From NCBI GenBank assembly GCA_041650595.1, contig JBAZKW010000003.1, positions 44,843-108,842 on the forward strand: a stretch of 64,000 nucleotides of DNA. Direction: 5' to 3'. Each line of letters opens with the position of its first letter. The first letter of the stretch is position 1. Of this stretch, positions 1 to 64,000 are shown piece by piece. Origin of the DNA: Candidatus Margulisiibacteriota bacterium. GTDB taxonomy: Bacteria; Margulisbacteria; WOR-1; JAKLHX01. The translations under genes were made by a program, and so were the position numbers. The notes beneath the pieces were generated by a model. That model saw only the letters and a program-made list of their open reading frames with translations, searched no databases and was not told where the DNA came from.

Positions 1-680
1 ATATCCCTGTAGTCCAGTTCAAGGTAACTTCACCCGAAGTCGAGCCGCTTTTCTTATGCTTCGACATGACGCTTGCCAATGCGCTGATAAATTCTTCTGT
101 CGGAGGGCAAACGGACCTTGCGCCCGCAAAAAGCCTTACTGAAATTGAAGAAAACATCCTCGAACTGTGCGCTTCAAGCGGAGCCGACAAATTGTTGGGC
201 GGCCTGTCTAAGAACATCGAGGTCAAATATCTGAATTCTCCCAACATATATTTTGACCAGAGCATAGAAGAATCAGCAGTGCTGGTCCTGGGAAGATCAC
301 AGATAAATTTCGGAAAACTGAGCGGCCAAGTCTTTTTGATATCTCATCTGTCGACTGCTCAAGATATACTTTTTAGATCCAAGAACAAAATAGCTGCTCC
401 GGATATAAGCAAGATACCGGTAGCAATAACCGGAAAAATAACAATGCCGGTCTCATCTGTTTTGGGCAGCACTATGATATCGGCAAAAGAGCTTTATGAG
501 CTTGAAGCGGGAGATGTAATAGTGCTTGACTCTTCGATAAACAACCTGCTGCATATCTCAATAGGAGAAGACTTGAATATTCTGGGTCAACCTGGTATAA
601 AGGATGATAGATTGTGCGTACAAATACTGAAAAATGGAAACGGTAAGGTCGAAAAAATAAAACTTTCTGCGGAGGTGTGA
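1..680 (+). CDS. fliM: Flagellar motor switch protein FliM, C-terminal part (5' end outside window)
   Basis: The frame is open from nt 3 with no start in the window. It has a C-terminal FliN/SpoA-like segment (ELEAGDVIVLDSS...LGQPG) and lies directly upstream of fliN. Confidence 0.8.
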   Translation, partial: IPVVQFKVTSPEVEPLFLCFDMTLANALINSSVGGQTDLAPAKSLTEIEENILELCASSGADKLLGGLSKNIEVKYLNSPNIYFDQSIEESAVLVLGRSQINFGKLSGQVFLISHLSTAQDILFRSKNKIAAPDISKIPVAITGKITMPVSSVLGSTMISAKELYELEAGDVIVLDSSINNLLHISIGEDLNILGQPGIKDDRLCVQILKNGNGKVEKIKLSAEV

Positions 681-683
681 GTT

Positions 684-992
684 TTGGGAGAAAATGAAAG
701 CCATGAAGTCGACAGGATAAGGTTTACGGAACTTGATAATTCTGCCGTGGGCCCGAAGATCGACAAGAAATTGCTTGCCGATATCCCCATCGAGGCTACA
801 GTCGAGCTTGGAAGGACAAAACTCACCTTAAGAGAGATAATGGAACTGGCTGAAGGTTCGATAATCAGCCTTGATAAATTTGCCGGGGAGCCTTTGGAAG
901 TTAAAGTCGGGGGACAGACAGTCGCGATCGGAGAAGTGATCGCGGTGGATGATTGCTACGGCATAAGGATTGCCGAGGTAAAAATAAAATGA
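684..992 (+). CDS. fliN: Flagellar motor switch protein FliN
   Basis: 102 aa with a classic FliN core (TVELGRTKLTLREIMELAEGSIISLDK...EPLEVKVGGQTVAIGEVI). TTG start 6 nt after GGAGGTG. Confidence 0.9.
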   Translation: MGENESHEVDRIRFTELDNSAVGPKIDKKLLADIPIEATVELGRTKLTLREIMELAEGSIISLDKFAGEPLEVKVGGQTVAIGEVIAVDDCYGIRIAEVKIK

Positions 993-1366
993 AAAAGCTT
1001 GGTCTGATCATTTTGTTTTTCTCTTTAAAAGTATCCTCTTTCGCGCAAGAGCTCAGGTTCCCTTTCAGTCCGGAGGCCGGCGCCTCGGCTTCACCTGTAT
1101 CGTCGGCAGTAGTTTCGATCGGATATGTAATACAATTGTTCTTTTCTCTGCTCGTAGTACTGGGTTTTTTGTATGTTATCGCAAAATACCTGCTTCCAAA
1201 AATGAAGTTTTCCAGCAAAAGTGAGCACATAATCATCTTTGACAAGCTCGTCGCAGAACCGCAGGTAACGCTTTACATCGTAAAGGCAGCTAAAAAATCC
1301 TGGCTCATTTCGGTAAGCAACAAGAATGTCACATTAATAGACAAATTTGAAGAGGGAACTTTTTAG
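989..1366 (+). CDS. fliO: FliO-like flagellar export protein
   Basis: Small protein with a signal-like N-terminus (MKKLGLIILFF) and one TM helix, sitting between fliN and fliP. The ATG at 989 is preferred over the ORF-track start at 953. Confidence 0.6.
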   Translation: MKKLGLIILFFSLKVSSFAQELRFPFSPEAGASASPVSSAVVSIGYVIQLFFSLLVVLGFLYVIAKYLLPKMKFSSKSEHIIIFDKLVAEPQVTLYIVKAAKKSWLISVSNKNVTLIDKFEEGTF

Positions 1367-1372
1367 CCCCAA

Positions 1373-2113
1373 ATGAAAAAAACTCTTTGCCTGATCTTTG
1401 CTTTTTTCGCCGTTTCCGGCTTGTCTCTGGCTCAAACTGCTCCAATCGGTACTCCTATCAACTTTAATACGGTCTTGGGACCGCAACAGCTAAGCAGCAG
1501 CATGCAGCTTTTGATCTCGTTATCGATAATAACCCTGGTACCCTTCTTTTTAATCTCAACAACTTCGTTTCTCAGGACTGTAATAGTACTTAGTATGATA
1601 AGGATGGCCGTAGGCACTCAACAAACGCCTCCCAATGCCGTAATAATAGGATTGTCCATATTTATGACCATCTTTGTAATGACCCCCGTCTGGCAGGAAA
1701 TTAATACCAAGGCGATCGAGCCTTACAACCAGAAAAAGATATCCCAGGCAAAGGCATTTGAGCTAGGAGCCGAACCTTTGAGAAGATTTATGTTCAGACA
1801 AACTAGAGAAACGGACCTTCGGTTATTCATACAATTTTCCAGGATAAAGGCCCCTACCAAATTCGAAGAAGTTCCGACTTATGTGTTGATACCTGCCTAC
1901 ATGATAAGCGAGCTTAAAACAGCTTTCCAGATAGGCTTCCTCATATTCATCCCTTTTATCGTAATAGATCTTGTGGTTGCCAACATCCTGTTATCTCTCG
2001 GAATGTTCATGCTATCCCCTGTCATGGTATCGTTGCCGTTCAAAATACTTCTTTTTGTGTTGTCCGACGGCTGGAACCTTATATGCCGCGGACTTATGAT
2101 GAGCTTTAGATAA
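1373..2113 (+). CDS. fliP: Flagellar biosynthesis protein FliP
   Basis: 246 aa with conserved FliP blocks (TSFLRTVIVLSMIRMAVGTQQTPPN; ELKTAFQIGFLIFIPFIVIDLVV). Confidence 0.95.
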   Translation: MKKTLCLIFAFFAVSGLSLAQTAPIGTPINFNTVLGPQQLSSSMQLLISLSIITLVPFFLISTTSFLRTVIVLSMIRMAVGTQQTPPNAVIIGLSIFMTIFVMTPVWQEINTKAIEPYNQKKISQAKAFELGAEPLRRFMFRQTRETDLRLFIQFSRIKAPTKFEEVPTYVLIPAYMISELKTAFQIGFLIFIPFIVIDLVVANILLSLGMFMLSPVMVSLPFKILLFVLSDGWNLICRGLMMSFR

Positions 2114-2115
2114 AT

Positions 2116-2385
2116 ATGTCACAAGATTTTGCGACACAAGTAGTTTACACGGGTGTAATGACGTGCCTAACGCTGGCACTGCCGATAGTCGGGCTTGGGC
2201 TTCTTGTCGGATTTGTCATAAGCTTATTTCAGGCAGTCACACAGATACAGGAACAAACGCTTACTTTTGTCCCAAAGATGATAGTCGTCATGGGAGCCAT
2301 AGCTTTTTTATCTCCCTGGATGGCGGCCATACTTGTGGATTATATAACCACACTATGGAGTAACATACCTAATATGGTGAGATGA
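2116..2385 (+). CDS. fliQ: Flagellar biosynthesis protein FliQ
   Basis: 89-aa two-TM protein between fliP and fliR (QAVTQIQEQTLTFVPK). Confidence 0.9.
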   Translation: MSQDFATQVVYTGVMTCLTLALPIVGLGLLVGFVISLFQAVTQIQEQTLTFVPKMIVVMGAIAFLSPWMAAILVDYITTLWSNIPNMVR

Positions 2386-2389
2386 AGCA

Positions 2390-3157
2390 ATGATCCTTAC
2401 GCTTCCTCAAATGCAGGTATTTCTTCTGGTATTTGCCAGGGTAGCGGGAATGTTTATAGAAGCCCCGGTATTCAGTTCCAGGACTTTCCCCGCTACCGGA
2501 AAAGTCGCTATGGCGATCTGGATCGCTAGTGCTATGTGGTTTTCCGCACCTGTAACAATGCTTCCGCCCGATTCATTTGTCTTTATTATCATGCTGCTTA
2601 GCGAGTTTTCCATAGGATTTGCCATAGGTTTTGTGTGCAGTATATTTTTTGAAACCCTTCAGTCCGCCGGGAATCTGATCGACCTGCAGATGGGAACAAG
2701 TATAGCAAGCTCCGTGGACCCAAATACCGGAGCAATGTCCTCAATGATAGGACGGCTTGCTTTTTTCATGGGGCTGGTGGTTTTTTTCATACTCAACGGA
2801 CATCATATGATACTCGCGGGCGTACATCAGAGCTTTACCGTCATGCCGGTGGGCCATTTGATAAATTTTTCATCAAATTTCACTCTGCAGATAATCGAAG
2901 CAGTATCTTCCCTTTTGCTTATAGCCCTTCAGCTGGCGGTCCCGGCACTTCTGATAATTTTTTTATCGGATTTTTCCTTCGGAATAGTCTCAAGGGTCGC
3001 CCCGCAGGTGAACGTCTTTATGCTCGGCTTTCAGGTAAAACCTTCTTTAGGCATACTCGCACTTTTGTTTAGCGCACCGCTTTTGACAAGCCATGTCGGG
3101 ACATTGATAAACCAGATGATACAGGAGATAATAAAACTGTTAGCCAACATTCGATAG
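2390..3157 (+). CDS. fliR: Flagellar biosynthesis protein FliR
   Basis: 255-aa polytopic membrane protein (FLLVFARVAGMF...) in the canonical fliPQR order. Confidence 0.9.
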   Translation: MILTLPQMQVFLLVFARVAGMFIEAPVFSSRTFPATGKVAMAIWIASAMWFSAPVTMLPPDSFVFIIMLLSEFSIGFAIGFVCSIFFETLQSAGNLIDLQMGTSIASSVDPNTGAMSSMIGRLAFFMGLVVFFILNGHHMILAGVHQSFTVMPVGHLINFSSNFTLQIIEAVSSLLLIALQLAVPALLIIFLSDFSFGIVSRVAPQVNVFMLGFQVKPSLGILALLFSAPLLTSHVGTLINQMIQEIIKLLANIR

Positions 3158-3173
3158 GATCAAGGTGCATTAA

Positions 3174-4310
3174 ATGGGAGAACAGTCCGGAGATAAAAGC
3201 GAAGAACCTACTCCTCACCGGCTTAAAGAAGCGCGCGAAAAGGGACAGGTCGTAAAAAGCAAGGAAGTAACTACTGCTTTTTTGCTCATACTTTCTTATG
3301 TTGTACTCAGGTTTATCGGGGGATTCGCTTGGGAGGAGCTTTCTAACATGGTAAGGGCAATATACAGCCTTATCCCAAATATCCAGGACTTCGGCTATGG
3401 CTTTGTCGCGGCCGCCCTTATGATCGCTTTAAGGGCTTTTGCTCTGATACTGACCCCGCTCCTTGGAGCAGTCTTTCTCGCCGCAGTACTGGTGGAAGCA
3501 CTTCAAACGCAGGGGGTTTCTTCAATAGATCCTCTTTCCCCCAAGCTGGAGCGGATAAATCCGATCGAAGGCTTTAAGCGTATGTTCAGCATGCAGGGTA
3601 TATTTGAGTTGATAAAATCCCTCCTGAAGATAATAATAGTTTTTTGGATAACCTGGACCGCCATAAGCAGAGAGCTGCCGTTTGTCATCGGCCTTATCAA
3701 CGCGCATCCTTGGGAAGCGCTTGCTGTCGGGGGCTCGATCGCTTTTAACGTGGCACTCAGAGTATCGATCTTCTACCTGTTCATAGCCGTACTGGATTAT
3801 TTGTACAAAAGGTTTGAATTCATGAAGAACCTGCGGATGACAAAACAGGAGATAAAAGAAGAATATAAAAGGCTTGAAGGAGATCCGCACGTAAAGCAAA
3901 AGATGAGGGACCTCCAGAGAGCCATGTCAAATAACAGGATGATGTCATCCGTTCCGCAGGCGGATGTGGTCGTAACCAATCCTACCCACTTAGCGGTCGC
4001 GATCTCCTATCAGGCCCCCAAGATGAAAGCCCCAAAGCTTTTGGCTAAAGGGCGTTTTGAGATCGCGGAACAGATAAAAGCGATCGCCGAAAAAAATAAT
4101 ATCCCCATAGTTGAGAATGAGGAGCTCGCAAGAGCGATATACCGGTCCGCGAAAATAGGAGAAGAAATGCCCAACGAACTCTATCAGGCAGTTGCGGAAG
4201 TGCTCGCTTTCGTGTATAAATTAAAAAAAGACCGCGTCCGCCGGCGCAAGGAATGGCTTGGTCCTTTAAAAGGGATCAGAGACGATCTCCAGCCGGCAAT
4301 TAGGAGTTAA
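3174..4310 (+). CDS. flhB: Flagellar export switch protein FlhB
   Basis: N-terminal EEPTPHRLKEAREKGQV and the NPTH autocleavage motif (VVTNPTHLAVA). Confidence 0.95.
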   Translation: MGEQSGDKSEEPTPHRLKEAREKGQVVKSKEVTTAFLLILSYVVLRFIGGFAWEELSNMVRAIYSLIPNIQDFGYGFVAAALMIALRAFALILTPLLGAVFLAAVLVEALQTQGVSSIDPLSPKLERINPIEGFKRMFSMQGIFELIKSLLKIIIVFWITWTAISRELPFVIGLINAHPWEALAVGGSIAFNVALRVSIFYLFIAVLDYLYKRFEFMKNLRMTKQEIKEEYKRLEGDPHVKQKMRDLQRAMSNNRMMSSVPQADVVVTNPTHLAVAISYQAPKMKAPKLLAKGRFEIAEQIKAIAEKNNIPIVENEELARAIYRSAKIGEEMPNELYQAVAEVLAFVYKLKKDRVRRRKEWLGPLKGIRDDLQPAIRS

Positions 4311-4315
4311 TAAAA

Positions 4316-6397
4316 GTGGCCGAATCCGGCGGTCTCAAATTATTTAAGAATCTGTTTTCCGTTAATGACCTGGTTTTTGCGGGCCTTCTGGTCATTATAA
4401 TTGCCTTGATCATAGTCCCCCTGCCGCCATTCATCATGGATATTCTCATCGCCGGGAATATCGCGCTCTCTCTGATCGTCCTGCTCGTTTCCATGTTCTT
4501 AAAAGAGCCCCTTGACTTTGCGGCGTTCCCTTCAATGCTTTTGTTCGTCACCCTTTACAGGGTATCCATCAATATAGCTGCTTCGAGACTGATCCTGCTC
4601 AACGCTGACGCAGGGGAAGTAATCGCTTCTTTCGGAAACTTTGTTGTCGCCGGCAATTATATCGTCGGGGGAATTGTATACATTATAATCACGTTGGTGC
4701 AGTTCATTGTCATAACAAAGGGTTCCGAGCGCGTCGCCGAAGTCGCCGCAAGGTTCACATTGGACGCCATGCCCGGCAAGCAGATGTCTATCGACGCGGA
4801 CCTGAATGCGGGATTGATAGACGCCAACGAAGCAAAGGCCAGAAGAAGGAAGATAGAAAGAGAATCTACTTTCTTTGGCGCTATGGACGGTTCCAACAAA
4901 TTCGTAAGAGGCGATTCGATCGCTTCCATCATAATCACTATTGTTAACCTGATCGGCGGCATACTGGTCGGTTGGCTGCAAAGAGGAATGGATGTAATGC
5001 AGGCGGTACAGACTTTTGCGCTGCTTACCATAGGCTGCGGTCTTGTGATACAGATCCCGGCACTGCTCGTATCTATCGCCACCGGTATGGTCATAACAAA
5101 AGCCGCCACGGAAGAAAGTATAGGAACCGATATCTCCAAGGAGCTGTTTGCGCAGCCCAGAGCTTTTGCTTTTGTGGCTCTGATACTCGCGGCTTTTGCT
5201 CTGGTTCCCGGGCTCCCCACCCTGCCGTTCATGACAATAGCCATGGGTGCCGGCTTGATGACAATTTTTGTGCTTAGGGCGCAGCTGAAAAAAGAAGAGG
5301 TCGCGATGGTATCCGAAGAGTCCACCCAAAAAGATGCACTAAAAAAACCTGAAAGTATAATATCCACGCTTGGGCTCGACCCTCTCAGTTTAAAGACCGG
5401 CAGGAATTTGATCCCCATGATAGATCCGGCCAAAAAGGGCCCGTTGCTCGAAAAGATAACCCTTATCCGGTATCACATCGGTCAGGAGCTCGGCTTTGTA
5501 ATACCGGGCGTCAGGGTCATGGACGACCTGAGCCTTCCCCCGAACCAATATGTACTGGAAATAAGAGGAACAAAGGTAGCTACCGGAGAAGTGCTGGCAG
5601 ATCACGTAAAGGTGGATATGACCTCAGAAGAGTTGAAAGAAAAAAATATTTCCGGGATAGACGGCAAAAATCCTATTGATGGAGATATTATCACCTGGGT
5701 GCCTCAAACCGAAAAGCCTAAACTGGAGGAACTGGGAATAGCCTCAACAGACGCGGTCGATGTTATAGGCGACCACTTCAGGGAGACCGTAAAACGCTAC
5801 GCCGACGAAATAATAACCAGGCAAAATGTGCAATCGCTGGTGGAGCTTGTAAAAAACGCGAACGCGGCGATAGTAAGGGAGCTGATCCCTGACATGCTCT
5901 CTCTAGGTCAGGTACACAAGGTCCTTCAGCTGCTGGTAAGAGAGCGTGTTTCGATCAGGGACCTTTCTACCATTATGGAGCGACTGGCGGATTATGCGCA
6001 TCTAAGCCGTGATATTAATATCTTGGCGGAATATGTCAGACAGTCCCTTGCCAGGCAGATATGTGAAAGTTACACCAACAAAGATGACGTGATCACGGTC
6101 ATAACTATAGACCCTAACCTGGAAGAGACCATGATCGGAGCAGTACACCAGTCCGAATACGGTTCTTTTCTCGCACTGGACCCCAGCATCGGAGAAAGGA
6201 TCCTGGGCCAGATCGCGACACAGATCTCCGCTTTTAAAAAGATGAAGCTCGCTTCGGTCATTCTTTGCTCTCCCCGACTCAGGCCCCATTTAAAGAAATT
6301 TATCGAGCGAAGCTTCCCTGATACGGCCGTGCTGTCGTATAACGAAATAGTGCCCCAGGTAAAAGTCCAGTCCATAGGCATGGTATCATTGGACTAA
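4316..6397 (+). CDS. flhA: Flagellar export gate protein FlhA
   Basis: 693 aa with FlhA hallmarks (ERVAEVAARFTLDAMPGKQMSIDADL). GTG start after AGGAG. Confidence 0.95.
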   Translation: MAESGGLKLFKNLFSVNDLVFAGLLVIIIALIIVPLPPFIMDILIAGNIALSLIVLLVSMFLKEPLDFAAFPSMLLFVTLYRVSINIAASRLILLNADAGEVIASFGNFVVAGNYIVGGIVYIIITLVQFIVITKGSERVAEVAARFTLDAMPGKQMSIDADLNAGLIDANEAKARRRKIERESTFFGAMDGSNKFVRGDSIASIIITIVNLIGGILVGWLQRGMDVMQAVQTFALLTIGCGLVIQIPALLVSIATGMVITKAATEESIGTDISKELFAQPRAFAFVALILAAFALVPGLPTLPFMTIAMGAGLMTIFVLRAQLKKEEVAMVSEESTQKDALKKPESIISTLGLDPLSLKTGRNLIPMIDPAKKGPLLEKITLIRYHIGQELGFVIPGVRVMDDLSLPPNQYVLEIRGTKVATGEVLADHVKVDMTSEELKEKNISGIDGKNPIDGDIITWVPQTEKPKLEELGIASTDAVDVIGDHFRETVKRYADEIITRQNVQSLVELVKNANAAIVRELIPDMLSLGQVHKVLQLLVRERVSIRDLSTIMERLADYAHLSRDINILAEYVRQSLARQICESYTNKDDVITVITIDPNLEETMIGAVHQSEYGSFLALDPSIGERILGQIATQISAFKKMKLASVILCSPRLRPHLKKFIERSFPDTAVLSYNEIVPQVKVQSIGMVSLD

Positions 6398-6404
6398 TAA
6401 TAAA

Positions 6405-6812
6405 ATGGAACAGAGAAAGAATCTTAATATTCCCATCAGTGACCCGGTAAGGGACGCGTTTTTAAGAAGTTCCGTGATCCCCGAAAGGCTGTCATTTGAA
6501 AAAGACCGAATAAAAGAGGTCCCGCAGAAAGTTTTGTTCAAGCATGAAGGGGCATCGCAGTTCTGGCAGGAGCTTGAAACGGTCTTGCATCCCAATCTTC
6601 CCGCAAAAGACCTTATTTCCTCCATTGTAAAGACCGCTCTTCTTGTTCAAATGGGAAAATCCTTTACTTTGACACAGGGTTTTGATAAAATGGTTGAGAA
6701 GATCTCTGCCGTAGTAATGGCAGACCCGCTCTTAAGAAGGCAGGCCCTTGCGACAGTGAGCCTTGTGCTTGAAAATAAAAACATTCATGGCGGAAATATA
6801 AAAAATGGTTGA
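6405..6812 (+). CDS. Hypothetical small protein, paralog of 33448-33783
   Basis: 135-aa ORF starting 7 nt after flhA. Its C-terminal half aligns by eye with the ORF at 33448 (IVKTALLVQMGKS...MVEKISAVVMADPLLRRQAL versus MVKAALASEFGSS...MVKSISGSILADGELRRQAL). Confidence 0.6.
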   Translation: MEQRKNLNIPISDPVRDAFLRSSVIPERLSFEKDRIKEVPQKVLFKHEGASQFWQELETVLHPNLPAKDLISSIVKTALLVQMGKSFTLTQGFDKMVEKISAVVMADPLLRRQALATVSLVLENKNIHGGNIKNG

Positions 6813-7014
6813 ATCCGGAAGGATTTCTTCTCTAAATTCAAAAGTAAAGGTGACAGGCGCTCTTACAAGCGGCGCCGTAAAAGGCGTGCCTCCCGCTTTC
6901 CAAAGATTTTATAAATTCTCAAAAGACATGGCAATGAAGTTTTGCCGCCATCTGCAAAAAGACCGCACCGACGAACTGGTTGATGCGGTGATCAAGGAGA
7001 TGAAAAATGGCTGA
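6805..7014 (+). CDS. Hypothetical 69-aa protein, translationally coupled on both sides
   Basis: Its ATG overlaps the upstream stop (AATGGTTGA) and its stop overlaps the sigma-factor ATG (AATGGCTGA). No recognisable domain. Confidence 0.45.
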   Translation: MVESGRISSLNSKVKVTGALTSGAVKGVPPAFQRFYKFSKDMAMKFCRHLQKDRTDELVDAVIKEMKNG

Positions 7015-7585
7015 CCGCGACACCGAAGACCGGATCGTCGTCATTTTGCGCAAACACTTCATGAAATACTCCGATGAAGTACTGCAAAAATACAAAAATC
7101 AGATCGATGCTACCGTAAAATGGTATATCAACAACCTGCCTACCGCGGTTGCCGCCAGGGAAGCCGAAGACCTGACTTCGGAAGCCAAAATGGCTTTTGT
7201 AGACGCTCTAAAAGGATGGGACCCCCGCAAAGGGGACCTTTGGCCGTATGTAAGCATCCGTCTCAAAGGATCGATGCAGGATTATTTGAGAAAAAGAGGC
7301 ACAGACCCTGTCACCGGCATATACGAGTGGGTGACCCAGACGGCAAATGTATATCTTGCCTTCAACAAAGAGGTCGCCGTGACCGAGACCACAGAACTGG
7401 CCACACAGATAGACAGCGCGATGAAAGACCTGGATGAGAACGAACGAAAAGTGATCATTGGTTATTATCAGGACGACAAGACTTTCAAGGATATCGGCAA
7501 GGAAATCGGATTGTCAGAATCCCAGACCAGCAGGATCTGTAAAACAGCCACGCAAAAGCTCAAAAAGCTCCTATTTAAAGAATAA
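7007..7585 (+). CDS. Sigma-70 family sigma factor, FliA/sigma-28-like by context
   Basis: Region 2-like block (AFVDALKGWDPRKGDLWPYVSIRLKGSMQDYLRK) and a region 4 HTH (TFKDIGKEIGLSESQTSRICKTATQKLKK). It ends the flagellar operon. At 192 aa it is short. Confidence 0.75.
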   Translation: MADRDTEDRIVVILRKHFMKYSDEVLQKYKNQIDATVKWYINNLPTAVAAREAEDLTSEAKMAFVDALKGWDPRKGDLWPYVSIRLKGSMQDYLRKRGTDPVTGIYEWVTQTANVYLAFNKEVAVTETTELATQIDSAMKDLDENERKVIIGYYQDDKTFKDIGKEIGLSESQTSRICKTATQKLKKLLFKE

Positions 7586-7660
7586 GCCCCTTCCTTCACA
7601 ACTTCCACTCAAGTGGTTTCATTATTATGGACTTTTGTTGTAAAATGTAATTATCTAGAT

Positions 7661-7731
7661 GCGGGATTAGTTGACCGGTTCAATGTCAGCTTCCCAAGCT
7701 GAAGAAATGGGTTCGACTCCCATATCCCGCT
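7661..7731 (+). tRNA. tRNA-Gly (CCC)
   Basis: Manual cloverleaf: acceptor GCGGGAT/ATCCCGC, anticodon arm TCAGC-TTCCCAA-GCTGA, T arm ATGGG-TTCGACT-CCCAT. No encoded CCA. Confidence 0.85.
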
Positions 7732-7743
7732 CGTTAGTATAGG

Positions 7744-7795
7744 ATGGATTGCGGGTTCAAACCTGCCTGCCGGCAGGCAGGTCCCATCGCCCGCT
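7744..7795 (+). pseudogene. Decayed tRNA 3' fragment (tRNA-Gly-like T arm and acceptor) with a 20-nt palindrome in the T-loop
   Basis: The sequence ...GCGGGTTCAAA[CCTGCCTGCCGGCAGGCAGG]TCCCATCGCCCGCT resembles the tRNA-Gly 3' end (GGGTTCGACTCCCATATCCCGCT). Confidence 0.5.
7762..7781. repeat. Palindrome family A (CCTGCCTGCCGGCAGGCAGG), copy 1
   Basis: Perfect 20-nt palindrome, identical to the copies at 28744 and 35549. Confidence 0.95.
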
Positions 7796-7800
7796 TATTT

Positions 7801-7874
7801 GCGCGTTTAGCTCAGTTGGTTAGAGTACTTGCTTGACAGGCAAGGGGTCACTGGTTCGAACCCAGTAACGCGCA
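7801..7874 (+). tRNA. tRNA-Val (GAC)
   Basis: Acceptor GCGCGTT/AACGCGC, anticodon arm CTTGC-TTGACAG-GCAAG, T arm ACTGG-TTCGAAC-CCAGT. Confidence 0.9.
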
Positions 7875-7947
7875 TTGAAAGAAGTGAAATGCGCCAACAC
7901 CGCGAACGCGGGGGTGTTTTGCGCAAGCAAAAAGGTTGCTGGGTGCT

Positions 7948-8018
7948 GGCGGCATGGCCGAGTGGTCAGGCAGCGGTCTGCAAAACCGTTCACCTCAGTT
8001 CGATTCTGAGTGCCGCCT
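7948..8018 (+). tRNA. tRNA-Cys (GCA)
   Basis: Acceptor GGCGGCA/TGCCGCC, anticodon arm GCGGT-CTGCAAA-ACCGT, T arm CTCAG-TTCGATT-CTGAG. Confidence 0.9.
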
Positions 8019-8035
8019 AATTTCATAATTACTTG

Positions 8036-8089
8036 GTAAGGGAGTGGTCTGCAACCCCGACGAAGTCTGGGCGAATCTGGTCATCGCCT
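8036..8089 (+). pseudogene. Decayed tRNA-Cys-like fragment
   Basis: It shares GAGTGGTC and TGCAA with tRNA-Cys and has a degraded T arm and acceptor (GGGCGAATCTGGTCATCGCCT). It does not fold as a cloverleaf. Confidence 0.4.
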
Positions 8090-8092
8090 TAT

Positions 8093-8135
8093 TTGACAGG
8101 CAAGGGGTCACTGGTTCCAACCCAGTAATGTGTAC
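8093..8135 (+). pseudogene. Degenerate copy of the 3' half of tRNA-Val
   Basis: TTGACAGGCAAGGGGTCACTGGTTCcAACCCAGTAAtGtGtA matches 7833-7874 with 4 mismatches, running from the anticodon loop to the 3' end. Confidence 0.75.
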
Positions 8136-8216
8136 TATTTTTTGTTGTAGTTAAGAAGGAAATATAAAACGGAATTTTCTTCTTTTTCATTTATTGGGAA
8201 TTCTTCTAAGAATACT

Positions 8217-9113
8217 CTAAATATTAGTGGATTTCTTTAATTGATCAAGTTGGCTTTTAAGTATAACCGCTCCTGGGATCTGTGATAATTCTTGTAATAA
8301 TATTTTCAGTTTAGGAATAACACTTGATAGGTGGAAACACTCAATAATAATATCTGTGATAAGCGATATGTATTTTTCGATGTACAAATGGGATATTCCA
8401 AAAGAAGCAATATAATAGTTTTTATCAAATGCCAAAACTCCAGTTAGGCCACTATGAGTATCCCAGCATAACCTGGCATAGAGATATCGATAATCTTCGG
8501 CCATACCTACAAGATCGGCATTGCCAAAAATCTTTTTGCCAGTCCATGTGTCGGGCAGACTTGCCATTCCCCATAGTCGTTTATAAAGAATCTTATAATC
8601 TGCTGACTCGTTTTTATTAGCTACATATTTTTTTGCTTCACTTATAAAATCTTCGTTAATAATTGTAGCCGTTTTTGGATCTACCCCATTAATATACTTT
8701 TTTGCATACTCATATTTTTTTGCATCAACATATTGAAAATACTTGTTAGTGTCATCATTAATCATATTTAACCATAACAGCTTTGAATCAACTAATATTT
8801 CGAATATAGTTCTGCAATTGCTCGCAATAGTCTCATAGTATTTGATATTGTTTAATTCGATTACTGCATCCAGTCTTGAAACCATTCTTAGGTATAATCC
8901 TAATAGTATTTTCTCCTTATCTTTAAGTTTTAATTGCGACATCAAGATGGGAATGATGTATTTCCTTATAAAGACAAAATATTCTTTCGTACAAGTATAA
9001 AACGCATCTGCTCCTATCCTTGTAGTGCCTGGTTTCATGGTCTTTAAAAGTGCAAGATTCTCTTTGCTTAATTGATTGATCTCTCTTTCTATTGTTTCAA
9101 ACATTAGAATCAC
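8217..9113 (-). CDS. Hypothetical protein in a visibly AT-rich islet
   Basis: 298-aa uninterrupted ORF. Its composition is much more AT-rich than the neighbours (by eye). No confident domain call. Confidence 0.6.
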   Translation of the reverse strand: MILMFETIEREINQLSKENLALLKTMKPGTTRIGADAFYTCTKEYFVFIRKYIIPILMSQLKLKDKEKILLGLYLRMVSRLDAVIELNNIKYYETIASNCRTIFEILVDSKLLWLNMINDDTNKYFQYVDAKKYEYAKKYINGVDPKTATIINEDFISEAKKYVANKNESADYKILYKRLWGMASLPDTWTGKKIFGNADLVGMAEDYRYLYARLCWDTHSGLTGVLAFDKNYYIASFGISHLYIEKYISLITDIIIECFHLSSVIPKLKILLQELSQIPGAVILKSQLDQLKKSTNI

Positions 9114-9185
9114 TTCCTATCTTGTTTGGGCTAAATTATATTATACGTCAATTAGCAATAATCGAACAACTTAATGGCTTTATCT

Positions 9186-9201
9186 TGGAATGAAATTTGC
9201 T
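9186..9201 (+). promoter_or_regulatory. Candidate sigma-54 promoter (TGGAAT-N5-TTGCT)
   Basis: GG (9187-88) and GC (9199-200) are separated by exactly 10 nt, about 30-40 nt upstream of the ORF at 9230. Confidence 0.4.
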
Positions 9202-9229
9202 GCAAAATATATCGATGTTTAATTGAAAG

Positions 9230-10567
9230 GTGAATAAGATCATGCCGTTAACGATCGCTGGGCAATCAATAAGATGCGGGAATAGAAACTTTGTTGCAGC
9301 TGACCAACTTAAACATGAAAAGAATGGCCGTACTTTTGTGGTCAGAAGTCTTGTTGAAAGATGTGATTCAGGAGCGGCAAGAGCAGTAACGTGGCGCACA
9401 GAACCGGGGGCGGTTTGCACAAGTGATTTGATCACCGGAGGTCTTCCCGATCCCATAAATAAATTGTCGGCTGATCATCACACCCCGATAATATCTGAGG
9501 GCCGGCCATTGTTATTGTTAGGAAGCCCGTTAGAAAAAGCGTGGGGGTTTGAACATACTTTTACCATGATAGATCCACGCCAAGTGAACGATGTCTCTGA
9601 TGATCTAGGCCGGACCGCTAAATTGCCAGATGTGTTGAACCTATTCCCTGAAGGTTTCGGTATAAATCCAGAGACAAATCTAATCCTCTTAAAGATACTC
9701 AAGCCCGGCAGTACTCCGATAAAAAGCGATCTGTATCTTGAGGTCCATTGGGAAAAAGAAGAAGCTTATGTGGTCACAAAGATAGACAGGGAAGCTTGGC
9801 CGGACGGTGTTGCACAGATAGTTTGCGGACTTGATCCCGACTTGCTTGAACTATATAAATACAATTTTGCCGAATCCTGGGAAGCCAGATATAAGGCGGA
9901 TTTTAAAGCGGCTTCCGACGCTTATAGAATAGAAGTATACGAAAAATACACAGCGAACGGCGAAAGTGCGCCCGAAGAGGTTGAAAGTAAATTAAGACAA
10001 GAGGTATATCGTTTTATTGGGAAGAAAGATGTACGGGAAGGCGATGTTCTGGTATTCCCGAAAGGGACTGTACACTCTCTTCAGCACGGCATACAGGTAG
10101 CGGAGATACTCACCCCTCATTATGAAAGAGGGATAATACTCCCGACCCCGCAAAAAGTCACTTCTTTCGGAGGGGACTGGTCCACTGACAAGGCATTTGA
10201 CGCAATGATCATGAGATCTTATGAAAGCCCGGATTTTAACCTTGTCGCAAATCCGTTCGGCCATCAAATAGATGATCTCGTCTCGTTCCAAATGGGGAAC
10301 TATTTGCTGCGGGCGCACAGAGTCTACATGGAAAGTGGCGGCATATTCAATGATAATACGGAATATTATCCGAATTTAAGAAGTTACCATATGTTGCTTC
10401 CGATAAGCGGGAAGCTCACGGTGTCTTCAAACATAGCTGACAGCCTGCTTATAGGTCCGGAGCACGGACTGATAATACCGGCTTCAACCGGAGAATATGT
10501 GGTTGGCAACCCTTCTGGAGACGTATCAATATACTTAAAAATGTACCTGATGGCATGTTCAAGATAA
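9230..10567 (+). CDS. Cupin protein resembling class I mannose-6-phosphate isomerase
   Basis: PMI-like blocks (LEVHWEKEEAYVV; GDVLVFPKGTVHSLQHGIQVAEI). The start is ambiguous (GTG 9230 or ATG 9242). Confidence 0.5.
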   Translation: MNKIMPLTIAGQSIRCGNRNFVAADQLKHEKNGRTFVVRSLVERCDSGAARAVTWRTEPGAVCTSDLITGGLPDPINKLSADHHTPIISEGRPLLLLGSPLEKAWGFEHTFTMIDPRQVNDVSDDLGRTAKLPDVLNLFPEGFGINPETNLILLKILKPGSTPIKSDLYLEVHWEKEEAYVVTKIDREAWPDGVAQIVCGLDPDLLELYKYNFAESWEARYKADFKAASDAYRIEVYEKYTANGESAPEEVESKLRQEVYRFIGKKDVREGDVLVFPKGTVHSLQHGIQVAEILTPHYERGIILPTPQKVTSFGGDWSTDKAFDAMIMRSYESPDFNLVANPFGHQIDDLVSFQMGNYLLRAHRVYMESGGIFNDNTEYYPNLRSYHMLLPISGKLTVSSNIADSLLIGPEHGLIIPASTGEYVVGNPSGDVSIYLKMYLMACSR

Positions 10568-10834
10568 ATATACAGCAGCCACTAACGCGCGCCATTCTTC
10601 TGCTAGAATGAAGTAAGGAAACATAAAAATGCCACGTGACAGAAAACAGTACAACAAGGATATGACAAAACAAAAGATCGCTTACAGGAGCGCCCCTAAA
10701 CTATTTAGGACACAGCAAAGTTTATTTCACGGAAAACCTATACGGCAGGAGCCTGTTTCAAGTACAATATCGACAGAGCAAATTCCCGGTTCGCCTGCCC
10801 TGAACGACTAGCGTTAGCGAAGAGTCGAAGGGAA

Positions 10835-10851
10835 CCCTGCCGGCAGGCAGG
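10835..10851. repeat. Palindrome family A, truncated variant (CCCTGCCGGCAGGCAGG)
   Basis: It lacks 4 nt of one arm. It lies between the convergent genes 9230-10567 and 10872-11735. Confidence 0.7.
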
Positions 10852-10871
10852 CTAATAACGCTTGCCATTTT

Positions 10872-11735
10872 TTAACGCATCTCTTGTCCGCCGGTCACGT
10901 TTATGGCCTGGCCTGTCATGTAGCTGGAGTCATCAGAAGCTAAAAATATCATTAAGTTGCATACATCGTCATATGTGCATCCCCGCTTCATGGGTACTTG
11001 TTCAGTATAATACCTAAGGACATCTTCTACTGTTGTTGCGCCTGGTACTTTTCCGGCATCTAAATACTTTTGTAAAAGTCCTATGCCGGGGGTATTCCAT
11101 AGCGGCGAGTCTAGCAGATTTCCCGGACAGATCGCATTGACTCGTACATTGAACGGGGCAAACTCAAGAGCCAGGCTTTGGGTTAATCCTATGCCACCGA
11201 ATTTGCTTGTCGCATACGCAGCATTTGCTTGGCTGCCTTTTTTACCGGATTTAGAGTTGATCTGTATAATTGAGCCGCTTTTCTGCTCAATCATTACTCT
11301 TGCAGCGTGCTGTGCGAGAAGAAAGTAACCTGTGAGATTTACTGCTAAGACCTTGTTCCATTTCTCCAGATCAAATCCGATAGTTTTTCCTGACTCAACT
11401 ATCCCGGCATTTGAAACTGCGATATCGAGCCGCCCGAATTCTGATATTGCAGCATCAGCCAAACGTGCGACATCGGCTTCATCTCCAACATCCACCTTTC
11501 CGGCAACAAAGATTTTCCGGCCTGTTTTCATTGCGATTTGCTCCGCAGTTCTTAGTGCGGACTTGACGTTAATGTCCCCAATTATTACGTTTGCTCCTTC
11601 GCGTGCCAAGCGCTCAGTTATCGCCTGTCCCAATCCTTGTCCGCCGCCTGTGACGATCGCAACCCGGTCCTGCAATCTCGGCGCAAAAAGCGATTTCGTT
11701 GCAGAAAGATTTGTGCCAATTCCTGCTGCTCCCAT
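10872..11735 (-). CDS. SDR-family oxidoreductase (sorbitol-6-phosphate dehydrogenase-like)
   Basis: TGGGQGLG Rossmann motif and YATSK catalytic motif. The FGGIGLTQSLALEF...PGNLLDSPLW block resembles SrlD/GutD. Confidence 0.8.
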   Translation of the reverse strand: MGAAGIGTNLSATKSLFAPRLQDRVAIVTGGGQGLGQAITERLAREGANVIIGDINVKSALRTAEQIAMKTGRKIFVAGKVDVGDEADVARLADAAISEFGRLDIAVSNAGIVESGKTIGFDLEKWNKVLAVNLTGYFLLAQHAARVMIEQKSGSIIQINSKSGKKGSQANAAYATSKFGGIGLTQSLALEFAPFNVRVNAICPGNLLDSPLWNTPGIGLLQKYLDAGKVPGATTVEDVLRYYTEQVPMKRGCTYDDVCNLMIFLASDDSSYMTGQAINVTGGQEMR

Positions 11736-11828
11736 TTCTAATATCTCCTTTATGTTAAATTGCTTTCAATTTTTATCTCGACTCGATTTTTCAAAAATTT
11801 CACTGTTTTTTGATATTACAAGTTTTTC

Positions 11829-11899
11829 GCGCTTAGCTAAAGTTGGCTATAGTAATTGCTTGACAGGCAATGGATCACTGGGGAATCTCCAAACGTGCA
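11829..11899 (+). pseudogene. Full-length but degenerate tRNA-Val (GAC) copy
   Basis: GCGCTTAGCTAAAGTTGGCTATAGTAATTGCTTGACAGGCAATGGATCACTGGGGAATCTCCAAACGTGCA aligns along the whole of tRNA-Val (7801-7874). The acceptor and T stems no longer pair. Confidence 0.7.
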
Positions 11900-12044
11900 A
11901 AGAAAAGCCGGGATCGCATTGACATCTTTAGATGATCTCATATATGATATCTTTAGAATAACCCCGGAATATCACCCGTTCACACAATTGCATAAGCACT
12001 CAAGGTTTGCGTTGAGGAACTATTGAAATAAGGAAACAATTGAA

Positions 12045-12479
12045 TTGGCCTTTATAAAGCAGCTATATACTGAAAGTCCAATACCAAATACTCTTAAAGC
12101 CATTTTTGAATATCTTTACCTTGGCAAAAAGTCTGTCGGCAGTTATCAGGCTCCCAAAGCTCCAATAAGAATAAAACCCCAAATCGACCCCAACATCATA
12201 AAGACAACAACGAACATAGTTCAGGCAGTTGTTTTATTATCTCTATTGGCTTCTTCGATTGTTTTGATATTTGCTGTTTTGTCATTAAATTCTTCGCAGA
12301 ATATCTATGATTTCCAGACGATTGTAAATGATGAAGGGATATTTACCCAATTACTTGATAAAAGAACAGGAATAATATATACAAGTTTTTCAACACCCAC
12401 AAAAACTTATCAGTTAAATTGGAAGGTATCGTCCAAAACCGGTCTTCTTTCGATCATCAATAAAAAATACACCCGTTGA
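12045..12479 (+). CDS. Hypothetical membrane protein
   Basis: 144-aa ORF with one hydrophobic helix (VQAVVLLSLLASSIVLIFAVL). TTG start is uncertain. Confidence 0.4.
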   Translation: MAFIKQLYTESPIPNTLKAIFEYLYLGKKSVGSYQAPKAPIRIKPQIDPNIIKTTTNIVQAVVLLSLLASSIVLIFAVLSLNSSQNIYDFQTIVNDEGIFTQLLDKRTGIIYTSFSTPTKTYQLNWKVSSKTGLLSIINKKYTR

Positions 12480-12510
12480 CCTCTTGTACCGGGAAGTTTA
12501 TGTGCTCATT

Positions 12511-13080
12511 CTAAATACTTAGAAGCAATTCCTGGGCCTTCGGTCTTTCTATCTCCGCATATTCCCCGGGCTTGAGATCTCCCAATTGAATAGGACCGAT
12601 AGCGGTGCGGACAAGACGCAGGCAGGGTAGCCCGACAGCCGCAGTCATCTTCTTTATTTGATGGTTGCGCCCTTCACGGATCTTTATTTCCAGCCAGGAG
12701 GTCGGAATGCTTTTACGATAGCGTATAGGCTTAGATCTCGACCACAATTTAGGATCCTTATTCAATATCTCGGCCCGGGCCGGCAGAGTACGCCTGCCTT
12801 CTATTGACACGCCGCTCCTAAGTCCTGCCAGCATACTTTCTGTCGGGATCCCTTCCACCTGTGCAAGATAAGTTTTGAACTGCTTATTAGCCGGATTGCT
12901 GAATAATTGGTTAAACTCACCGTCGTCAGTGAGCAATAGCAACCCTTCGCTGTCCATGTCAAGCCGCCCTACCGCGTAAACACCGCCTATATCTATGTAA
13001 TCTTTTAAAGTAGGCCGTCCCGATAAATCCGTGAACTGGCATAATACGCCATAAGGCTTGTTAAAGATCAGGTATTTCAT
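12511..13080 (-). CDS. Pseudouridine synthase, RsuA/RluE family (no S4 domain)
   Basis: Catalytic motif VGRLDMDSEGLLLLTDDG. The 189-aa size fits RluE-type enzymes. Confidence 0.8.
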   Translation of the reverse strand: MKYLIFNKPYGVLCQFTDLSGRPTLKDYIDIGGVYAVGRLDMDSEGLLLLTDDGEFNQLFSNPANKQFKTYLAQVEGIPTESMLAGLRSGVSIEGRRTLPARAEILNKDPKLWSRSKPIRYRKSIPTSWLEIKIREGRNHQIKKMTAAVGLPCLRLVRTAIGPIQLGDLKPGEYAEIERPKAQELLLSI

Positions 13081-13141
13081 ATAAGCAGTATAGAATATAA
13101 ATCATGTTTTGTTTTAGGTGCTATAATCTTGTTCATCAGGC

Positions 13142-14068
13142 ATGAAAAGAGAATTCTTTTTCGTTATTAATCCCGCCTCTGCCGGAGGAAAGACCAAGAA
13201 GCTCTGGCCGCATATAAAAGCTTTGGCGGAAAAAGAAAATACCGAGTTCGGATTTTATCTGACCTCATACAGAATGGAAGCTTCAAGGATAACCTCCAGA
13301 GCTATTAAAGAGGGTTATAAAAGGATAATCGCGGTAGGCGGAGACGGCACTCTTAATGAGGTGCTCAACGGTTTTTGGGACGGGAACCGAAAGATTGCTC
13401 CGGACACATGCCTCGGATATTTTCCAAGCGGTACTGGAGAGGACTTTTCAAGGACTCTCGGCATAGAAAAACTCTCTATTGAGACACAAACAGAGAGGCT
13501 GCTTAAAGCACCGGGCACTTATATAGATATCGGCGAGGCGCATTTCCAAAAAGGTGACGGGAGTACTACCTCAAGAAAATTTATTAACGAATCCAGCGTC
13601 GGGTTTGGGGCGAACGTGACGGAGTTAGTAAACCGCTCCAATAAGATTTTCGGAGGTAAAACTTCATTTTTTACGGGTGTTTTGCGGTCCCTCTGTTTTC
13701 TAAAAAACCACTCAGTCCGTATAAAAGCTGACGGCAAAGACTTTTTTGAAGGAAAAACGCTCATAACTGCGGTAACCAACGGAAAATATTTCGGCGGCAG
13801 CATGATGATATCGCCGAAAGCCATGATAGATGACGGATTTTTTGACGTAGTGATCGCGCGAGAGATGAACAGAAAAGAAATATTAAGAGATATCGGCTCT
13901 ATTTATAGCGGCAATCATCTTTCTAACCCGAAAGTGCTGTCAATAAGGTGCAAAACGCTTTCAGTTCAAAGCGGGGAAAAGGTATTTCTTGAGATGGACG
14001 GGGAACCCGTAGGGCTGATAGACGCGCAGTTCAAACTGCTTGAAAAAGAGATAAGGTTTCTTCTTTGA
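13142..14068 (+). CDS. Diacylglycerol/lipid kinase family protein (YegS/BmrU-like)
   Basis: NP.SG N-terminus and the AVGGDGTLNEVLNG motif. Confidence 0.8.
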   Translation: MKREFFFVINPASAGGKTKKLWPHIKALAEKENTEFGFYLTSYRMEASRITSRAIKEGYKRIIAVGGDGTLNEVLNGFWDGNRKIAPDTCLGYFPSGTGEDFSRTLGIEKLSIETQTERLLKAPGTYIDIGEAHFQKGDGSTTSRKFINESSVGFGANVTELVNRSNKIFGGKTSFFTGVLRSLCFLKNHSVRIKADGKDFFEGKTLITAVTNGKYFGGSMMISPKAMIDDGFFDVVIAREMNRKEILRDIGSIYSGNHLSNPKVLSIRCKTLSVQSGEKVFLEMDGEPVGLIDAQFKLLEKEIRFLL

Positions 14069-14071
14069 TCT

Positions 14072-14629
14072 CTATTTTTCCGCAAAAAGGATGCCGCCCG
14101 GCGATTCCGCCAACAGATTAGGATCATTTATTTTCCAAAAAACAAATTTAATGGTCTTTATATAATGCTCGTAAGGCGGCTTTCCTTTGTAAACATAGAC
14201 CAGGTCTTTAATATTCTTTGTCTTTCGGTACTTGGCATAATATTTTGTGGTCGCTATCACTTCATGAGTTCTGTATATATTGTCGTATATTGACCTAAAC
14301 TTTGTATCGCAATTGTTAAAGCCCGTCAGATTGCGGGTGTGTTTTGGATAATGCTTGCCGAAAGTGCTCTCCGCTCCCGCTATCGCTACATATAGCCGCC
14401 AGTCAAGCTTGAACTTGTCCGCACAGTATAATATCTCGTTTATATGGCTTATCAGCGGGGTCCCCGGGTATCTGTAAAGGAATGCCCGAAGTCGTTCGGA
14501 CCTCAGGTCTCCGGATACCGTGGCCCCGGATAGTACTACGAAAACAAGCACTAATGTATATATAACTATATTATTAAGCTTGTTTTTAATTTTTTGGCTA
14601 AATTTTGCTATTTTCTTGTTCATATCCAT
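14072..14629 (-). CDS. Hypothetical membrane-anchored protein
   Basis: 185-aa ORF with an N-terminal TM helix. No confident domain. Confidence 0.5.
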   Translation of the reverse strand: MDMNKKIAKFSQKIKNKLNNIVIYTLVLVFVVLSGATVSGDLRSERLRAFLYRYPGTPLISHINEILYCADKFKLDWRLYVAIAGAESTFGKHYPKHTRNLTGFNNCDTKFRSIYDNIYRTHEVIATTKYYAKYRKTKNIKDLVYVYKGKPPYEHYIKTIKFVFWKINDPNLLAESPGGILFAEK

Positions 14630-14731
14630 CTACTTATATATCGTCATTTTTGAGGTGAAATTTCAGTAAATAAGGGAATTTTGAGCCGATGTCTTTGGGA
14701 AAGTCTTTATGGTTATATCTCGCTATTTGCG

Positions 14732-16117
14732 TTAATTTGCCACAAACATTTTTAGTATTTCGTGCAAAAATCGATCGGCATTGGCTTGCGGTAATCTTCG
14801 ACCAATCAAGGGATGAAGCCAAACAGCTTTCAGAACTAAATCGGGATCATTCTGTAAAAGACCGTTGACAAAATATATGCCGGCGTCTGCCTCCTGGATA
14901 ACAGAAGATCGAAATGGTTCGGGCAAAGAGGAATCCATTTTTTTGTCGAACCTTGGGCCTGTTCTATGCATGAAACAAGGGACTTCGACAAAGATATCCT
15001 TTGGGAGCCAGGGTATAAAAACTTTTCCGTCAGAATCCGAGTTTTTTGTACTTACGATTTGCCGGTCTTTTGAATCTGTCAAAATCGCAGCCAGTGCACG
15101 TGTGGCCATAAGCGCATAACCCGCCCCGCCGCGTTTTACAAGTTCAAAAAGGGTTTCGGAGATCGGCGAATTGGGATTTGCATATGCGTCAAGTTGATTC
15201 CTTTCCCATTGCATGACCTTGAATGCGCGAAAATCGGAGATAGCCGTAGCCTTTTGTTTTTCGACAACATCCGCGTGGTTCATCCGGTATTGCCAATACC
15301 AGTTTGGAAATAATCCGTGTTCCTTTACGATGTCAACATAAAAGGCGATGTCTTCCGTCTTCTCTATATCGAAATTCGCGGGAGGATTAGAAATAAATTT
15401 TATCACTTCTGCCGTTATATCTTCGCCGTCAAAAATGAAATGCCTAAAAAAGGAAAGGTGGTTTAGACCGATGGAATCTATTTGGATCCGGTCGGCAATT
15501 TGTTCATCTGTTTGACCGGACAATGAAGACCTTTGTATCTTTAGCGCACGGGCGATTTGGATCCTTATTTCAAACGGGATATTACAAAGACCGAGAACCG
15601 TATTAAAATTGGTCATCTGACCGACCGCCATTGAGAGCAGTCCTGCGGGGTTGGCAAAATTGAAAAAATAAGGATCTTTAGCAGCATTTGATTTTATTGC
15701 CGGAATAAGCTCTTGAAGAGCGTGGATCTGCCTGCTTAAAAGCCGCAAGCCCCCCAGCCCCATGGTCTCCTGGCCGATCAAACCATATAGAAGAGGAAGA
15801 GTTTCATCTTCCAGTCTTCCCGGCATTTTTCCCGCACGCATCATATTAAGAAAGATATGCGCCCCTTCAAAAGCCTTCTCTTTATCTGTGCTGACACTTA
15901 TAATAGAAGGATCAAGCCCATGGTCAGCCAAGACTCGCCTGGAAAACCTTCCGACGATTTCGACCCGTTCAGGCTCTTTATCATATAAAACAATTTTGCC
16001 GACTCTTTCTCTTAATATTGGCGAGAGGGCGTAATGAAGGATAAAATCCGGGAAATATGTGCTGGCTCCCCCGAGAGCTACCATGTTCAAATTTTTTGGT
16101 GCTGCAATTCTCATCAA
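14732..16117 (-). CDS. Glycoside hydrolase family 4-like (NAD-dependent phospho-glycosidase type)
   Basis: N-terminal Rossmann-like MVALGGASTYFP and a GLCNIP block typical of GH4. Confidence 0.6.
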   Translation of the reverse strand: MMRIAAPKNLNMVALGGASTYFPDFILHYALSPILRERVGKIVLYDKEPERVEIVGRFSRRVLADHGLDPSIISVSTDKEKAFEGAHIFLNMMRAGKMPGRLEDETLPLLYGLIGQETMGLGGLRLLSRQIHALQELIPAIKSNAAKDPYFFNFANPAGLLSMAVGQMTNFNTVLGLCNIPFEIRIQIARALKIQRSSLSGQTDEQIADRIQIDSIGLNHLSFFRHFIFDGEDITAEVIKFISNPPANFDIEKTEDIAFYVDIVKEHGLFPNWYWQYRMNHADVVEKQKATAISDFRAFKVMQWERNQLDAYANPNSPISETLFELVKRGGAGYALMATRALAAILTDSKDRQIVSTKNSDSDGKVFIPWLPKDIFVEVPCFMHRTGPRFDKKMDSSLPEPFRSSVIQEADAGIYFVNGLLQNDPDLVLKAVWLHPLIGRRLPQANADRFLHEILKMFVAN

Positions 16118-16146
16118 TCAGTTATCGGTTAGAAAAATGGAAAATT

Positions 16147-17289
16147 TCACACAATTTTGTGGAATGGGTTGCTATCCTTGCTTATAAAAAGGATCAATTC
16201 ATCTATATCTCTGGAAGATATGAACGGCACTCTTGCCATGAATTCAAAGAGTATGGGGAAGAATGCTTTTACTAATGTTCTTATTCCATCTCGTTGTTCA
16301 GAACCATCGGGGAACATCCTTTCGTCCACATGTCTAAAAATTCCGCTTACACCGTCTTGCCTATCGGCATTTGCAACAATAAAATCTATCATTGCGTCGG
16401 CGTCCTGCTCTGAACAAAGCCGCCTGATCGTATCTAGTTGTTCAAAGAAAAGTGCGGGTTGTATCGGTAATTCCGCGCTAAAACCAAAAGGAGTGTAATA
16501 AAATCGTTTTGTCGGTTCGTAATAATTGTACTGCATCTGGAGCATAAATTCAAAATAACTTCCGGTTGTCGCGTTGCGAGGAGGACAAATGTTGGATTTA
16601 AGCGTAGTTGCAAAAGTATCTGAGCCTCCCATATTTATTAAGGAAACAAACTTATGTTCGTCATCAGAGGTACTTGGCCAAAATCCCACCGCGGGATCAA
16701 TCGGATCGCCCGGATATTCCATCCTTTTCGGTTCTTCAACCTGAAATGAAGCTTCGATCCATTCTTTATAAGGATGTTCGTCCAGAGGGCACCAGATAGA
16801 GCCGTTGCCGACAGTGCGGTTCCACGGTGTTGTGTCGACGACATGATTCCCGTCGGTCAACAGAACTACATGGTAAGTCATGCGCTCCATATCATAATAC
16901 TTATTGCCCACATACTCTCTTAGATATACATCATAAAGATGGCAGTAATCGATCCTTGGAATAACATATCTGAGCATTCGTACGCCAAAATCATTTTGAA
17001 GAAGGATTTTGGATGCTAACCTTGAACTCCTTCCGCATTCGGACCAATGCAAACCCAAATCTTCCGGTTGCGATTCCAGCCTCAGCCCGTGATCATTCCA
17101 TTTATAATCCCCGTTTTTAATGAGCCATTCTATACCGTAAGCTTTTGTCCTTTCCTGTATTGATGGTGCAAGTAACGTCAATGATTCTCTTTCGGCAGCG
17201 GGAGAAAGAACCTGCGCTGCGGATCGACGCACTACCGGAGCAGCCGCGGCAATTTGTGATCTCTGCGGTATATTTCGTAGAAGCATCAA
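16147..17289 (-). CDS. Hypothetical protein with a possible Cys-His-Asp arrangement
   Basis: 380-aa ORF downstream of GH4. WSECGRSS ... YHVVLLTDGNHVVDTT is reminiscent of papain/transglutaminase-like folds (weak). Confidence 0.55.
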   Translation of the reverse strand: MMLLRNIPQRSQIAAAAPVVRRSAAQVLSPAAERESLTLLAPSIQERTKAYGIEWLIKNGDYKWNDHGLRLESQPEDLGLHWSECGRSSRLASKILLQNDFGVRMLRYVIPRIDYCHLYDVYLREYVGNKYYDMERMTYHVVLLTDGNHVVDTTPWNRTVGNGSIWCPLDEHPYKEWIEASFQVEEPKRMEYPGDPIDPAVGFWPSTSDDEHKFVSLINMGGSDTFATTLKSNICPPRNATTGSYFEFMLQMQYNYYEPTKRFYYTPFGFSAELPIQPALFFEQLDTIRRLCSEQDADAMIDFIVANADRQDGVSGIFRHVDERMFPDGSEQRDGIRTLVKAFFPILFEFMARVPFISSRDIDELILFISKDSNPFHKIV

Positions 17290-17360
17290 ATATTTATCGA
17301 TAGAATATTAGAGATATTTCATGAATATCCGGATAAAGTTTTGTAAAAGTTGGAGTATCC

Positions 17361-17774
17361 CTATATCCCCATAACCTTGACTATTATGCGTTTATTGCGT
17401 CTGCCGTCCCATTCGCCGTAAAAGATCTGCTGCCAGGGCCCGAAATCAAGCCGGCCGCCTGTGATGGGAACTATTATTTCGTGATTGAATAACAATGATT
17501 TCAAATGCGCATCACCGTTGGTCTCTCCCGTCTGATGATGCCTGTAATCGGGACGATCGGGAGCAATTTTTTCGGCCCATTCCAACAGGTCATGTTTTAT
17601 ACCGGGTTCTTCGTCGTTCACAAAGATCGAAGCGGTTATATGCATCGCGGAAACAAGCGCCATCCCGTCCTTTACGCCGGATTTATCAACTATATTTTCC
17701 ACCTGATGCGTTATATTCAGTATCTCTTTTTCTTTTTTGGTGTTGACGGTGATGTATTCGGTATGTGTTTTCAT
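17361..17774 (-). CDS. yjbQ: YjbQ/UPF0047 family protein (secondary thiamine-phosphate synthase)
   Basis: TASIFVNDEEPG...NGDAHLKSLL...GPWQQIFYGEWDG. The internal ATG (MKTHTEY) is preferred because the upstream extension translates a repeat. Confidence 0.85.
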   Translation of the reverse strand: MKTHTEYITVNTKKEKEILNITHQVENIVDKSGVKDGMALVSAMHITASIFVNDEEPGIKHDLLEWAEKIAPDRPDYRHHQTGETNGDAHLKSLLFNHEIIVPITGGRLDFGPWQQIFYGEWDGRRNKRIIVKVMGI

Positions 17775-17794
17775 GGCTGGAACCTCCTTTATAA

Positions 17795-17864
17795 GCGCTG
17801 AAGAACTGAAGGCTGAAGTGCTGAAGTCCAAACATGCACTTCTTCAGAGCTTCAGCTCTTCAGC
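17795..17864. repeat. Inverted array of CTGAAG/CTTCAG units
   Basis: GCTGAAGAACTGAAGGCTGAAGTGCTGAAGT ... ACTTCTTCAGAGCTTCAGCTCTTCAGC in the yjbQ/pyrK divergent spacer. Confidence 0.8.
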
Positions 17865-17887
17865 TCTATTATGTTAGAATTATACCA

Positions 17888-18682
17888 ATGATCTACCAGG
17901 AAAAATGCACGGTCCTTGAGAACATCAAGATCGCCCCTGATTATTTTAGATTGACCGTTTCTTCAAGAAATATAAATAAAAACGCTAAACCGGGACAATT
18001 TGTACAAATACAGGTATCGGATTCCCATACGCCGTTGTTGCGCAGGCCATTCAGCCTCCACAAAATAAACGATACCGGATTCACAATAATATATCACGTA
18101 ATCGGCAAGGGAACAAAGATACTGTCGGAGATTCATGTAAAAGCAGGTCGGGGCCTGCCTGTTTTGGATATAATCGGCCCGTTGGGCAATGGTTTTGCTA
18201 TCGAAGAAGACAAGATCGCAATACTTATCGCCGGCGGATGCGGAAGCGCGCCGCTATATTCCCTTGAAGAAGAATTGAAAAAGAAAGGTATTGAATCACA
18301 CTTTTTCATGGGAGCTACCACAAAGAATCTTTTGCTGTGCGGAGCCGATTTCGCCAAAATAGGCACAAAGCTATATATTTCCACAGATGACGGCTCCTGC
18401 GGCGAAAAATGCACCGTTTCAGCGCTTTATTCCTCCTATATAAAGACCCTTGACCCGAAAAAATGCATCATATACACCTGCGGGCCCAAAGCCATGATGA
18501 AAGCCGTAAGTGAAATTGCCGAAAAGAACGATATGCCATGCCAGGTATCGATTGAAGAATATATGGCATGCGGTATAGGTGCATGCCTGGGCTGTATGGT
18601 AGAAACCACCTCCGGAAATAAACGCGTATGCAAGGACGGTCCGGTATTTGATTCAAAGGAAATAATATGGCCATTAATTTAG
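17888..18682 (+). CDS. pyrK: Dihydroorotate dehydrogenase electron-transfer subunit PyrK
   Basis: FAD/NAD-binding fold and a C-terminal 2Fe-2S cysteine cluster (CGIGACLGC...RVCKDGPVF). It overlaps pyrD. Confidence 0.85.
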   Translation: MIYQEKCTVLENIKIAPDYFRLTVSSRNINKNAKPGQFVQIQVSDSHTPLLRRPFSLHKINDTGFTIIYHVIGKGTKILSEIHVKAGRGLPVLDIIGPLGNGFAIEEDKIAILIAGGCGSAPLYSLEEELKKKGIESHFFMGATTKNLLLCGADFAKIGTKLYISTDDGSCGEKCTVSALYSSYIKTLDPKKCIIYTCGPKAMMKAVSEIAEKNDMPCQVSIEEYMACGIGACLGCMVETTSGNKRVCKDGPVFDSKEIIWPLI

Positions 18683-19497
18683 CCGGGCTTAAGATGAAAA
18701 ATCCGGTAACTGTCGCGTCTGGGACTTTTGGGTTCGGCCTGGAGTTCGCGGACCTGGTCCCGCTTCACAAGCTCGGGGCCATAACAACAAAGACGTTGAC
18801 CATAAAACCAAGAAAAGGCAATCCCCAGCCGCGACTTATGGAAGTTGAGAACGGTCTTGTTAATTCTATCGGGCTTCAAAATGACGGGGTCGAATACTTT
18901 ATTGCAAATTATTTGCCCGAGCTGAAAAAGATACAAACTTCTCTGATCGTAAATATTGCCGGTGAAACCGTCGAGGAGTACGTGGCGACAGTGGAAATAC
19001 TTTGCAGGCAGGAAGGAATAAACGCTATCGAAGTAAATATCTCCTGCCCTAATGTAAAAAAGGGCTGTATAGCCTTTGGCAAAGACCCTGTCATGACAAA
19101 AGAGGTCATTTCCGCGGTACGGGAGGTTTGTAAGCTGCCGTTGATAGCAAAGCTCACACCAAATGTCTCTGACATAACGGTAATAGCAAGAGCGGCTTTA
19201 GACGGAGGAGCTGATATTCTTTCTATGATAAACACAGTCCAGCATACGGTCACCATCCCGGACAAAAATCAGTTAATAACCGGCGGGCTTTCCGGTCCGA
19301 CCATAAAACCCACGGCTTTAAGACTGATAAACCAGGTGCGGGCTGCTTTCCCGGGAATTCCGATCATCGGGATGGGCGGTATAATGGGTATAAAAGATGC
19401 CAAAGATTTTTTCGCGGCCGGCGCAAATGCGATCGCGGTCGGTACGGCCAACTTTGTAGACCCGCGGATAGTGATCGGGATTATCGACAGCTTGTAG
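18667..19497 (+). CDS. pyrD: Dihydroorotate dehydrogenase (class 1B) catalytic subunit PyrD
   Basis: LKMKNPVTVASGTFGFG, NISCPNVK, and GGI..G.DA.EF...GA.AV.VGTA. Confidence 0.9.
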   Translation: MAINLAGLKMKNPVTVASGTFGFGLEFADLVPLHKLGAITTKTLTIKPRKGNPQPRLMEVENGLVNSIGLQNDGVEYFIANYLPELKKIQTSLIVNIAGETVEEYVATVEILCRQEGINAIEVNISCPNVKKGCIAFGKDPVMTKEVISAVREVCKLPLIAKLTPNVSDITVIARAALDGGADILSMINTVQHTVTIPDKNQLITGGLSGPTIKPTALRLINQVRAAFPGIPIIGMGGIMGIKDAKDFFAAGANAIAVGTANFVDPRIVIGIIDSL

Positions 19498-19580
19498 TCA
19501 TTGCGAGCGAAGCGAAGCAATCCCATAGTACTTTGGGATTGCTTCATCGTCCCGATCGGATCGGGACTCCTCGCAATGAC
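19497..19580. repeat. Nested inverted-repeat element family B (GTCATTGCGAG ... CTCGCAATGAC), copy 1
   Basis: Outer stem GTCATTGCGAG/CTCGCAATGAC, inner stem GAAGCAATCCCA/TGGGATTGCTTC, extra hairpin CCCGATCGGATCGGG. Confidence 0.9.
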
Positions 19581-19631
19581 AGGTAATCCGATTTCTTGAC
19601 TATCTTCTCTCTAAAATGCTAATATCTCGGT

Positions 19632-20423
19632 ATGTTCTTTAACCCTTTCAGAAAGAAAAAAGTCGGGCTCGCCCTGTCGGGCGGCGGTGCGCGCGGGTTG
19701 GCTCATATAGGCGTCTTAAAAGTACTCCACGATCACAGGATCCCCATTGATTATATCGCCGGCACCAGTTCCGGGTCCCTCATCGGATCGCTCTACGCCG
19801 GCGGCGTGAACATAACCACACTGATGGAAATAGCCGGCAAGGTAAAATGGAAACATTTTTTCAGGATCGTGCTTTCAAAGACAGGCCTTGTATCCAGCGA
19901 AGAGATAGAAAAATTTGTAATAAGTTTGATAGGTAAAAAAACCTTTCCGGAAATGGAGATCCCGTTTTCGGCTGTTGCGACGGACATCTCTACCGGAGAA
20001 AAACTTGTCCTCAACAAGGGAGAGGTCTACAAAGCCGTACGGGCTTCCTGCTCTTTTCCTTGGATGTACATACCGCTCAAGACCGAACATCACCTGCTAG
20101 TGGACGGAGTGCTCAAAGAAAACCTCCCCTCTCATACCGTAAGACAAATGGGTGCGGATTTTGTGATCGGCGTCGATGTCATACCCCGCGTAAATAAAGT
20201 CGATTGTTTCAATAATGTACTTGAGATATTTGACAGGGCCCTGGATCTTTTCATTTTAAACCAGACCAAAGATTCCATAAAGGATTGTAATATATTAATA
20301 ACCCCGGTAAAAGAGAAACTCACTTCTCTTGAATTAGACAGGGCGCAGTATCTGGTGGAATTGGGAGAAGAAGCCGCAAAACAGGCGCTCCCTAAAATAA
20401 AAGCATCTCTCGGACTTGCTTAA
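19632..20423 (+). CDS. Patatin-like phospholipase
   Basis: GLALSGGGARG oxyanion motif and GTSSGS nucleophile elbow. TTGACT-N18-TAATAT ends 6 nt before the ATG. Confidence 0.85.
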   Translation: MFFNPFRKKKVGLALSGGGARGLAHIGVLKVLHDHRIPIDYIAGTSSGSLIGSLYAGGVNITTLMEIAGKVKWKHFFRIVLSKTGLVSSEEIEKFVISLIGKKTFPEMEIPFSAVATDISTGEKLVLNKGEVYKAVRASCSFPWMYIPLKTEHHLLVDGVLKENLPSHTVRQMGADFVIGVDVIPRVNKVDCFNNVLEIFDRALDLFILNQTKDSIKDCNILITPVKEKLTSLELDRAQYLVELGEEAAKQALPKIKASLGLA

Positions 20424-21331
20424 TTATATCTGTTCTTTGTCGCCCGTTCGATCATCTTTGCTTTTTCGATAAGATAAGGATCCAGCCCGTCCTGCTCCAA
20501 CACTTCTTCAAACAGCCTTTGTGCTTTTTCCTTTTTTGATATTTCCGCAAGCACCAGCTTGGCGCGGGCGGTCAAATCTTTGTGGACAGGAGAAATAATG
20601 GCTTTTTCACAAAGATTTTCTGCCTTGTGAAGATCAGAGGAAGAACCTCGTCTGGCTAGAAGCTCGGCCTCGATCACTCTTGCCTTTACTGCAAAATAAT
20701 CCAGCGGGCGCTCTGAAAAAATGCCGAGAGCTTCTTCGCACATTTTAATGCCGTTAGAAATAGAGTCTACGCCGAAATAAAGTGCCAGCTCGGCTTTCCC
20801 TGTCATTGCGCGCGCCCTAAAATACGGATGAGCTTTTTTATTGCCGACAAGTTTGCTGAAAAGGCGGGTAGCATCCTTTATTTCTTTCCGTCCTCCTTTT
20901 TTTACCAGCAATTCGGCTTCGACCGCTAAACATTTGGCTACAAAGAAATCATCGAGCTTGCCCTTGAGAAGGGAACAGCCCTCTTTGCAGAGCTTTATGG
21001 CCTCATCCTCGCTCATCTTGGCCACACCCGAAATTGTTAGTTCGGCCTTGCCTATCATTGAACGGCCTTTGAGCATCTGGTTCCTCGTCTTAGCGATGAT
21101 AAAGTTGTAGTAAGAGAGCGCCTCCTTGTAATCTTCGTCCTCGCCCCTGGCTACAAGAAGGTCTGAAAGAGCAAACTTTATATCGTCCATGTGCTCTTTC
21201 CATTTTTGGGCCTTTGAAAGCAGCTTGTACCGGCCTATGGCCTTGTTTATCTTGGTCTTGGCGGACGGCGACGGATAGCTCTCCTCTTCTTCGACCACTT
21301 TTTTCATTATCGGCGAAAGTATTCCGATCAT
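20420..21331 (-). CDS. Hypothetical helical-repeat (TPR-like) protein
   Basis: 303-aa ORF with repeated A..L.....G motifs (AELLVKKG, AELLARRG). No specific family recognised. Confidence 0.5.
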   Translation of the reverse strand: MIGILSPIMKKVVEEEESYPSPSAKTKINKAIGRYKLLSKAQKWKEHMDDIKFALSDLLVARGEDEDYKEALSYYNFIIAKTRNQMLKGRSMIGKAELTISGVAKMSEDEAIKLCKEGCSLLKGKLDDFFVAKCLAVEAELLVKKGGRKEIKDATRLFSKLVGNKKAHPYFRARAMTGKAELALYFGVDSISNGIKMCEEALGIFSERPLDYFAVKARVIEAELLARRGSSSDLHKAENLCEKAIISPVHKDLTARAKLVLAEISKKEKAQRLFEEVLEQDGLDPYLIEKAKMIERATKNRYN

Positions 21332-21334
21332 TTT

Positions 21335-22612
21335 TCAGCTCTCCATTCCTACCCGGATCACGCTGCCTACTTCTTTTATCGCGGACAATCCGGAAATTTT
21401 TTTTATCGCGTCCGAAAAGTTCCTGGCATTAACGTTATGAGTAATTATAACAATTGTAGCAGCATTATCAATCGTTTCTTTCTGCAGAGCGCTTTTTATG
21501 CTCACGTTCTTTTCTCCGAAGGCCCCCGCAATGGCGGCAAGAACCCCCGGCTTGTCATCTGCTCTCAGCCTGATATAATACTTGCCTTCGATATCGTCAG
21601 CGTTTTTTACTTTAATTTCTTTCAGCTCCGGATAATACGGTATGCCGTTTGCCGAAGCGATCTCGATGATGTCCGCTATCGCCGCGGAAGCCGTCGGCAG
21701 GCTTCCCGCCCCTTCCCCGTAGAACATCACCTGCCCTACCGCGCTTCCTTTTACATAGATCGCATTAAAAGCGTCTTTTACCGCAGATAGAGGGTGAAAA
21801 GCGCTTATCAAAGTGGGATGGACGCTTACATCTATAAAATTCCCGTCCCGTTTTGCCACGGCAAGAAGCTTTATTACATAACCCATGTCTCTTGCAAACT
21901 CCACATCCTCTAGCGAGACCTTATTTATCCCTTCAAACGGTACGTCCTCCCATTTTATCTTTGCGTCAAAAGCAGCGGAAGCCAGTATCGCCGCTTTATA
22001 AGAGGCATCATAGCCCTCTATATCGTTCTTGGGATCTTTTTCGGCAAACCCTCTCTCCTGTGCCAGTTTTAGGGCCTGCGAAAACTCCATGTTCTCTTCG
22101 GTCATCCTGGAAAGTATATAGTTCGTGGTGCCGTTTACTATACCGAATATCTCTTCTATCCTGTTAGCGGAAAGTCCTTGGCGCAGCTGACTTAGTATTG
22201 GGATGCCGCCGCCCACGGAACCTTCAAAAAGCACCCGGAGCGATCTTTCTCTTGCCAGAGTAAGTATTTTTTGTCCGTGTTTTGCTATGAGCTCTTTGTT
22301 GGTAGTAACAAAATGTTTTCCCGCTTTGAGACTGGCCAAAGCAAAATCCAGAGCCGGTTTTTCTCCTCCTATTGCTTCGACCACTATAGAAATAGACGGA
22401 TCGTTAATGATCTCATAGGCGTCCTTGGTGAGAAGATCCGCACCGACTCCGGCATCTTTTCCTCTCGAAAGATCGATATCGGCAATTTTTGCTATTTCTA
22501 TGGAGATCCCTGTCTTATCCTTGATATAGCCGGCATCCTTCTTCAGGACAGAGACGATCCCCCGGCCCACGGTTCCAAGCCCTATTAATCCTATTTTAAT
22601 ATCTTTTTTCAT
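21335..22612 (-). CDS. hom: Homoserine dehydrogenase
   Basis: IGLIGLGTVG NAD motif, central catalytic domain and a C-terminal ACT domain. Start set at MKKDIKIG because the upstream extension translates a repeat. Confidence 0.9.
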   Translation of the reverse strand: MKKDIKIGLIGLGTVGRGIVSVLKKDAGYIKDKTGISIEIAKIADIDLSRGKDAGVGADLLTKDAYEIINDPSISIVVEAIGGEKPALDFALASLKAGKHFVTTNKELIAKHGQKILTLARERSLRVLFEGSVGGGIPILSQLRQGLSANRIEEIFGIVNGTTNYILSRMTEENMEFSQALKLAQERGFAEKDPKNDIEGYDASYKAAILASAAFDAKIKWEDVPFEGINKVSLEDVEFARDMGYVIKLLAVAKRDGNFIDVSVHPTLISAFHPLSAVKDAFNAIYVKGSAVGQVMFYGEGAGSLPTASAAIADIIEIASANGIPYYPELKEIKVKNADDIEGKYYIRLRADDKPGVLAAIAGAFGEKNVSIKSALQKETIDNAATIVIITHNVNARNFSDAIKKISGLSAIKEVGSVIRVGMES

Positions 22613-22622
22613 ATTACATTTT

Positions 22623-22649
22623 CCGTACGGGCCGGTCGCGACCGGCCCC
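22623..22649. repeat. Palindrome family E (CCGTACGGGCSGGTCGCGACCSGCCCC), copy 1
   Basis: GGGCCGGTCGCGACCGGCCC palindrome between prs and hom. Confidence 0.85.
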
Positions 22650-22657
22650 AACATTTT

Positions 22658-23611
22658 TTAATCGAACAGCGAACTTATAGACAGATTGTCAAATGCTCTT
22701 TTTATCGCTTCTCCAAAAAGAGGCGCGACGGACAGGACTTTGAGCGCCGGGAACTGTTTTTCTTTTGGTACAGGGATCGAATCGGTGACGATGCATTCTT
22801 TGATCCCGACCTTTGTTATCCGCTCGACCGCCGGATCCGACAATAAAGGGTGGGTTGCCATCAGATAAATATCTTCTTCAGCCCCAAGCTCAAGAAGGGT
22901 CTTTACACCGTTTGTCGCCGTGCCCGCAGTATCGATCATATCATCTACAATTATCACGGTTTTGCCTTTTACGTCTCCGACGACATGGGTCACCTCAGAC
23001 TTGCTGTGCTCCGGCCTCTGTTTGTGGATTATCGCAAGAGGCGCGCCTATCCTGTCAGCCAGTTTTTTTGAGGTCTTTGCCCTGCCCGTATCAGGAGCGA
23101 CGATCACCGGGTTCTTCAGGTTTTTGCTCTTTAGATAGCTTGCGAACAGCGGCATTGCCGTTAGATTATCAACCGGAATATTAAAAAATCCCTGTATCTG
23201 GTCGGAATGCATATCTATGGTAATAACCCTGGTCACGCCGGCGGCAGTCAAAAGGTCCGCGATAAGTTTGGCGGATATCGGTTCGCGTGAGGCCGCTTTG
23301 CGGTCCTGCCTGGCATAAGGCAGGTGCGGTATGACGGCGGTTATGCTCCTGCAGGAGGCCCTTTTCATGGCATCGATCATTATAAGGAGCTCCATTATGT
23401 CTTCGTTCACATTATTCGATCCCGTCTGGACCAGGAATACTGATTTGCCGCGCACATTATCCTTTATCCTTGTGTATATCTCGCCGGAAGGGAATTTTGA
23501 GACTATAAGCCCCCCAAGTTTGATACCCAGGTAATCCGCCACTGCGGAAGCAAACATAGGAGCCGATGTCCCCGAAAATAACATCAAGGAATTATTATTG
23601 TCACTGGTCAT
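22658..23611 (-). CDS. prs: Ribose-phosphate pyrophosphokinase
   Basis: Full-length Prs (PYARQDRK; PRPP-binding VIIVDDMIDTAGT). Confidence 0.95.
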   Translation of the reverse strand: MTSDNNNSLMLFSGTSAPMFASAVADYLGIKLGGLIVSKFPSGEIYTRIKDNVRGKSVFLVQTGSNNVNEDIMELLIMIDAMKRASCRSITAVIPHLPYARQDRKAASREPISAKLIADLLTAAGVTRVITIDMHSDQIQGFFNIPVDNLTAMPLFASYLKSKNLKNPVIVAPDTGRAKTSKKLADRIGAPLAIIHKQRPEHSKSEVTHVVGDVKGKTVIIVDDMIDTAGTATNGVKTLLELGAEEDIYLMATHPLLSDPAVERITKVGIKECIVTDSIPVPKEKQFPALKVLSVAPLFGEAIKRAFDNLSISSLFD

Positions 23612-23630
23612 TTACATCTCCTTTTTTTTC

Positions 23631-23726
23631 GTCATTGCGAGGAGTCCTGAGCCTGTCGAAGGACGACGAAGCAATCCCATTGTCTTCGGGATAGCTTCGC
23701 CCCGACTTGTCGGGGCTCGCAATGAC
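23631..23726. repeat. Nested inverted-repeat element family B, copy 2
   Basis: GTCATTGCGAGGAGTCCTGAGCCTGTCGAAGG...GAAGCAATCCCA...CCCGACTTGTCGGGGCTCGCAATGAC between miaB and prs. Confidence 0.85.
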
Positions 23727-23735
23727 TCTATTATA

Positions 23736-25034
23736 TCAACCTAAAAGCTCTCCCTGCAATACCCAGGATTTCGCCGAAGTGATCCTGACACTTATAAAAG
23801 AACCGGGTTTTATCTCTTTATCTTTGAATCTCACTATTTTGTTGGTCCTGGTCCTGCCTATGCCCGCCGCCTCTACAAGTATCTCATGCTCTGAGCCCAA
23901 AAGCGACTGGTTTTTCTTGTGAGTCATCCGCTCGACCGTACGCATCAAAGCCTGGAGCCTTTTGCTTATCGTATCTTTTGGTAGCTGCCCGTTCATCCCG
24001 GCGGCATAAGTTCCGGGCCTCGGATCAAAGGCAAGAGTATTTACAGTGTCAAATTCCAGTTTCTCTATATTTTTCAAAGTATTCCGGAATTGCCCGTCCG
24101 TTTCTCCGGGAAATCCGGCGATAACATCTGAAGTTATTGCCGCTGCGGGGATTTTATCCCTTATTCTCTTTATCAGAGAAAAATAATATGCCATATCATA
24201 ACCGCGGTTCATGGATTTTAACACATTATCATCTCCGCTCTGAAGAGGAAGGTGGAAATACTCGCAGATCTTTTCATTGCCGGCCACGGCATCGATTATT
24301 TCATCGCTCATGTCCCTCGGATGTGACGTCATGAACCTGATCCTTGATATCCCGTCAATCTTTGAGACTTCTTTTAACAGTTCTGCAAGGCCGAATTCAT
24401 AAGAATTAACGTTTTGTCCAAGCAGCGTCACTTCCTTAAAGATATTTTTATCCAGGCTCTTGATCTCTTTGATAATATCAGCAAGAGGCCGGCTTTTCTC
24501 TCTCCCGCGCACGTACGGAACGATACAATATGAACAGAAATTATTACACCCTTCCATTATCGTGACCCAGGCATTAACGGAATTTTCTCTTTTGGCAAGG
24601 GAGGAATCTTTGAAATTTTGGGAATCTCCAACCCTCATCCCTCCTCTCGACGGCACATAGAGCTCCCCTCTCCCAGAGGGAGAGGGGTTGGGGGTGAGGG
24701 CTGCTATCTCCCCTTCCATATTCGGCCCAAGGACAAAATCCACAAACTTGTATTTTTTCAGAAGCTCCTCTCCCATCCTCTCGGCCATACAGCCGACGAC
24801 CCCGATCAGCAGATTTTCATTTTTTTTCTTGAGATGAACAAGGTCAGCAATAAACCCCCTGGCTTTTCTTTCGGCGCCGTCCCGGACGGAACATGTGTTT
24901 GTAATGATAATATCGGCGTTTTCCGGGATCTTTGCTTCTTTGTATCCTTTTTCTTCAAGGATCCCGGCGATTATCTCGGAATCGTTCTCGTTCATCTGAC
25001 AGCCGTATGTCTTAATAAAATATTGTGGGAACAT
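23736..25034 (-). CDS. miaB: tRNA (i6A37) methylthiotransferase MiaB, carrying an in-frame repeat insertion
   Basis: YGCQMN N-terminus, radical-SAM CNNFCSYC and a TRAM C-terminus. The linker contains ALTPNPSPSGRGELYVPSRGG, encoded by repeat family C. Confidence 0.9.
   Translation of the reverse strand: MFPQYFIKTYGCQMNENDSEIIAGILEEKGYKEAKIPENADIIITNTCSVRDGAERKARGFIADLVHLKKKNENLLIGVVGCMAERMGEELLKKYKFVDFVLGPNMEGEIAALTPNPSPSGRGELYVPSRGGMRVGDSQNFKDSSLAKRENSVNAWVTIMEGCNNFCSYCIVPYVRGREKSRPLADIIKEIKSLDKNIFKEVTLLGQNVNSYEFGLAELLKEVSKIDGISRIRFMTSHPRDMSDEIIDAVAGNEKICEYFHLPLQSGDDNVLKSMNRGYDMAYYFSLIKRIRDKIPAAAITSDVIAGFPGETDGQFRNTLKNIEKLEFDTVNTLAFDPRPGTYAAGMNGQLPKDTISKRLQALMRTVERMTHKKNQSLLGSEHEILVEAAGIGRTRTNKIVRFKDKEIKPGSFISVRITSAKSWVLQGELLG
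24665..24701. repeat. Palindrome family C (CCCCTCTCCC-N3-GGGAGAGGGG plus GGGGTGAGGG), copy inside miaB
   Basis: CCCCTCTCCCAGAGGGAGAGGGGTTGGGGGTGAGGG. Confidence 0.85.
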
Positions 25035-25118
25035 ATATGCTAATTATAGTGGTAATATCACAAAATCGGTAGGACCTTTTACTCTACTGGCAGGCAAAAA
25101 TACAAGTTCCGTTTGGGA

Positions 25119-25550
25119 TCAGAAACTTCTGCCGAAAGAAAAAGAAACGGTATTGCTGTTATTTAAGTCGTTACCTTCCGGCACACGGTTGTTGTAGTCT
25201 GCTGTGGCCTTAAAAACATATTTGTTGTTTTTGCTGACCGTGTACTCGACCCTGTCGGCATAGGTCCTTCCAGGAAGCAGGCTCGGCGCATTACGTGTGG
25301 CGATCACGTTCGGATCATGTTCGTCCAGTACTATCTGTGTTTTTGAAGAAGGGGATGCTTTGTCACCCTTATTTGTTACGGTAAAAGCGATAACAACTTT
25401 CCCGCTCACTTCAGAACTTGTTATCTTAATTGAGGTGACGGCAAGATCGGGAAGAGGTTTTTTGCTGGATGAAGCGGCAAACAACGGTATCGCGATCGCA
25501 AATATTGACACTGCCAACACAAACCATGCCGTTCTTATTTTGTTTTCCAT
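25119..25550 (-). CDS. Secreted protein with a CARDB-like domain
   Basis: Signal peptide, then DLAVTSIKI...FTVTNKGDKAS, which is typical of CARDB/Ig-like domains. Confidence 0.5.
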   Translation of the reverse strand: MENKIRTAWFVLAVSIFAIAIPLFAASSSKKPLPDLAVTSIKITSSEVSGKVVIAFTVTNKGDKASPSSKTQIVLDEHDPNVIATRNAPSLLPGRTYADRVEYTVSKNNKYVFKATADYNNRVPEGNDLNNSNTVSFSFGRSF

Positions 25551-25624
25551 GTCTGCCTCCTACTATGAATTCACCAACTATAATAGCATTTGACCGGCAG
25601 GAGTATCAATAGAAGTGTTTTATA

Positions 25625-26272
25625 TTAGAAGCGGCCCTTTTTAAAGAACACGACATTCTTGACCGGGATCTCAATGCCCCACCCGAAACTCTGTGCTATA
25701 TAGCGCATTGTTTCTTCTTTGTAAAAGACCACATGGGTAGGGTCGCGTCGGTAATGCCATCTCACAAACATTTCGTCATCTGTCTGAAAACAGGTCATAA
25801 CGGCAAGGAGCGCGCCGGGCTTTAGAAGACTGTCAAGCAGCTTTAATTCTCTCGATGGAGAATGCAGGTGTTCAAAAACCTCGGTACATGTAATAAAATC
25901 ATACTGCTTTTTGAGAAGCTCTTTATCTGGATAAAAGAATGGGTCATACAGATTTACTTTGTGCCCGGCTTCTTCAAGCATTTGAGAAAGCGCCGGCCCT
26001 GTCCCGCAGCCAAAATCAAGGCCTTCCTTGGGAGCGCCCAACCGCTCTATCAAAGGATCGGATAACTTCTTTAAAAATTCGCGGTATCCTATATCCGATG
26101 GATCGTTCTTGTGAAAGGCATATCGTGCTTTTTCTTCCTCGGGCTTTAGCAGGCGGGACGCATCAATGAACGTGGCAAGACACACAGGACATCTGAAATA
26201 ATCATTGCCGTCCGCAGAAACAAATAATTCTGCCTCGGCTCTTTCACAAACGCGGCATTTAGTTGGCGCCAA
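25625..26272 (-). CDS. Class I SAM-dependent methyltransferase with an N-terminal zinc ribbon
   Basis: CRVC...CPVC, then the LDFGCGTG SAM motif. Confidence 0.7.
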   Translation of the reverse strand: MAPTKCRVCERAEAELFVSADGNDYFRCPVCLATFIDASRLLKPEEEKARYAFHKNDPSDIGYREFLKKLSDPLIERLGAPKEGLDFGCGTGPALSQMLEEAGHKVNLYDPFFYPDKELLKKQYDFITCTEVFEHLHSPSRELKLLDSLLKPGALLAVMTCFQTDDEMFVRWHYRRDPTHVVFYKEETMRYIAQSFGWGIEIPVKNVVFFKKGRF

Positions 26273-26543
26273 GGTTTATACCGAATTTAGGCGGTTCCGG
26301 AGCTTCTTTTATAGGACCAAAAGATTTTTCAAAGTTTGATATATTCTCGCCCAGTGCTTTTAAAAATCTCTTCGCATGAGAAGGCGACATGATGATCCTG
26401 GATACCACTTTTCCTGCCGGCGGGTGGACAAAAGCAAAATCCGCAACAAATTCATTTTCGGTATGCGATATCATAGCGATATTGCAGTATTTACCCTCTG
26501 CTGTCTTTTCGTCCAAAGATATGCGTATCTGTTGTTCCGCCAT
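26259..26543 (-). CDS. DUF3467-like small protein
   Basis: AEGKYCNIAMISHTENEFVADFAFVHP...SRIIMSPSHAKRFLKAL. The internal ATG (MAEQQIRI) is preferred. Confidence 0.6.
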   Translation of the reverse strand: MAEQQIRISLDEKTAEGKYCNIAMISHTENEFVADFAFVHPPAGKVVSRIIMSPSHAKRFLKALGENISNFEKSFGPIKEAPEPPKFGINLGAN

Positions 26544-26554
26544 AAAAATCCTCC

Positions 26555-27238
26555 TTAAATATACTTTATCGTGATCTTCAGCAAAAGATCCCCTTTTTTT
26601 CCGCAGCACGGGCACGGCTCGCCCAGACCTGCAAGCCGGAGTTTTGTATTGTTTGTTACTCCTTTTGGGATATTTACTGTTATGTTCTTCCTGTTTGAAA
26701 GGGACAGGTCTACTTTGCCGCCGGTTGTAGCCAGGCGGGAGGGAATTTCAATTTGCGCGTTGATGTCTGTGCGGACCTGTTCACGGGCCGGAGCTCCTGC
26801 AGAATAAACACGGGAGTACCCTCTTCTCTCCCCGCTTGAAAATGAATCTCCGAAAATATCGTCAAATATATCAAAATCCATTTGCCCTGAGCGAGTCGAA
26901 GGGCCTCTTTTTGTCTTTGACGATGTTGCATATCCAAGATGCGATAAAAGATCTTCGATATCGAATCCCTGCGTATTGGCGTAAGACTGGCCTGCCCGTC
27001 CGTCATAGGCATAACCGCCTTTTCGCATCATGTCGTATTCCTGTTTTCTTTTTTGGTCGCCAAGAACATAGTAAGCTTCGGACATTTCTTTAAATTTTTG
27101 CTCGGCGCCTTTTCTGTCATTGGGATTCATGTCTGGATGGTATTTTTTCGCAAGCTTGCGGTATGCGGATTTGACCGCATCCGTCGACACATTTTCCGCA
27201 ACGCCAAGAATTTTATAATAGTCTTTAGTTGGTTCCAT
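26555..27238 (-). CDS. J-domain protein (DnaJ/CbpA-like)
   Basis: DYYKILGV...[10 protein letters not shown]-domain, a G/F-like linker and a short C-terminal beta domain with CPCCGKKG. Confidence 0.8.
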
Positions 27239-27277
27239 GCCCTCACCCCCACCCCCTCTCCCAAAGGGAGAGGGGCG
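27239..27277. repeat. Palindrome family C, intergenic copy
   Basis: GCCCTCACCCCCACCCCCTCTCCCAAAGGGAGAGGGGCG. Confidence 0.85.
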
Positions 27278-27281
27278 AACA

Positions 27282-27695
27282 TTATTTCACCTTTGAACCC
27301 GGTTCGACCGGTCTTTCCGGACTTATAAGGATCGGCATTCCGTCAGCCCCCGTTGCCGCCAGCAACATCCCGTTGCTTTCGACACCCCTCAACACTGCGG
27401 GCTCCAAATTATTGACAACTACGATGTATTTTCCGATCAAATCTTCCTTTGAATACGATTTTTTTATGCCTGCAACGATCTGTTTGTATTTTGGGGATGG
27501 GGAAATGGGATCTTGTACAGGCGCCGCATGCGGCGCCTCTTCCGTACGGGCGGGTCGCGACCCGCCCCCTACAATTCCCATTTCGCCGACATCGATTTTC
27601 AATACCAATAATTTATCGGCATTGGGATGATCCTGCGCATCTATTATTTTTGCGATCTTAAATTCAAATTTCATAAAATCTTCTATTGACGGCAT
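27282..27695 (-). CDS. tRNA-binding domain protein (CsaA/YgjH-like) with a composite in-frame repeat insertion
   Basis: [29 protein letters not shown] ... [11 protein letters not shown]...[19 protein letters not shown]. About 30 extra residues ([29 protein letters not shown]) are encoded by repeats. Confidence 0.75.
27514..27568. repeat. Adjacent palindromes of families D and E inside the tRNA-binding protein gene
   Basis: TGTACAGGCGCCGCATGCGGCGCCTCT followed by CCGTACGGGCGGGTCGCGACCCGCCCC. Confidence 0.9.
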
Positions 27696-27724
27696 GTATT
27701 TCTCCTTATCGGCTGGATATATTT

Positions 27725-27752
27725 TGTACAGGCGTCGCATGCGGCGCCTCTA
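27725..27752. repeat. Palindrome family D (TGTACAGGCGYCGCATGCGGCGCCTCTAC), intergenic copy
   Basis: Near-identical to the copies at 27514 and 27909, in the same orientation. Confidence 0.9.
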
Positions 27753-27760
27753 CGGAATCA

Positions 27761-28309
27761 TTACAACCACCCTATCATCGCGAACGACGCGATCGTCTTC
27801 GCATCTAATATTTTACCACTTCTGAACATTTTTCTGATCTGGGAACGCGATACGATCAGGGGCTCGATGATCTCATCGGGATCGCATTTTATGGGCGATA
27901 AATTGCCATGTACAGGCGTCGCATGCGGCGCCTCTACCAAAACTAATCCCTTTGCCTGAAAAATATGCAAAACCTCCGTCGAATAACCCGGACATGGGAT
28001 CAATTTGCCGATCTTTTTGATCGCCGTCGCTCTATAACCTGTTTCCTCTATCAATTCGCGTTTCGCACAGGCAAGCGGCTTTTCCCCCTTGTCTATGGAA
28101 CCTGCCGGCAATTCGTAGATATATTGATTCACTACTACCCTGAATTGCCTGATTATTACGACTTTATCCCTGGAGATAAGGGGAATGATGACTACCGCTC
28201 CCCTGTGTTTTACAAAATCATAAAGTTTTGTGATGCCGTTAGGCAGAGTGATCTTTTCTCTTACAAAATCAAAGATGCGGCCTTTGTGAACGAATGCTTT
28301 TGAGGACAT
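27761..28309 (-). CDS. NUDIX hydrolase (ADP-ribose pyrophosphatase-like) with an in-frame repeat insertion
   Basis: Nudix box GEKPLACAKRELIEETGY. The segment VEAPHATPVHG is encoded by palindrome family D. Confidence 0.8.
   Translation of the reverse strand: MSSKAFVHKGRIFDFVREKITLPNGITKLYDFVKHRGAVVIIPLISRDKVVIIRQFRVVVNQYIYELPAGSIDKGEKPLACAKRELIEETGYRATAIKKIGKLIPCPGYSTEVLHIFQAKGLVLVEAPHATPVHGNLSPIKCDPDEIIEPLIVSRSQIRKMFRSGKILDAKTIASFAMIGWL
27909..27936. repeat. Palindrome family D, copy inside the NUDIX gene
   Basis: TGTACAGGCGTCGCATGCGGCGCCTCTAC. Confidence 0.9.
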
Positions 28310-28320
28310 TTATGAATTCA

Positions 28321-28395
28321 TTACTCCTTACTGCTCACTTCTTACTCCTTAAATTCGCGAAGCGAGTAGCAAGGAATAAGAAGTAAGGAACAAGG
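28321..28395. repeat. Long imperfect hairpin (ACTTCTTACTCCTTA / TAAGGAATAAGAAGT)
   Basis: About a 15-bp stem with 1 mismatch around a TTCGCGAAGCGAG core, between the NUDIX start and the tRNA-fMet 3' end. Confidence 0.6.
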
Positions 28396-28418
28396 ATAAA
28401 TTTGCTATCGCAAATTTA

Positions 28419-28727
<309 letters not shown>

Positions 28728-28733
28728 CTCTGT

Positions 28734-28785
28734 CCCGACGAGCCCTGCCTGCCGGCAGGCAGGTACCAGGCTGCTCTACCCCGCG
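28734..28785 (-). pseudogene. Displaced 5' half of tRNA-fMet (nt 1-31) with palindrome A in the D-loop
   Basis: The minus strand reads CGCGGGGTAGAGCAGCCTGGTA[CCTGCCTGCCGGCAGGCAGG]GCTCGTCGGG. Outside the 20-nt insert (28744-28763) it is identical to the intact copy. Confidence 0.85.
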
Positions 28786-28897
28786 ATTATATTACTATTT
28801 TTGCATAGTTTGACGCTTAATTCAACTTTGGAAAAACATAAAAATCTGTAAAAAGTGAAATTTCTCAAAAATACACCCGATATAACTTTACAAAAGC

Positions 28898-30481
28898 ATG
28901 ACAACGAACACAATGATCCGGAATGTTAGGACACTTGCAAGAAGGGAAGCATTTGGGAATCCCAGGAATATAGCGTTCCATCTAAACACTCACAATCCAT
29001 TAAGGGCCGTATTTAGTCTGAGACCCCCACATACTTTAATAACCATTCCATTCCCTGAATTATCTGCCACAAGACAACCCGGACCTACCAATGCCAACTG
29101 GACAGATGTCTGTTATCACCAAAGTTATTCGTCTCTTATGGCAAGAGGCCCAAAAGAAAGTGCATATCGATATTCTACATATAGTTTTACTCCGGCATTA
29201 GTCAGACAGCTTGAATTTATTGACCCAAAATTCCTAAGACAACTGAAAGCAGCCGATGATCTAAGTGCTCATGATCTAAAAGGTCGCGGAGGTGCGATCG
29301 CAAGCGGGTTTGATCATACGATATTGCCATTGGGAATAAACATTGATAGAGCCATTCAAATCAAATGGAGCATTGAGCACTTTAAACACACTTTTGGTAG
29401 AAAGCCTGAAGGATTTTGGGCTCCTGAAGCTGCCGTAAGCAATGAAGTGATGAGCTCTCTCGCGAACAACGGGATAAAATTTACGATCCTTTCCCCGTGG
29501 CAGGTAGAGACAATCAATGGAGAACCGCCACTTCGGACAGGAGAAGGATCTCCGGTCATTGATTTTGGGATCCCTTACAAGATCGCAACCCGGGATGGGA
29601 AAGTAATCCACGCTTTCGTGTACAACCGCTATCTGTCCCAAGAGCTTGCTTTCACCGATTTTCTGGAAAGCGGGGACGGAAATCGCCTTGCAACAAGATT
29701 GAACGAGCACCTGATGTGTAATGCCGCTATTGCATGCGCTTTGGATACAGAAACCCTTGGACTGCACAAAAGAGGCGGAGTTGCAACATATTTGGATTAC
29801 CTTTCAAAAGCCGCGCAATACAATCATAGGCCCGTGAATTTCGCATTTCTTCTTGATCAGACGCTTTCTTCAGGAATACCAATACCGACTCTTGGGATAA
29901 AAAGCCCTTCATCCTGGAGCTGTGAACATGGAGTGGAAAGATGGAGATCAGATTGCAGGTGCCCGGACAATACCGACAACCCCTGGCGAACAGCTTTCAG
30001 GGAAGCTCTCAATTTTCTAGCAGAAAGGGCTGATAGCATTTTTTGTAAAACGACTGAAAGGCTCATCTCCGACCAGGAAGGCGCAAAGTTAAGGTATATT
30101 GACGTCCTATTAGGCAAAAAGACATTTGATACTTTCATCTCCGAAGAAACCGGCGGAAAAAGGTTGACAAAAAAGACTCTGAACGAGTTGTCCGCAGTTT
30201 TTGACGGGCTTGTCCCGAGACAGGGAATGTTTGTCAGCTGCGGATGGTTCTTCCACGGAATGGGGCTTGAAACGGGAATATGCCTGGGACAGGCGGCAGA
30301 CCTGATAGCAAGACTTGAGGATCTGGCCTCCGGACTTGAAGAAGAATTTCTTTGCAAATTAGGCGGCATTTATAATTCCGCGGGATTCAGAGAACGCGGA
30401 CAATGTGAAACGGCGGCCGATCAGTATAATCTCACCAAACAAGAACAGGCCTATTGGGCCCAAAGAATATCCGCGCTATGA
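28898..30481 (+). CDS. Glycoside hydrolase family 57-like protein
   Basis: IAFHLNTHNPLR, FDHTILPL and FGRKPEGFWAPEAAVS...GIKFTILS resemble GH57 catalytic-domain blocks. Confidence 0.55.
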   Translation: MTTNTMIRNVRTLARREAFGNPRNIAFHLNTHNPLRAVFSLRPPHTLITIPFPELSATRQPGPTNANWTDVCYHQSYSSLMARGPKESAYRYSTYSFTPALVRQLEFIDPKFLRQLKAADDLSAHDLKGRGGAIASGFDHTILPLGINIDRAIQIKWSIEHFKHTFGRKPEGFWAPEAAVSNEVMSSLANNGIKFTILSPWQVETINGEPPLRTGEGSPVIDFGIPYKIATRDGKVIHAFVYNRYLSQELAFTDFLESGDGNRLATRLNEHLMCNAAIACALDTETLGLHKRGGVATYLDYLSKAAQYNHRPVNFAFLLDQTLSSGIPIPTLGIKSPSSWSCEHGVERWRSDCRCPDNTDNPWRTAFREALNFLAERADSIFCKTTERLISDQEGAKLRYIDVLLGKKTFDTFISEETGGKRLTKKTLNELSAVFDGLVPRQGMFVSCGWFFHGMGLETGICLGQAADLIARLEDLASGLEEEFLCKLGGIYNSAGFRERGQCETAADQYNLTKQEQAYWAQRISAL

Positions 30482-30589
30482 ACACAAACAAATTCCTTAT
30501 CCTCGAATTATCGGTAAGTCTGTTATATAATAAATCAGTGAAATTTCCCAGGAAAACAATCTATAATAATACGAGGGATATATAACTAG

Positions 30590-31942
30590 ATGCAAATAGG
30601 GATATCTCAGAACATAGGTATGGAACTTTCTGCCGAACTCAGCGTTATGCTGAACCCCAAAATGCTGCAGACGCTCAAGATCCTCAACATGCCGTATGCC
30701 GAATTAATAGAAAAAATATCCTCGGAAGCCGAAATAAACCCTCTCATCGAAATAGAAAAAAGGGACGGCATGATGGAGTATCTGCGGTATCAAAGCTCTC
30801 TGCCGGTAAGGGAAAAAGAAGGGCAGACGGCCGATCCTGCCGAAATGGAGAGATACCTGAAGGCCGGAACCACGCTTTCACAGTTCCTTTTGACGCAGCT
30901 AGCGCTTTTGGATACGACCGAAGAGCAGAAAGAGATCCTCGAGCTATTAATAAAAAACCTGGATGAAAACGGATATATCCTAAGTTATGATGATCTCAAA
31001 ACTTCGATAGAAAAGGACCTTAAAGTATCCGGCAAAGAAATAGATCAGGCGCTAAAAGCCCTGCAGTCTTTTGAGCCGGACGGAGTAGCCGCCAGGAACT
31101 TAAAAGAAAGTCTTCTTATCCAGATAAATGAATATAATTTTGAGAGCGAAGAACTTAAAACTATCTTGGAGACTATCGTAAATGACCATCTGGATGATCT
31201 TGGAAAAGGAGATCTTTCAGGGATCGCCATAGCTTTGAGCATCCCGGAAGAAGGCGTTAAAATGGCGGCTGACTTTATAAAGGGCCATCTTACCCCTTAT
31301 CCGGGAGCGCGTTTTGCCGAAACTTCGACCCCAGCGATCCCGTCCTTTGCCGTGAAAAAGACAGCCTATGGATACGAAATTGTAAATCTGGAGACAAAGT
31401 ACGGCCCATCGATAAAGCTCAACGTTCAATACCAAAAGATGCTCAATGACCCGTCCACTGATGAAAAGACTGCATCTTATATCATGGAAAAACTATCCCA
31501 AGCAAAAGAGCTGGTCGAACAAATAACTAAAAGACATGAGACGGTAGAAAAAATAGTTTCCAAAATCGTCGAAAGACAGAGAAACTATCTTGAAGGATTG
31601 ACAAAGTTTCCCGAACCGATGACGCAAAAAGAGCTTTCCGAAAAGTTCGGGATACACCCTTCTACTGTAAGCCGGGCTGTCGCGGAAAAATATATCGAAA
31701 CCCCCATTGGCGTGCTGAAAATGAAATCTCTGTGCCCCAGGCAGACGATGGGGCTTACCGCCGCGCACATCAAGTCGGAGATCGCCGAAGTACTTTCCGG
31801 CGAAGACATGAAAAGGCCTTTTACCGACGCGCAAATAATAGAAAAACTTTCGGACAAAGGTATCAATCTTAAAAGAAGGACCGTTTCGGACTATAGGAAA
31901 AAGCTCCTGGTGGATACATCGATAAAAAGGAAGAGAAAATGA
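30590..31942 (+). CDS. rpoN: RNA polymerase sigma-54 factor
   Basis: Region I (LSVMLNPKMLQTLKILNMPYAELIEKI), core-binding region, HTH and an RpoN box (RRTVSDYRKKL). Confidence 0.9.
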   Translation: MQIGISQNIGMELSAELSVMLNPKMLQTLKILNMPYAELIEKISSEAEINPLIEIEKRDGMMEYLRYQSSLPVREKEGQTADPAEMERYLKAGTTLSQFLLTQLALLDTTEEQKEILELLIKNLDENGYILSYDDLKTSIEKDLKVSGKEIDQALKALQSFEPDGVAARNLKESLLIQINEYNFESEELKTILETIVNDHLDDLGKGDLSGIAIALSIPEEGVKMAADFIKGHLTPYPGARFAETSTPAIPSFAVKKTAYGYEIVNLETKYGPSIKLNVQYQKMLNDPSTDEKTASYIMEKLSQAKELVEQITKRHETVEKIVSKIVERQRNYLEGLTKFPEPMTQKELSEKFGIHPSTVSRAVAEKYIETPIGVLKMKSLCPRQTMGLTAAHIKSEIAEVLSGEDMKRPFTDAQIIEKLSDKGINLKRRTVSDYRKKLLVDTSIKRKRK

Positions 31943-33297
31943 CCCCCCGCAGAAAGAACATATTGGTGATTGATGACGAAAAAGGCGTCAGGGAATCTAT
32001 AAAAATGACGCTGAAAGATAAATACAGGATCTTGGAGGCAGCCGACGGAAAAAGCGCTCTGGCAAAAATGCTGAAAGAACCGGTAGATCTTGTGCTATTG
32101 GACGTGAACCTTCCGGACACGAATGGCATTAAACTGCTCAAAGAGATAAAGAGAATAGACGAGACGGTAAACGTTATAATGATAACCGCAGATAACTGCG
32201 TAAAAACCGCCGTACACGCCATGAAGCTGGGCGCTTACGACTACATAAACAAACCTTTTAATATAGAAGAACTCCTGCTGCTCACCGAAAAGGCAATAGA
32301 AAAAACTTCTCTGATAAAAGAGAATATTTACCTTAAAGCTTCTTCTGTAAGTAACGAAATGCAGATCGTCGGCAACAGTCCAAAAACCAGAGAGCTTCTC
32401 TCTCTTATAGAGACCGTAGCCCAAAGCCCGTCTACCGTCCTAATTTCCGGAGAGACCGGAGTGGGTAAAGAGCTCGCGGCAAGACAGATACACAAATTAT
32501 CCGCCAGGGCAAACAGGCTTTTCGTTACTGTTAACTGCTCCGCGATACCGGAAAATCTTATCGAATCCGAGCTTTTCGGTCATGAAAAAGGAGCTTTTAC
32601 CGGAGCGTTTGAAAGATATATAGGTAAGTTCGAAATGGCCGACGGGGGCACTTTGTTCCTGGACGAAGTGGGAACTTTGCCGCAGGCGATGCAGGCTAAG
32701 CTTTTAAGAGTGCTTCAGGACAAATATGTAGAGCGTCTGGGAGGCGAAAAACCGATAAGAGTGGACTCAAGGATAATCTCGGCCACCAACATAGATCTCA
32801 AAAAAGCGGTGAAAGAAGGAAAATTCAGGGAGGACCTTTTCTACAGGCTGAATGTCATCCCGGTGGTCGTCCCCCCGCTTCGAGAAAGAAGAGATGATAT
32901 AGAGCTTCTGACAAAATATTTCCTGAAAAAATATTCCGCCGCCTTCGGAAAAACCATGGAAGGATTTTCTCCGGAAGCCATGAGCATACTCAAAGATTAC
33001 AAATGGCCCGGCAATATAAGAGAACTTGAAAACCTGGTAGAAAGACTGGTAGTCCTGAGCAAGTCCCCATTGATAGACGAGGAAGACCTGCCAAAAGAAA
33101 TATCCAGGAACGAAACGGCGATAAGCGGACCGGAAATGGAGTACAAAAGCCTCAAAGAGGCCACGATAGCCTTCGAAAAAAGCATGATCGAAAAAATAAT
33201 ATCAAAAGCCGGCGGCAATAAGGCAAAAGCCGCAAAAATGCTTGGGATACACAGGAACACGCTGACGCAGATAGAAAAGAAATCGGGAGAGAAATAG
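31939..33297 (+). CDS. Sigma-54-dependent response regulator (NtrC family)
   Basis: REC domain (DLVLLDVNLPD), AAA+ domain with GETGVGKE, GAFTGA and GGTLFLDEVG, and a C-terminal Fis-type HTH. Confidence 0.9.
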   Translation: MTPRRKNILVIDDEKGVRESIKMTLKDKYRILEAADGKSALAKMLKEPVDLVLLDVNLPDTNGIKLLKEIKRIDETVNVIMITADNCVKTAVHAMKLGAYDYINKPFNIEELLLLTEKAIEKTSLIKENIYLKASSVSNEMQIVGNSPKTRELLSLIETVAQSPSTVLISGETGVGKELAARQIHKLSARANRLFVTVNCSAIPENLIESELFGHEKGAFTGAFERYIGKFEMADGGTLFLDEVGTLPQAMQAKLLRVLQDKYVERLGGEKPIRVDSRIISATNIDLKKAVKEGKFREDLFYRLNVIPVVVPPLRERRDDIELLTKYFLKKYSAAFGKTMEGFSPEAMSILKDYKWPGNIRELENLVERLVVLSKSPLIDEEDLPKEISRNETAISGPEMEYKSLKEATIAFEKSMIEKIISKAGGNKAKAAKMLGIHRNTLTQIEKKSGEK

Positions 33298-33322
33298 CCG
33301 GCACATAAAACGGGGCGTGTTA

Positions 33323-33340
33323 TGCACATTAAATCGTGCA
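33323..33340. promoter_or_regulatory. Dyad TGCAC-N8-GTGCA upstream of a sigma-54 promoter (candidate activator site)
   Basis: TGCACATTAAATCGTGCA lies about 45-60 nt upstream of the -24 element at 33384. It is nested inside an AACGGGG/CCCCGTT stem (33309-33357). Confidence 0.4.
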
Positions 33341-33382
33341 TCTGACCTGTCCCCGTTATGAAGCTCTCTCTCAAAAGGTCCG

Positions 33383-33398
33383 TGGCGAGATAGTTGCT
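33383..33398 (+). promoter_or_regulatory. Sigma-54 promoter (TGGCGA-N5-TTGCT)
   Basis: GG (33384-85) and GC (33396-97) are separated by exactly 10 nt, about 50 nt upstream of the ATG at 33448. Confidence 0.55.
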
Positions 33399-33447
33399 AC
33401 TGTATATAGAGTCGAAGGGTTTCAAAGACAAAAGGAGGGCAACAAAC

Positions 33448-33783
33448 ATGATAGACAACGATCTTCAGAAAATAAGCGCTTCAAAGCGCTTCGAAGCAAA
33501 AGAATCGGCCCTTTTGTTCGGCATAAAAGGCGAGGAAAAGATCGAGGCTTTTGAAAAAATGCTCTCCGAACTTCTGAAGTTTTCCGATACCATCCCCGAA
33601 GCGATCAGCAAAATGGTCAAAGCGGCGCTGGCAAGTGAATTTGGCAGCAGCATACTTGATAACAAAAAGTCGGAAATAATGGTAAAATCAATTTCGGGAA
33701 GCATCCTGGCAGACGGTGAACTCAGGCGCCAGGCGCTTCTTGTGATAGACAGGTTCGCAAAAGCCGATGAGCTTAATGCATGA
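33448..33783 (+). CDS. Hypothetical small protein, paralog of 6405-6812
   Basis: ATG preceded by AAGGAGG. Its C-terminal half aligns with the ORF downstream of flhA. Its stop overlaps the next regulator's ATG (ATGCATGA). Confidence 0.6.
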   Translation: MIDNDLQKISASKRFEAKESALLFGIKGEEKIEAFEKMLSELLKFSDTIPEAISKMVKAALASEFGSSILDNKKSEIMVKSISGSILADGELRRQALLVIDRFAKADELNA

Positions 33784-35141
33784 ACAGCGAGAAGCCCTGC
33801 ATACTGATAGTTGACGACGAAGAAAGTATAAGAGAATCGTTTTCCCTTATCTTGCAGGATGAATACGACTTGATCTCCGTTTCCACAGGCGAAGCCGCCC
33901 TAAAAAAAGCCGTTGACCACAAAATAGACCTCGTTTTTCTCGATATCAGAATGCCGGGAATGGACGGAATGGAAACCCTGACAAGGCTAAAAAAAATAGA
34001 CCCCTCGCTTGAAGTGGTTATGGTTACCGCGGTGAATGATGTCCAAAAAGCCGGCGAGTCCGTAAAGATCGGCGCCAACAATTATATAGTCAAACCTTTC
34101 GATGTTCCCCGCATACTTGCGATGGCCAAGACCTTAACAAGAAAAAAAAATCTTATGCGCACAGCCGCCGGGATGAGAAAAAGCGCCGACGGCCTGCCTG
34201 CATTCCCGGAACTTTCCGGACACAGCAAAACATTGCAAGCTCTTATCGAAAAAGCAGTCGAGCTTGCGAAAACTGACTTGCCGCTTTTGATAATCGGAGA
34301 ACCCGGGACAGAAAAAGAAACAGCCGCTTTTATTATGCATTCTTCTGGCAAAAGAAAAGACGCAGGTTTTGGAGTGCTCAATCTGCCAAAGAACGGCAAT
34401 GAAAAAGAACTTTACAAAGACCTGTTCGGTTCAGGAAAAGGTTCTTTTGTATATGATCTGGATAAAAAAGCCGGACTTGTAGAGCGATGCGCCGGAGGGA
34501 CCGTGCTTATAAACAACATTGAAAATGCGTCCCAACAGCTGCTCGCAGACATCTCGGAAGCCATCGAAAAAAAAGGGGCAAAAAGATACGGAAGCTCACA
34601 GGACATAGCCCTAAATGTCAGGTTCATTTTTTCGTCTTCCGAGGAACTTGCCTCTTCGGAAAATCCTGAACACAACATTCCGGGCAATCTTATTAACGAT
34701 TCTCTATTGATCCCCCCCCTGCGGTCCCGCCGCGAGGATATCCAGGATATCTGCTTGGAACTTCTTGCCCATCTAAACAAAGAACTGGGAAAAAGGGTCA
34801 AAGAGATCACCCCCGATACACAGGAAATACTTAATTCCTATCCGTGGCCGGGAAATTTTGAGGAGCTTAAGAATATCCTGAAAAAAACTGTTGCCGCAAG
34901 CGACAATGAGATATTAAGCACAAAAGATCTTCCTTTTTGTATCCTTATGTGGTCGCCGGCTTTTTCCTATATCGAAGAAGCTTCCGGCTTTTCTTTGGAC
35001 AGCCTGACTTCGGTCTTTGAAAAAGAATTTTTATTAAACATCTTGAGAAAGTCTAACTTTGAGATACAAACGGCCACGAAGGTCTTAAACATCAACAAGA
35101 ATATCCTTTTATCCAAGATAGAAGCACTGCAAATAAAGTAG
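33780..35141 (+). CDS. Response regulator with a degenerate sigma-54-activator (AAA+) domain and C-terminal HTH
   Basis: The REC domain is intact (DLVFLDIRMPGMDG). Walker A reads GEPGTEKE, GAFTGA is replaced by GSFVYD, and Walker B reads GGTVLINNIEN. Confidence 0.8.
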   Translation: MNSEKPCILIVDDEESIRESFSLILQDEYDLISVSTGEAALKKAVDHKIDLVFLDIRMPGMDGMETLTRLKKIDPSLEVVMVTAVNDVQKAGESVKIGANNYIVKPFDVPRILAMAKTLTRKKNLMRTAAGMRKSADGLPAFPELSGHSKTLQALIEKAVELAKTDLPLLIIGEPGTEKETAAFIMHSSGKRKDAGFGVLNLPKNGNEKELYKDLFGSGKGSFVYDLDKKAGLVERCAGGTVLINNIENASQQLLADISEAIEKKGAKRYGSSQDIALNVRFIFSSSEELASSENPEHNIPGNLINDSLLIPPLRSRREDIQDICLELLAHLNKELGKRVKEITPDTQEILNSYPWPGNFEELKNILKKTVAASDNEILSTKDLPFCILMWSPAFSYIEEASGFSLDSLTSVFEKEFLLNILRKSNFEIQTATKVLNINKNILLSKIEALQIK

Positions 35142-35145
35142 CACT

Positions 35146-35229
35146 TGCCGTTGGTCGGAGTCGAACCGACATGGGTTTGCACCCAAGGGATTTTAAGTCC
35201 CTCGTGTATACCAATTCCACCACAACGGC
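35146..35229 (-). tRNA. tRNA-Leu (UAA)
   Basis: The reverse complement reads GCCGTTGTGGTGGAATTGGTATACACGAGGGACTTAAAATCCCTTGGGTGCAAACCCATGTCGGTTCGACTCCGACCAACGGCA. It has a long variable arm and anticodon loop CTTAAAA. Confidence 0.9.
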
Positions 35230-35238
35230 GTTATGAAG

Positions 35239-35526
35239 CTATAAATTAACATCAATAGGAAATTCATGTTTGTTGACAAATTCCACTCTCTTCAACAATC
35301 TTTTAAGACCAGCCCTTCCACATCCGGATTTCATATATTTTTCCCGTTCGATGGCAGTAGATTCATTTTTCAAACATTCATAATATAGCATCTTAAAGGG
35401 CCTTCTGCGTCTGGTTGATTGTACTTTGCCGACATTGTGTTGATTGAATCGTCTCTTTAGATTGTTAGTATGACCAATATAAATATCCCCGTCTTTTTCA
35501 CTCTGAAGTACATATATGTAACACAT
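35239..35526 (-). CDS. GIY-YIG nuclease family protein (YhbQ/COG2827-like)
   Basis: MCYIYVLQSEKDGDIYIGHTNNLKRRFNQHNVG...AIEREKYMK. The stop lies 9 nt before tRNA-Leu position +1. Confidence 0.8.
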   Translation of the reverse strand: MCYIYVLQSEKDGDIYIGHTNNLKRRFNQHNVGKVQSTRRRRPFKMLYYECLKNESTAIEREKYMKSGCGRAGLKRLLKRVEFVNKHEFPIDVNL

Positions 35527-35531
35527 TAATT

Positions 35532-35585
35532 AGTCCCTCGTGTATACCCCTGCCTGCCGGCAGGCAGGAATTCCACCACAACGGC
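35532..35585 (-). pseudogene. Displaced 5' half of tRNA-Leu(UAA) (nt 1-33) with palindrome A in the D-loop
   Basis: The minus strand reads GCCGTTGTGGTGGAATT[CCTGCCTGCCGGCAGGCAGG]GGTATACACGAGGGACT. Outside the 20-nt insert (35549-35568) it is identical to the intact copy. Confidence 0.85.
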
Positions 35586-35591
35586 AAAAGA

Positions 35592-35870
35592 TCAGTCCTT
35601 TATTATTATCTTGTAGGCAAGTTCACTGTTCATAACATAGCCCAACCTGCGCCGGGCAACCATCTCTATATGGCTGTCTGTCTCAAGCTCTTTGAGCCTT
35701 GATAAAAGGATATTTTTTCTGGTCTGACCCGAAGCTATCTCTTTAATCAGCCTATTTTCCTGGTTTTTTAAAGAATCATACCTGTCAAGACCGTTCTTTA
35801 TGATGACAAGCGAAAGAGCGATCACAACTATAAGGAAAAAAAGATCGTACCGCACTTTTGAGCGTTTCAT
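35592..35870 (-). CDS. Septum formation initiator (FtsB/DivIC-like)
   Basis: 92 aa with an N-terminal TM helix, then a coiled coil and the conserved tail IEMVARRRLGYVMNSE. Confidence 0.6.
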   Translation of the reverse strand: MKRSKVRYDLFFLIVVIALSLVIIKNGLDRYDSLKNQENRLIKEIASGQTRKNILLSRLKELETDSHIEMVARRRLGYVMNSELAYKIIIKD

Positions 35871-35875
35871 GATAT

Positions 35876-38473
35876 CTATTTCAAATATTCCAACATTCTT
35901 CTGGCATATTCGTTTGAGCCGTCCGAGGCCAAGGCCTGTTTGAAAGACTGTGCAGCTTTCTGTCTGTCCCCTGTTTTCATATAATAAGCACCCAGTCCGT
36001 TATTCAATACGGCATTGTCCGGTTCTATCATCATCGCTTCCTGGAATTTGTTAAAAGCCTCCTTGTCCTTATTGGTCTGTAAAAGCACCATGCCGATCCC
36101 GACGATGGCTTTTACATCGGAATGATCTATCGCAAGGGCTGCATTGTATTTTTCGACAGCTTTTTTATAAAACCCTGCTTCGCGGTAAAGATCTCCGAGC
36201 AATACCAGCAGAATCCCGTTAGCCGGCTCGATCTGAAGAGGTCTTTCAAGTATTTCAAAGGCTTTCTCGCTCTGGCCGGCTTGTTTGTAATATCTGTATA
36301 TTGACAAACCTATATCCATATTTTTTGGAAATGCTTCGAACGCTTTTTCATATAATCTTATGGCTTCTTTCAGATCGCCCCTTTTTTCCGCTATATAGCT
36401 TAAGTTCTGGTATGCCTCCGCATAATAAGGATCGATGATTATTGCCTTTTCACTAAGACCTTTGGCAGTGCCGACATAATCACCCTGCCCCATATCGTTC
36501 AGTATTATATGCGCTCTTCCGGACATATAAAAATTGTCCGCATTATACGGATCGACTTTTTGTCCGCGCGCGAAGACATCTATAGCTTTTCTCATGAGCG
36601 CGGCATCGGGGGGCTTTCCTGCTCTGCTGTTAAGGACAGTCATGCCGTAATGAGTGTAATATCCTCCGTCAAAAGTCATATACTTCAACGATTTTTCAAA
36701 ATTCTCAAAGGACTCATCGAATTGCCCGCCCGCCGCATAGTTCTGGGCGGTCTTGAAATATTTGTCGCCTAAATAAGGAAACGAAGAAATATACAAAAAT
36801 ACCGCCACAACAAGCCATACGGCAATAATAAGCTCAACCTTGGCGGCGGCGGGTTTTGTCTCGCATCTTTCCTGCTCTTTCGGCACCATTCCCATAATTA
36901 TCCAAAAGAGAGAGGTCATGGCCACCACGCCGAAACTAAATTGGTTTTGTATCAAATAAGCGGCCATTGCACCCAGAAGTCCGGCTGTTAGAACATTGCG
37001 GCCGGGGTCTTCTTTCATATTATTGAGACCCAGACGGAAAACAGAGAATAAAAGCCAGACATATACCACAAGGCCGACTATCCCGCGGGTCACGGCCATG
37101 TCCAAAGTTTCATTGTGAGATCTGTCCTGCTTAACATGAAAAGCTTCTTTGAAGCGGAATTTAGGCGTCTCGTACTGAGGGAACCTCATTTTTACGACTT
37201 CCGGACCTATTCCAAACAGAACATTGTCGGCAATAACATGAAAAGAACTGGTCCATGTCTCGATACGGCTCCCCGCGGCACCTTGCGCTTCTACTCTGGG
37301 AACTCCTTCTTTTGAAGACACATCCACCTCTCCGACAAATCTGCCAACCTGATCGGCACCGATGGTAGCAAACGATATAATTCCGATGACGGTACAAAAC
37401 ACCGCAGAAATTATTATTTTGCGCCTGTACTCGTAAAGAGTCTGCCGGCCGCATATTATCGCAAATACAACAAGTCCGCAGGCCAGCCCGACCAATCCGC
37501 CCCTGCTTTGCGTGGAAAGAAGGCCTCCCAAATTTATGATAAGAGAAATGATTATCGCCAGAGATGAAATCCTGTAGTCGAGATGTTCAAAATTGAAAGC
37601 ATAATAAATTGCGAATGTGACTGCAATAAAGAACACCGCCAGCCAGCTCAAAAAATATACATTTCCGTCTACATAATATAAAGCAAAAACAAAAATGGAA
37701 GGGACACTGATAAAAGCGGCAAAGAATTTGGATTGAAAAATTATCTCTTGCCAGTTAACAGAATATGAGGCCGCCATCTTTTGAGGAGTATTTCTCTTTA
37801 ATAATTTTATTTGTTTTTTTGAAAGTGAGGACATGTTCTTTGCCGGCTCTTTTTTGGAAAAATAAATAGGCCTGTTGTTGTTCAGCGTAAAAAGAAGATA
37901 TATACCCATCAAAAAAGCCATGGCAAGATAGGCAGCCAAAAAATTCGGCTGGCCTATAGTCGCTATAACTCTCTCATTGGTAACTACCCCGCCCCACTGG
38001 TAAGGGTCCGCACCTATCCTTTGTATGATGCCGTAAAGGCCCATAACAAGCGAAGAAATTAGCGCAAGCATCATGATCCTGCGTTTTTTCCGGATAGTAT
38101 CTATATAATTGGCGGTCACAAAGAAAAGCACGACATAGTTGAGGATAGTGATAAAACCCTCATATCTGCCGTAGGAACCGATAAAGCTGATCCAAACATT
38201 TATAGAGATCAGGGTAGAAGCCGCCACTACGACGATATATGTAAGGACCGGAATGTCTAAAGGGGTCCGTATGAACTTATTTCCTTTGGAAGACAATAAT
38301 TTGGTGGCAATAAGCCCCAGTATTATAAATGTCAACGCCCTGATCCAAGTTGCCTTGGTAAGAGAAAAAACAATCCCTATGCGCCTGTCAAAAAAAAGAG
38401 GCGCGAACAATATCAACGCGTAAAAAGTTATCTCTATTGCCAGATCCAGATATTTTTGCAGTTTTTCAGGCAT
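35876..38473 (-). CDS. O-antigen ligase-like polytopic membrane protein fused to C-terminal TPR repeats
   Basis: Many TM helices, a Wzy_C-like loop (LSTQSRGGLVGLACG) and about 300 aa of TPR units at the C-terminus. Confidence 0.7.
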   Translation of the reverse strand: MPEKLQKYLDLAIEITFYALILFAPLFFDRRIGIVFSLTKATWIRALTFIILGLIATKLLSSKGNKFIRTPLDIPVLTYIVVVAASTLISINVWISFIGSYGRYEGFITILNYVVLFFVTANYIDTIRKKRRIMMLALISSLVMGLYGIIQRIGADPYQWGGVVTNERVIATIGQPNFLAAYLAMAFLMGIYLLFTLNNNRPIYFSKKEPAKNMSSLSKKQIKLLKRNTPQKMAASYSVNWQEIIFQSKFFAAFISVPSIFVFALYYVDGNVYFLSWLAVFFIAVTFAIYYAFNFEHLDYRISSLAIIISLIINLGGLLSTQSRGGLVGLACGLVVFAIICGRQTLYEYRRKIIISAVFCTVIGIISFATIGADQVGRFVGEVDVSSKEGVPRVEAQGAAGSRIETWTSSFHVIADNVLFGIGPEVVKMRFPQYETPKFRFKEAFHVKQDRSHNETLDMAVTRGIVGLVVYVWLLFSVFRLGLNNMKEDPGRNVLTAGLLGAMAAYLIQNQFSFGVVAMTSLFWIIMGMVPKEQERCETKPAAAKVELIIAVWLVVAVFLYISSFPYLGDKYFKTAQNYAAGGQFDESFENFEKSLKYMTFDGGYYTHYGMTVLNSRAGKPPDAALMRKAIDVFARGQKVDPYNADNFYMSGRAHIILNDMGQGDYVGTAKGLSEKAIIIDPYYAEAYQNLSYIAEKRGDLKEAIRLYEKAFEAFPKNMDIGLSIYRYYKQAGQSEKAFEILERPLQIEPANGILLVLLGDLYREAGFYKKAVEKYNAALAIDHSDVKAIVGIGMVLLQTNKDKEAFNKFQEAMMIEPDNAVLNNGLGAYYMKTGDRQKAAQSFKQALASDGSNEYARRMLEYLK

Positions 38474-38534
38474 TTCTTCTCTTACTTAAGATGATACCAA
38501 TTCTACTTACATTCTACAAGCCTGGCAAAAGGCC

Positions 38535-39293
38535 TCAGCACCTCAGATACCACCGCCACAACGTCTCACCCCAGAAGATCACAATGATGGCCGAAACCGC
38601 CAAATATGGGCCAAAAGGTATTTCCTCTCCTCTTTTTTTCATCTTAGTTGCCAGCAATACTATAGAGATAATCGCGCCTATAAGAAAAGAGAGCGCTATA
38701 GACAGTATTATTCCTTTTGGGCCGAAAAAAGCCCCTAGCATTGCGGCAAGGAGGACATCTCCTTCGCCCATCGCCTCTTTCTTATATATAAGCTGTCCAA
38801 GGATCCGGATACAAAAGAAAAAACCGGCTCCAATGGCCATCCCGTAAAAAGAGCCGATCAGGGAACCGGAATACAACCCGTACAAAAGACCGGCTATTAT
38901 TCCGGAAAAACTTAAATAATCATGTATGGTCTGTGTTTCAAGATCGGTAAACGCGACAGCTATAAGTATCGAGATAAAAACAAAGTAGAAAACGCTTACA
39001 AAACCGGCCCCGAATTTAAAATATATGGTAAGGAACAAAAATCCGGTGAGTGCTTCCACGATAGGATATCTTATTGATATTGACCCGCCGCAATAACGGC
39101 ATTTTCCGCGCAGAAAGATGTAACTTATTATCGGCAACAGGTCAATGGCAGATAGCCTGTGACTGCATTTCGGGCAATTTGAAGGCGGATATACGATGGA
39201 TTTTTCCTGGGGTAGACGGCATATGCAAACATTCAAAAAACTTCCTACGACCAGACCGAGAAGAAAAACCGTTATAATGAAAAACAAATTCAT
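38535..39293 (-). CDS. Prepilin peptidase (A24 family)
   Basis: CPKC...CRYCGG zinc module, then polytopic A24 peptidase blocks (AMGEGDVLLAAMLGAFFG). Confidence 0.85.
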   Translation of the reverse strand: MNLFFIITVFLLGLVVGSFLNVCICRLPQEKSIVYPPSNCPKCSHRLSAIDLLPIISYIFLRGKCRYCGGSISIRYPIVEALTGFLFLTIYFKFGAGFVSVFYFVFISILIAVAFTDLETQTIHDYLSFSGIIAGLLYGLYSGSLIGSFYGMAIGAGFFFCIRILGQLIYKKEAMGEGDVLLAAMLGAFFGPKGIILSIALSFLIGAIISIVLLATKMKKRGEEIPFGPYLAVSAIIVIFWGETLWRWYLRC

Positions 39294-39302
39294 GACAATC
39301 TC

Positions 39303-40520
39303 TTATGTACGGGCCCCGATCAAATCGGGGCCCCTTCTCTTATTTTTAAAATCTCTTACAATATCCAGATCCTTATCCCCTCTGCCGGAGAGACAAACAA
39401 CTACGATATCATTTTTAGACAGCCTGCCCCGCAGATTTTTCAAATAAGCTATCGCATGGGAAGATTCAAGAGCAGGGATTATCCCTTCTTTTTCCGAAAG
39501 CATATGAAAAGCTTCTATGGCTTGTTCATCATTTACCGTAACGTATTTCACTCTGCCTATCTTATTCAGATAGGAATGTTCGGGGCCGACTCCGGGATAA
39601 TCAAGCCCGGCCGATACTGAATGGGTAAGAGATATTTGTCCATCCCTGGTCTGCATGACGCGGCTTAATGACCCGTGAAGCACGCCCGGCCGGCCTCCCG
39701 CAATAGCTGCCGAATGCATTCCGGATTTTATTCCCATACCGCCTGCTTCTACACCTACCAATTTGACTTTTCTGTCTTCAATAAAAGGATAGAACATGCC
39801 TATAGAATTACTCCCGCCTCCCACACAAGCCAAAACGGTGTCAGGAAGTTTTCCTTCAATGCTTTTTATCTGCTTTTTGGTCTCATATCCGATCACCGAC
39901 TGAAAATCCCTTACCATCACAGGATATGGATGCGGGCCGATACAGCTGCCTATTATATAGAAGGTGTCTTTTACATTAGCCATCCAGTCGCGCATGGCCT
40001 CATTAACAGCTTCTTTAAGGGTCTTAGATCCGGCGTTGACACTTCTTACCTCGGTTCCCAAAAGTCTCATCCTGAAAACATTGAGTGCTTGCCGTTTTAT
40101 ATCGTCCGAACCCATATAAACAATGCATTTCAAGCCGAAAAGCGCAGCAACGGTCGCCGTGGCGACACCATGCTGGCCTGCACCGGTCTCGGCTATTATC
40201 CTTTTCTTCCCCATCCTCTTTGCCAAAAGTATCTGGCCGATGCAATTATTGATCTTGTGAGCTCCCGTATGACAAAGATCCTCTCTCTTAAGATATATCT
40301 TAAAACCATATTCTTTTGAGAGCTTTTCGGTAAAATACAAAGAAGTGGGTCTTCCCGCAAAGTTGTTAAGATAATAATTCAGTTCTTCTTTGAACTTCTT
40401 GTCTGTTCTTACTTCAAAATAGGCGGTTTTAAGTTCTTCAACGCATGGAACAAGGGTTTCAGGGACGAATGCGCCCCCAAACTCGCCAAAATATCCTCTG
40501 TTGTCAGGTTGATTGTACAT
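39303..40520 (-). CDS. trpB: Tryptophan synthase beta chain
   Basis: [22 protein letters not shown] (PLP lysine) and GGGSNSIG. Confidence 0.9.
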
Positions 40521-40528
40521 TGTAATTT

Positions 40529-40613
40529 GTCATTGCGAGCCCCGCCTTTGGCGGAGCGAAGCAATCCCATAGACCAATGGGATTGCTTCGTCGCTTACGC
40601 TCCTCGCAATGAC
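40529..40613. repeat. Nested inverted-repeat element family B, copy 3
   Basis: GTCATTGCGAGCCCCGCCTTTGGCGGAGCGAAGCAATCCCATAGACCAATGGGATTGCTTCGTCGCTTACGCTCCTCGCAATGAC in the trpB/leuS divergent spacer. Confidence 0.9.
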
Positions 40614-40665
40614 ACTTTCCATATTTTTGACTATTATATCACGCGCATATATAATTATGCTTATA

Positions 40666-43143
40666 ATGGTAGAGTATAATTTTCGTGAAATTGAGAAGAA
40701 ATGGCAGGATTTTTGGGAAGCCAACAAAACCAATGAAGCCCTAAACCAAAGTGACAAGCCAAAGTTTTATGACCTCGTGATGTTCCCCTACCCGTCAGGC
40801 GCCATACATATGGGACATGTCAGGAATTATGCCATAGGAGATATAGTAGCCAGATACAAAAAAATGCAGGGCTTCAATGTACTGCATCCCATCGGCTGGG
40901 ACGCTTTTGGCATGCCGGCCGAGAATGCCGCGATAAAGAACAACTCCCATCCCAGAGACTGGACCGAAAAATGCATAGAGAGAATGAAAGTACAGCTAAA
41001 GAAGCTGGGTCTTTCCTACGATTGGTCTAGGGAAGTCACCACCTGCAAGGAGGATTATTACAAATGGACACAATGGATATTCCTTCAGTTTTACAAGGCG
41101 GGACTGGCTTACAGAAAAAAAGCCACCATAAATTGGTGCAATACCTGTGAAACAGTGCTTGCCAACGAACAGGCAAAAGAAGGAAAATGCTGGAGATGCG
41201 ACAGCAAAGTCGAAGAAAAAGCGCTCGAACAATGGTTTTTTAAGATAACCGCATACGCCGACAAACTGCTCAACGATATAGACAAACTGGAAGGGTGGCC
41301 GGATTCTGTAAAAATAATGCAGCGCAACTGGATCGGCAAAAGTGAGGGCACCAAAATAATCTTTAAGATCGAGAATTCTGATAAGACGCTCGAAGTTTTT
41401 ACCACAAGACCGGATACTTTGTTCGGCGTGACATATATGACGCTGGCACCGGAACATCCGCTGACGCTTGAGGTTTCGCATACGAAACCTCAACACGAGG
41501 CGGTAAAAAACTATATAGAAAAAGTCCGTGAAGAGAAAAAGCTCACCAGAGAGTTGTCGGATGAAAAGACGGGTGAGTTTACCGGGGCTTTTGCAATAAA
41601 TCCCGCAAACAACGAAAAAATACCGATATGGACGTCCGATTACGTCCTTATGGAATACGGCACAGGCGCTGTTATGGCCGTTCCGGCACACGACCAGAGA
41701 GATTTTGATTTCGCGAAGAAATTCGGATTGCCGGTCAAAACAGTGATCGTTCCGGTTGACCGCGTAGATGTTGATTGTAATCGACATCTACCTTTGGAAA
41801 TCAACGGTGCCTACGTCGATCCCGGCGTCATGGTAAACTCCGCCCAATTCGACGGCACAAAAAGCCCCGATGCCATAAACGCGATCACCGACTGGCTCAT
41901 CGAAAAGGGCGTCGGTAAAAGGGAAGTGAATTATAAGATCAGGGATTGGCTGATATCACGCCAGCGCTACTGGGGCGCGCCGATCCCGATAATTTATTGC
42001 GAAAAATGCGGTGCCGTTCCTGTTCCGGAAAAAGATCTCCCGGTAAAGCTCCCTTATGATGTAAAATTCACGGGAGAAGGGGGATCCCCTCTTTCAAGAT
42101 CCGATAAATTCGTAAATACAACATGCCCAAAGTGCGGAGATAAAGCAAAAAGAGAAACAGATACGCTGGATACGTTCAACTGCTCGTCGTGGTATTTTCT
42201 GCGCTACATAAATCCTAAGCAAATGGACAAGCCGTTCACATATGATGACTTAAAATATTGGATGCCTGTTGACCAATATATCGGAGGGATAGAACATGCT
42301 ATCCTTCATCTTCTTTATTCCAGGTTTTTCACCAAAGCCCTTTACGATCTTAAGCTGGTCCCGGCGGACGAACCTTTCAAAAATCTTTTGACCCAAGGAA
42401 TGGTCGTCAAAGACGGGGCAAAGATGAGCAAATCCAAGGGCAACGTGGTCGATCCGGATTACATTACCGAAAGATACGGGGCCGACACTGCCAGGCTTTT
42501 TATATTATTCGCGTCCCCTCCCGAGAGAGAGCTTGAATGGAGCGACGCAGGAGTAGAAGGAAGCTACCGGTTTTTGACTAGGATATGGAGATTGATTACG
42601 GAACAAGCCCTCACCCCCATCCCCTCTCCCAGCACGCTCTCGGCGGGCGTTGGGAGAGGGGTGCCCGAAGGGCGGGGTGAGGGTGAGATCATCCAAAAAC
42701 TCCACAAAACCATCAAAGGCGTGACGGATGACATCGAAAGATTTTCTTTCAATACGGCAATATCAAAGATCATGGAGCTTGTCAATGCATTGCAGGGACA
42801 ATCTTTCAGCAAGGCAACAGCAGAAAAGCTTATTATCATGATCTATCCGTTTGCTCCTCATATAGCGGAAGAGTTGTGGCATATGTTGGGAAATAAAAAT
42901 ACAATAACATCCGAGACCTGGCCTAAACATGACGAAAACCTCGCAAAAGAAAGCCGGATCGAGATACCGATCCAGGTGAATGGTAAATTGAGAGACAAAA
43001 TAATGGCTCGGGCCGGGATCTCGGAAGAAAACGCTAAAGAACTCGCGTTAAATACCGATAAAATTAAACAGGCGATCGCAGAAAAACAGATAGTTAAAAT
43101 AATTTTCGCAGGCGGAAAACTCGTGAATATTGTCGTAAAATAG
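40666..43143 (+). CDS. leuS: Leucine--tRNA ligase, carrying two in-frame palindrome insertions
   Basis: HMGH (HIGH-type) and KMSKS motifs and a CP1 editing domain. Start set at MVEYNFREIEKKWQ. Confidence 0.95.
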   Translation: MVEYNFREIEKKWQDFWEANKTNEALNQSDKPKFYDLVMFPYPSGAIHMGHVRNYAIGDIVARYKKMQGFNVLHPIGWDAFGMPAENAAIKNNSHPRDWTEKCIERMKVQLKKLGLSYDWSREVTTCKEDYYKWTQWIFLQFYKAGLAYRKKATINWCNTCETVLANEQAKEGKCWRCDSKVEEKALEQWFFKITAYADKLLNDIDKLEGWPDSVKIMQRNWIGKSEGTKIIFKIENSDKTLEVFTTRPDTLFGVTYMTLAPEHPLTLEVSHTKPQHEAVKNYIEKVREEKKLTRELSDEKTGEFTGAFAINPANNEKIPIWTSDYVLMEYGTGAVMAVPAHDQRDFDFAKKFGLPVKTVIVPVDRVDVDCNRHLPLEINGAYVDPGVMVNSAQFDGTKSPDAINAITDWLIEKGVGKREVNYKIRDWLISRQRYWGAPIPIIYCEKCGAVPVPEKDLPVKLPYDVKFTGEGGSPLSRSDKFVNTTCPKCGDKAKRETDTLDTFNCSSWYFLRYINPKQMDKPFTYDDLKYWMPVDQYIGGIEHAILHLLYSRFFTKALYDLKLVPADEPFKNLLTQGMVVKDGAKMSKSKGNVVDPDYITERYGADTARLFILFASPPERELEWSDAGVEGSYRFLTRIWRLITEQALTPIPSPSTLSAGVGRGVPEGRGEGEIIQKLHKTIKGVTDDIERFSFNTAISKIMELVNALQGQSFSKATAEKLIIMIYPFAPHIAEELWHMLGNKNTITSETWPKHDENLAKESRIEIPIQVNGKLRDKIMARAGISEENAKELALNTDKIKQAIAEKQIVKIIFAGGKLVNIVVK
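41764..41791. repeat. Palindrome family F (GTAGATGYYGATTGYAATCGRCATCTAC), copy inside leuS
   Basis: GTAGATGTTGATTGTAATCGACATCTAC encodes VDVDCNRHL. Confidence 0.9.
42608..42684. repeat. Palindrome family C, long copy inside leuS
   Basis: CCCTCACCCCCATCCCCTCTCCC ... GGGAGAGGGG ... GGGGTGAGGGTGAG encodes ALTPIPSPSTLSAGVGRGVPEGRGEGE. Confidence 0.85.
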
Positions 43144-43180
43144 GCGGCTTATATTATACCGTACAAACCGCCTATCTTTT
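43141..43180. terminator. Possible bidirectional terminator hairpin
   Basis: TAGGCGG-N20-CCGCCTA followed by TCTTTT, between the convergent leuS and GH16 genes. The loop is long. Confidence 0.45.
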
Positions 43181-43191
43181 CAAACCAATAA

Positions 43192-44451
43192 TTATTTGCC
43201 GCTGTCCACCGCAAAACCCGATAATTTTACCGCAACAGGTTGTCCGGCTGCCATTAAATTGATCTTTGATGTGTTTTTTGGAATTTCCACACTCTGATCT
43301 GCAGTGCCCTCCGGGTTAATTACAGCTACGCCGGTATTTGCTTCATTTGAATCAATAAATACAATTTTGAACGGGCCCTTTTTATCGGTTCCATCCTTGA
43401 ATTCCCAAGAAAAAAGAAGGTTCCCTTCCAGCTTCTTGCCTTCAAAGAGCACCATGCCGTCATCATACTCGCTTCCTGAAAATTCCACGCCGTCACCAAC
43501 TTTATCCCCGCTTGCGCTGTTGAATGAAATCCCTTTAAGGCCTGTCAGCGGGGTTCCATTCGAAGTTTTTTCGGCTGGCGCGGCTGCTTTTGGAGCTGTT
43601 TCAGGCTTTACGACCTGCTGCTCACTGCCGCCTTTGGCATTTTCAGCTGATGGGATATAAGTAATACTGTCATAGTATGCGGCGATAGGGCCTTTGTATG
43701 TGAACGGTTTTAGCCATCCGTCAACACCTGTCCCTGGCCACAAATTCATCATTATTTTTCCTTCATGGGAAGGCAGCGGCCCATTTGAGCCGTCTTCGGA
43801 GTGGACCTGTTTCCCGTCAACATACCAGACGATCTTATCTTTTTCCCAATCGATCCTGTAAGAATGATAATCTTGGGAAGCATCAAAACCCAGGTCGATC
43901 ATTTTCTCGTGACCGCCCTTGCCATCTGTTATGTAATTTGTTTGCATCTGTGTCGGATCTTTGCCTAAGATCTCGACATCTATCTCGTCCCAAGGCTTGC
44001 CTTCACTCGGACCCGTGTAGAAGAACAATGAAGTAACAAGCCCGTTGCCGTTTGCGGCCTTGACGCTTGCTTCAAGGGAACCATAACCTAAGTGTTTGCT
44101 GCTCCTGTATTCCCCTGAAGTGTAAGGTGTGCCGCTAGAAGGCGTGTCTTCAAGTTTTAAAACAAGTTTCCCGTCTTCAAATGAAACATGATCGGATTTC
44201 CATCCGCAATTGAATGGCGCTCCGTTTGTCCAACCATTGGCCTTTTCCCACATTACATCGTTAAATTTGCTGAAATCATCTTCAAGAACCGGTTTTGCGG
44301 CAGCTTTTCCTGAGTTTTGCGCCGCGACAGTTATCGGCTCCGGCCTTGACTCCGGTGAAGGAGCTTTCTGCCCAGGTTTTTCCGACCTAAAACAACCCCA
44401 TCCGGAACCTACGGCGGAACCTGCCAACAACGACACAGCTGAACTTTCCAT
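43192..44451 (-). CDS. Secreted GH16 beta-glucanase (laminarinase/licheninase-like) with a C-terminal extra domain
   Basis: Signal-like N-terminus and the GH16 catalytic motif WDEIDVEILG. Confidence 0.8.
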   Translation of the reverse strand: MESSAVSLLAGSAVGSGWGCFRSEKPGQKAPSPESRPEPITVAAQNSGKAAAKPVLEDDFSKFNDVMWEKANGWTNGAPFNCGWKSDHVSFEDGKLVLKLEDTPSSGTPYTSGEYRSSKHLGYGSLEASVKAANGNGLVTSLFFYTGPSEGKPWDEIDVEILGKDPTQMQTNYITDGKGGHEKMIDLGFDASQDYHSYRIDWEKDKIVWYVDGKQVHSEDGSNGPLPSHEGKIMMNLWPGTGVDGWLKPFTYKGPIAAYYDSITYIPSAENAKGGSEQQVVKPETAPKAAAPAEKTSNGTPLTGLKGISFNSASGDKVGDGVEFSGSEYDDGMVLFEGKKLEGNLLFSWEFKDGTDKKGPFKIVFIDSNEANTGVAVINPEGTADQSVEIPKNTSKINLMAAGQPVAVKLSGFAVDSGK

Positions 44452-44525
44452 TTATATTCTCCTAAACAGTTATTTGGGTTTTACCCCTCTACATATATTT
44501 ATCGTCAATTTTACGGTTAGATTTC

Positions 44526-44546
44526 ATCACACCCTCATAGTGTGAT
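44526..44546. promoter_or_regulatory. Perfect 7-bp inverted repeat ATCACAC-N7-GTGTGAT upstream of gdhA
   Basis: It lies about 100 nt upstream of the gdhA ATG and has operator-like symmetry. Confidence 0.4.
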
Positions 44547-44574
44547 AAAATCTAATGTGGCACTAAGCTCGTAA

Positions 44575-45984
<1,410 letters not shown>

Positions 45985-46018
45985 TATATAAAACATTCGG
46001 TCCATTGTTTTCACACCG

Positions 46019-46047
46019 GTAGGGGTGGGTTTGAAACCCACCCCTAC
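46019..46047. repeat. Palindrome family G (GTAGGGGTGGGTTTGAAACCCACCCCTAC)
   Basis: 12-bp perfect stem downstream of gdhA. It may double as a terminator. Confidence 0.85.
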
Positions 46048-46085
46048 GTCATTATTCAACCGTAAAACAGTGTTAATATTGATAT

Positions 46086-47678
46086 ATGCACGATATTATC
46101 GAAAAGATCCTGCCCTCCGTCTCAAAACCGGGACGATATATAGGCAATGAACTGAACTCTGTCCACAAACCACATAAAGACAAGCTAAAGTTTGCCCTCG
46201 CTTATCCGGATACTTACGAAATTGGGATGTCGAACCTTGGACTTCAGATCCTTTACCATATTTTGAACCAAAGACCGGATATTGTCGCCGAGCGTTTTTA
46301 CGCTCCATGGCCTGACATGGAAGAAAAGATGAAAGAAAATAATATTCCATTATTTTCTCTGGAGAGCTGGACTCCTATAAAAACTTTTGACATAGTCGGA
46401 TTTTCGATACAGAACGAACTTACATACACAAATGTTTTGAACATGCTTCAGGTTGCAGGATTGCCCCTGATGCGAAAAGACAGGAACAACTCACATCCGC
46501 TCATAATCGCCGGCGGCGCATGCACTAATAATCCGGAGCCCCTATCCGATTTTATCGACGCGTTTGTTATAGGGGACGGAGAAGAGGTCATATTGGAAAT
46601 TGTTGATACGTATAAACAATGGAAATCTGAAAATATTGTAGATGCCGATTGCAATCGGCATCTACGCAATCATTTATTGACCGCACTATCCAAAATTCCC
46701 GGCATATACGTCCCTGATTTTAATGAATTTAAAGATATAAAACGCCGCATTGTCAAAGACCTGAATTCGATAGATTATCCCGCCTCCCCTATCGTCCCGT
46801 TCATAGAGATCGTCCATGACAGGGCTACGATAGAAATAATGAGGGGATGTCCGCATCGATGTAAATTCTGCCAGGCAGGTACGGTCAACAAGCCCGTGCG
46901 TATGCTTAGCCCGGAAAAAGTGATAGGGCTTGCCAAGGAAACCATAAAAAACACAGGATTTGAGGAAGTGTCTCTTGTATCGCTCTCCAGCAGTGATTAT
47001 CCGTATCTATATGATGTGGCAATTGAACTTGGAAAAGTGTTTTCTCCAAAAAGGATATCCCTATCGCTGCCGTCACTGCGAGCCGACAATCTTAAGGAAG
47101 AAGTCGCCAAAGAAATGCTATCAGTACGCCAGTCGGGATTTACCATAGCACCTGAAGCCGGGACCCAAAGATTAAGGGATCACATATGTAAAGACCTGAC
47201 GGAAGAAAAGATAATAGACTCCGTAAAGACAGCGATAAAAAGCGGATCTAACCGGATAAAATTGTATTTTATGATCGGGCTTCCTACCGAGACCGATGAG
47301 GACATAAAAGGCATTGTTGATCTGGCATATCTTTTGATAAAAGAAGCTAAAGCAATAACTTCTCGCGCAAAGATAATCGTAAATGTTTCCACTTTTATCC
47401 CCAAAAAGAACACTCCTTTTGAAAATGAAAAGATGATCGGCCTTGACGAGATAAAAAGAAAACAAGATTATCTAAAAAACAACCTGCGGCACAAAAGTAT
47501 CGAATTAAAATGGCATGACAGCGGCATGAGTACGATCGAAGGACTACTCTCTATGGGAGGCAAGGAAGCAGGAAAAGTGCTGCTCAAAGCATTTGAATCC
47601 GGCTGCAGATTTGATAACTGGGCTGAATATTTTGACTACTCAAAATGGGAGAAAGCGATTGCAGAGAATACGGCTTAA
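46086..47678 (+). CDS. Radical SAM protein with a B12-binding-like N-terminal domain (TIGR03960-like)
   Basis: EIMRGCPHRCKFCQAG radical-SAM cluster motif. It is followed by its usual DUF2344-type partner. Confidence 0.8.
   Translation: MHDIIEKILPSVSKPGRYIGNELNSVHKPHKDKLKFALAYPDTYEIGMSNLGLQILYHILNQRPDIVAERFYAPWPDMEEKMKENNIPLFSLESWTPIKTFDIVGFSIQNELTYTNVLNMLQVAGLPLMRKDRNNSHPLIIAGGACTNNPEPLSDFIDAFVIGDGEEVILEIVDTYKQWKSENIVDADCNRHLRNHLLTALSKIPGIYVPDFNEFKDIKRRIVKDLNSIDYPASPIVPFIEIVHDRATIEIMRGCPHRCKFCQAGTVNKPVRMLSPEKVIGLAKETIKNTGFEEVSLVSLSSSDYPYLYDVAIELGKVFSPKRISLSLPSLRADNLKEEVAKEMLSVRQSGFTIAPEAGTQRLRDHICKDLTEEKIIDSVKTAIKSGSNRIKLYFMIGLPTETDEDIKGIVDLAYLLIKEAKAITSRAKIIVNVSTFIPKKNTPFENEKMIGLDEIKRKQDYLKNNLRHKSIELKWHDSGMSTIEGLLSMGGKEAGKVLLKAFESGCRFDNWAEYFDYSKWEKAIAENTA
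46638..46665. repeat. Palindrome family F, copy inside the radical SAM gene
   Basis: GTAGATGCCGATTGCAATCGGCATCTAC encodes VDADCNRHL. Confidence 0.9.
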
Positions 47679-48243
47679 ATATAAAAAAGAACTTAAATTC
47701 ATCGGCCATCTGGATATGGTGCGCCTGTGGGAGCGCACTCTGCGCCGTACGGACCTGCCGGCCGCATATTCCGAAGGATTTAATCCCCGGCAAAAGCTTT
47801 CGTTCGGACCGCCTCTCCCGCTCGGGCTCACTTCGGAATGCGAGTTCTTGGATATATTTCTTGAGAGATGGATGAACCCTGAACTTGTAAAAGAACAGCT
47901 TGCTTGTGTTTTGCCGCCCGGCATAGAAATAATCGAGGCAGGAAACATCTTTCTCGCCAGAACTTCTCTGACAGCGGAAATAAAAACAGCGGTATATTCG
48001 ATCGCAGTGTCTTATGATTTGCGTGGCAAGATATCCGAGATACTTGGCTCAAAAGAGATATTCGTAAAACGCAAGGAAAAAGATATCAATATCAGGCCGA
48101 TGATAAAAGATATCGCTCAGAACGGGAATGTGCTCAGCATCGCTGTTCAATGCGACAACTTCGGGACGTTGAAAGGCAGCGAAATCTCCGGCCTTTTTTC
48201 TCATATTCCCACAACTTCCTTCAGAAGGATTGCTTTATATTAG
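47659..48243 (+). CDS. Radical-SAM-linked protein (DUF2344/TIGR03936-like)
   Basis: KFIGHLDMVRLWERTLRRTDLP...SEGFNPRQKLSFGPPLPLG. Probable TTG start overlapping the upstream stop by 20 nt. The start is uncertain. Confidence 0.7.
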   Translation: MQRIRLKYKKELKFIGHLDMVRLWERTLRRTDLPAAYSEGFNPRQKLSFGPPLPLGLTSECEFLDIFLERWMNPELVKEQLACVLPPGIEIIEAGNIFLARTSLTAEIKTAVYSIAVSYDLRGKISEILGSKEIFVKRKEKDINIRPMIKDIAQNGNVLSIAVQCDNFGTLKGSEISGLFSHIPTTSFRRIALY

Positions 48244-49175
48244 CTGGGCCAATACACGCCACCTACACCTGTTCCAGGGTCTGCCGCAACAAAAAATTGT
48301 CCATCATGCCAACGTGCAAACTCTAAGTTCTCAAAACCGACCGGCTTGTTCTTACTAAAGACTGCATTATAAAGCATTGCACCCCATACATCGGCACCTG
48401 TAAGGACCGCATCGGAAAAAGTCGCATTTGATAGCTCGGCGTTCCTAAAGTCCACAGAAGATAATATTGAACCGTTAAAAAACGTATTTTTTGCCTTTGT
48501 TCGATAGAGTACCGCCCCTTTCAGATTTGCGTAAGTCAAAAAAGAATTTTCAAGATTTACTCCACTTAGATTAACACCGCTCAGATCAATTCCGGTTAGC
48601 TCCATCTCTGAAAGATCCAATCCGCTGAGGTTAAGCGGGATCCATCCCATCTGTTCCCTGCATCTATTAAAGCCTTCAATCTTGCTCTTCGTCTCTGTTT
48701 CGGAATACAAAGTGCTGACTGCCGCTTCAACCAAGCTCTGCATCGGCCCGTAGACACTTCTGTGCATCCCGCAGGCTCTAGCGCATAAGGCTCTGATCAT
48801 TTGTTCCGGAATTTCACTGATTTCACCATTACGTGCGTTATCTAATCCCGGTTCTCTGAAATGCATGTATAAATCTACTTTATCTCGAACAGGACTGCGA
48901 CCTTCTCTGTATTCCTGCTTCAGCTTTCCAATATTAAGTCTCAATCCTTCGTAAGAGTCAATCTTTATAGCACCCAGCTCTGCAGATCCAAACATACTTT
49001 CCATATCAAAACATCCTCTATTAAGCAGTGCTGTAAATACTTCATCCGGAAAAATCGTCATTGGATTTATCCCCGGTCTAAACATGGGATTTCCTCTCGA
49101 TCCTGAAACAGTAAGAGGCTCATTGACTCTTAGTGTTCTTCCTCTAAAAACCATTCCCGTACTTTGAACGTTCAT
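48240..49175 (-). CDS. Pentapeptide-repeat protein with an unknown N-terminal domain
   Basis: The C-terminal ~110 aa are A(D/N)LXX repeats (LSGLDLSEMELTGIDLSGVNLSGVNLENSFLTYANLKGAVL...). The N-terminal ~190 aa are unassigned. Confidence 0.7.
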   Translation of the reverse strand: MNVQSTGMVFRGRTLRVNEPLTVSGSRGNPMFRPGINPMTIFPDEVFTALLNRGCFDMESMFGSAELGAIKIDSYEGLRLNIGKLKQEYREGRSPVRDKVDLYMHFREPGLDNARNGEISEIPEQMIRALCARACGMHRSVYGPMQSLVEAAVSTLYSETETKSKIEGFNRCREQMGWIPLNLSGLDLSEMELTGIDLSGVNLSGVNLENSFLTYANLKGAVLYRTKAKNTFFNGSILSSVDFRNAELSNATFSDAVLTGADVWGAMLYNAVFSKNKPVGFENLEFARWHDGQFFVAADPGTGVGGVYWPS

Positions 49176-49879
49176 TTTCTTTCTCCTTTCAATATTCTCT
49201 CTCCTTTAAATAATTCCTGTATAACGGCCTCTCTTATCACAGAAAGATCTATCATCGCCTGCAGCTGATCGGTCAAGCGGCTTTTTCTTTCATGCGCTAT
49301 CTCAAGCACAGCAGACAAAAGGTCTTGGAATTCATGAATTATATTCAGATTTTTTTGTGTTGCGTGATTAAAATAGAAATGCTGCCAGGGTTCCGGAGAT
49401 TCAAACATAACTGTTCTCCCATTCCGTATCCCAAGGAAACCGAGTCCCCACTTATACACTGCCACACAATCTTCGGGAGTAATTTCATAATAGATTTCCC
49501 CGCCCTCTCCCGAATTATCCGACCGTAATTTTGCACCTGCCCCAAAATATTCGGTATCAAATATGGGTCCCCATAATAATTCTATGCCCGGAAATAATTG
49601 CATTCCTTCATCCTTTAGTGAAAAAACAGCTTTTGCTTGAATTTCGTGCAGAATTTTCTGGCTCGCCGCAAATTCCTTTCCTGACGAAGAGTTCAGGTAG
49701 AGGTATTCTCCTGTGTTCCTTATTTCCGATAACTGTGCCCCAAACCTGGTTGCAACATCAATAATCTTTTGTTTTCTTTCAATAGGACGAAGGAAATCAG
49801 TTCTCTGTTCCGCCCTGAATGCGGCGTATTTTCCACTGTGTATTGCGTCAACCATGCGGCATAACATTTGTCCGATCAT
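49172..49879 (-). CDS. Hypothetical protein coupled to the pentapeptide-repeat gene
   Basis: 235-aa ORF with a 4-nt ATGA overlap with the downstream gene. No recognisable domain. Confidence 0.6.
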   Translation of the reverse strand: MIGQMLCRMVDAIHSGKYAAFRAEQRTDFLRPIERKQKIIDVATRFGAQLSEIRNTGEYLYLNSSSGKEFAASQKILHEIQAKAVFSLKDEGMQLFPGIELLWGPIFDTEYFGAGAKLRSDNSGEGGEIYYEITPEDCVAVYKWGLGFLGIRNGRTVMFESPEPWQHFYFNHATQKNLNIIHEFQDLLSAVLEIAHERKSRLTDQLQAMIDLSVIREAVIQELFKGERILKGERK

Positions 49880-50172
49880 TTTTTTCTCCTTTCAAAAATT
49901 CTGCTATCTACCGATACTAAGCAAGTTCTGCTGTGATACTCTTGGCTTCCCTTCCCTTTCCTTTCCCTTCTCTGCTCTATATATCTATCTGCACAATTTT
50001 GGCTTTATTTCATAGCTGTGTAAATACTGAGACAACAAACTCGCTTTTTTTGCTTTTGTTCCGCCATTTATATACACAAACGCCTCGTTCTACGCTGTAA
50101 ATTTTACTAATCAATTTTGTAAATATATGAAATTTCTTCCGAGTTTTGTCGATAATTAATTAGGTGAAATAG

Positions 50173-51189
50173 TTGGTAAAACGAAAGAAATTGATCACGA
50201 TCAAAGATATCGCAAAGGAAGCCAAAGTTTCCGCTTCCACTGTTTGTTTTGCGTTAAATGAACCTGACAGGGTCGCGACAAACACAAGACGGCATGTTCT
50301 GCGTATCGCGCGAGAATCCGGATATACAAGGGTCCGGAAGCTCGTTGAAAAAGGAGCCATCGGCCTTATTTCGGACGATTATTACAATCTGATATTCGGT
50401 GAATTTTACAATGCTGTCGCTTTCGGTATCCTAGAAGAGTTAAAGAAAAGACATATCAAGGTGCTGATCGAATCGACCGGCAAGGATCCAGAATATTTTC
50501 CCAAAATGATCACAAAAAACCTTGTCGACGGTGTGCTATTCCTCGGAAAGTGTTCAAGGGATTTGATCTATATCGCCCAACAAAAAGGGATCCCAACAGT
50601 GCTGGTCGGCCATCCTCTCCCTGAAACAGAAATTCCTGCTGTCGTATCGGATGGAAGATCAGGTGCCTTTCAAGCGGTCAACCATCTTATTGAACTGGGA
50701 CATAAGAAAATCGCGATCATGACAGGGGAACCATTATTTGACCCGATAACATCCGAAAGACTCGACGGTTATAGGTTTGCCCTTCAAAAAGCCGGTCTTG
50801 AAGAAAGAAAAGAATATATAATACAAGCAGATTACGGTAAGCCAAAGACCGCGATCGACGCAACCAATGAGCTGCTTTCTTTACCGGATCCGCCAACCGC
50901 GATCTTTTGCACAAGTGATTCTCTTGCCTATCGCACTTATCAGGCAATAAAAGCCAATGGGTTGTCTATTCCAAAAGATATCTCAGTAGTAGGATTTGAC
51001 GATATTACCGCGCCCGAGTATGCCGCACTCCCGGAACCTGAGCTTACGACAATTAATGTTGACAGGAGACAGATGGGTATTAGCAGCGTTGAGATATTAT
51101 TCGATCTAATCCAGAACAAATCTAAAGCTATAACAAGATATTCGATACCAGTAAGTCTTGCAATAAAAAACTCTACCTGCCAGATTTAA
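50173..51189 (+). CDS. LacI-family transcriptional regulator
   Basis: N-terminal HTH (ITIKDIAKEAKVSASTVCFALN) and a periplasmic-binding-protein-like sugar domain. Confidence 0.85.
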   Translation: MVKRKKLITIKDIAKEAKVSASTVCFALNEPDRVATNTRRHVLRIARESGYTRVRKLVEKGAIGLISDDYYNLIFGEFYNAVAFGILEELKKRHIKVLIESTGKDPEYFPKMITKNLVDGVLFLGKCSRDLIYIAQQKGIPTVLVGHPLPETEIPAVVSDGRSGAFQAVNHLIELGHKKIAIMTGEPLFDPITSERLDGYRFALQKAGLEERKEYIIQADYGKPKTAIDATNELLSLPDPPTAIFCTSDSLAYRTYQAIKANGLSIPKDISVVGFDDITAPEYAALPEPELTTINVDRRQMGISSVEILFDLIQNKSKAITRYSIPVSLAIKNSTCQI

Positions 51190-51523
51190 GAAGCTCTTCA
51201 AAGGCCCATTGTCCTCCGCGCTGCTCAGCGACCGTTATCATCTGTCCGCTAAAAACCGTTTTTGGTCTGAGGAGCAGAACGACAATATCCGCAAAACTTA
51301 GACCACTACGGGTCTCTTTTACAGGATCTGATACGGCAACTGTCAAATCGAAAAGCCCTGTCAGCACAGGCACCCTAGCAACAGCTGATCGCTTTGGAGG
51401 ATCACCAAAGAAGTTGCGCTGCCCAGCTCTTGAATTATTATGTCTTGCAAAAACATCAGGACGGAACGCTTTTCTTGCCAAAACATTGCAATCTATCAAT
51501 CGGGTGCGGTTAGTGCCCATCAT
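51173..51523 (-). CDS. Hypothetical protein (weak call)
   Basis: 116-aa ORF overlapping the GT2 stop by 14 nt. The region has no other coding candidate and no domain was recognised. Confidence 0.3.
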   Translation of the reverse strand: MMGTNRTRLIDCNVLARKAFRPDVFARHNNSRAGQRNFFGDPPKRSAVARVPVLTGLFDLTVAVSDPVKETRSGLSFADIVVLLLRPKTVFSGQMITVAEQRGGQWAFEELLKSGR

Positions 51524-52346
51524 GAGAATATTTCTCCCCCCAGTGCATCCATCTGACCCGCAAAACGTCCATAAACATATTGATGGGAGCGGTCAGAGGA
51601 TTAACTTTTGATCTCGGACAATCGAGCCAAGTGACCGGGAATTCTGCAACTTTTAAACCGAATTTGCTTGCTAGATATAAAAGCTCTACGTCAAAGGCAA
51701 ACCTGTCCATTTTTTGCCTGCTGAATATCATATCGGCAGCATCAGCGGAGAATAGTTTAAACCCGCACTGCGTATCTTCATAATTAATCCCGGCCAGCCA
51801 TTTGACGCAAAAATTGAAAGTCCTGCCCATCTGTTCTCTATACCAAGGCTGGCGTACGGCGATATTTGCTCCTTCTATGTTCCTGGAACCTATCACAATA
51901 TCAAAACCTTCATCGAGAGCGGACATCAAAAATTCAAGGTGCCTTATATGGGTTGAGCCGTCCGCGTCCATAAAAAGCCGGAGATCCCCTCTTGACGCAA
52001 GCATTCCCTGCTTAACTGAAAAACCTTTTCCTAAATTTTGTCTTTCGGGAGTTAGCATGAGATTGTTGAATTGCCCCTGCAATTTACCAACGACTGCTCT
52101 GGTGTCGTCTTGGCTTCCGTCATCCACAACGATCAACTCAAATTTCGGATATTTTTGCGGCATAAACTTATAAATATCCTCAATTGTCAGGCCAATTCTG
52201 TCAGACTCGTTAAGTGCCGGGATCACTATTGAATGCGAAATTTTTCTTCTTGCATCGGCCATTCTCACTAGCCTGCTCCAGTCAAGAGCAAGATGTTTTG
52301 CAAGGCGGGTATCACTTTTCCACGCATTTGATTTTCTGATCAGCAT
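51510..52346 (-). CDS. Family 2 glycosyltransferase (polyprenyl-phosphate glycosyltransferase-like)
   Basis: VIPALNE...VVDDGSQDDT...DADG motifs. Confidence 0.85.
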   Translation of the reverse strand: MLIRKSNAWKSDTRLAKHLALDWSRLVRMADARRKISHSIVIPALNESDRIGLTIEDIYKFMPQKYPKFELIVVDDGSQDDTRAVVGKLQGQFNNLMLTPERQNLGKGFSVKQGMLASRGDLRLFMDADGSTHIRHLEFLMSALDEGFDIVIGSRNIEGANIAVRQPWYREQMGRTFNFCVKWLAGINYEDTQCGFKLFSADAADMIFSRQKMDRFAFDVELLYLASKFGLKVAEFPVTWLDCPRSKVNPLTAPINMFMDVLRVRWMHWGEKYSHDGH

Positions 52347-52484
52347 AAGATTTCCCTCAAAGCCGACATTATCTCTGTCCTTGTCAAAACGGTCATAGAG
52401 ACCTCCTTGTGAGCCAACTGTTCATTTATATATCGCTATATTTTGAGTGGGATTTCAAGAAAAAACAGCCGATATATATTTGAA

Positions 52485-54623
52485 ATGACAACATTACAGG
52501 CCGCAGCAAAGACCGGACGGGTTTTTATGCCCCTTCTTTCTATCCCCCAGCTAAGGTCCGGCTTAGTTAGAGATTTTGGCTGCGGAAATCTCACCGCTTT
52601 TCGAAACATGGTGCGTATCACAACGCAGGCCGGGATCAGAGCGCTTTGTATGGCTCCTGTTAATGAGACAGAACCGCATCTTGCCAGCCATTTCAGCAGG
52701 TCCAGCAATAATGCTCTCAGCCACAGGATAATCGCACTGAATGAAGTCCCGGAAATCGCACACACCCCTAAGATCAAAGAACGTCTGGACTGGACCTTAG
52801 ATCTGCACTCATCAACAGTTGCCGGCGAGAAAATGAATATCCCACGAGTTGAAATGGAACATCCTGCTTTTCTTATGCAAGCTTATGATGTTTTCCTTGA
52901 GAGTTCAAAACGATCCGAAAGAAGAAAAGACATGGAAGCATTCTGTGAAGAGCAAGGCTGGTGGTTAAAGCCTTATTCCGCATTCAATGTCATGAAAAGC
53001 TTTTTTTATCCAATCCCTATGGAAAAATGGGATATCTCATACGCAGATTTATCCAGTAGCAAGTCAAAATCTCTCTTTGGAAAAATACAGGCAAAGTATC
53101 TAAGAGGCTTCTTTGAGTATTCCCAGTTTGAGATCCACCGCCAGCTTGCAGATTCTCTTAAATATGCACATGATATGGGTATAGAAGAAATTGAGCTTTT
53201 AATGGGAGTCGGGGTTTCTCGGATAAGTGCCGAAGCGTTTTTGATGGGAGATATTTATGACAGGTTCCGTCAGATCGGTTGCCTGCCAGAACCCGAAAAC
53301 GGCTATCCGTTACAGTTGTGGGGATTCCCTGCGGAGAGATCCAACAATCCTGCTGCTCTTGAATTTAAAGTGAGAAGTTTGCGGCACATGCAGCAGTTGG
53401 GTTTTGACAGGATCTCTCTCGATCATGCGGCTGGCCTTTTAGGCGGGTACTTCACATTTCCAGTATATGATGCGGATAGTATTTCTTCAGGAGAATTCAG
53501 ATTACTAAGAGCAAATATTCTCGACAATGAAAAACAGGCCTTGCAAGGCTGCAAATGGGATTGTGACGGAATGGATCCGAACGATCATGCTTACAGGACT
53601 CTATTTTCCATACTTGAACAAGTCCCCGGGATGCGGCTTTCCGCAGAAACTGTTGGTGATAAAACAAGAAGAAAAGCCGCTGAGGAAGCAATAAGACAAG
53701 CGATAGAAAAAGGATATGACATCACTCTTATGGAACCTCTTCCATGGTGGAATAATGAAACAACTCCGACCTTGAACCATTATTCATCTCAGGACAGATT
53801 AAGTCTTACACATGATATGCCAGCGCTTACTGCACTTTTGACAGGACGCGTTGGAAATCATGAATATCCGTGGATCAACGGCGAATCCGTATCGGGTCTT
53901 CTGCAGCGTTTTGGTGTACTATCACCACAAGTAACAAAACCCCTTGATATTTCCGAGCTGACACCGGAATTTATGTATGAATTAATGAAAAGGATCATTT
54001 GCGGATCAAGCGCCGGAACTGTGAGCATTCCGCTAACTACACTGCTTACTATGAAAATAGAATTCCTTGATGGCGGCAAATGGATGTGTATCAATATACA
54101 ACCGGGAACTGAAGGAGTAGTGAATGAATTAGAAAATTATGTAGGAAACTTTCTGCAAAGAATGCCTGCAATAGAGAACCTGCGGGGCATGGAACCGCAG
54201 ATAGGTGTTTTAGCGGCAAGAGAGTCTGAATATTGCTACCCTCCTTTTGATATATATCCCGCAAAACCTGTTGACGGATTTAGTTGTCAGGCGCGGAGAG
54301 CCGGCAGCTCTGTTGCTTATCAGGCCAAGGACGGCAAATGGACAGTTTGGACTCCGCCGCGCGGCCTATATCCGTGGGCGGAAATTTCTTTCGCCTACAG
54401 CGGAGGTGTCTTTGGTCCATATGAAGACAAGACGTGGGCTACTTACAAACTAAATCGTTTCGATTTGGACAGTTCAACAAGATATTGGTTATTTGATCTT
54501 TTAGGAAATGGTCAGGATATTTCAGCTTTTGGATGGGAATTAAAGGGAAACGGTATTTCTATAGGATTAAATCCCACCTGCAACAGACATCATTTCATCT
54601 TGACTTACGCGGACAAACAATAA
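52485..54623 (+). CDS. Divergent 4-alpha-glucanotransferase (GH77)-like protein
   Basis: GYPLQLWGFPA and FDRISLDHAAGLLGGYFTFP resemble GH77 catalytic blocks. It has a long unassigned C-terminus and the start is uncertain. Confidence 0.55.
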   Translation: MTTLQAAAKTGRVFMPLLSIPQLRSGLVRDFGCGNLTAFRNMVRITTQAGIRALCMAPVNETEPHLASHFSRSSNNALSHRIIALNEVPEIAHTPKIKERLDWTLDLHSSTVAGEKMNIPRVEMEHPAFLMQAYDVFLESSKRSERRKDMEAFCEEQGWWLKPYSAFNVMKSFFYPIPMEKWDISYADLSSSKSKSLFGKIQAKYLRGFFEYSQFEIHRQLADSLKYAHDMGIEEIELLMGVGVSRISAEAFLMGDIYDRFRQIGCLPEPENGYPLQLWGFPAERSNNPAALEFKVRSLRHMQQLGFDRISLDHAAGLLGGYFTFPVYDADSISSGEFRLLRANILDNEKQALQGCKWDCDGMDPNDHAYRTLFSILEQVPGMRLSAETVGDKTRRKAAEEAIRQAIEKGYDITLMEPLPWWNNETTPTLNHYSSQDRLSLTHDMPALTALLTGRVGNHEYPWINGESVSGLLQRFGVLSPQVTKPLDISELTPEFMYELMKRIICGSSAGTVSIPLTTLLTMKIEFLDGGKWMCINIQPGTEGVVNELENYVGNFLQRMPAIENLRGMEPQIGVLAARESEYCYPPFDIYPAKPVDGFSCQARRAGSSVAYQAKDGKWTVWTPPRGLYPWAEISFAYSGGVFGPYEDKTWATYKLNRFDLDSSTRYWLFDLLGNGQDISAFGWELKGNGISIGLNPTCNRHHFILTYADKQ

Positions 54624-54627
54624 AACA

Positions 54628-54660
54628 AAACCGCGGGCAACATTGCCCGCGGTTTATTTT
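54628..54660. terminator. Bidirectional intrinsic terminator
   Basis: AAACCGCGGGCA-ACAT-TGCCCGCGGTTT flanked by A and T tracts, between the convergent GH77-like and glnN genes. Confidence 0.8.
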
Positions 54661-54697
54661 CCTTTCAAATTTGAGCTTACAGCCGGGTCAGTGCTCT

Positions 54698-56734
54698 CTA
54701 CATCATGAACAGCATTTCGGCATAGACCGGGACCGGCCATATATCCTTGGGCACCATCTTCTCCAGCGCATCGACCGAGGTCCGGACCTTGCCCATCGCG
54801 TCAATAAGCTTATCAGCGCCGTGCGTCTTCTCCAGGACGGAAATGGCCTTGTAAAGGTTCTCGGTCTCGGAGCTTATCGCTTCAAGGCTGGCAGCGGCAC
54901 CTGTCATAGCGCTGCCGGCCACTGCCTTGATCGATCCCGCAAGCTCAGCCTGCGCCCTGACGGCGGATGGGATGAACATGGTCTTTGCCATGGTCAGCGT
55001 TACGCCGGCCTCGATCTCGATCATCTTGTCGTAGGTTTCGTTATATATCTCAAAACGTGAATGCAGCTCTTTTTCAGAAAGCACGCCGTATTTACTGAAG
55101 AGCTTCTTCGCCTTTTCCGTATTGAATGCCTTGAGAGCGTCCGGTGTTTTCTTGACGTTAGGCAGGCCGCGTTTTTCGGCTTCCTTCGCCCATTCTTCGG
55201 TATAATTGTCACCGTTATACAAGATACGTTTGTGCTTTTCAATGATGCCCGCAAGTATCTTTTGCAGCGATTCGTTGAAATTCCTGCCTGCTTTCACGTC
55301 GGCCTCCAGTTTTGTGCAGATCTCATCGAGCGCTTCCGCCACGATAGTGTTCAGCGCGACGTTAGACCCGGCACAGCTCTGATCAGAACCGACTGCCCGG
55401 AATTCGAATTTATTGCCTGTGAACGCGAACGGCGACGTGCGGTTGCGGTCCGTATTCCCTCTGGGCAGCGCCGGAAGGGTATCGACACCGAGGCTGATCT
55501 GCCCGCCGGTCTTGGAGCTCTTCGCCCCGCCTTTTTCGATCTGATCGATGATATCCGTGAGCTGATCGCCAAGGAAGACGGAGATGATCGCCGGAGGAGC
55601 CTCATTGGCGCCCAGACGGTGGTCATTGCCGGCAGTTGCAACCGTTGCACGCAGAATGTCGGCATGTGTATCGACCGCTTTCATCAGCGCGCAGATCATT
55701 GTCAGGAATAATGCGTTCGAATGAGGATTGTCCCCGGGAGAAAGCCAGTTCTTGCCGTCAGGACCGCAAAGGGACCAGTTATTATGCTTTCCCGAACCGT
55801 TGACGCCGGCAAAAGGCTTTTCGTGCAGCAGGCAGACTAAACCGTGCTTTTCCGCTGTTTTGCGCATCACTTCCATGGCGATCATATTGTGGTCAACAGA
55901 GAGATTTAATTCTTCATATATCGGCGCCATTTCGAACTGAGCCGGCGCTACCTCATTATGTCTGGTCTTTGACGGGACCCCCATCTTCCAAAGTTCGGCA
56001 TCCAGCTCCTGCATGAATAACCTCACTCTGGTCTTGATAGCTCCAAAATAGTGGTCTTCCATCTGCTGGTGTTTCGCCGGTTTGATCCCGAAAAGTGTAC
56101 GCCCGGTCTGCTGAAGGTCGAGACGCACATTGTAAAAAGCTCTGTCAATAAGGAAATATTCCTGCTCTGCGCCAAGCGTCGCATAAGCTTTCTGCTTTAT
56201 CGGGATGCCGAAAAGCTTGGCCATACGGTCGGCCTGCGTTCCGAGCGCCTTCATCGAACGGAGCAGCGGCGTCTTTTTGTCCAAAGCTTCGCCATGATAA
56301 CCTACGAAAACCGTAGGGATACAGAGGGTATCATCTTTAATGAATGCCGGGCTGCTGGGATCCCAGCCGGTATAGCCGCGGGCTTCAAAAGTGGCACGCA
56401 GTCCTCCTGACGGAAAACTGGAAGCATCCGGCTCACCCTGGGTCAGTTCAGCACCGGAAAATTTGCAGACTACGGACCCTTCCCCGTCAGGCACAATGAA
56501 AGAATCGTGTTTTTCCGCGGTCGATCCGGTCAGCGGCTGGAACCAATGCGTATAGTGAGTCGCACCCTTTGAAACAGCCCACTCTTTCATGGCTTCCGCC
56601 ACCTCATCCGCGATCCTCGCGTCAAGGCTCTTCCCCGTCTTTATCGTCGCCATAAGCGATTTATAGGTCACCTCGGACAGGCATTTCATGCTGAAAACGT
56701 TTTCACCAAATAATTCAGTAAGATTTTTCATCAT
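54698..56734 (-). CDS. glnN: Glutamine synthetase type III
   Basis: 678 aa with the GSIII N-terminus ([11 protein letters not shown]) and conserved GS catalytic blocks ([10 protein letters not shown]; [13 protein letters not shown]). Confidence 0.9.
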
Positions 56735-56758
56735 ATTTCTCCTTTCCTTAATTATATC

Positions 56759-57097
56759 TTACAGAGCTGCTTTGCCCCTCTCACCGGTCCTGACCCTCAC
56801 TACATCTTCAACTGCACTGATAAATATCTTGCCGTCGCCTACATTTCCGGTAGAACACACGCTCTGGATCACCGAGATCACATCTTCAACATTCTTGTCA
56901 TCCACAACAAGCTCTACCTTTGACTTGGGCATAAATTCTACCCTGTATTCGCCTACCCTCCATTCGAGCAGGACCCCTTTTTGTGTTCCCCTCCCTTTTA
57001 CTTCGGTAACGGTCATTTTGGACAGGCCTTTTACATCCAGCGCTTCTCTCAATTCTTCCAGTTTTTCCGGCCTGATAATTGCTTCAATTTTTTTCAT
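56759..57097 (-). CDS. Nitrogen regulatory protein P-II
   Basis: 112 aa: MKKIEAIIRPEKLEELREAL...TVTEVKGRGTQKG...DGKIFI. Confidence 0.9.
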   Translation of the reverse strand: MKKIEAIIRPEKLEELREALDVKGLSKMTVTEVKGRGTQKGVLLEWRVGEYRVEFMPKSKVELVVDDKNVEDVISVIQSVCSTGNVGDGKIFISAVEDVVRVRTGERGKAAL

Positions 57098-57114
57098 TAC
57101 ACCAACCCTCCTTT

Positions 57115-58329
57115 TTAAAATACGCTTTCAGCATGCTGGGAAATATCGAGGCCTACTATCTCTTCATTTTCCGAGACCCGAAGGCCCATGATCAGGTCTA
57201 CGGCCTTTGCTATTATTAGTGTTGAGACAAAAGCAAAAACTGCCGTGACCGCAACAGCCGTCAATTGTGTGAGCACGAGGCTTGGATTACCAAAAAGCAG
57301 TCCGTCAGCACCGGATGGGTTTATCATCTTGCTGGCAAATATACCGGTTGCTATGGCTCCCCATGCGCCCCCCATTCCGTGACAGGCAAAAGCATCAAGT
57401 GATTCATCGATCCTGAGCTTCATGCGCAGGACGATCATATAATATGAAATGACCGATGCAACTGCCCCTATCGCGATTGCAGAAAGTGGATCTACAAATC
57501 CCGAAGCGGGGGTTATCGCGACAAGCCCGACCACTGCCCCTGTGGCTACGCCAAGCACGCTCGGCCTGCGGTGTATCCAGGAAAGCACCATCCACATGAG
57601 AGCGGCGGCTGCCGCGGCAGTATTTGTCACCACGAAAGCGGAAACGGCCAGCCCGTTGGCGGCAAGAGCGCTTCCGCCGTTAAAGCCGAACCATCCGAAC
57701 CAAAGTAAAACGGCTCCCAGCACAACAAGAGGTATGTTGCTGGGCTCCATATTATCTTTTCCGTAACCTTTTCTTTTGCCTATTATCAGTGCAATTGCCA
57801 GCGCGGAAAAACCGGCTGTAACATGGACCACGGTACCACCTGCAAAATCAAGTGCTCCCATAGCGCGCAGCCATCCTCCTACACCCCAGACCCAATGAGC
57901 TACAGGACAATATACTATGGTCGACCAGATAACGGAAAATAACAAAAATGAAGAGAACTTTATTCTTTCCACAAAGGCTCCGACTATCAGAGAAGGAGTC
58001 ACAATCGCAAAGGCCGCCTGGAATATCATAAATGCGAGTGCAGGGATTGTCGCGGCATAGGCTGCATCGGGTGCCTGGCCTATACCAATGAGTCCAACCC
58101 AATTAAGGCCTCCGATGAGCCCTGCTTTTGAAGGACCAAAAGCAAGTGAATAACCAAAAAGCACCCACTGAATACTTATCACAAAAAGTGTGGCAAAGCA
58201 CATCATTATGGTGGACAAAATACTCTTTTTCCTTACCATCCCACCGTAGAAAAAACCAACCGCCGGGGTCATCAGTATGACCAGCGCCGTTGATATAAGA
58301 ACCCAGGCTGTGTCTCCACTGTTAATCAT
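57115..58329 (-). CDS. amt: Ammonium transporter (Amt family)
   Basis: 11-TM Amt blocks ([13 protein letters not shown]; [10 protein letters not shown]; [15 protein letters not shown]). Confidence 0.9.
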
Positions 58330-58362
58330 ATATTATCCCCCCTCTGATTATCTTCTTATTCA

Positions 58363-58377
58363 GCAATATTCCAGCCA
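58363..58377 (-). promoter_or_regulatory. Sigma-54 promoter (TGGCTG-N5-TTGCT) of the amt-PII-glnN operon
   Basis: The minus strand reads TGGCTGGAATATTGC. GG and GC are separated by exactly 10 nt, about 35 nt upstream of the amt ATG, whose SD is GAGGGGGG. Confidence 0.65.
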
Positions 58378-58433
58378 CTGACTGTTTTTATCTAAATTCA
58401 GCCATATTTTGCATTCATTTAAGCAAAAATGTC

Positions 58434-58475
58434 ACATTTATGTATGATTTATCTAAATAAACCTACATTTATGTA
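58434..58475. promoter_or_regulatory. Two ACATTTATGTA dyads (candidate activator binding sites)
   Basis: Copies at 58434-58444 and 58465-58475 are spaced 31 nt apart, 60-100 nt upstream of the sigma-54 promoter. Confidence 0.5.
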
Positions 58476-58478
58476 AGT

Positions 58479-58820
58479 TTATCCTATCGCACTACTTCCA
58501 GATTCCCCGGTTCTTATCCGTATGCATTCTTCAAGAGGCAAAACGAATATTTTGCCGTCTCCTATGTTACCGGTGCGCGCACCTTCCACAATAGCTTTTA
58601 TCGTGGCCTTGACAAAATTGTCGTTCACGGCAATATCCAATCTGACTTTCTTTAAAAGATTGACTTCGTGCAAAACGCCCCTGTAAGACTCGCTGTACCC
58701 TTTTTGTTGCCCGCATCCAAGGGAATTCGTTACCGACATCTTGAATATATCCAGATCAAACAGCGCTTTCTTAACGTCCGGCAGCTTTTCCGGTTGTATG
58801 AAAGCAATTATTAGTTTCAT
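58479..58820 (-). CDS. Nitrogen regulatory protein P-II (second copy)
   Basis: 113 aa: [20 protein letters not shown]...GDGKIFVLP. Confidence 0.9.
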
Positions 58821-58846
58821 GGATCCATCCCTCCTTTTTTCCGTAT

Positions 58847-60145
58847 TTATTGAGCGGTGAATATCTGGAAGCCCGAATATGCTTCCATTCCATGCTCTCC
58901 GATATCCAACCCCTTTATTTCTTCGTCCCTGGATACCCTAAGGCCGATCACAGCCTTAATGGCAAGCCATATCCCCAGAGCCAGTAAGAAAGTGAAACCC
59001 CCAACCGTAACAACACCGGTCAATTGAGACATCAAAAGTTTTGTGCCCCCGCCGAAGAAAAGTCCGTTGCCGGTAGTCCCGGGCATGAACATGTCTTGAG
59101 CGAACAAACCAACGGCAATAGTACCAAAAACCCCGTTGACAAGGTGCACGGACAGAGCGCCGACAGGATCGTCTATTCTAATACGGTCAAACATCATGAC
59201 CGCAAGAACAACGAAAATACCCGCCAAAGCGCCTATTATGATGGAACTCACCGGAGATATATAAGCACACGGAGCCGTCACTGCGACCAATCCGGCAAGG
59301 CATCCGTTTATAGTCATGCCAAGATCGGGCTTCTTGCTCAAAAGCCAAGAGGTTATAGTAGACGTGAGGATCCCTGCGGCAGCAGCCATATTTGTTGTAA
59401 TGACTATCCTTGAGATAGCATTTACATCCGCAGCCATGGTAGACCCGGGGTTAAATCCGAACCATCCAAGCCAAAGGACAAAAGCACCTATGGTAGCCAG
59501 CCCCATGTTATGTCCGGGGATAGCATTTGGAGACCCGTCCTCTTTGAACTTTCCTATCCTAGAGCCAAGTACAAGTGCTCCTGCAAGGGCCGCCCATCCG
59601 CCTACTGAATGGACTACAGTTGAACCCGCAAAATCCCAAAAACCAGAAGTAGCAAGCCAGCCTCCGCCCCATATCCAGTGCCCTACTATAGGATATATTA
59701 TGCCGACCATAAGGAACGAGAAAACTATGAACGAACTGTATTTTATCCTTTCTGCCACAGCCCCTGAAACTATGGTCGCGGCCGTACCGGCAAACACAAG
59801 CTGAAAAAAGAACTTCGCCAAAAGCGGGACCGTAGCCCATGATATTGCGGAGTAAGCCCCTTGGTATGCGGCTCCGGCAGCCGGGCTGTTATCAGCTCCG
59901 GAAAGCATAAAAAGTCCCTGAAGCCCTACCAGAGGGTTGCCATTACCGAACATCAGCCCCCATCCAAAAACAAAGAAAGCCAAAGAAGAGACGGCGAACA
60001 CAATAAAGTTCTTAGAAAGTATGTTCACGGCGTTCTTGGCCCTGGTAAATCCGGTTTCAACAGTAGCAAACCCTAGGTTCATAAAAAAAACCAGCATAGC
60101 CGTTATCAACACCCACATGGTGTCGACAGCAATCTTCATGTCCAT
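58847..60145 (-). CDS. amt: Ammonium transporter (Amt family, second copy)
   Basis: [23 protein letters not shown] and [16 protein letters not shown]. Confidence 0.9.
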
Positions 60146-60162
60146 CTTAAGACCCCCCTTTC

Positions 60163-60846
60163 TTATATGTTTATATCGACCTGGGTCGTGATCGTCGGTT
60201 TTGCCCCGTTATTATACGTGCCGTATCCGAGGATAACCGATGTGTTCGGAGCAAAGGAATAAGACAGGCCATAGAACAATGCCCCCAATGCGGAATTAGA
60301 GCTCGAATAATCAACGCAGGCCCATATCTTATCCGTCAAATACTTGTCCCATGTTAGGATAACTCCGGCATTATCAGGGTTCCCTGACGGGTCCTTCAAA
60401 ACAGAGGAATTGCCCGAAAAATAACCGGCGGTCAACCTGCCGACAGGAAACGTCTTCGCGGCAACGGCATAAAGAACGTTCTGGTCGGTAACGCCTTTTT
60501 CAGTACCGAAACCGAATCCCCCGACCGCAAAAGCCGGTAAATTCCCGCTCTCGGAGATCCCGTATTTGGCATTGAACACAAAAGGACTGGATTGCGGCAG
60601 GAACACATCGGCTCCCACTTCAAGACCCGGAAGAAGACCATAAGTCAAACCTGTATCCGTAGGGAACGCATATCCGCCGTCCGCGGGCCCCTGAGAAGTG
60701 AAATAATTGTCTATCCCCAGATGCCACACTCCGGTAGGCTGAATATCGGTAGACGGGTTCCATATCTGTGTCGAAGGGGTGGCCATGGCCCCTCCTCCCG
60801 CGGCAAGGATCATCGCGATCACAAAAAACAGCTTCTTTATGTCCAC
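60163..60846 (-). CDS. Secreted, probably outer-membrane beta-barrel protein, first gene of the second amt operon
   Basis: Signal peptide ([22 protein letters not shown]), then alternating aromatic and glycine-rich beta-strand pattern. No family was recognised. Confidence 0.5.
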
Positions 60847-60887
60847 ATGTTTTCTCCTTTCTTTTTGTTTTCGTCAAACCCATTACA

Positions 60888-60901
60888 GCAATTGTTATGC
60901 C
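60888..60901 (-). promoter_or_regulatory. Sigma-54 promoter (CGGCAT-N5-TTGCT)
   Basis: The minus strand reads GGCATAACAATTGC. GG and GC are separated by exactly 10 nt, about 40 nt upstream of the ATG, whose SD is AAAGGAG. Confidence 0.65.
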
Positions 60902-60967
60902 GCACGAAAAAATGGATATTTAAGAGGAAAAAAGCGGTGCGCCAAAGTGGTTCAAGATATAAATCAT

Positions 60968-61009
60968 ACAAATATGAAGGGTGGCATCAGTACATATTAC
61001 AAATATGTA
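60968..61009. promoter_or_regulatory. Two ACAAATATG(T/A)A sites (candidate activator binding sites)
   Basis: Copies at 60968 and 60999 are spaced 31 nt apart. The second is part of the dyad TACATATTACAAATATGTA. They lie 70-110 nt upstream of the sigma-54 promoter. Confidence 0.45.
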
Positions 61010-61012
61010 GGA

Positions 61013-62563
61013 TTAAAATTTAAACTTTTTGTGGTCGATCCCGTATTGCAAAACCTTATAACCGAGTATGCGTTCGGTGGTCTTTAGCATGATGGCGGCT
61101 TTTGTCTTATTGCCTTTGGTGCTCTTGAGCGCGTCTATGACCAGGTCTTTTTCAAAATTCTCGACAAGCGCGTCCAAAGAGTCCCCTATCTGGGTCTTGG
61201 ATGATTGCGGCGTCTGGAGGGTCGGCGGCAGATGGTGCGCAAAGATCACTTCCCCCTCACACATCAGAACGGACCGCTCAATAGTGTTTTCCAGTTCTCT
61301 TACATTGCCCGGCCAGTGATAGCTCATAAGAGCGTCGATCGCGGGAGTCGAGATCCTTTTTATGACCTTATGGTTCGCAGCCGAATACTTCGCCAGAAAA
61401 TGTTCCGCAATAAGAAGGACGTCGTCTTTTCTTTCCCGAAGAGGAGGCAGATATATCGGAAAAACGTTCAACCTGTAATAAAGGTCCTCCCTGAACCTTC
61501 CCTTTTTCACGAACTCTTCGAGATTTGTGCTGGTGGCGGCGATCAGCCTTACGTTGGATTTTATCGTTTCTGTACCGCCAAGTCTTTCAAACTCCCTCTC
61601 CTGTATCACGCGAAGAAGCTTTACCTGTGTAGCCGGGCTAAGGTCCCCGATCTCATCCAGAAATAATGTGCCGCCCTCTGCCATCTCAAACCTGCCGAGT
61701 TTTCTTTCGAAAGCTCCGGTAAAAGCTCCTCTTTCGTATCCGAAAAGTTCGGATTCTACCAGGTTTTCCGGAAGTGCCGCCATGTTAACTTTTACAAAGG
61801 GCCGTTTCGTTCTCAAACTATTGTAGTGTATGGCGTGAGCGATAAGTTCTTTACCGGTACCGGACTCTCCTCTTATCAGGACTGTGGCATCGCTCTTTGC
61901 CACCCGGGCTATCATCTCATAGACCTCTTTCATCCGGTTACTTTTCCCAACAATGTTCTTAAAACTGTATTTTTCCGTAAGCTCCTGGCGAAGCGTCTTA
62001 TTTTCCTCAATCAGCTGGTTTTTTTCTGCTTGAATGAGCTGCTGCATTTTTACCGTCTGCCCTATTATTGAAGCGGCAATAGAAAGGAACCGGACATCCT
62101 CTTCAAGCGGTATCTGAGGATCAAATACCTTGTCGGCAGACAATGCGCCTATGATCTCCTTACCGATCTTTATAGGTACACAGATAAAAGAAATATCCTT
62201 TTTGTCCAGGTCTTTCCTGGACCTGGTCTTATTAAGGAACAGAGGATCCTCCCCGATCTTGGGCACCACCGCGGCACTGCCGCTTTGAACTACCCTGCCG
62301 GTTATGCCCTCGCCTATCTTATATTTTCCGCGCTTTTTTTCCGCTTCCGTGAGCCCATATGCAGCCTCTATCAAGAGCTCTCCCGTCCCCGGGTTAAGCA
62401 GGGTTATAGTGCATCTTTTCATGCCGAGCAGATCGTCAAGTTTTTCAAGAACGCCGTATATGGACTTTTCTATATCCAGCGACATGCTCAGTGTCTGGCT
62501 TATTTCATAAAGCGCGGTGAGTTCTTTAATTTTTCTTTTTAGAAGAAGGTTCTTTTCTGTCAA
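61013..62563 (-). CDS. GAF-domain sigma-54-dependent transcriptional activator (NifA/NtrC-like)
   Basis: N-terminal GAF domain, AAA+ domain with GESGTGKE, GAFTGA and GGTLFLDEIG, and a C-terminal Fis-type HTH. Confidence 0.9.
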   Translation of the reverse strand: MTEKNLLLKRKIKELTALYEISQTLSMSLDIEKSIYGVLEKLDDLLGMKRCTITLLNPGTGELLIEAAYGLTEAEKKRGKYKIGEGITGRVVQSGSAAVVPKIGEDPLFLNKTRSRKDLDKKDISFICVPIKIGKEIIGALSADKVFDPQIPLEEDVRFLSIAASIIGQTVKMQQLIQAEKNQLIEENKTLRQELTEKYSFKNIVGKSNRMKEVYEMIARVAKSDATVLIRGESGTGKELIAHAIHYNSLRTKRPFVKVNMAALPENLVESELFGYERGAFTGAFERKLGRFEMAEGGTLFLDEIGDLSPATQVKLLRVIQEREFERLGGTETIKSNVRLIAATSTNLEEFVKKGRFREDLYYRLNVFPIYLPPLRERKDDVLLIAEHFLAKYSAANHKVIKRISTPAIDALMSYHWPGNVRELENTIERSVLMCEGEVIFAHHLPPTLQTPQSSKTQIGDSLDALVENFEKDLVIDALKSTKGNKTKAAIMLKTTERILGYKVLQYGIDHKKFKF

Positions 62564-62660
62564 AACATTATACCTAAGTTCTATTTTATACCCGATTTAT
62601 GTAGGATTCAATATGCATTCATACATTTTTGTATCTTTTTTCATATGCTATAATACTGCC

Positions 62661-64000
62661 ATGAACCTTCTTGAGGCCAGCACCGGGATCAAAGGTCTTG
62701 ACGATGTAGTGAACAAACTGCGCATCGGAGATAATGTCGTATGGCAGGTGGATGATCTGGCCTCTTACAAATATCTATCCAAAAGTTTTGTGGAAAATGC
62801 TTTAAAAGAAAAACACCGCGTTGTTTACCTGAGATTCGCTTCGCACGAGCCGGTGCTTAAAGACACAACAGGAATAAAGACTTATGTGCTTGACGCTGAA
62901 AGCGGTTTTGAATCTTTCTCAAAACAGGTGCATGAGATAGCGACAAAAGAAGGCGAAGGAGTATACTACGTTTTCGATTGTCTTTCGGACCTGCTATCCG
63001 CCTGGGCAAGCGACCTTATGATAGGAAACTTTTTTCTAATAACCTGCCCGTACCTGTTCGAATTAAATACTATAGCTTATTTTGCCATATTCCGGAACAA
63101 ACACTCTTACCGGACGATCGCCAGGATAAGAGAGACTACCCAGCTGCTCCTTGATGTATATAATATAAAGTCAAAACTCTACATACACCCCCTGAAGGTC
63201 TGGAACAGATACTCTCCGACTATGTTCCTTCCGCATTTACAGCAAAAAGACCGGTTTATCCCGATAACCAACAGTTTTGACGCTGCAAAACTTTTTTCTT
63301 CCGCCGCCCATACAAGGTTCGAGGATGCGGAAAGAGCCCTTGACTATTGGGACCGGCTTTTCCTGGATACCGAACAATACAAAGGAATGAAAGATTCAAA
63401 GGAAAAGCGAATAGCCACCGATATGCTCTCAAAGATATTGGTGGGCAAAGACCAGAAAATGCTGGGCTTTGCAAAACAATTCATCTCCCTTGAAGACCTT
63501 CTTGAGATCAAATCCCGTCTTATAGGCACGGGAATGATCGGAGGGAAAGCCGTCGGCATGCTTTTGTCCAGAAAGATACTTATCCAAGACTCTTCTTTTG
63601 ACTGGAAAGCCGAACTTGAGCCGCACGATTCCTTTTACATAGGCGCTGACGTGTTCTACGCATACATAGTACAAAACGGCTGGTGGCGCACATTTATGGA
63701 ACAAAAAACAAAAGAAGGGTATTTTGACGCGGCAAAAGAGCTCAGAGAAAAAATGCTTTCGGGAAAATTCCCCATGGAAATAAAGGAACAGTTCCAGCAG
63801 ATGCTCGAGTATTTCGGACAATCTCCGGTAATCGTCCGGTCTTCCAGCCTGCTGGAGGACGGTTTCGGCAATGTGTTCGCGGGAAAATATGAAAGTATTT
63901 TTTGCGTGAATCAGGGATCTCCGGAACAAAGATACAAGAACTTTGAAGAAGCCGTAAGACAGGTATTTGCAAGCACCATGAGCGAAGAGGCTCTGTCTTA
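62661..64000 (+). CDS. PEP/pyruvate-binding (pyruvate phosphate dikinase N-terminal type) domain protein, 3' end outside window
   Basis: Not in the ORF track because it is open to the window end. My translation gives MNLLEASTGIKGLDDVV...GGKAVGML...PVIVRSSSLLEDGFGNVFAGKYESIF. TATAAT ends 6 nt before the ATG. Confidence 0.8.
   Translation, partial: MNLLEASTGIKGLDDVVNKLRIGDNVVWQVDDLASYKYLSKSFVENALKEKHRVVYLRFASHEPVLKDTTGIKTYVLDAESGFESFSKQVHEIATKEGEGVYYVFDCLSDLLSAWASDLMIGNFFLITCPYLFELNTIAYFAIFRNKHSYRTIARIRETTQLLLDVYNIKSKLYIHPLKVWNRYSPTMFLPHLQQKDRFIPITNSFDAAKLFSSAAHTRFEDAERALDYWDRLFLDTEQYKGMKDSKEKRIATDMLSKILVGKDQKMLGFAKQFISLEDLLEIKSRLIGTGMIGGKAVGMLLSRKILIQDSSFDWKAELEPHDSFYIGADVFYAYIVQNGWWRTFMEQKTKEGYFDAAKELREKMLSGKFPMEIKEQFQQMLEYFGQSPVIVRSSSLLEDGFGNVFAGKYESIFCVNQGSPEQRYKNFEEAVRQVFASTMSEEALS

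Follow-up and report, generated by a model that had tools for sequence, protein, structure and literature searches.

Double-foot GTAG palindromes are dispersed through a Margulisiibacteriota genome and translated in frame in leuS, a radical-SAM gene and other genes

The window analysed here is a 64,000-nt stretch of contig JBAZKW010000003.1 from a Candidatus Margulisiibacteriota bacterium (assembly GCA_041650595.1), and it contains leuS and a gene for a B12-type radical-SAM protein, each interrupted by a short palindromic element that we assign to the REPs (Table 1). A sequence-only reading of the window had noticed that the two genes share a 28-mer, and we confirm both 28-mers at the positions listed, in frame, with the two peptides given in Table 1. 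They are the only sites in the window that match the degenerate pattern, which was found in none of the shuffles (0/100). With the covariance model R1, the radical-SAM copy scores 41.5 bits, and the leuS copy 37.0 bits on the + strand and 33.5 bits on the – strand. The radical-SAM copy is the perfect hairpin that both had been said to be, but the leuS copy is not, its stem consisting of 12 Watson-Crick pairs and two G:T pairs (T9:G20 and G14:T15). The two copies differ at positions 8, 9, 15 and 21, so that the earlier description of the stem as TT/AA versus CC/GG is wrong; the proposal of compensatory differences holds for pair 8-21 only (T-A versus C-G), whereas pairs 9-20 and 14-15 are altered on one side. 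The leuS REP belongs to the same subtype as the radical-SAM copy but is older and partly decayed. Both sites also had to be relocated within their proteins: the leuS site, earlier placed after CP1, lies within the Pfam editing-domain envelope (tRNA-synt_1_2, residues 239-430), near its C-terminal end, and the radical-SAM site, earlier placed in a linker before the core, lies within the Radical_SAM_N2 envelope (52-210), near its end.

Table 1. REPs, a REP-like site and the two host genes in the window
Feature	Position	Strand	Description
REP, TCGCGA-centre subtype	22625..22652	.	28 nt, feet GTAC...CAAC; shortly before the start of a 440-codon ORF
REP identical to the 27910..27937 copy	27726..27753	.	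184 nt from that copy; outside any supported gene
REP in NUDIX hydrolase gene (minus strand)	27910..27937	.	28 nt, GCATGC-centre subtype, head degraded to GTAC; read VEAPHATPV
leuS host gene	40609..43143	+	844 aa; REP in a variable loop close to where the editing (CP1) domain ends
REP-like near-palindrome in leuS	41467..41494	.	12/14 pairs, GCATAC centre
REP in leuS	41764..41791	.	28-nt double-foot GTAG, TTGCAA-centre subtype; in frame, read VDVDCNRHL
REP, GGGTTTNAAACCC subtype	46019..46047	.	29 nt; intergenic spacer upstream of the radical-SAM gene
radical-SAM host gene	46086..47678	+	530 aa; Radical_SAM_N2 + Radical_SAM; REP = residues 185-193
REP in B12-type radical-SAM gene	46638..46665	.	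28-nt perfect double-foot GTAG; in frame, read VDADCNRHL

Other REPs of the window fall inside and outside genes. The copy in the NUDIX hydrolase gene lies at residue 124, the NUDIX envelope spanning residues 35-148, and the copy upstream of the 440-codon ORF is probably intergenic. The REP-like near-palindrome in leuS falls on LEVSHTKPQ, a LeuS segment that is native and conserved, and leaves the length unchanged. Its pairing is 12/14 in the present genome (G000) and in the same-genus relative G002, 7/14 in G001, also of the same genus, and 2-6/14 in more distant relatives.

Genome-wide, the family numbers about 55-65 elements, each 28 or 29 nt long and with the form GT[A/T]G...C[A/T]AC. Near-palindromes with GTAG/CTAC ends show a sharp peak at 28 nt (25 copies), with 6 at 29 nt and almost none at other lengths; a scan blind to the centre found 33 copies at spacer 8 and 9 at spacer 9, against 0-2 in the reversed-genome control; and the R1 model gave 107 strand matches, that is, about 55 sites in this genome. 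A chance origin of the shared 28-mers is ruled out by the shuffles, the length-specific census and the reversed-genome control. Among 50 28-mers, the foot has G at position 1 in 45, T at position 2 in 46, A or T at position 3 in 39 and 10, respectively, and G at position 4 in 43. The GTTG foot occurs in about a fifth of the 28-nt copies and does not fit the published consensus, GT[AG]G. The foot is double, pairs 1-28 and 2-27 being invariant and pairs 3-26 and 4-25 co-varying or conserved, and because the 3' end complements the 5' GT[A/T]G foot, either strand can fold into a GTAG-footed hairpin. Across 30 family members, two-sided changes were seen in 11 of the 14 stem pairs and 98.6% of cells were paired; these members were picked for palindromy, and the centre-blind census gives the same picture, with palindromy extending across the four central bases in 30/33 copies. 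Identical REPs occur in unrelated flanks, namely the radical-SAM copy and C5:9248-9275, which adjoins a RAYT gene, and likewise C12:18517 and C19:3904, from which we conclude that the repeated unit is the palindrome itself. No regular CRISPR-like array was found in the census, and the dispersal of the copies, which lie singly or loosely paired on many contigs, rules out CRISPR repeats. The flanks of 65 copies contain no T run directly after the hairpin; position +1 favours A (31/65), and T is mildly enriched downstream from +5 (peak 32/65). Intrinsic terminators are ruled out by these flanks without an adjoining T run and by the location of nearly half of the copies inside ORFs.

About 28 of the roughly 60 copies are intragenic and in frame: RAYT genes hold 5 of them, and the other 23 fall in housekeeping enzymes, counted where a Pfam envelope or a well-supported ORF encloses the copy. 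The hosts include LeuRS, IleRS, LeuC, HisF, FolP, RimO, ThiG and others in addition to the RAYTs. Frame use is 22 : 6 : 0, the unused frame being the one that reads TAG, and the peptides vary widely across the family (for example VGADCNPPL, VEAPHAEPQ, VGAGFKPAPT and GRGAINRAST). The sequence-only reading had called for a census of this kind, and had held that frequent disruption of reading frames would speak against its proposal; the census finds the REP translated in two frames and also located between genes, with no frame-breaking copy among the intragenic REPs found. Its argument that the hairpin rather than the peptide is conserved is borne out by the two-sided stem changes, the use of two reading frames and the intergenic copies.

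Comparison with orthologues from up to 30 relatives and with 80 distant genomes supports the earlier view that both copies are insertions, as the segments are missing there. The LeuS insert is absent from G001, G002 and all other relatives (up to 30), and the radical-SAM insert is absent from the orthologues, which were found in 24/30 relatives; both inserts are therefore lineage-specific. Presence of the same segment in unrelated lineages had been named as evidence to the contrary, and none of those compared carries it. In other lineages the same loops hold other REPs or repeats: of the 4 insert-bearing loops compared, 3 have an independent REP in a different lineage. Net length changes at REP sites relative to the relatives are irregular (+10 or +8, +7, +6, +8 and 0 residues, the zero belonging to the IleRS copy). 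Since insertion of exactly 28 nt would cause a frameshift, this irregularity implies that simple cut-and-paste of the 28-mer is not the whole story, and the relatives' empty sites yield no single size for the inserted unit or for any target duplication.

The genome (1.9 Mb, from an uncultured lineage) encodes five RAYT/TnpA-REP-like Y1 HuH genes and one fragment. All six have NCBIfam REP_Tyr_transpos as their best match and also pass the Pfam Y1_Tnp cut-off (30-37 bits, cut-off 23). The matches to REP_Tyr_transpos (NF047646; E 1e-13 to 3e-20) reach 52-73 bits, below the curated cut-off of 80, and are split in two, the low scores being due in part to REP inserts that split the domain. In an alignment, all five genes retain the HuH motif, the catalytic Tyr, the Asn four residues on and the W-Q...(E/D)(H/R)..R residues by which E. 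coli TnpA-REP contacts GTAG (PMC3479197, PMC6006769). In the C5 RAYT, named like the others after its contig, these are H79-F80-H81, W138, Q139, D144, R145, R148, Y159 and N163, which correspond, in a mapping by spacing rather than by structure-based alignment, to E. coli H59/H61, W94, Q95, E100, H101, R104, Y115 and N119 (PMC3479197, PMC6006769). The idea that the C5 RAYT lacks the catalytic Tyr (motif WQRSFHD) was dropped, as the Tyr lies 21 residues after the Trp in all five genes. A sequence search of solved structures with the C5 RAYT gave no significant match. The other four RAYTs are 35-40% identical to the C5 copy and are diverged single-copy genes, unlike identical multi-copy IS transposases. 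Each RAYT gene is linked with its own REP subtype, the census subtypes flanking or invading four of the five. REPs lie at the borders of the genes on C5, C8, C1 and C2, inside them, or both. The stop codon of the C5 RAYT is supplied by a 3' REP identical to the radical-SAM copy, and in-frame REPs separate the HuH and Tyr motifs on C1 (GRGAINRAST), C2 (VGAGFKPAPT), C5 (VDAHCNAHL) and C8 (two copies). Among the relatives, the REP-rich G008, G009 and G005 have RAYT matches, and G002, G004 and G007 have neither REPs nor RAYTs; G001 has perfect REPs, yet no RAYT match.

We consider it highly likely that both 28-mers are copies of a dispersed double-foot GTAG REP family which is mobilised by cognate RAYTs and tolerated in frame in loops. 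By analogy with E. coli TnpA-REP, which provides a precedent for hairpin binding and cleavage (PMC3333891, PMC3479197), the RAYT enzymes would bind the GTAG-footed hairpin in single-stranded DNA, cut it and rejoin it. Copies landing in genes would persist only if the net length change is a multiple of three, if the frame avoids the TAG within GTAG and if the site is a tolerant surface loop, and a persisting copy would simply be translated as about nine extra residues. This is a known phenomenon in a new host, as there are published accounts of GTAG REPs within genes, of REPs with a double foot and of REPs lying in RAYT genes.

A close published parallel in layout is offered by the double-foot REPs of TnpA-Y1 subclass 2.4 (RAYT group 4), a subclass scattered over many phyla (Quentin et al., 2018; PMC6006769). 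Those REPs have a 5' GT[AG]G foot that is matched at the 3' end by a reverse-complementary one, every RAYT is paired with a REP type of its own, and in-frame REPs occur within tnpA-REP between HuH and Tyr (PMC6006769); our comparison covers the layout of REPs and genes. The family described here differs in that the GTTG/CAAC foot variant is common, that the copies are loopless perfect palindromes of which nearly every stem is unique, and that the host belongs to an uncultured small-genome lineage. Intragenic GTAG/CGTC-tagged REPs were described by Di Nocera, De Gregorio and Rocco (2013; PMC3733652): these include GTAG palindromes in frame in genes for known proteins, tRNA synthetases among them, sometimes two per gene, and the authors argue that such REPs are tolerated in loops or linkers. 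However, their GTAG tag is unpaired and present at one end, whereas here it pairs with CTAC, and their REPs are mostly intergenic (PMC3733652), whereas close to half of ours are intragenic. The E. coli REP/BIME system with TnpA-REP (RayT/YafM; PDB 4ER8) shares the GTAG guide at the hairpin foot, the gene for a monomeric Y1 HuH nuclease with HuH, Tyr, Asn and GTAG-contacting residues conserved in the alignment, and the REPtron layout of a RAYT gene flanked by its own REPs (PMC3333891, PMC3479197). Unlike those described here, E. coli REPs are imperfect and have a single foot, lie outside genes and are nearly identical to one another within a class (PMC3333891, PMC3479197), and E. coli has one RAYT gene versus five. 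Pseudomonas REPINs (Bertels and Rainey, 2011; PMC3116915) are likewise RAYT-associated and long-persisting, with common compensatory hairpin changes and a symmetric hairpin as the maintained unit, but they lie outside genes, and each is a doublet whose two REPs are separated by about 70 bp (PMC3116915), in contrast to the single 28-29-nt palindrome seen here. The Rickettsia palindromic elements (RPE; Ogata et al., 2000, as summarised in PMC3733652) are alike in behaviour only, being selfish palindromic DNA that sits in frame in housekeeping genes and is translated as extra loops. According to that summary, RPE-1 is longer, RPE-4 and RPE-6 are short and belong to the CGTC super-family, and no dedicated transposase is reported there for CGTC REPs (PMC3733652); membership of the RPEs is ruled out for the present element by its size and its GTAG tag.

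Orthologous REPs are conserved where their flanks have diverged, as in G000 and G001 for the intergenic REP upstream of the radical-SAM gene, which is 29/29 identical in G001 and shows two mirrored double changes in G003. All four differences between orthologous copies (4/4) are mirrored double changes. Stem self-complementarity is kept through such changes, and their cause is either selection on the hairpin or arm-to-arm templated correction. Selection is what would be expected if the hairpins served the host as RNA or single-stranded DNA structures, modulating translation, protein binding or the stability or processing of mRNA, and were retained for this function even in genes. The persistence of orthologous REPs beyond flank divergence, the mirrored differences and the retention of perfect copies in G001 with no detectable RAYT are consistent with such a role, and mRNA stabilisation and transcription termination have both been described for REPs (PMC3733652). 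The leuS hairpin also folds better as RNA on the sense strand (-14.2 versus -10.3 kcal/mol on the other), but this G:T bias amounts to two mismatches only and is equally explicable by C-to-T mutation bias. Moreover, palindromy at the centre is not needed for a hairpin loop, the host genes and insertion sites share nothing, and relatives thrive without the inserts, so that we regard a host function as improbable. The ribosome pausing or RNA processing raised in the sequence-only reading finds no support here.

A second alternative is that the palindromes are not transposed at all and arise or are renewed in place, by replication template switching within quasi-palindromes or by gene conversion with other copies as donors, either of which would overwrite native sequence. 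Net length is unchanged both by the IleRS copy and at the second leuS site, the latter lies in a conserved native segment with pairing graded across relatives, the length changes at the other sites are irregular, the copies are palindromic through the centre and the orthologue differences are mirrored, all of which such a process could produce. It could maintain copies but leaves their origin unexplained, whereas identical 28-mers in unrelated flanks at distant loci require inter-locus copying, and the conserved GTAG feet, the association of subtypes with RAYTs and the co-occurrence of REPs and RAYTs among relatives fit mobilisation; in-place origin thus seems very improbable to us. That the shared peptide is a selected protein motif, such as a Cys/His metal site (DCNRH) that each enzyme gained on its own, is hardly credible and is ruled out as the identity of the element, for although both copies use the same frame and encode Cys- and His-containing peptides, and frame use in the family is biased, the family's peptides are very different, two frames are read, many copies are intergenic, the variation is mirrored at the DNA level and the segment is missing from orthologues.

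Mobilisation by cognate RAYTs, with tolerance in loops, is the reading that we retain, and it makes this genome a compact and rich example of a published but little-known phenomenon, in which nearly half of a REP family is translated in core enzymes and in RAYTs. For annotation, the lesson is that a short peptide common to unrelated proteins, or an unusual loop insertion in a conserved enzyme, can be selfish DNA rather than a functional motif. The family also offers a test case for the upkeep of palindromes, since mirrored changes between orthologues and recurrent loops could show how perfection is kept and whether insertion is targeted. A further step, which we think rather unlikely, is that the REPs are self-symmetrising and recur in few loops, through arm-to-arm templating, by RAYT strand transfer or replication template switching, combined with in-place overwriting of quasi-palindromic coding sequence. 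Self-symmetrising is suggested because only mirrored changes were found, because the centres are palindromic and because perfect REPs occur in the RAYT-less G001; recurrence and overwriting are suggested by the independent REPs in 3/4 loops and by the REP-like palindrome on a native leuS segment. If this were true, REPs would keep supplying loop variation to essential enzymes and would not be isolated accidents.

The 28-nt palindromes in the leuS and radical-SAM genes are double-foot GTAG REPs, short palindromes with GTAG at the 5' end and its complement at the 3' end, and the genome carries cognate RAYT genes, which encode REP-associated Y1 HuH nucleases; elements of this kind have already been published. 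The sequence-only reading had located both 28-mers correctly, in frame and with the right peptides. It had also described both as perfect palindromes, which holds for the radical-SAM copy but not for the leuS copy, where two pairs are G:T (9-20 and 14-15), and had taken their differences to be compensatory, which is the case at pair 8-21, changed on both sides, but not for the rest of the four differences. Folded as RNA, the radical-SAM copy reaches -18.4 kcal/mol and the leuS copy -14.2 kcal/mol on the sense and -10.3 kcal/mol on the antisense strand. In the window, a degenerate pattern (≤3 mismatches) matched these two sites only, and 100 dinucleotide-preserving shuffles gave no match.

Table. 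Positions of the palindromes, RAYT genes and neighboring repeats (window coordinates unless a contig, C, is named)
Feature	Position	Strand	Sequence, context or reading
leuS copy	41764-41791		GTAGATGTTGATTGTAATCGACATCTAC; in frame in ORF 40609..43143 (844-aa leucyl-tRNA synthetase); VDVDCNRHL
radical-SAM copy	46638-46665		GTAGATGCCGATTGCAATCGGCATCTAC; in frame in ORF 46086..47678 (530 aa; Radical_SAM_N2 and Radical_SAM domains); VDADCNRHL
29-nt REP	46019-46047		upstream of radical-SAM gene
quasi-palindrome in leuS	41467-41494		CTTGAGGTTTCGCATACGAAACCTCAAC; leuS residues 287-296
second leuS insert	42616-42687		leuS residues 670-693, in frame; PIPSPSTLSAGVGRGVPEGRGEGE
AGCAATCCCAT-N-ATGGGATTGCT copies	19516, 23670, 40560		
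copy identical to radical-SAM copy	C5:9248-9275		
REP pair with identical sequence	C12:18517-18544; C19:3904-3931		VGADCNPPL
FolP REP	C18:27539-27566		VEAPHAEPQQ, then AEPQQAEPQP downstream
RAYT gene	C1:116108-116695		
RAYT gene	C2:13816-14469	minus	
RAYT gene	C4:44073-44831		
RAYT gene	C5:9296-9742	minus	
RAYT gene	C8 ~42230-42800		

The window is C3:44843-108842 of a 1.886 Mb assembly (47 contigs, 45% G+C), in which a census of near-palindromes bounded by GTAG and CTAC found 25 elements of 28 nt, 6 of 29 nt and almost none of other lengths. Subtypes are distinguished by their centers (GATTGCAATC, CGCATGCG and GGTCGCGACC, plus the 29-nt GGGTTTNAAACCC), about one-fifth of the 28-mers have GTTG...CAAC feet, and the stem is nearly unique to each copy. 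Among 30 members, 11 of 14 stem pairs show changes on both sides; as this set was selected for palindromy, we added a scan that tests the outer 10 bp only. It recovered 33 elements with an 8-nt center and 9 with a 9-nt center, against 0-2 per spacer length in the reversed genome. Of the 33 with the 8-nt center, 30 are complementary at all four central pairs too, so that family copies are true DNA palindromes without a loop, which is more than hairpin stability alone would demand. A family-derived covariance model gave 107 strand matches at about 55 sites. Identical copies occur in unrelated flanks (the radical-SAM copy and its C5 counterpart; the C12 and C19 pair), so it is the palindrome itself that is repeated, with a mild mirrored flank preference (T at -1 in 34/65 copies, A at +1 in 31/65). 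The C12 and C19 REPs encode the same peptide in unrelated proteins, a radical-SAM activase-like protein and a 948-aa AddB-like nuclease.

The genome contains five REP-associated-type Y1 HuH genes and one fragment. Proteins from C1, C2 and C4 were scanned for domains, and the C5 and C8 genes came from a whole-genome search with NF047646. The scanned proteins pass the Pfam Y1_Tnp cut-off, and their top NCBIfam model is REP_Tyr_transpos (E 1e-13 to 3e-20), with scores under the curated cut-off, partly because an insert splits the match. Identity to the C5 protein is 35-40% for the four other RAYTs, which are thus diverged paralogues. In all five, the HuH motif is kept, as are the catalytic Tyr, followed four residues on by Asn, and the Trp-Gln...(Glu/Asp)(His/Arg)..Arg set; these residues define E. 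coli TnpA-REP, and the last set touches its GTAG guide (PMC3479197, PMC6006769). In at least four of the five genes, an in-frame family palindrome lies between HuH and Tyr, and several of the genes are also bordered by their own REP subtype. The stop codon of the C5 gene is the TAG of its flanking REP, which is 28/28 identical to the radical-SAM copy. RAYT genes and flanking REPs thus form a REPtron layout. In the C4 protein, ~70 residues (VGPTHDG...GQTRRSAPT...GANLCVRPKPCVRPKP) are inserted between HuH and Tyr, and they resemble a set of nested or decayed hairpin repeats.

Aligned with orthologues, both focal copies are lineage-specific insertions, and the central inference of the sequence-only reading, that the hairpin is the conserved entity and that both copies were inserted, was right. 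Across 80 distant genomes and 30 relatives, the LeuS segment bounded by the conserved blocks KTVI-VP and AYVDPG is variable in both length and sequence, and none of these genomes has VDVDCNRHL there; the closest named LeuS, from a WOR-1 genome, is 59% identical. The radical-SAM protein has orthologues in 24 of the 30 relatives, all without the insert. A clean 28-nt insertion would break the frame. The net change relative to relatives is +10 residues in the radical-SAM protein against same-genus G001 and G002 and +8 against same-family G003 (89% identical), +7 in LeuS (loop 7 residues shorter in G002 and G003), +6 in LeuC, +8 in RimO and 0 in IleRS; together with the frame break, these irregular lengths argue that native bases were lost during or after insertion. 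The same loops are reused in other genomes. The LeuS loop of G007 holds a different GTAG element (GTAGGGGCGCACGGTCGTGCGCCCTTT, read VGAHGRAPF) three codons off, the radical-SAM loop of G008 a degenerate one, upstream by a few codons and in the other frame, and the first LeuC loop of G001 a distinct REP one to three codons away, while the LeuS loop of G001, G008 and G009 carries unrelated Pro/Gly-rich repeat inserts. Positions a few codons apart argue against a single exact target, and the likeliest explanation is that few loops tolerate inserts, targeted insertion being a less probable alternative.

LeuS and its surroundings contain further repeats. The quasi-palindrome at residues 287-296 (12/14 pairs) is close to the GCATGC-center subtype; the conserved native segment that contains it, LE[VL]S[HK]..PQ, is unchanged in length. 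Pairing at this site is 12/14 in G002, 7/14 in G001 and 2-6/14 in more distant relatives, and it may be due to chance or be a native sequence turned REP-like in place. The second insert, absent from orthologues, has another repeat as its source, in which an imperfect inverted repeat (CCCCTCTCCCA...TGGGAGAGGGG) precedes a GGGGTGAGGG motif; the genome holds 38 copies of the CCCTCACCCC motif, and the Pro/Gly-rich inserts in the other LeuS loop of G001, G008 and G009 are related to this insert. An unrelated abundant palindrome family with GC-rich flanks, AGCAATCCCAT-N-ATGGGATTGCT (~40 sites genome-wide), has one copy just upstream of the leuS start.

Outside the RAYT genes, 23 copies are intragenic, 22 in Pfam domain envelopes and one in a well-supported ORF outside any envelope. 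Their hosts are LeuRS, IleRS, DapF, a HemN-like protein, a BioF-like aminotransferase, LeuC (two copies), two further radical-SAM proteins, HisF, FolP, ornithine carbamoyltransferase, RimO/MiaB (two copies), FabG, a family-2 glycosyltransferase, GlpK, a GlpA-like oxidoreductase, a GH57 branching enzyme, ThiG, a NUDIX hydrolase, a GNAT and an AddB-like nuclease. Most have positive coding potential on both sides; for the few with weak potential on one side, the Pfam envelope is the support. Counting the five further in-frame copies inside RAYT genes, the translated share comes to nearly half of the family. Reading frames are filtered: 22 copies start GTA-G.., 6 xGT-AG. and none is in the TAG-reading frame. 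The 22 : 6 split would be unlikely if the two open frames were used equally (binomial two-sided p ~0.004, our own arithmetic). In FolP, the REP seems to have undergone an in-frame tandem duplication of its 3' arm.

For two copies, orthologues in other species allowed a comparison. The RimO REP occupies the same codon within homologous flanks in the genome under study (GTAGATGCTCTCCATGGAGAGCATCTAC) and in G001 (GTAGATGCTGCCCATGGGCAGCATCTAC), and the two copies, both perfect, differ by two mirrored double changes. Upstream of the radical-SAM gene, the 29-nt REP matches its G001 counterpart at 29/29 positions, beside a spacer diverged with indels, and shows two mirrored double changes in G003. 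Each of the four differences is thus compensated, with no single-sided change; compensatory change is already known for REPIN hairpins (PMC3116915). G001 has no RAYT match at E ≤ 0.001 and nonetheless keeps perfect copies; its assembly, reported as 99% complete, has ~7 family palindromes, among them the perfect copies in RimO and ahead of the radical-SAM gene. Selection or arm-to-arm templating may keep these palindromes perfect, and the palindromic centers incline us towards a symmetric process at the DNA level. The covariance model found ~16 sites in G008, 9 in G009, 7 each in G001 and G021, fewer in five other genomes and none in 21 of the 30 relatives. RAYT-like matches are present in G008, G009, G005 and G006; G002, G004 and G007 have neither such matches nor elements. 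The family is patchy among relatives and expanded in the genome under study.

GTAG-tagged REPs were defined by Di Nocera et al., who described in-frame intragenic copies, tRNA synthetases included, and argued for loop tolerance (Di Nocera et al., 2013; PMC3733652), and Quentin et al. reported both double-foot REPs, which have GT[AG]G at one end and its complement at the other, and REPs inserted in frame between HuH and Tyr in subclass 2.4 tnpA-REP genes (Quentin et al., 2018; PMC6006769). The present family resembles the former in its in-frame intragenic copies, again including tRNA synthetases, and the latter in its paired feet and its REPs between HuH and Tyr. It differs from published REPs in degree, by the GTTG foot variant, by perfect palindromes that lack a loop and rarely share a stem, by its five RAYT paralogues within 1.9 Mb and by a high intragenic share. 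The REPs are translated passively in tolerant loops; we infer that the RAYTs mobilize them and that the extra residues are neutral.
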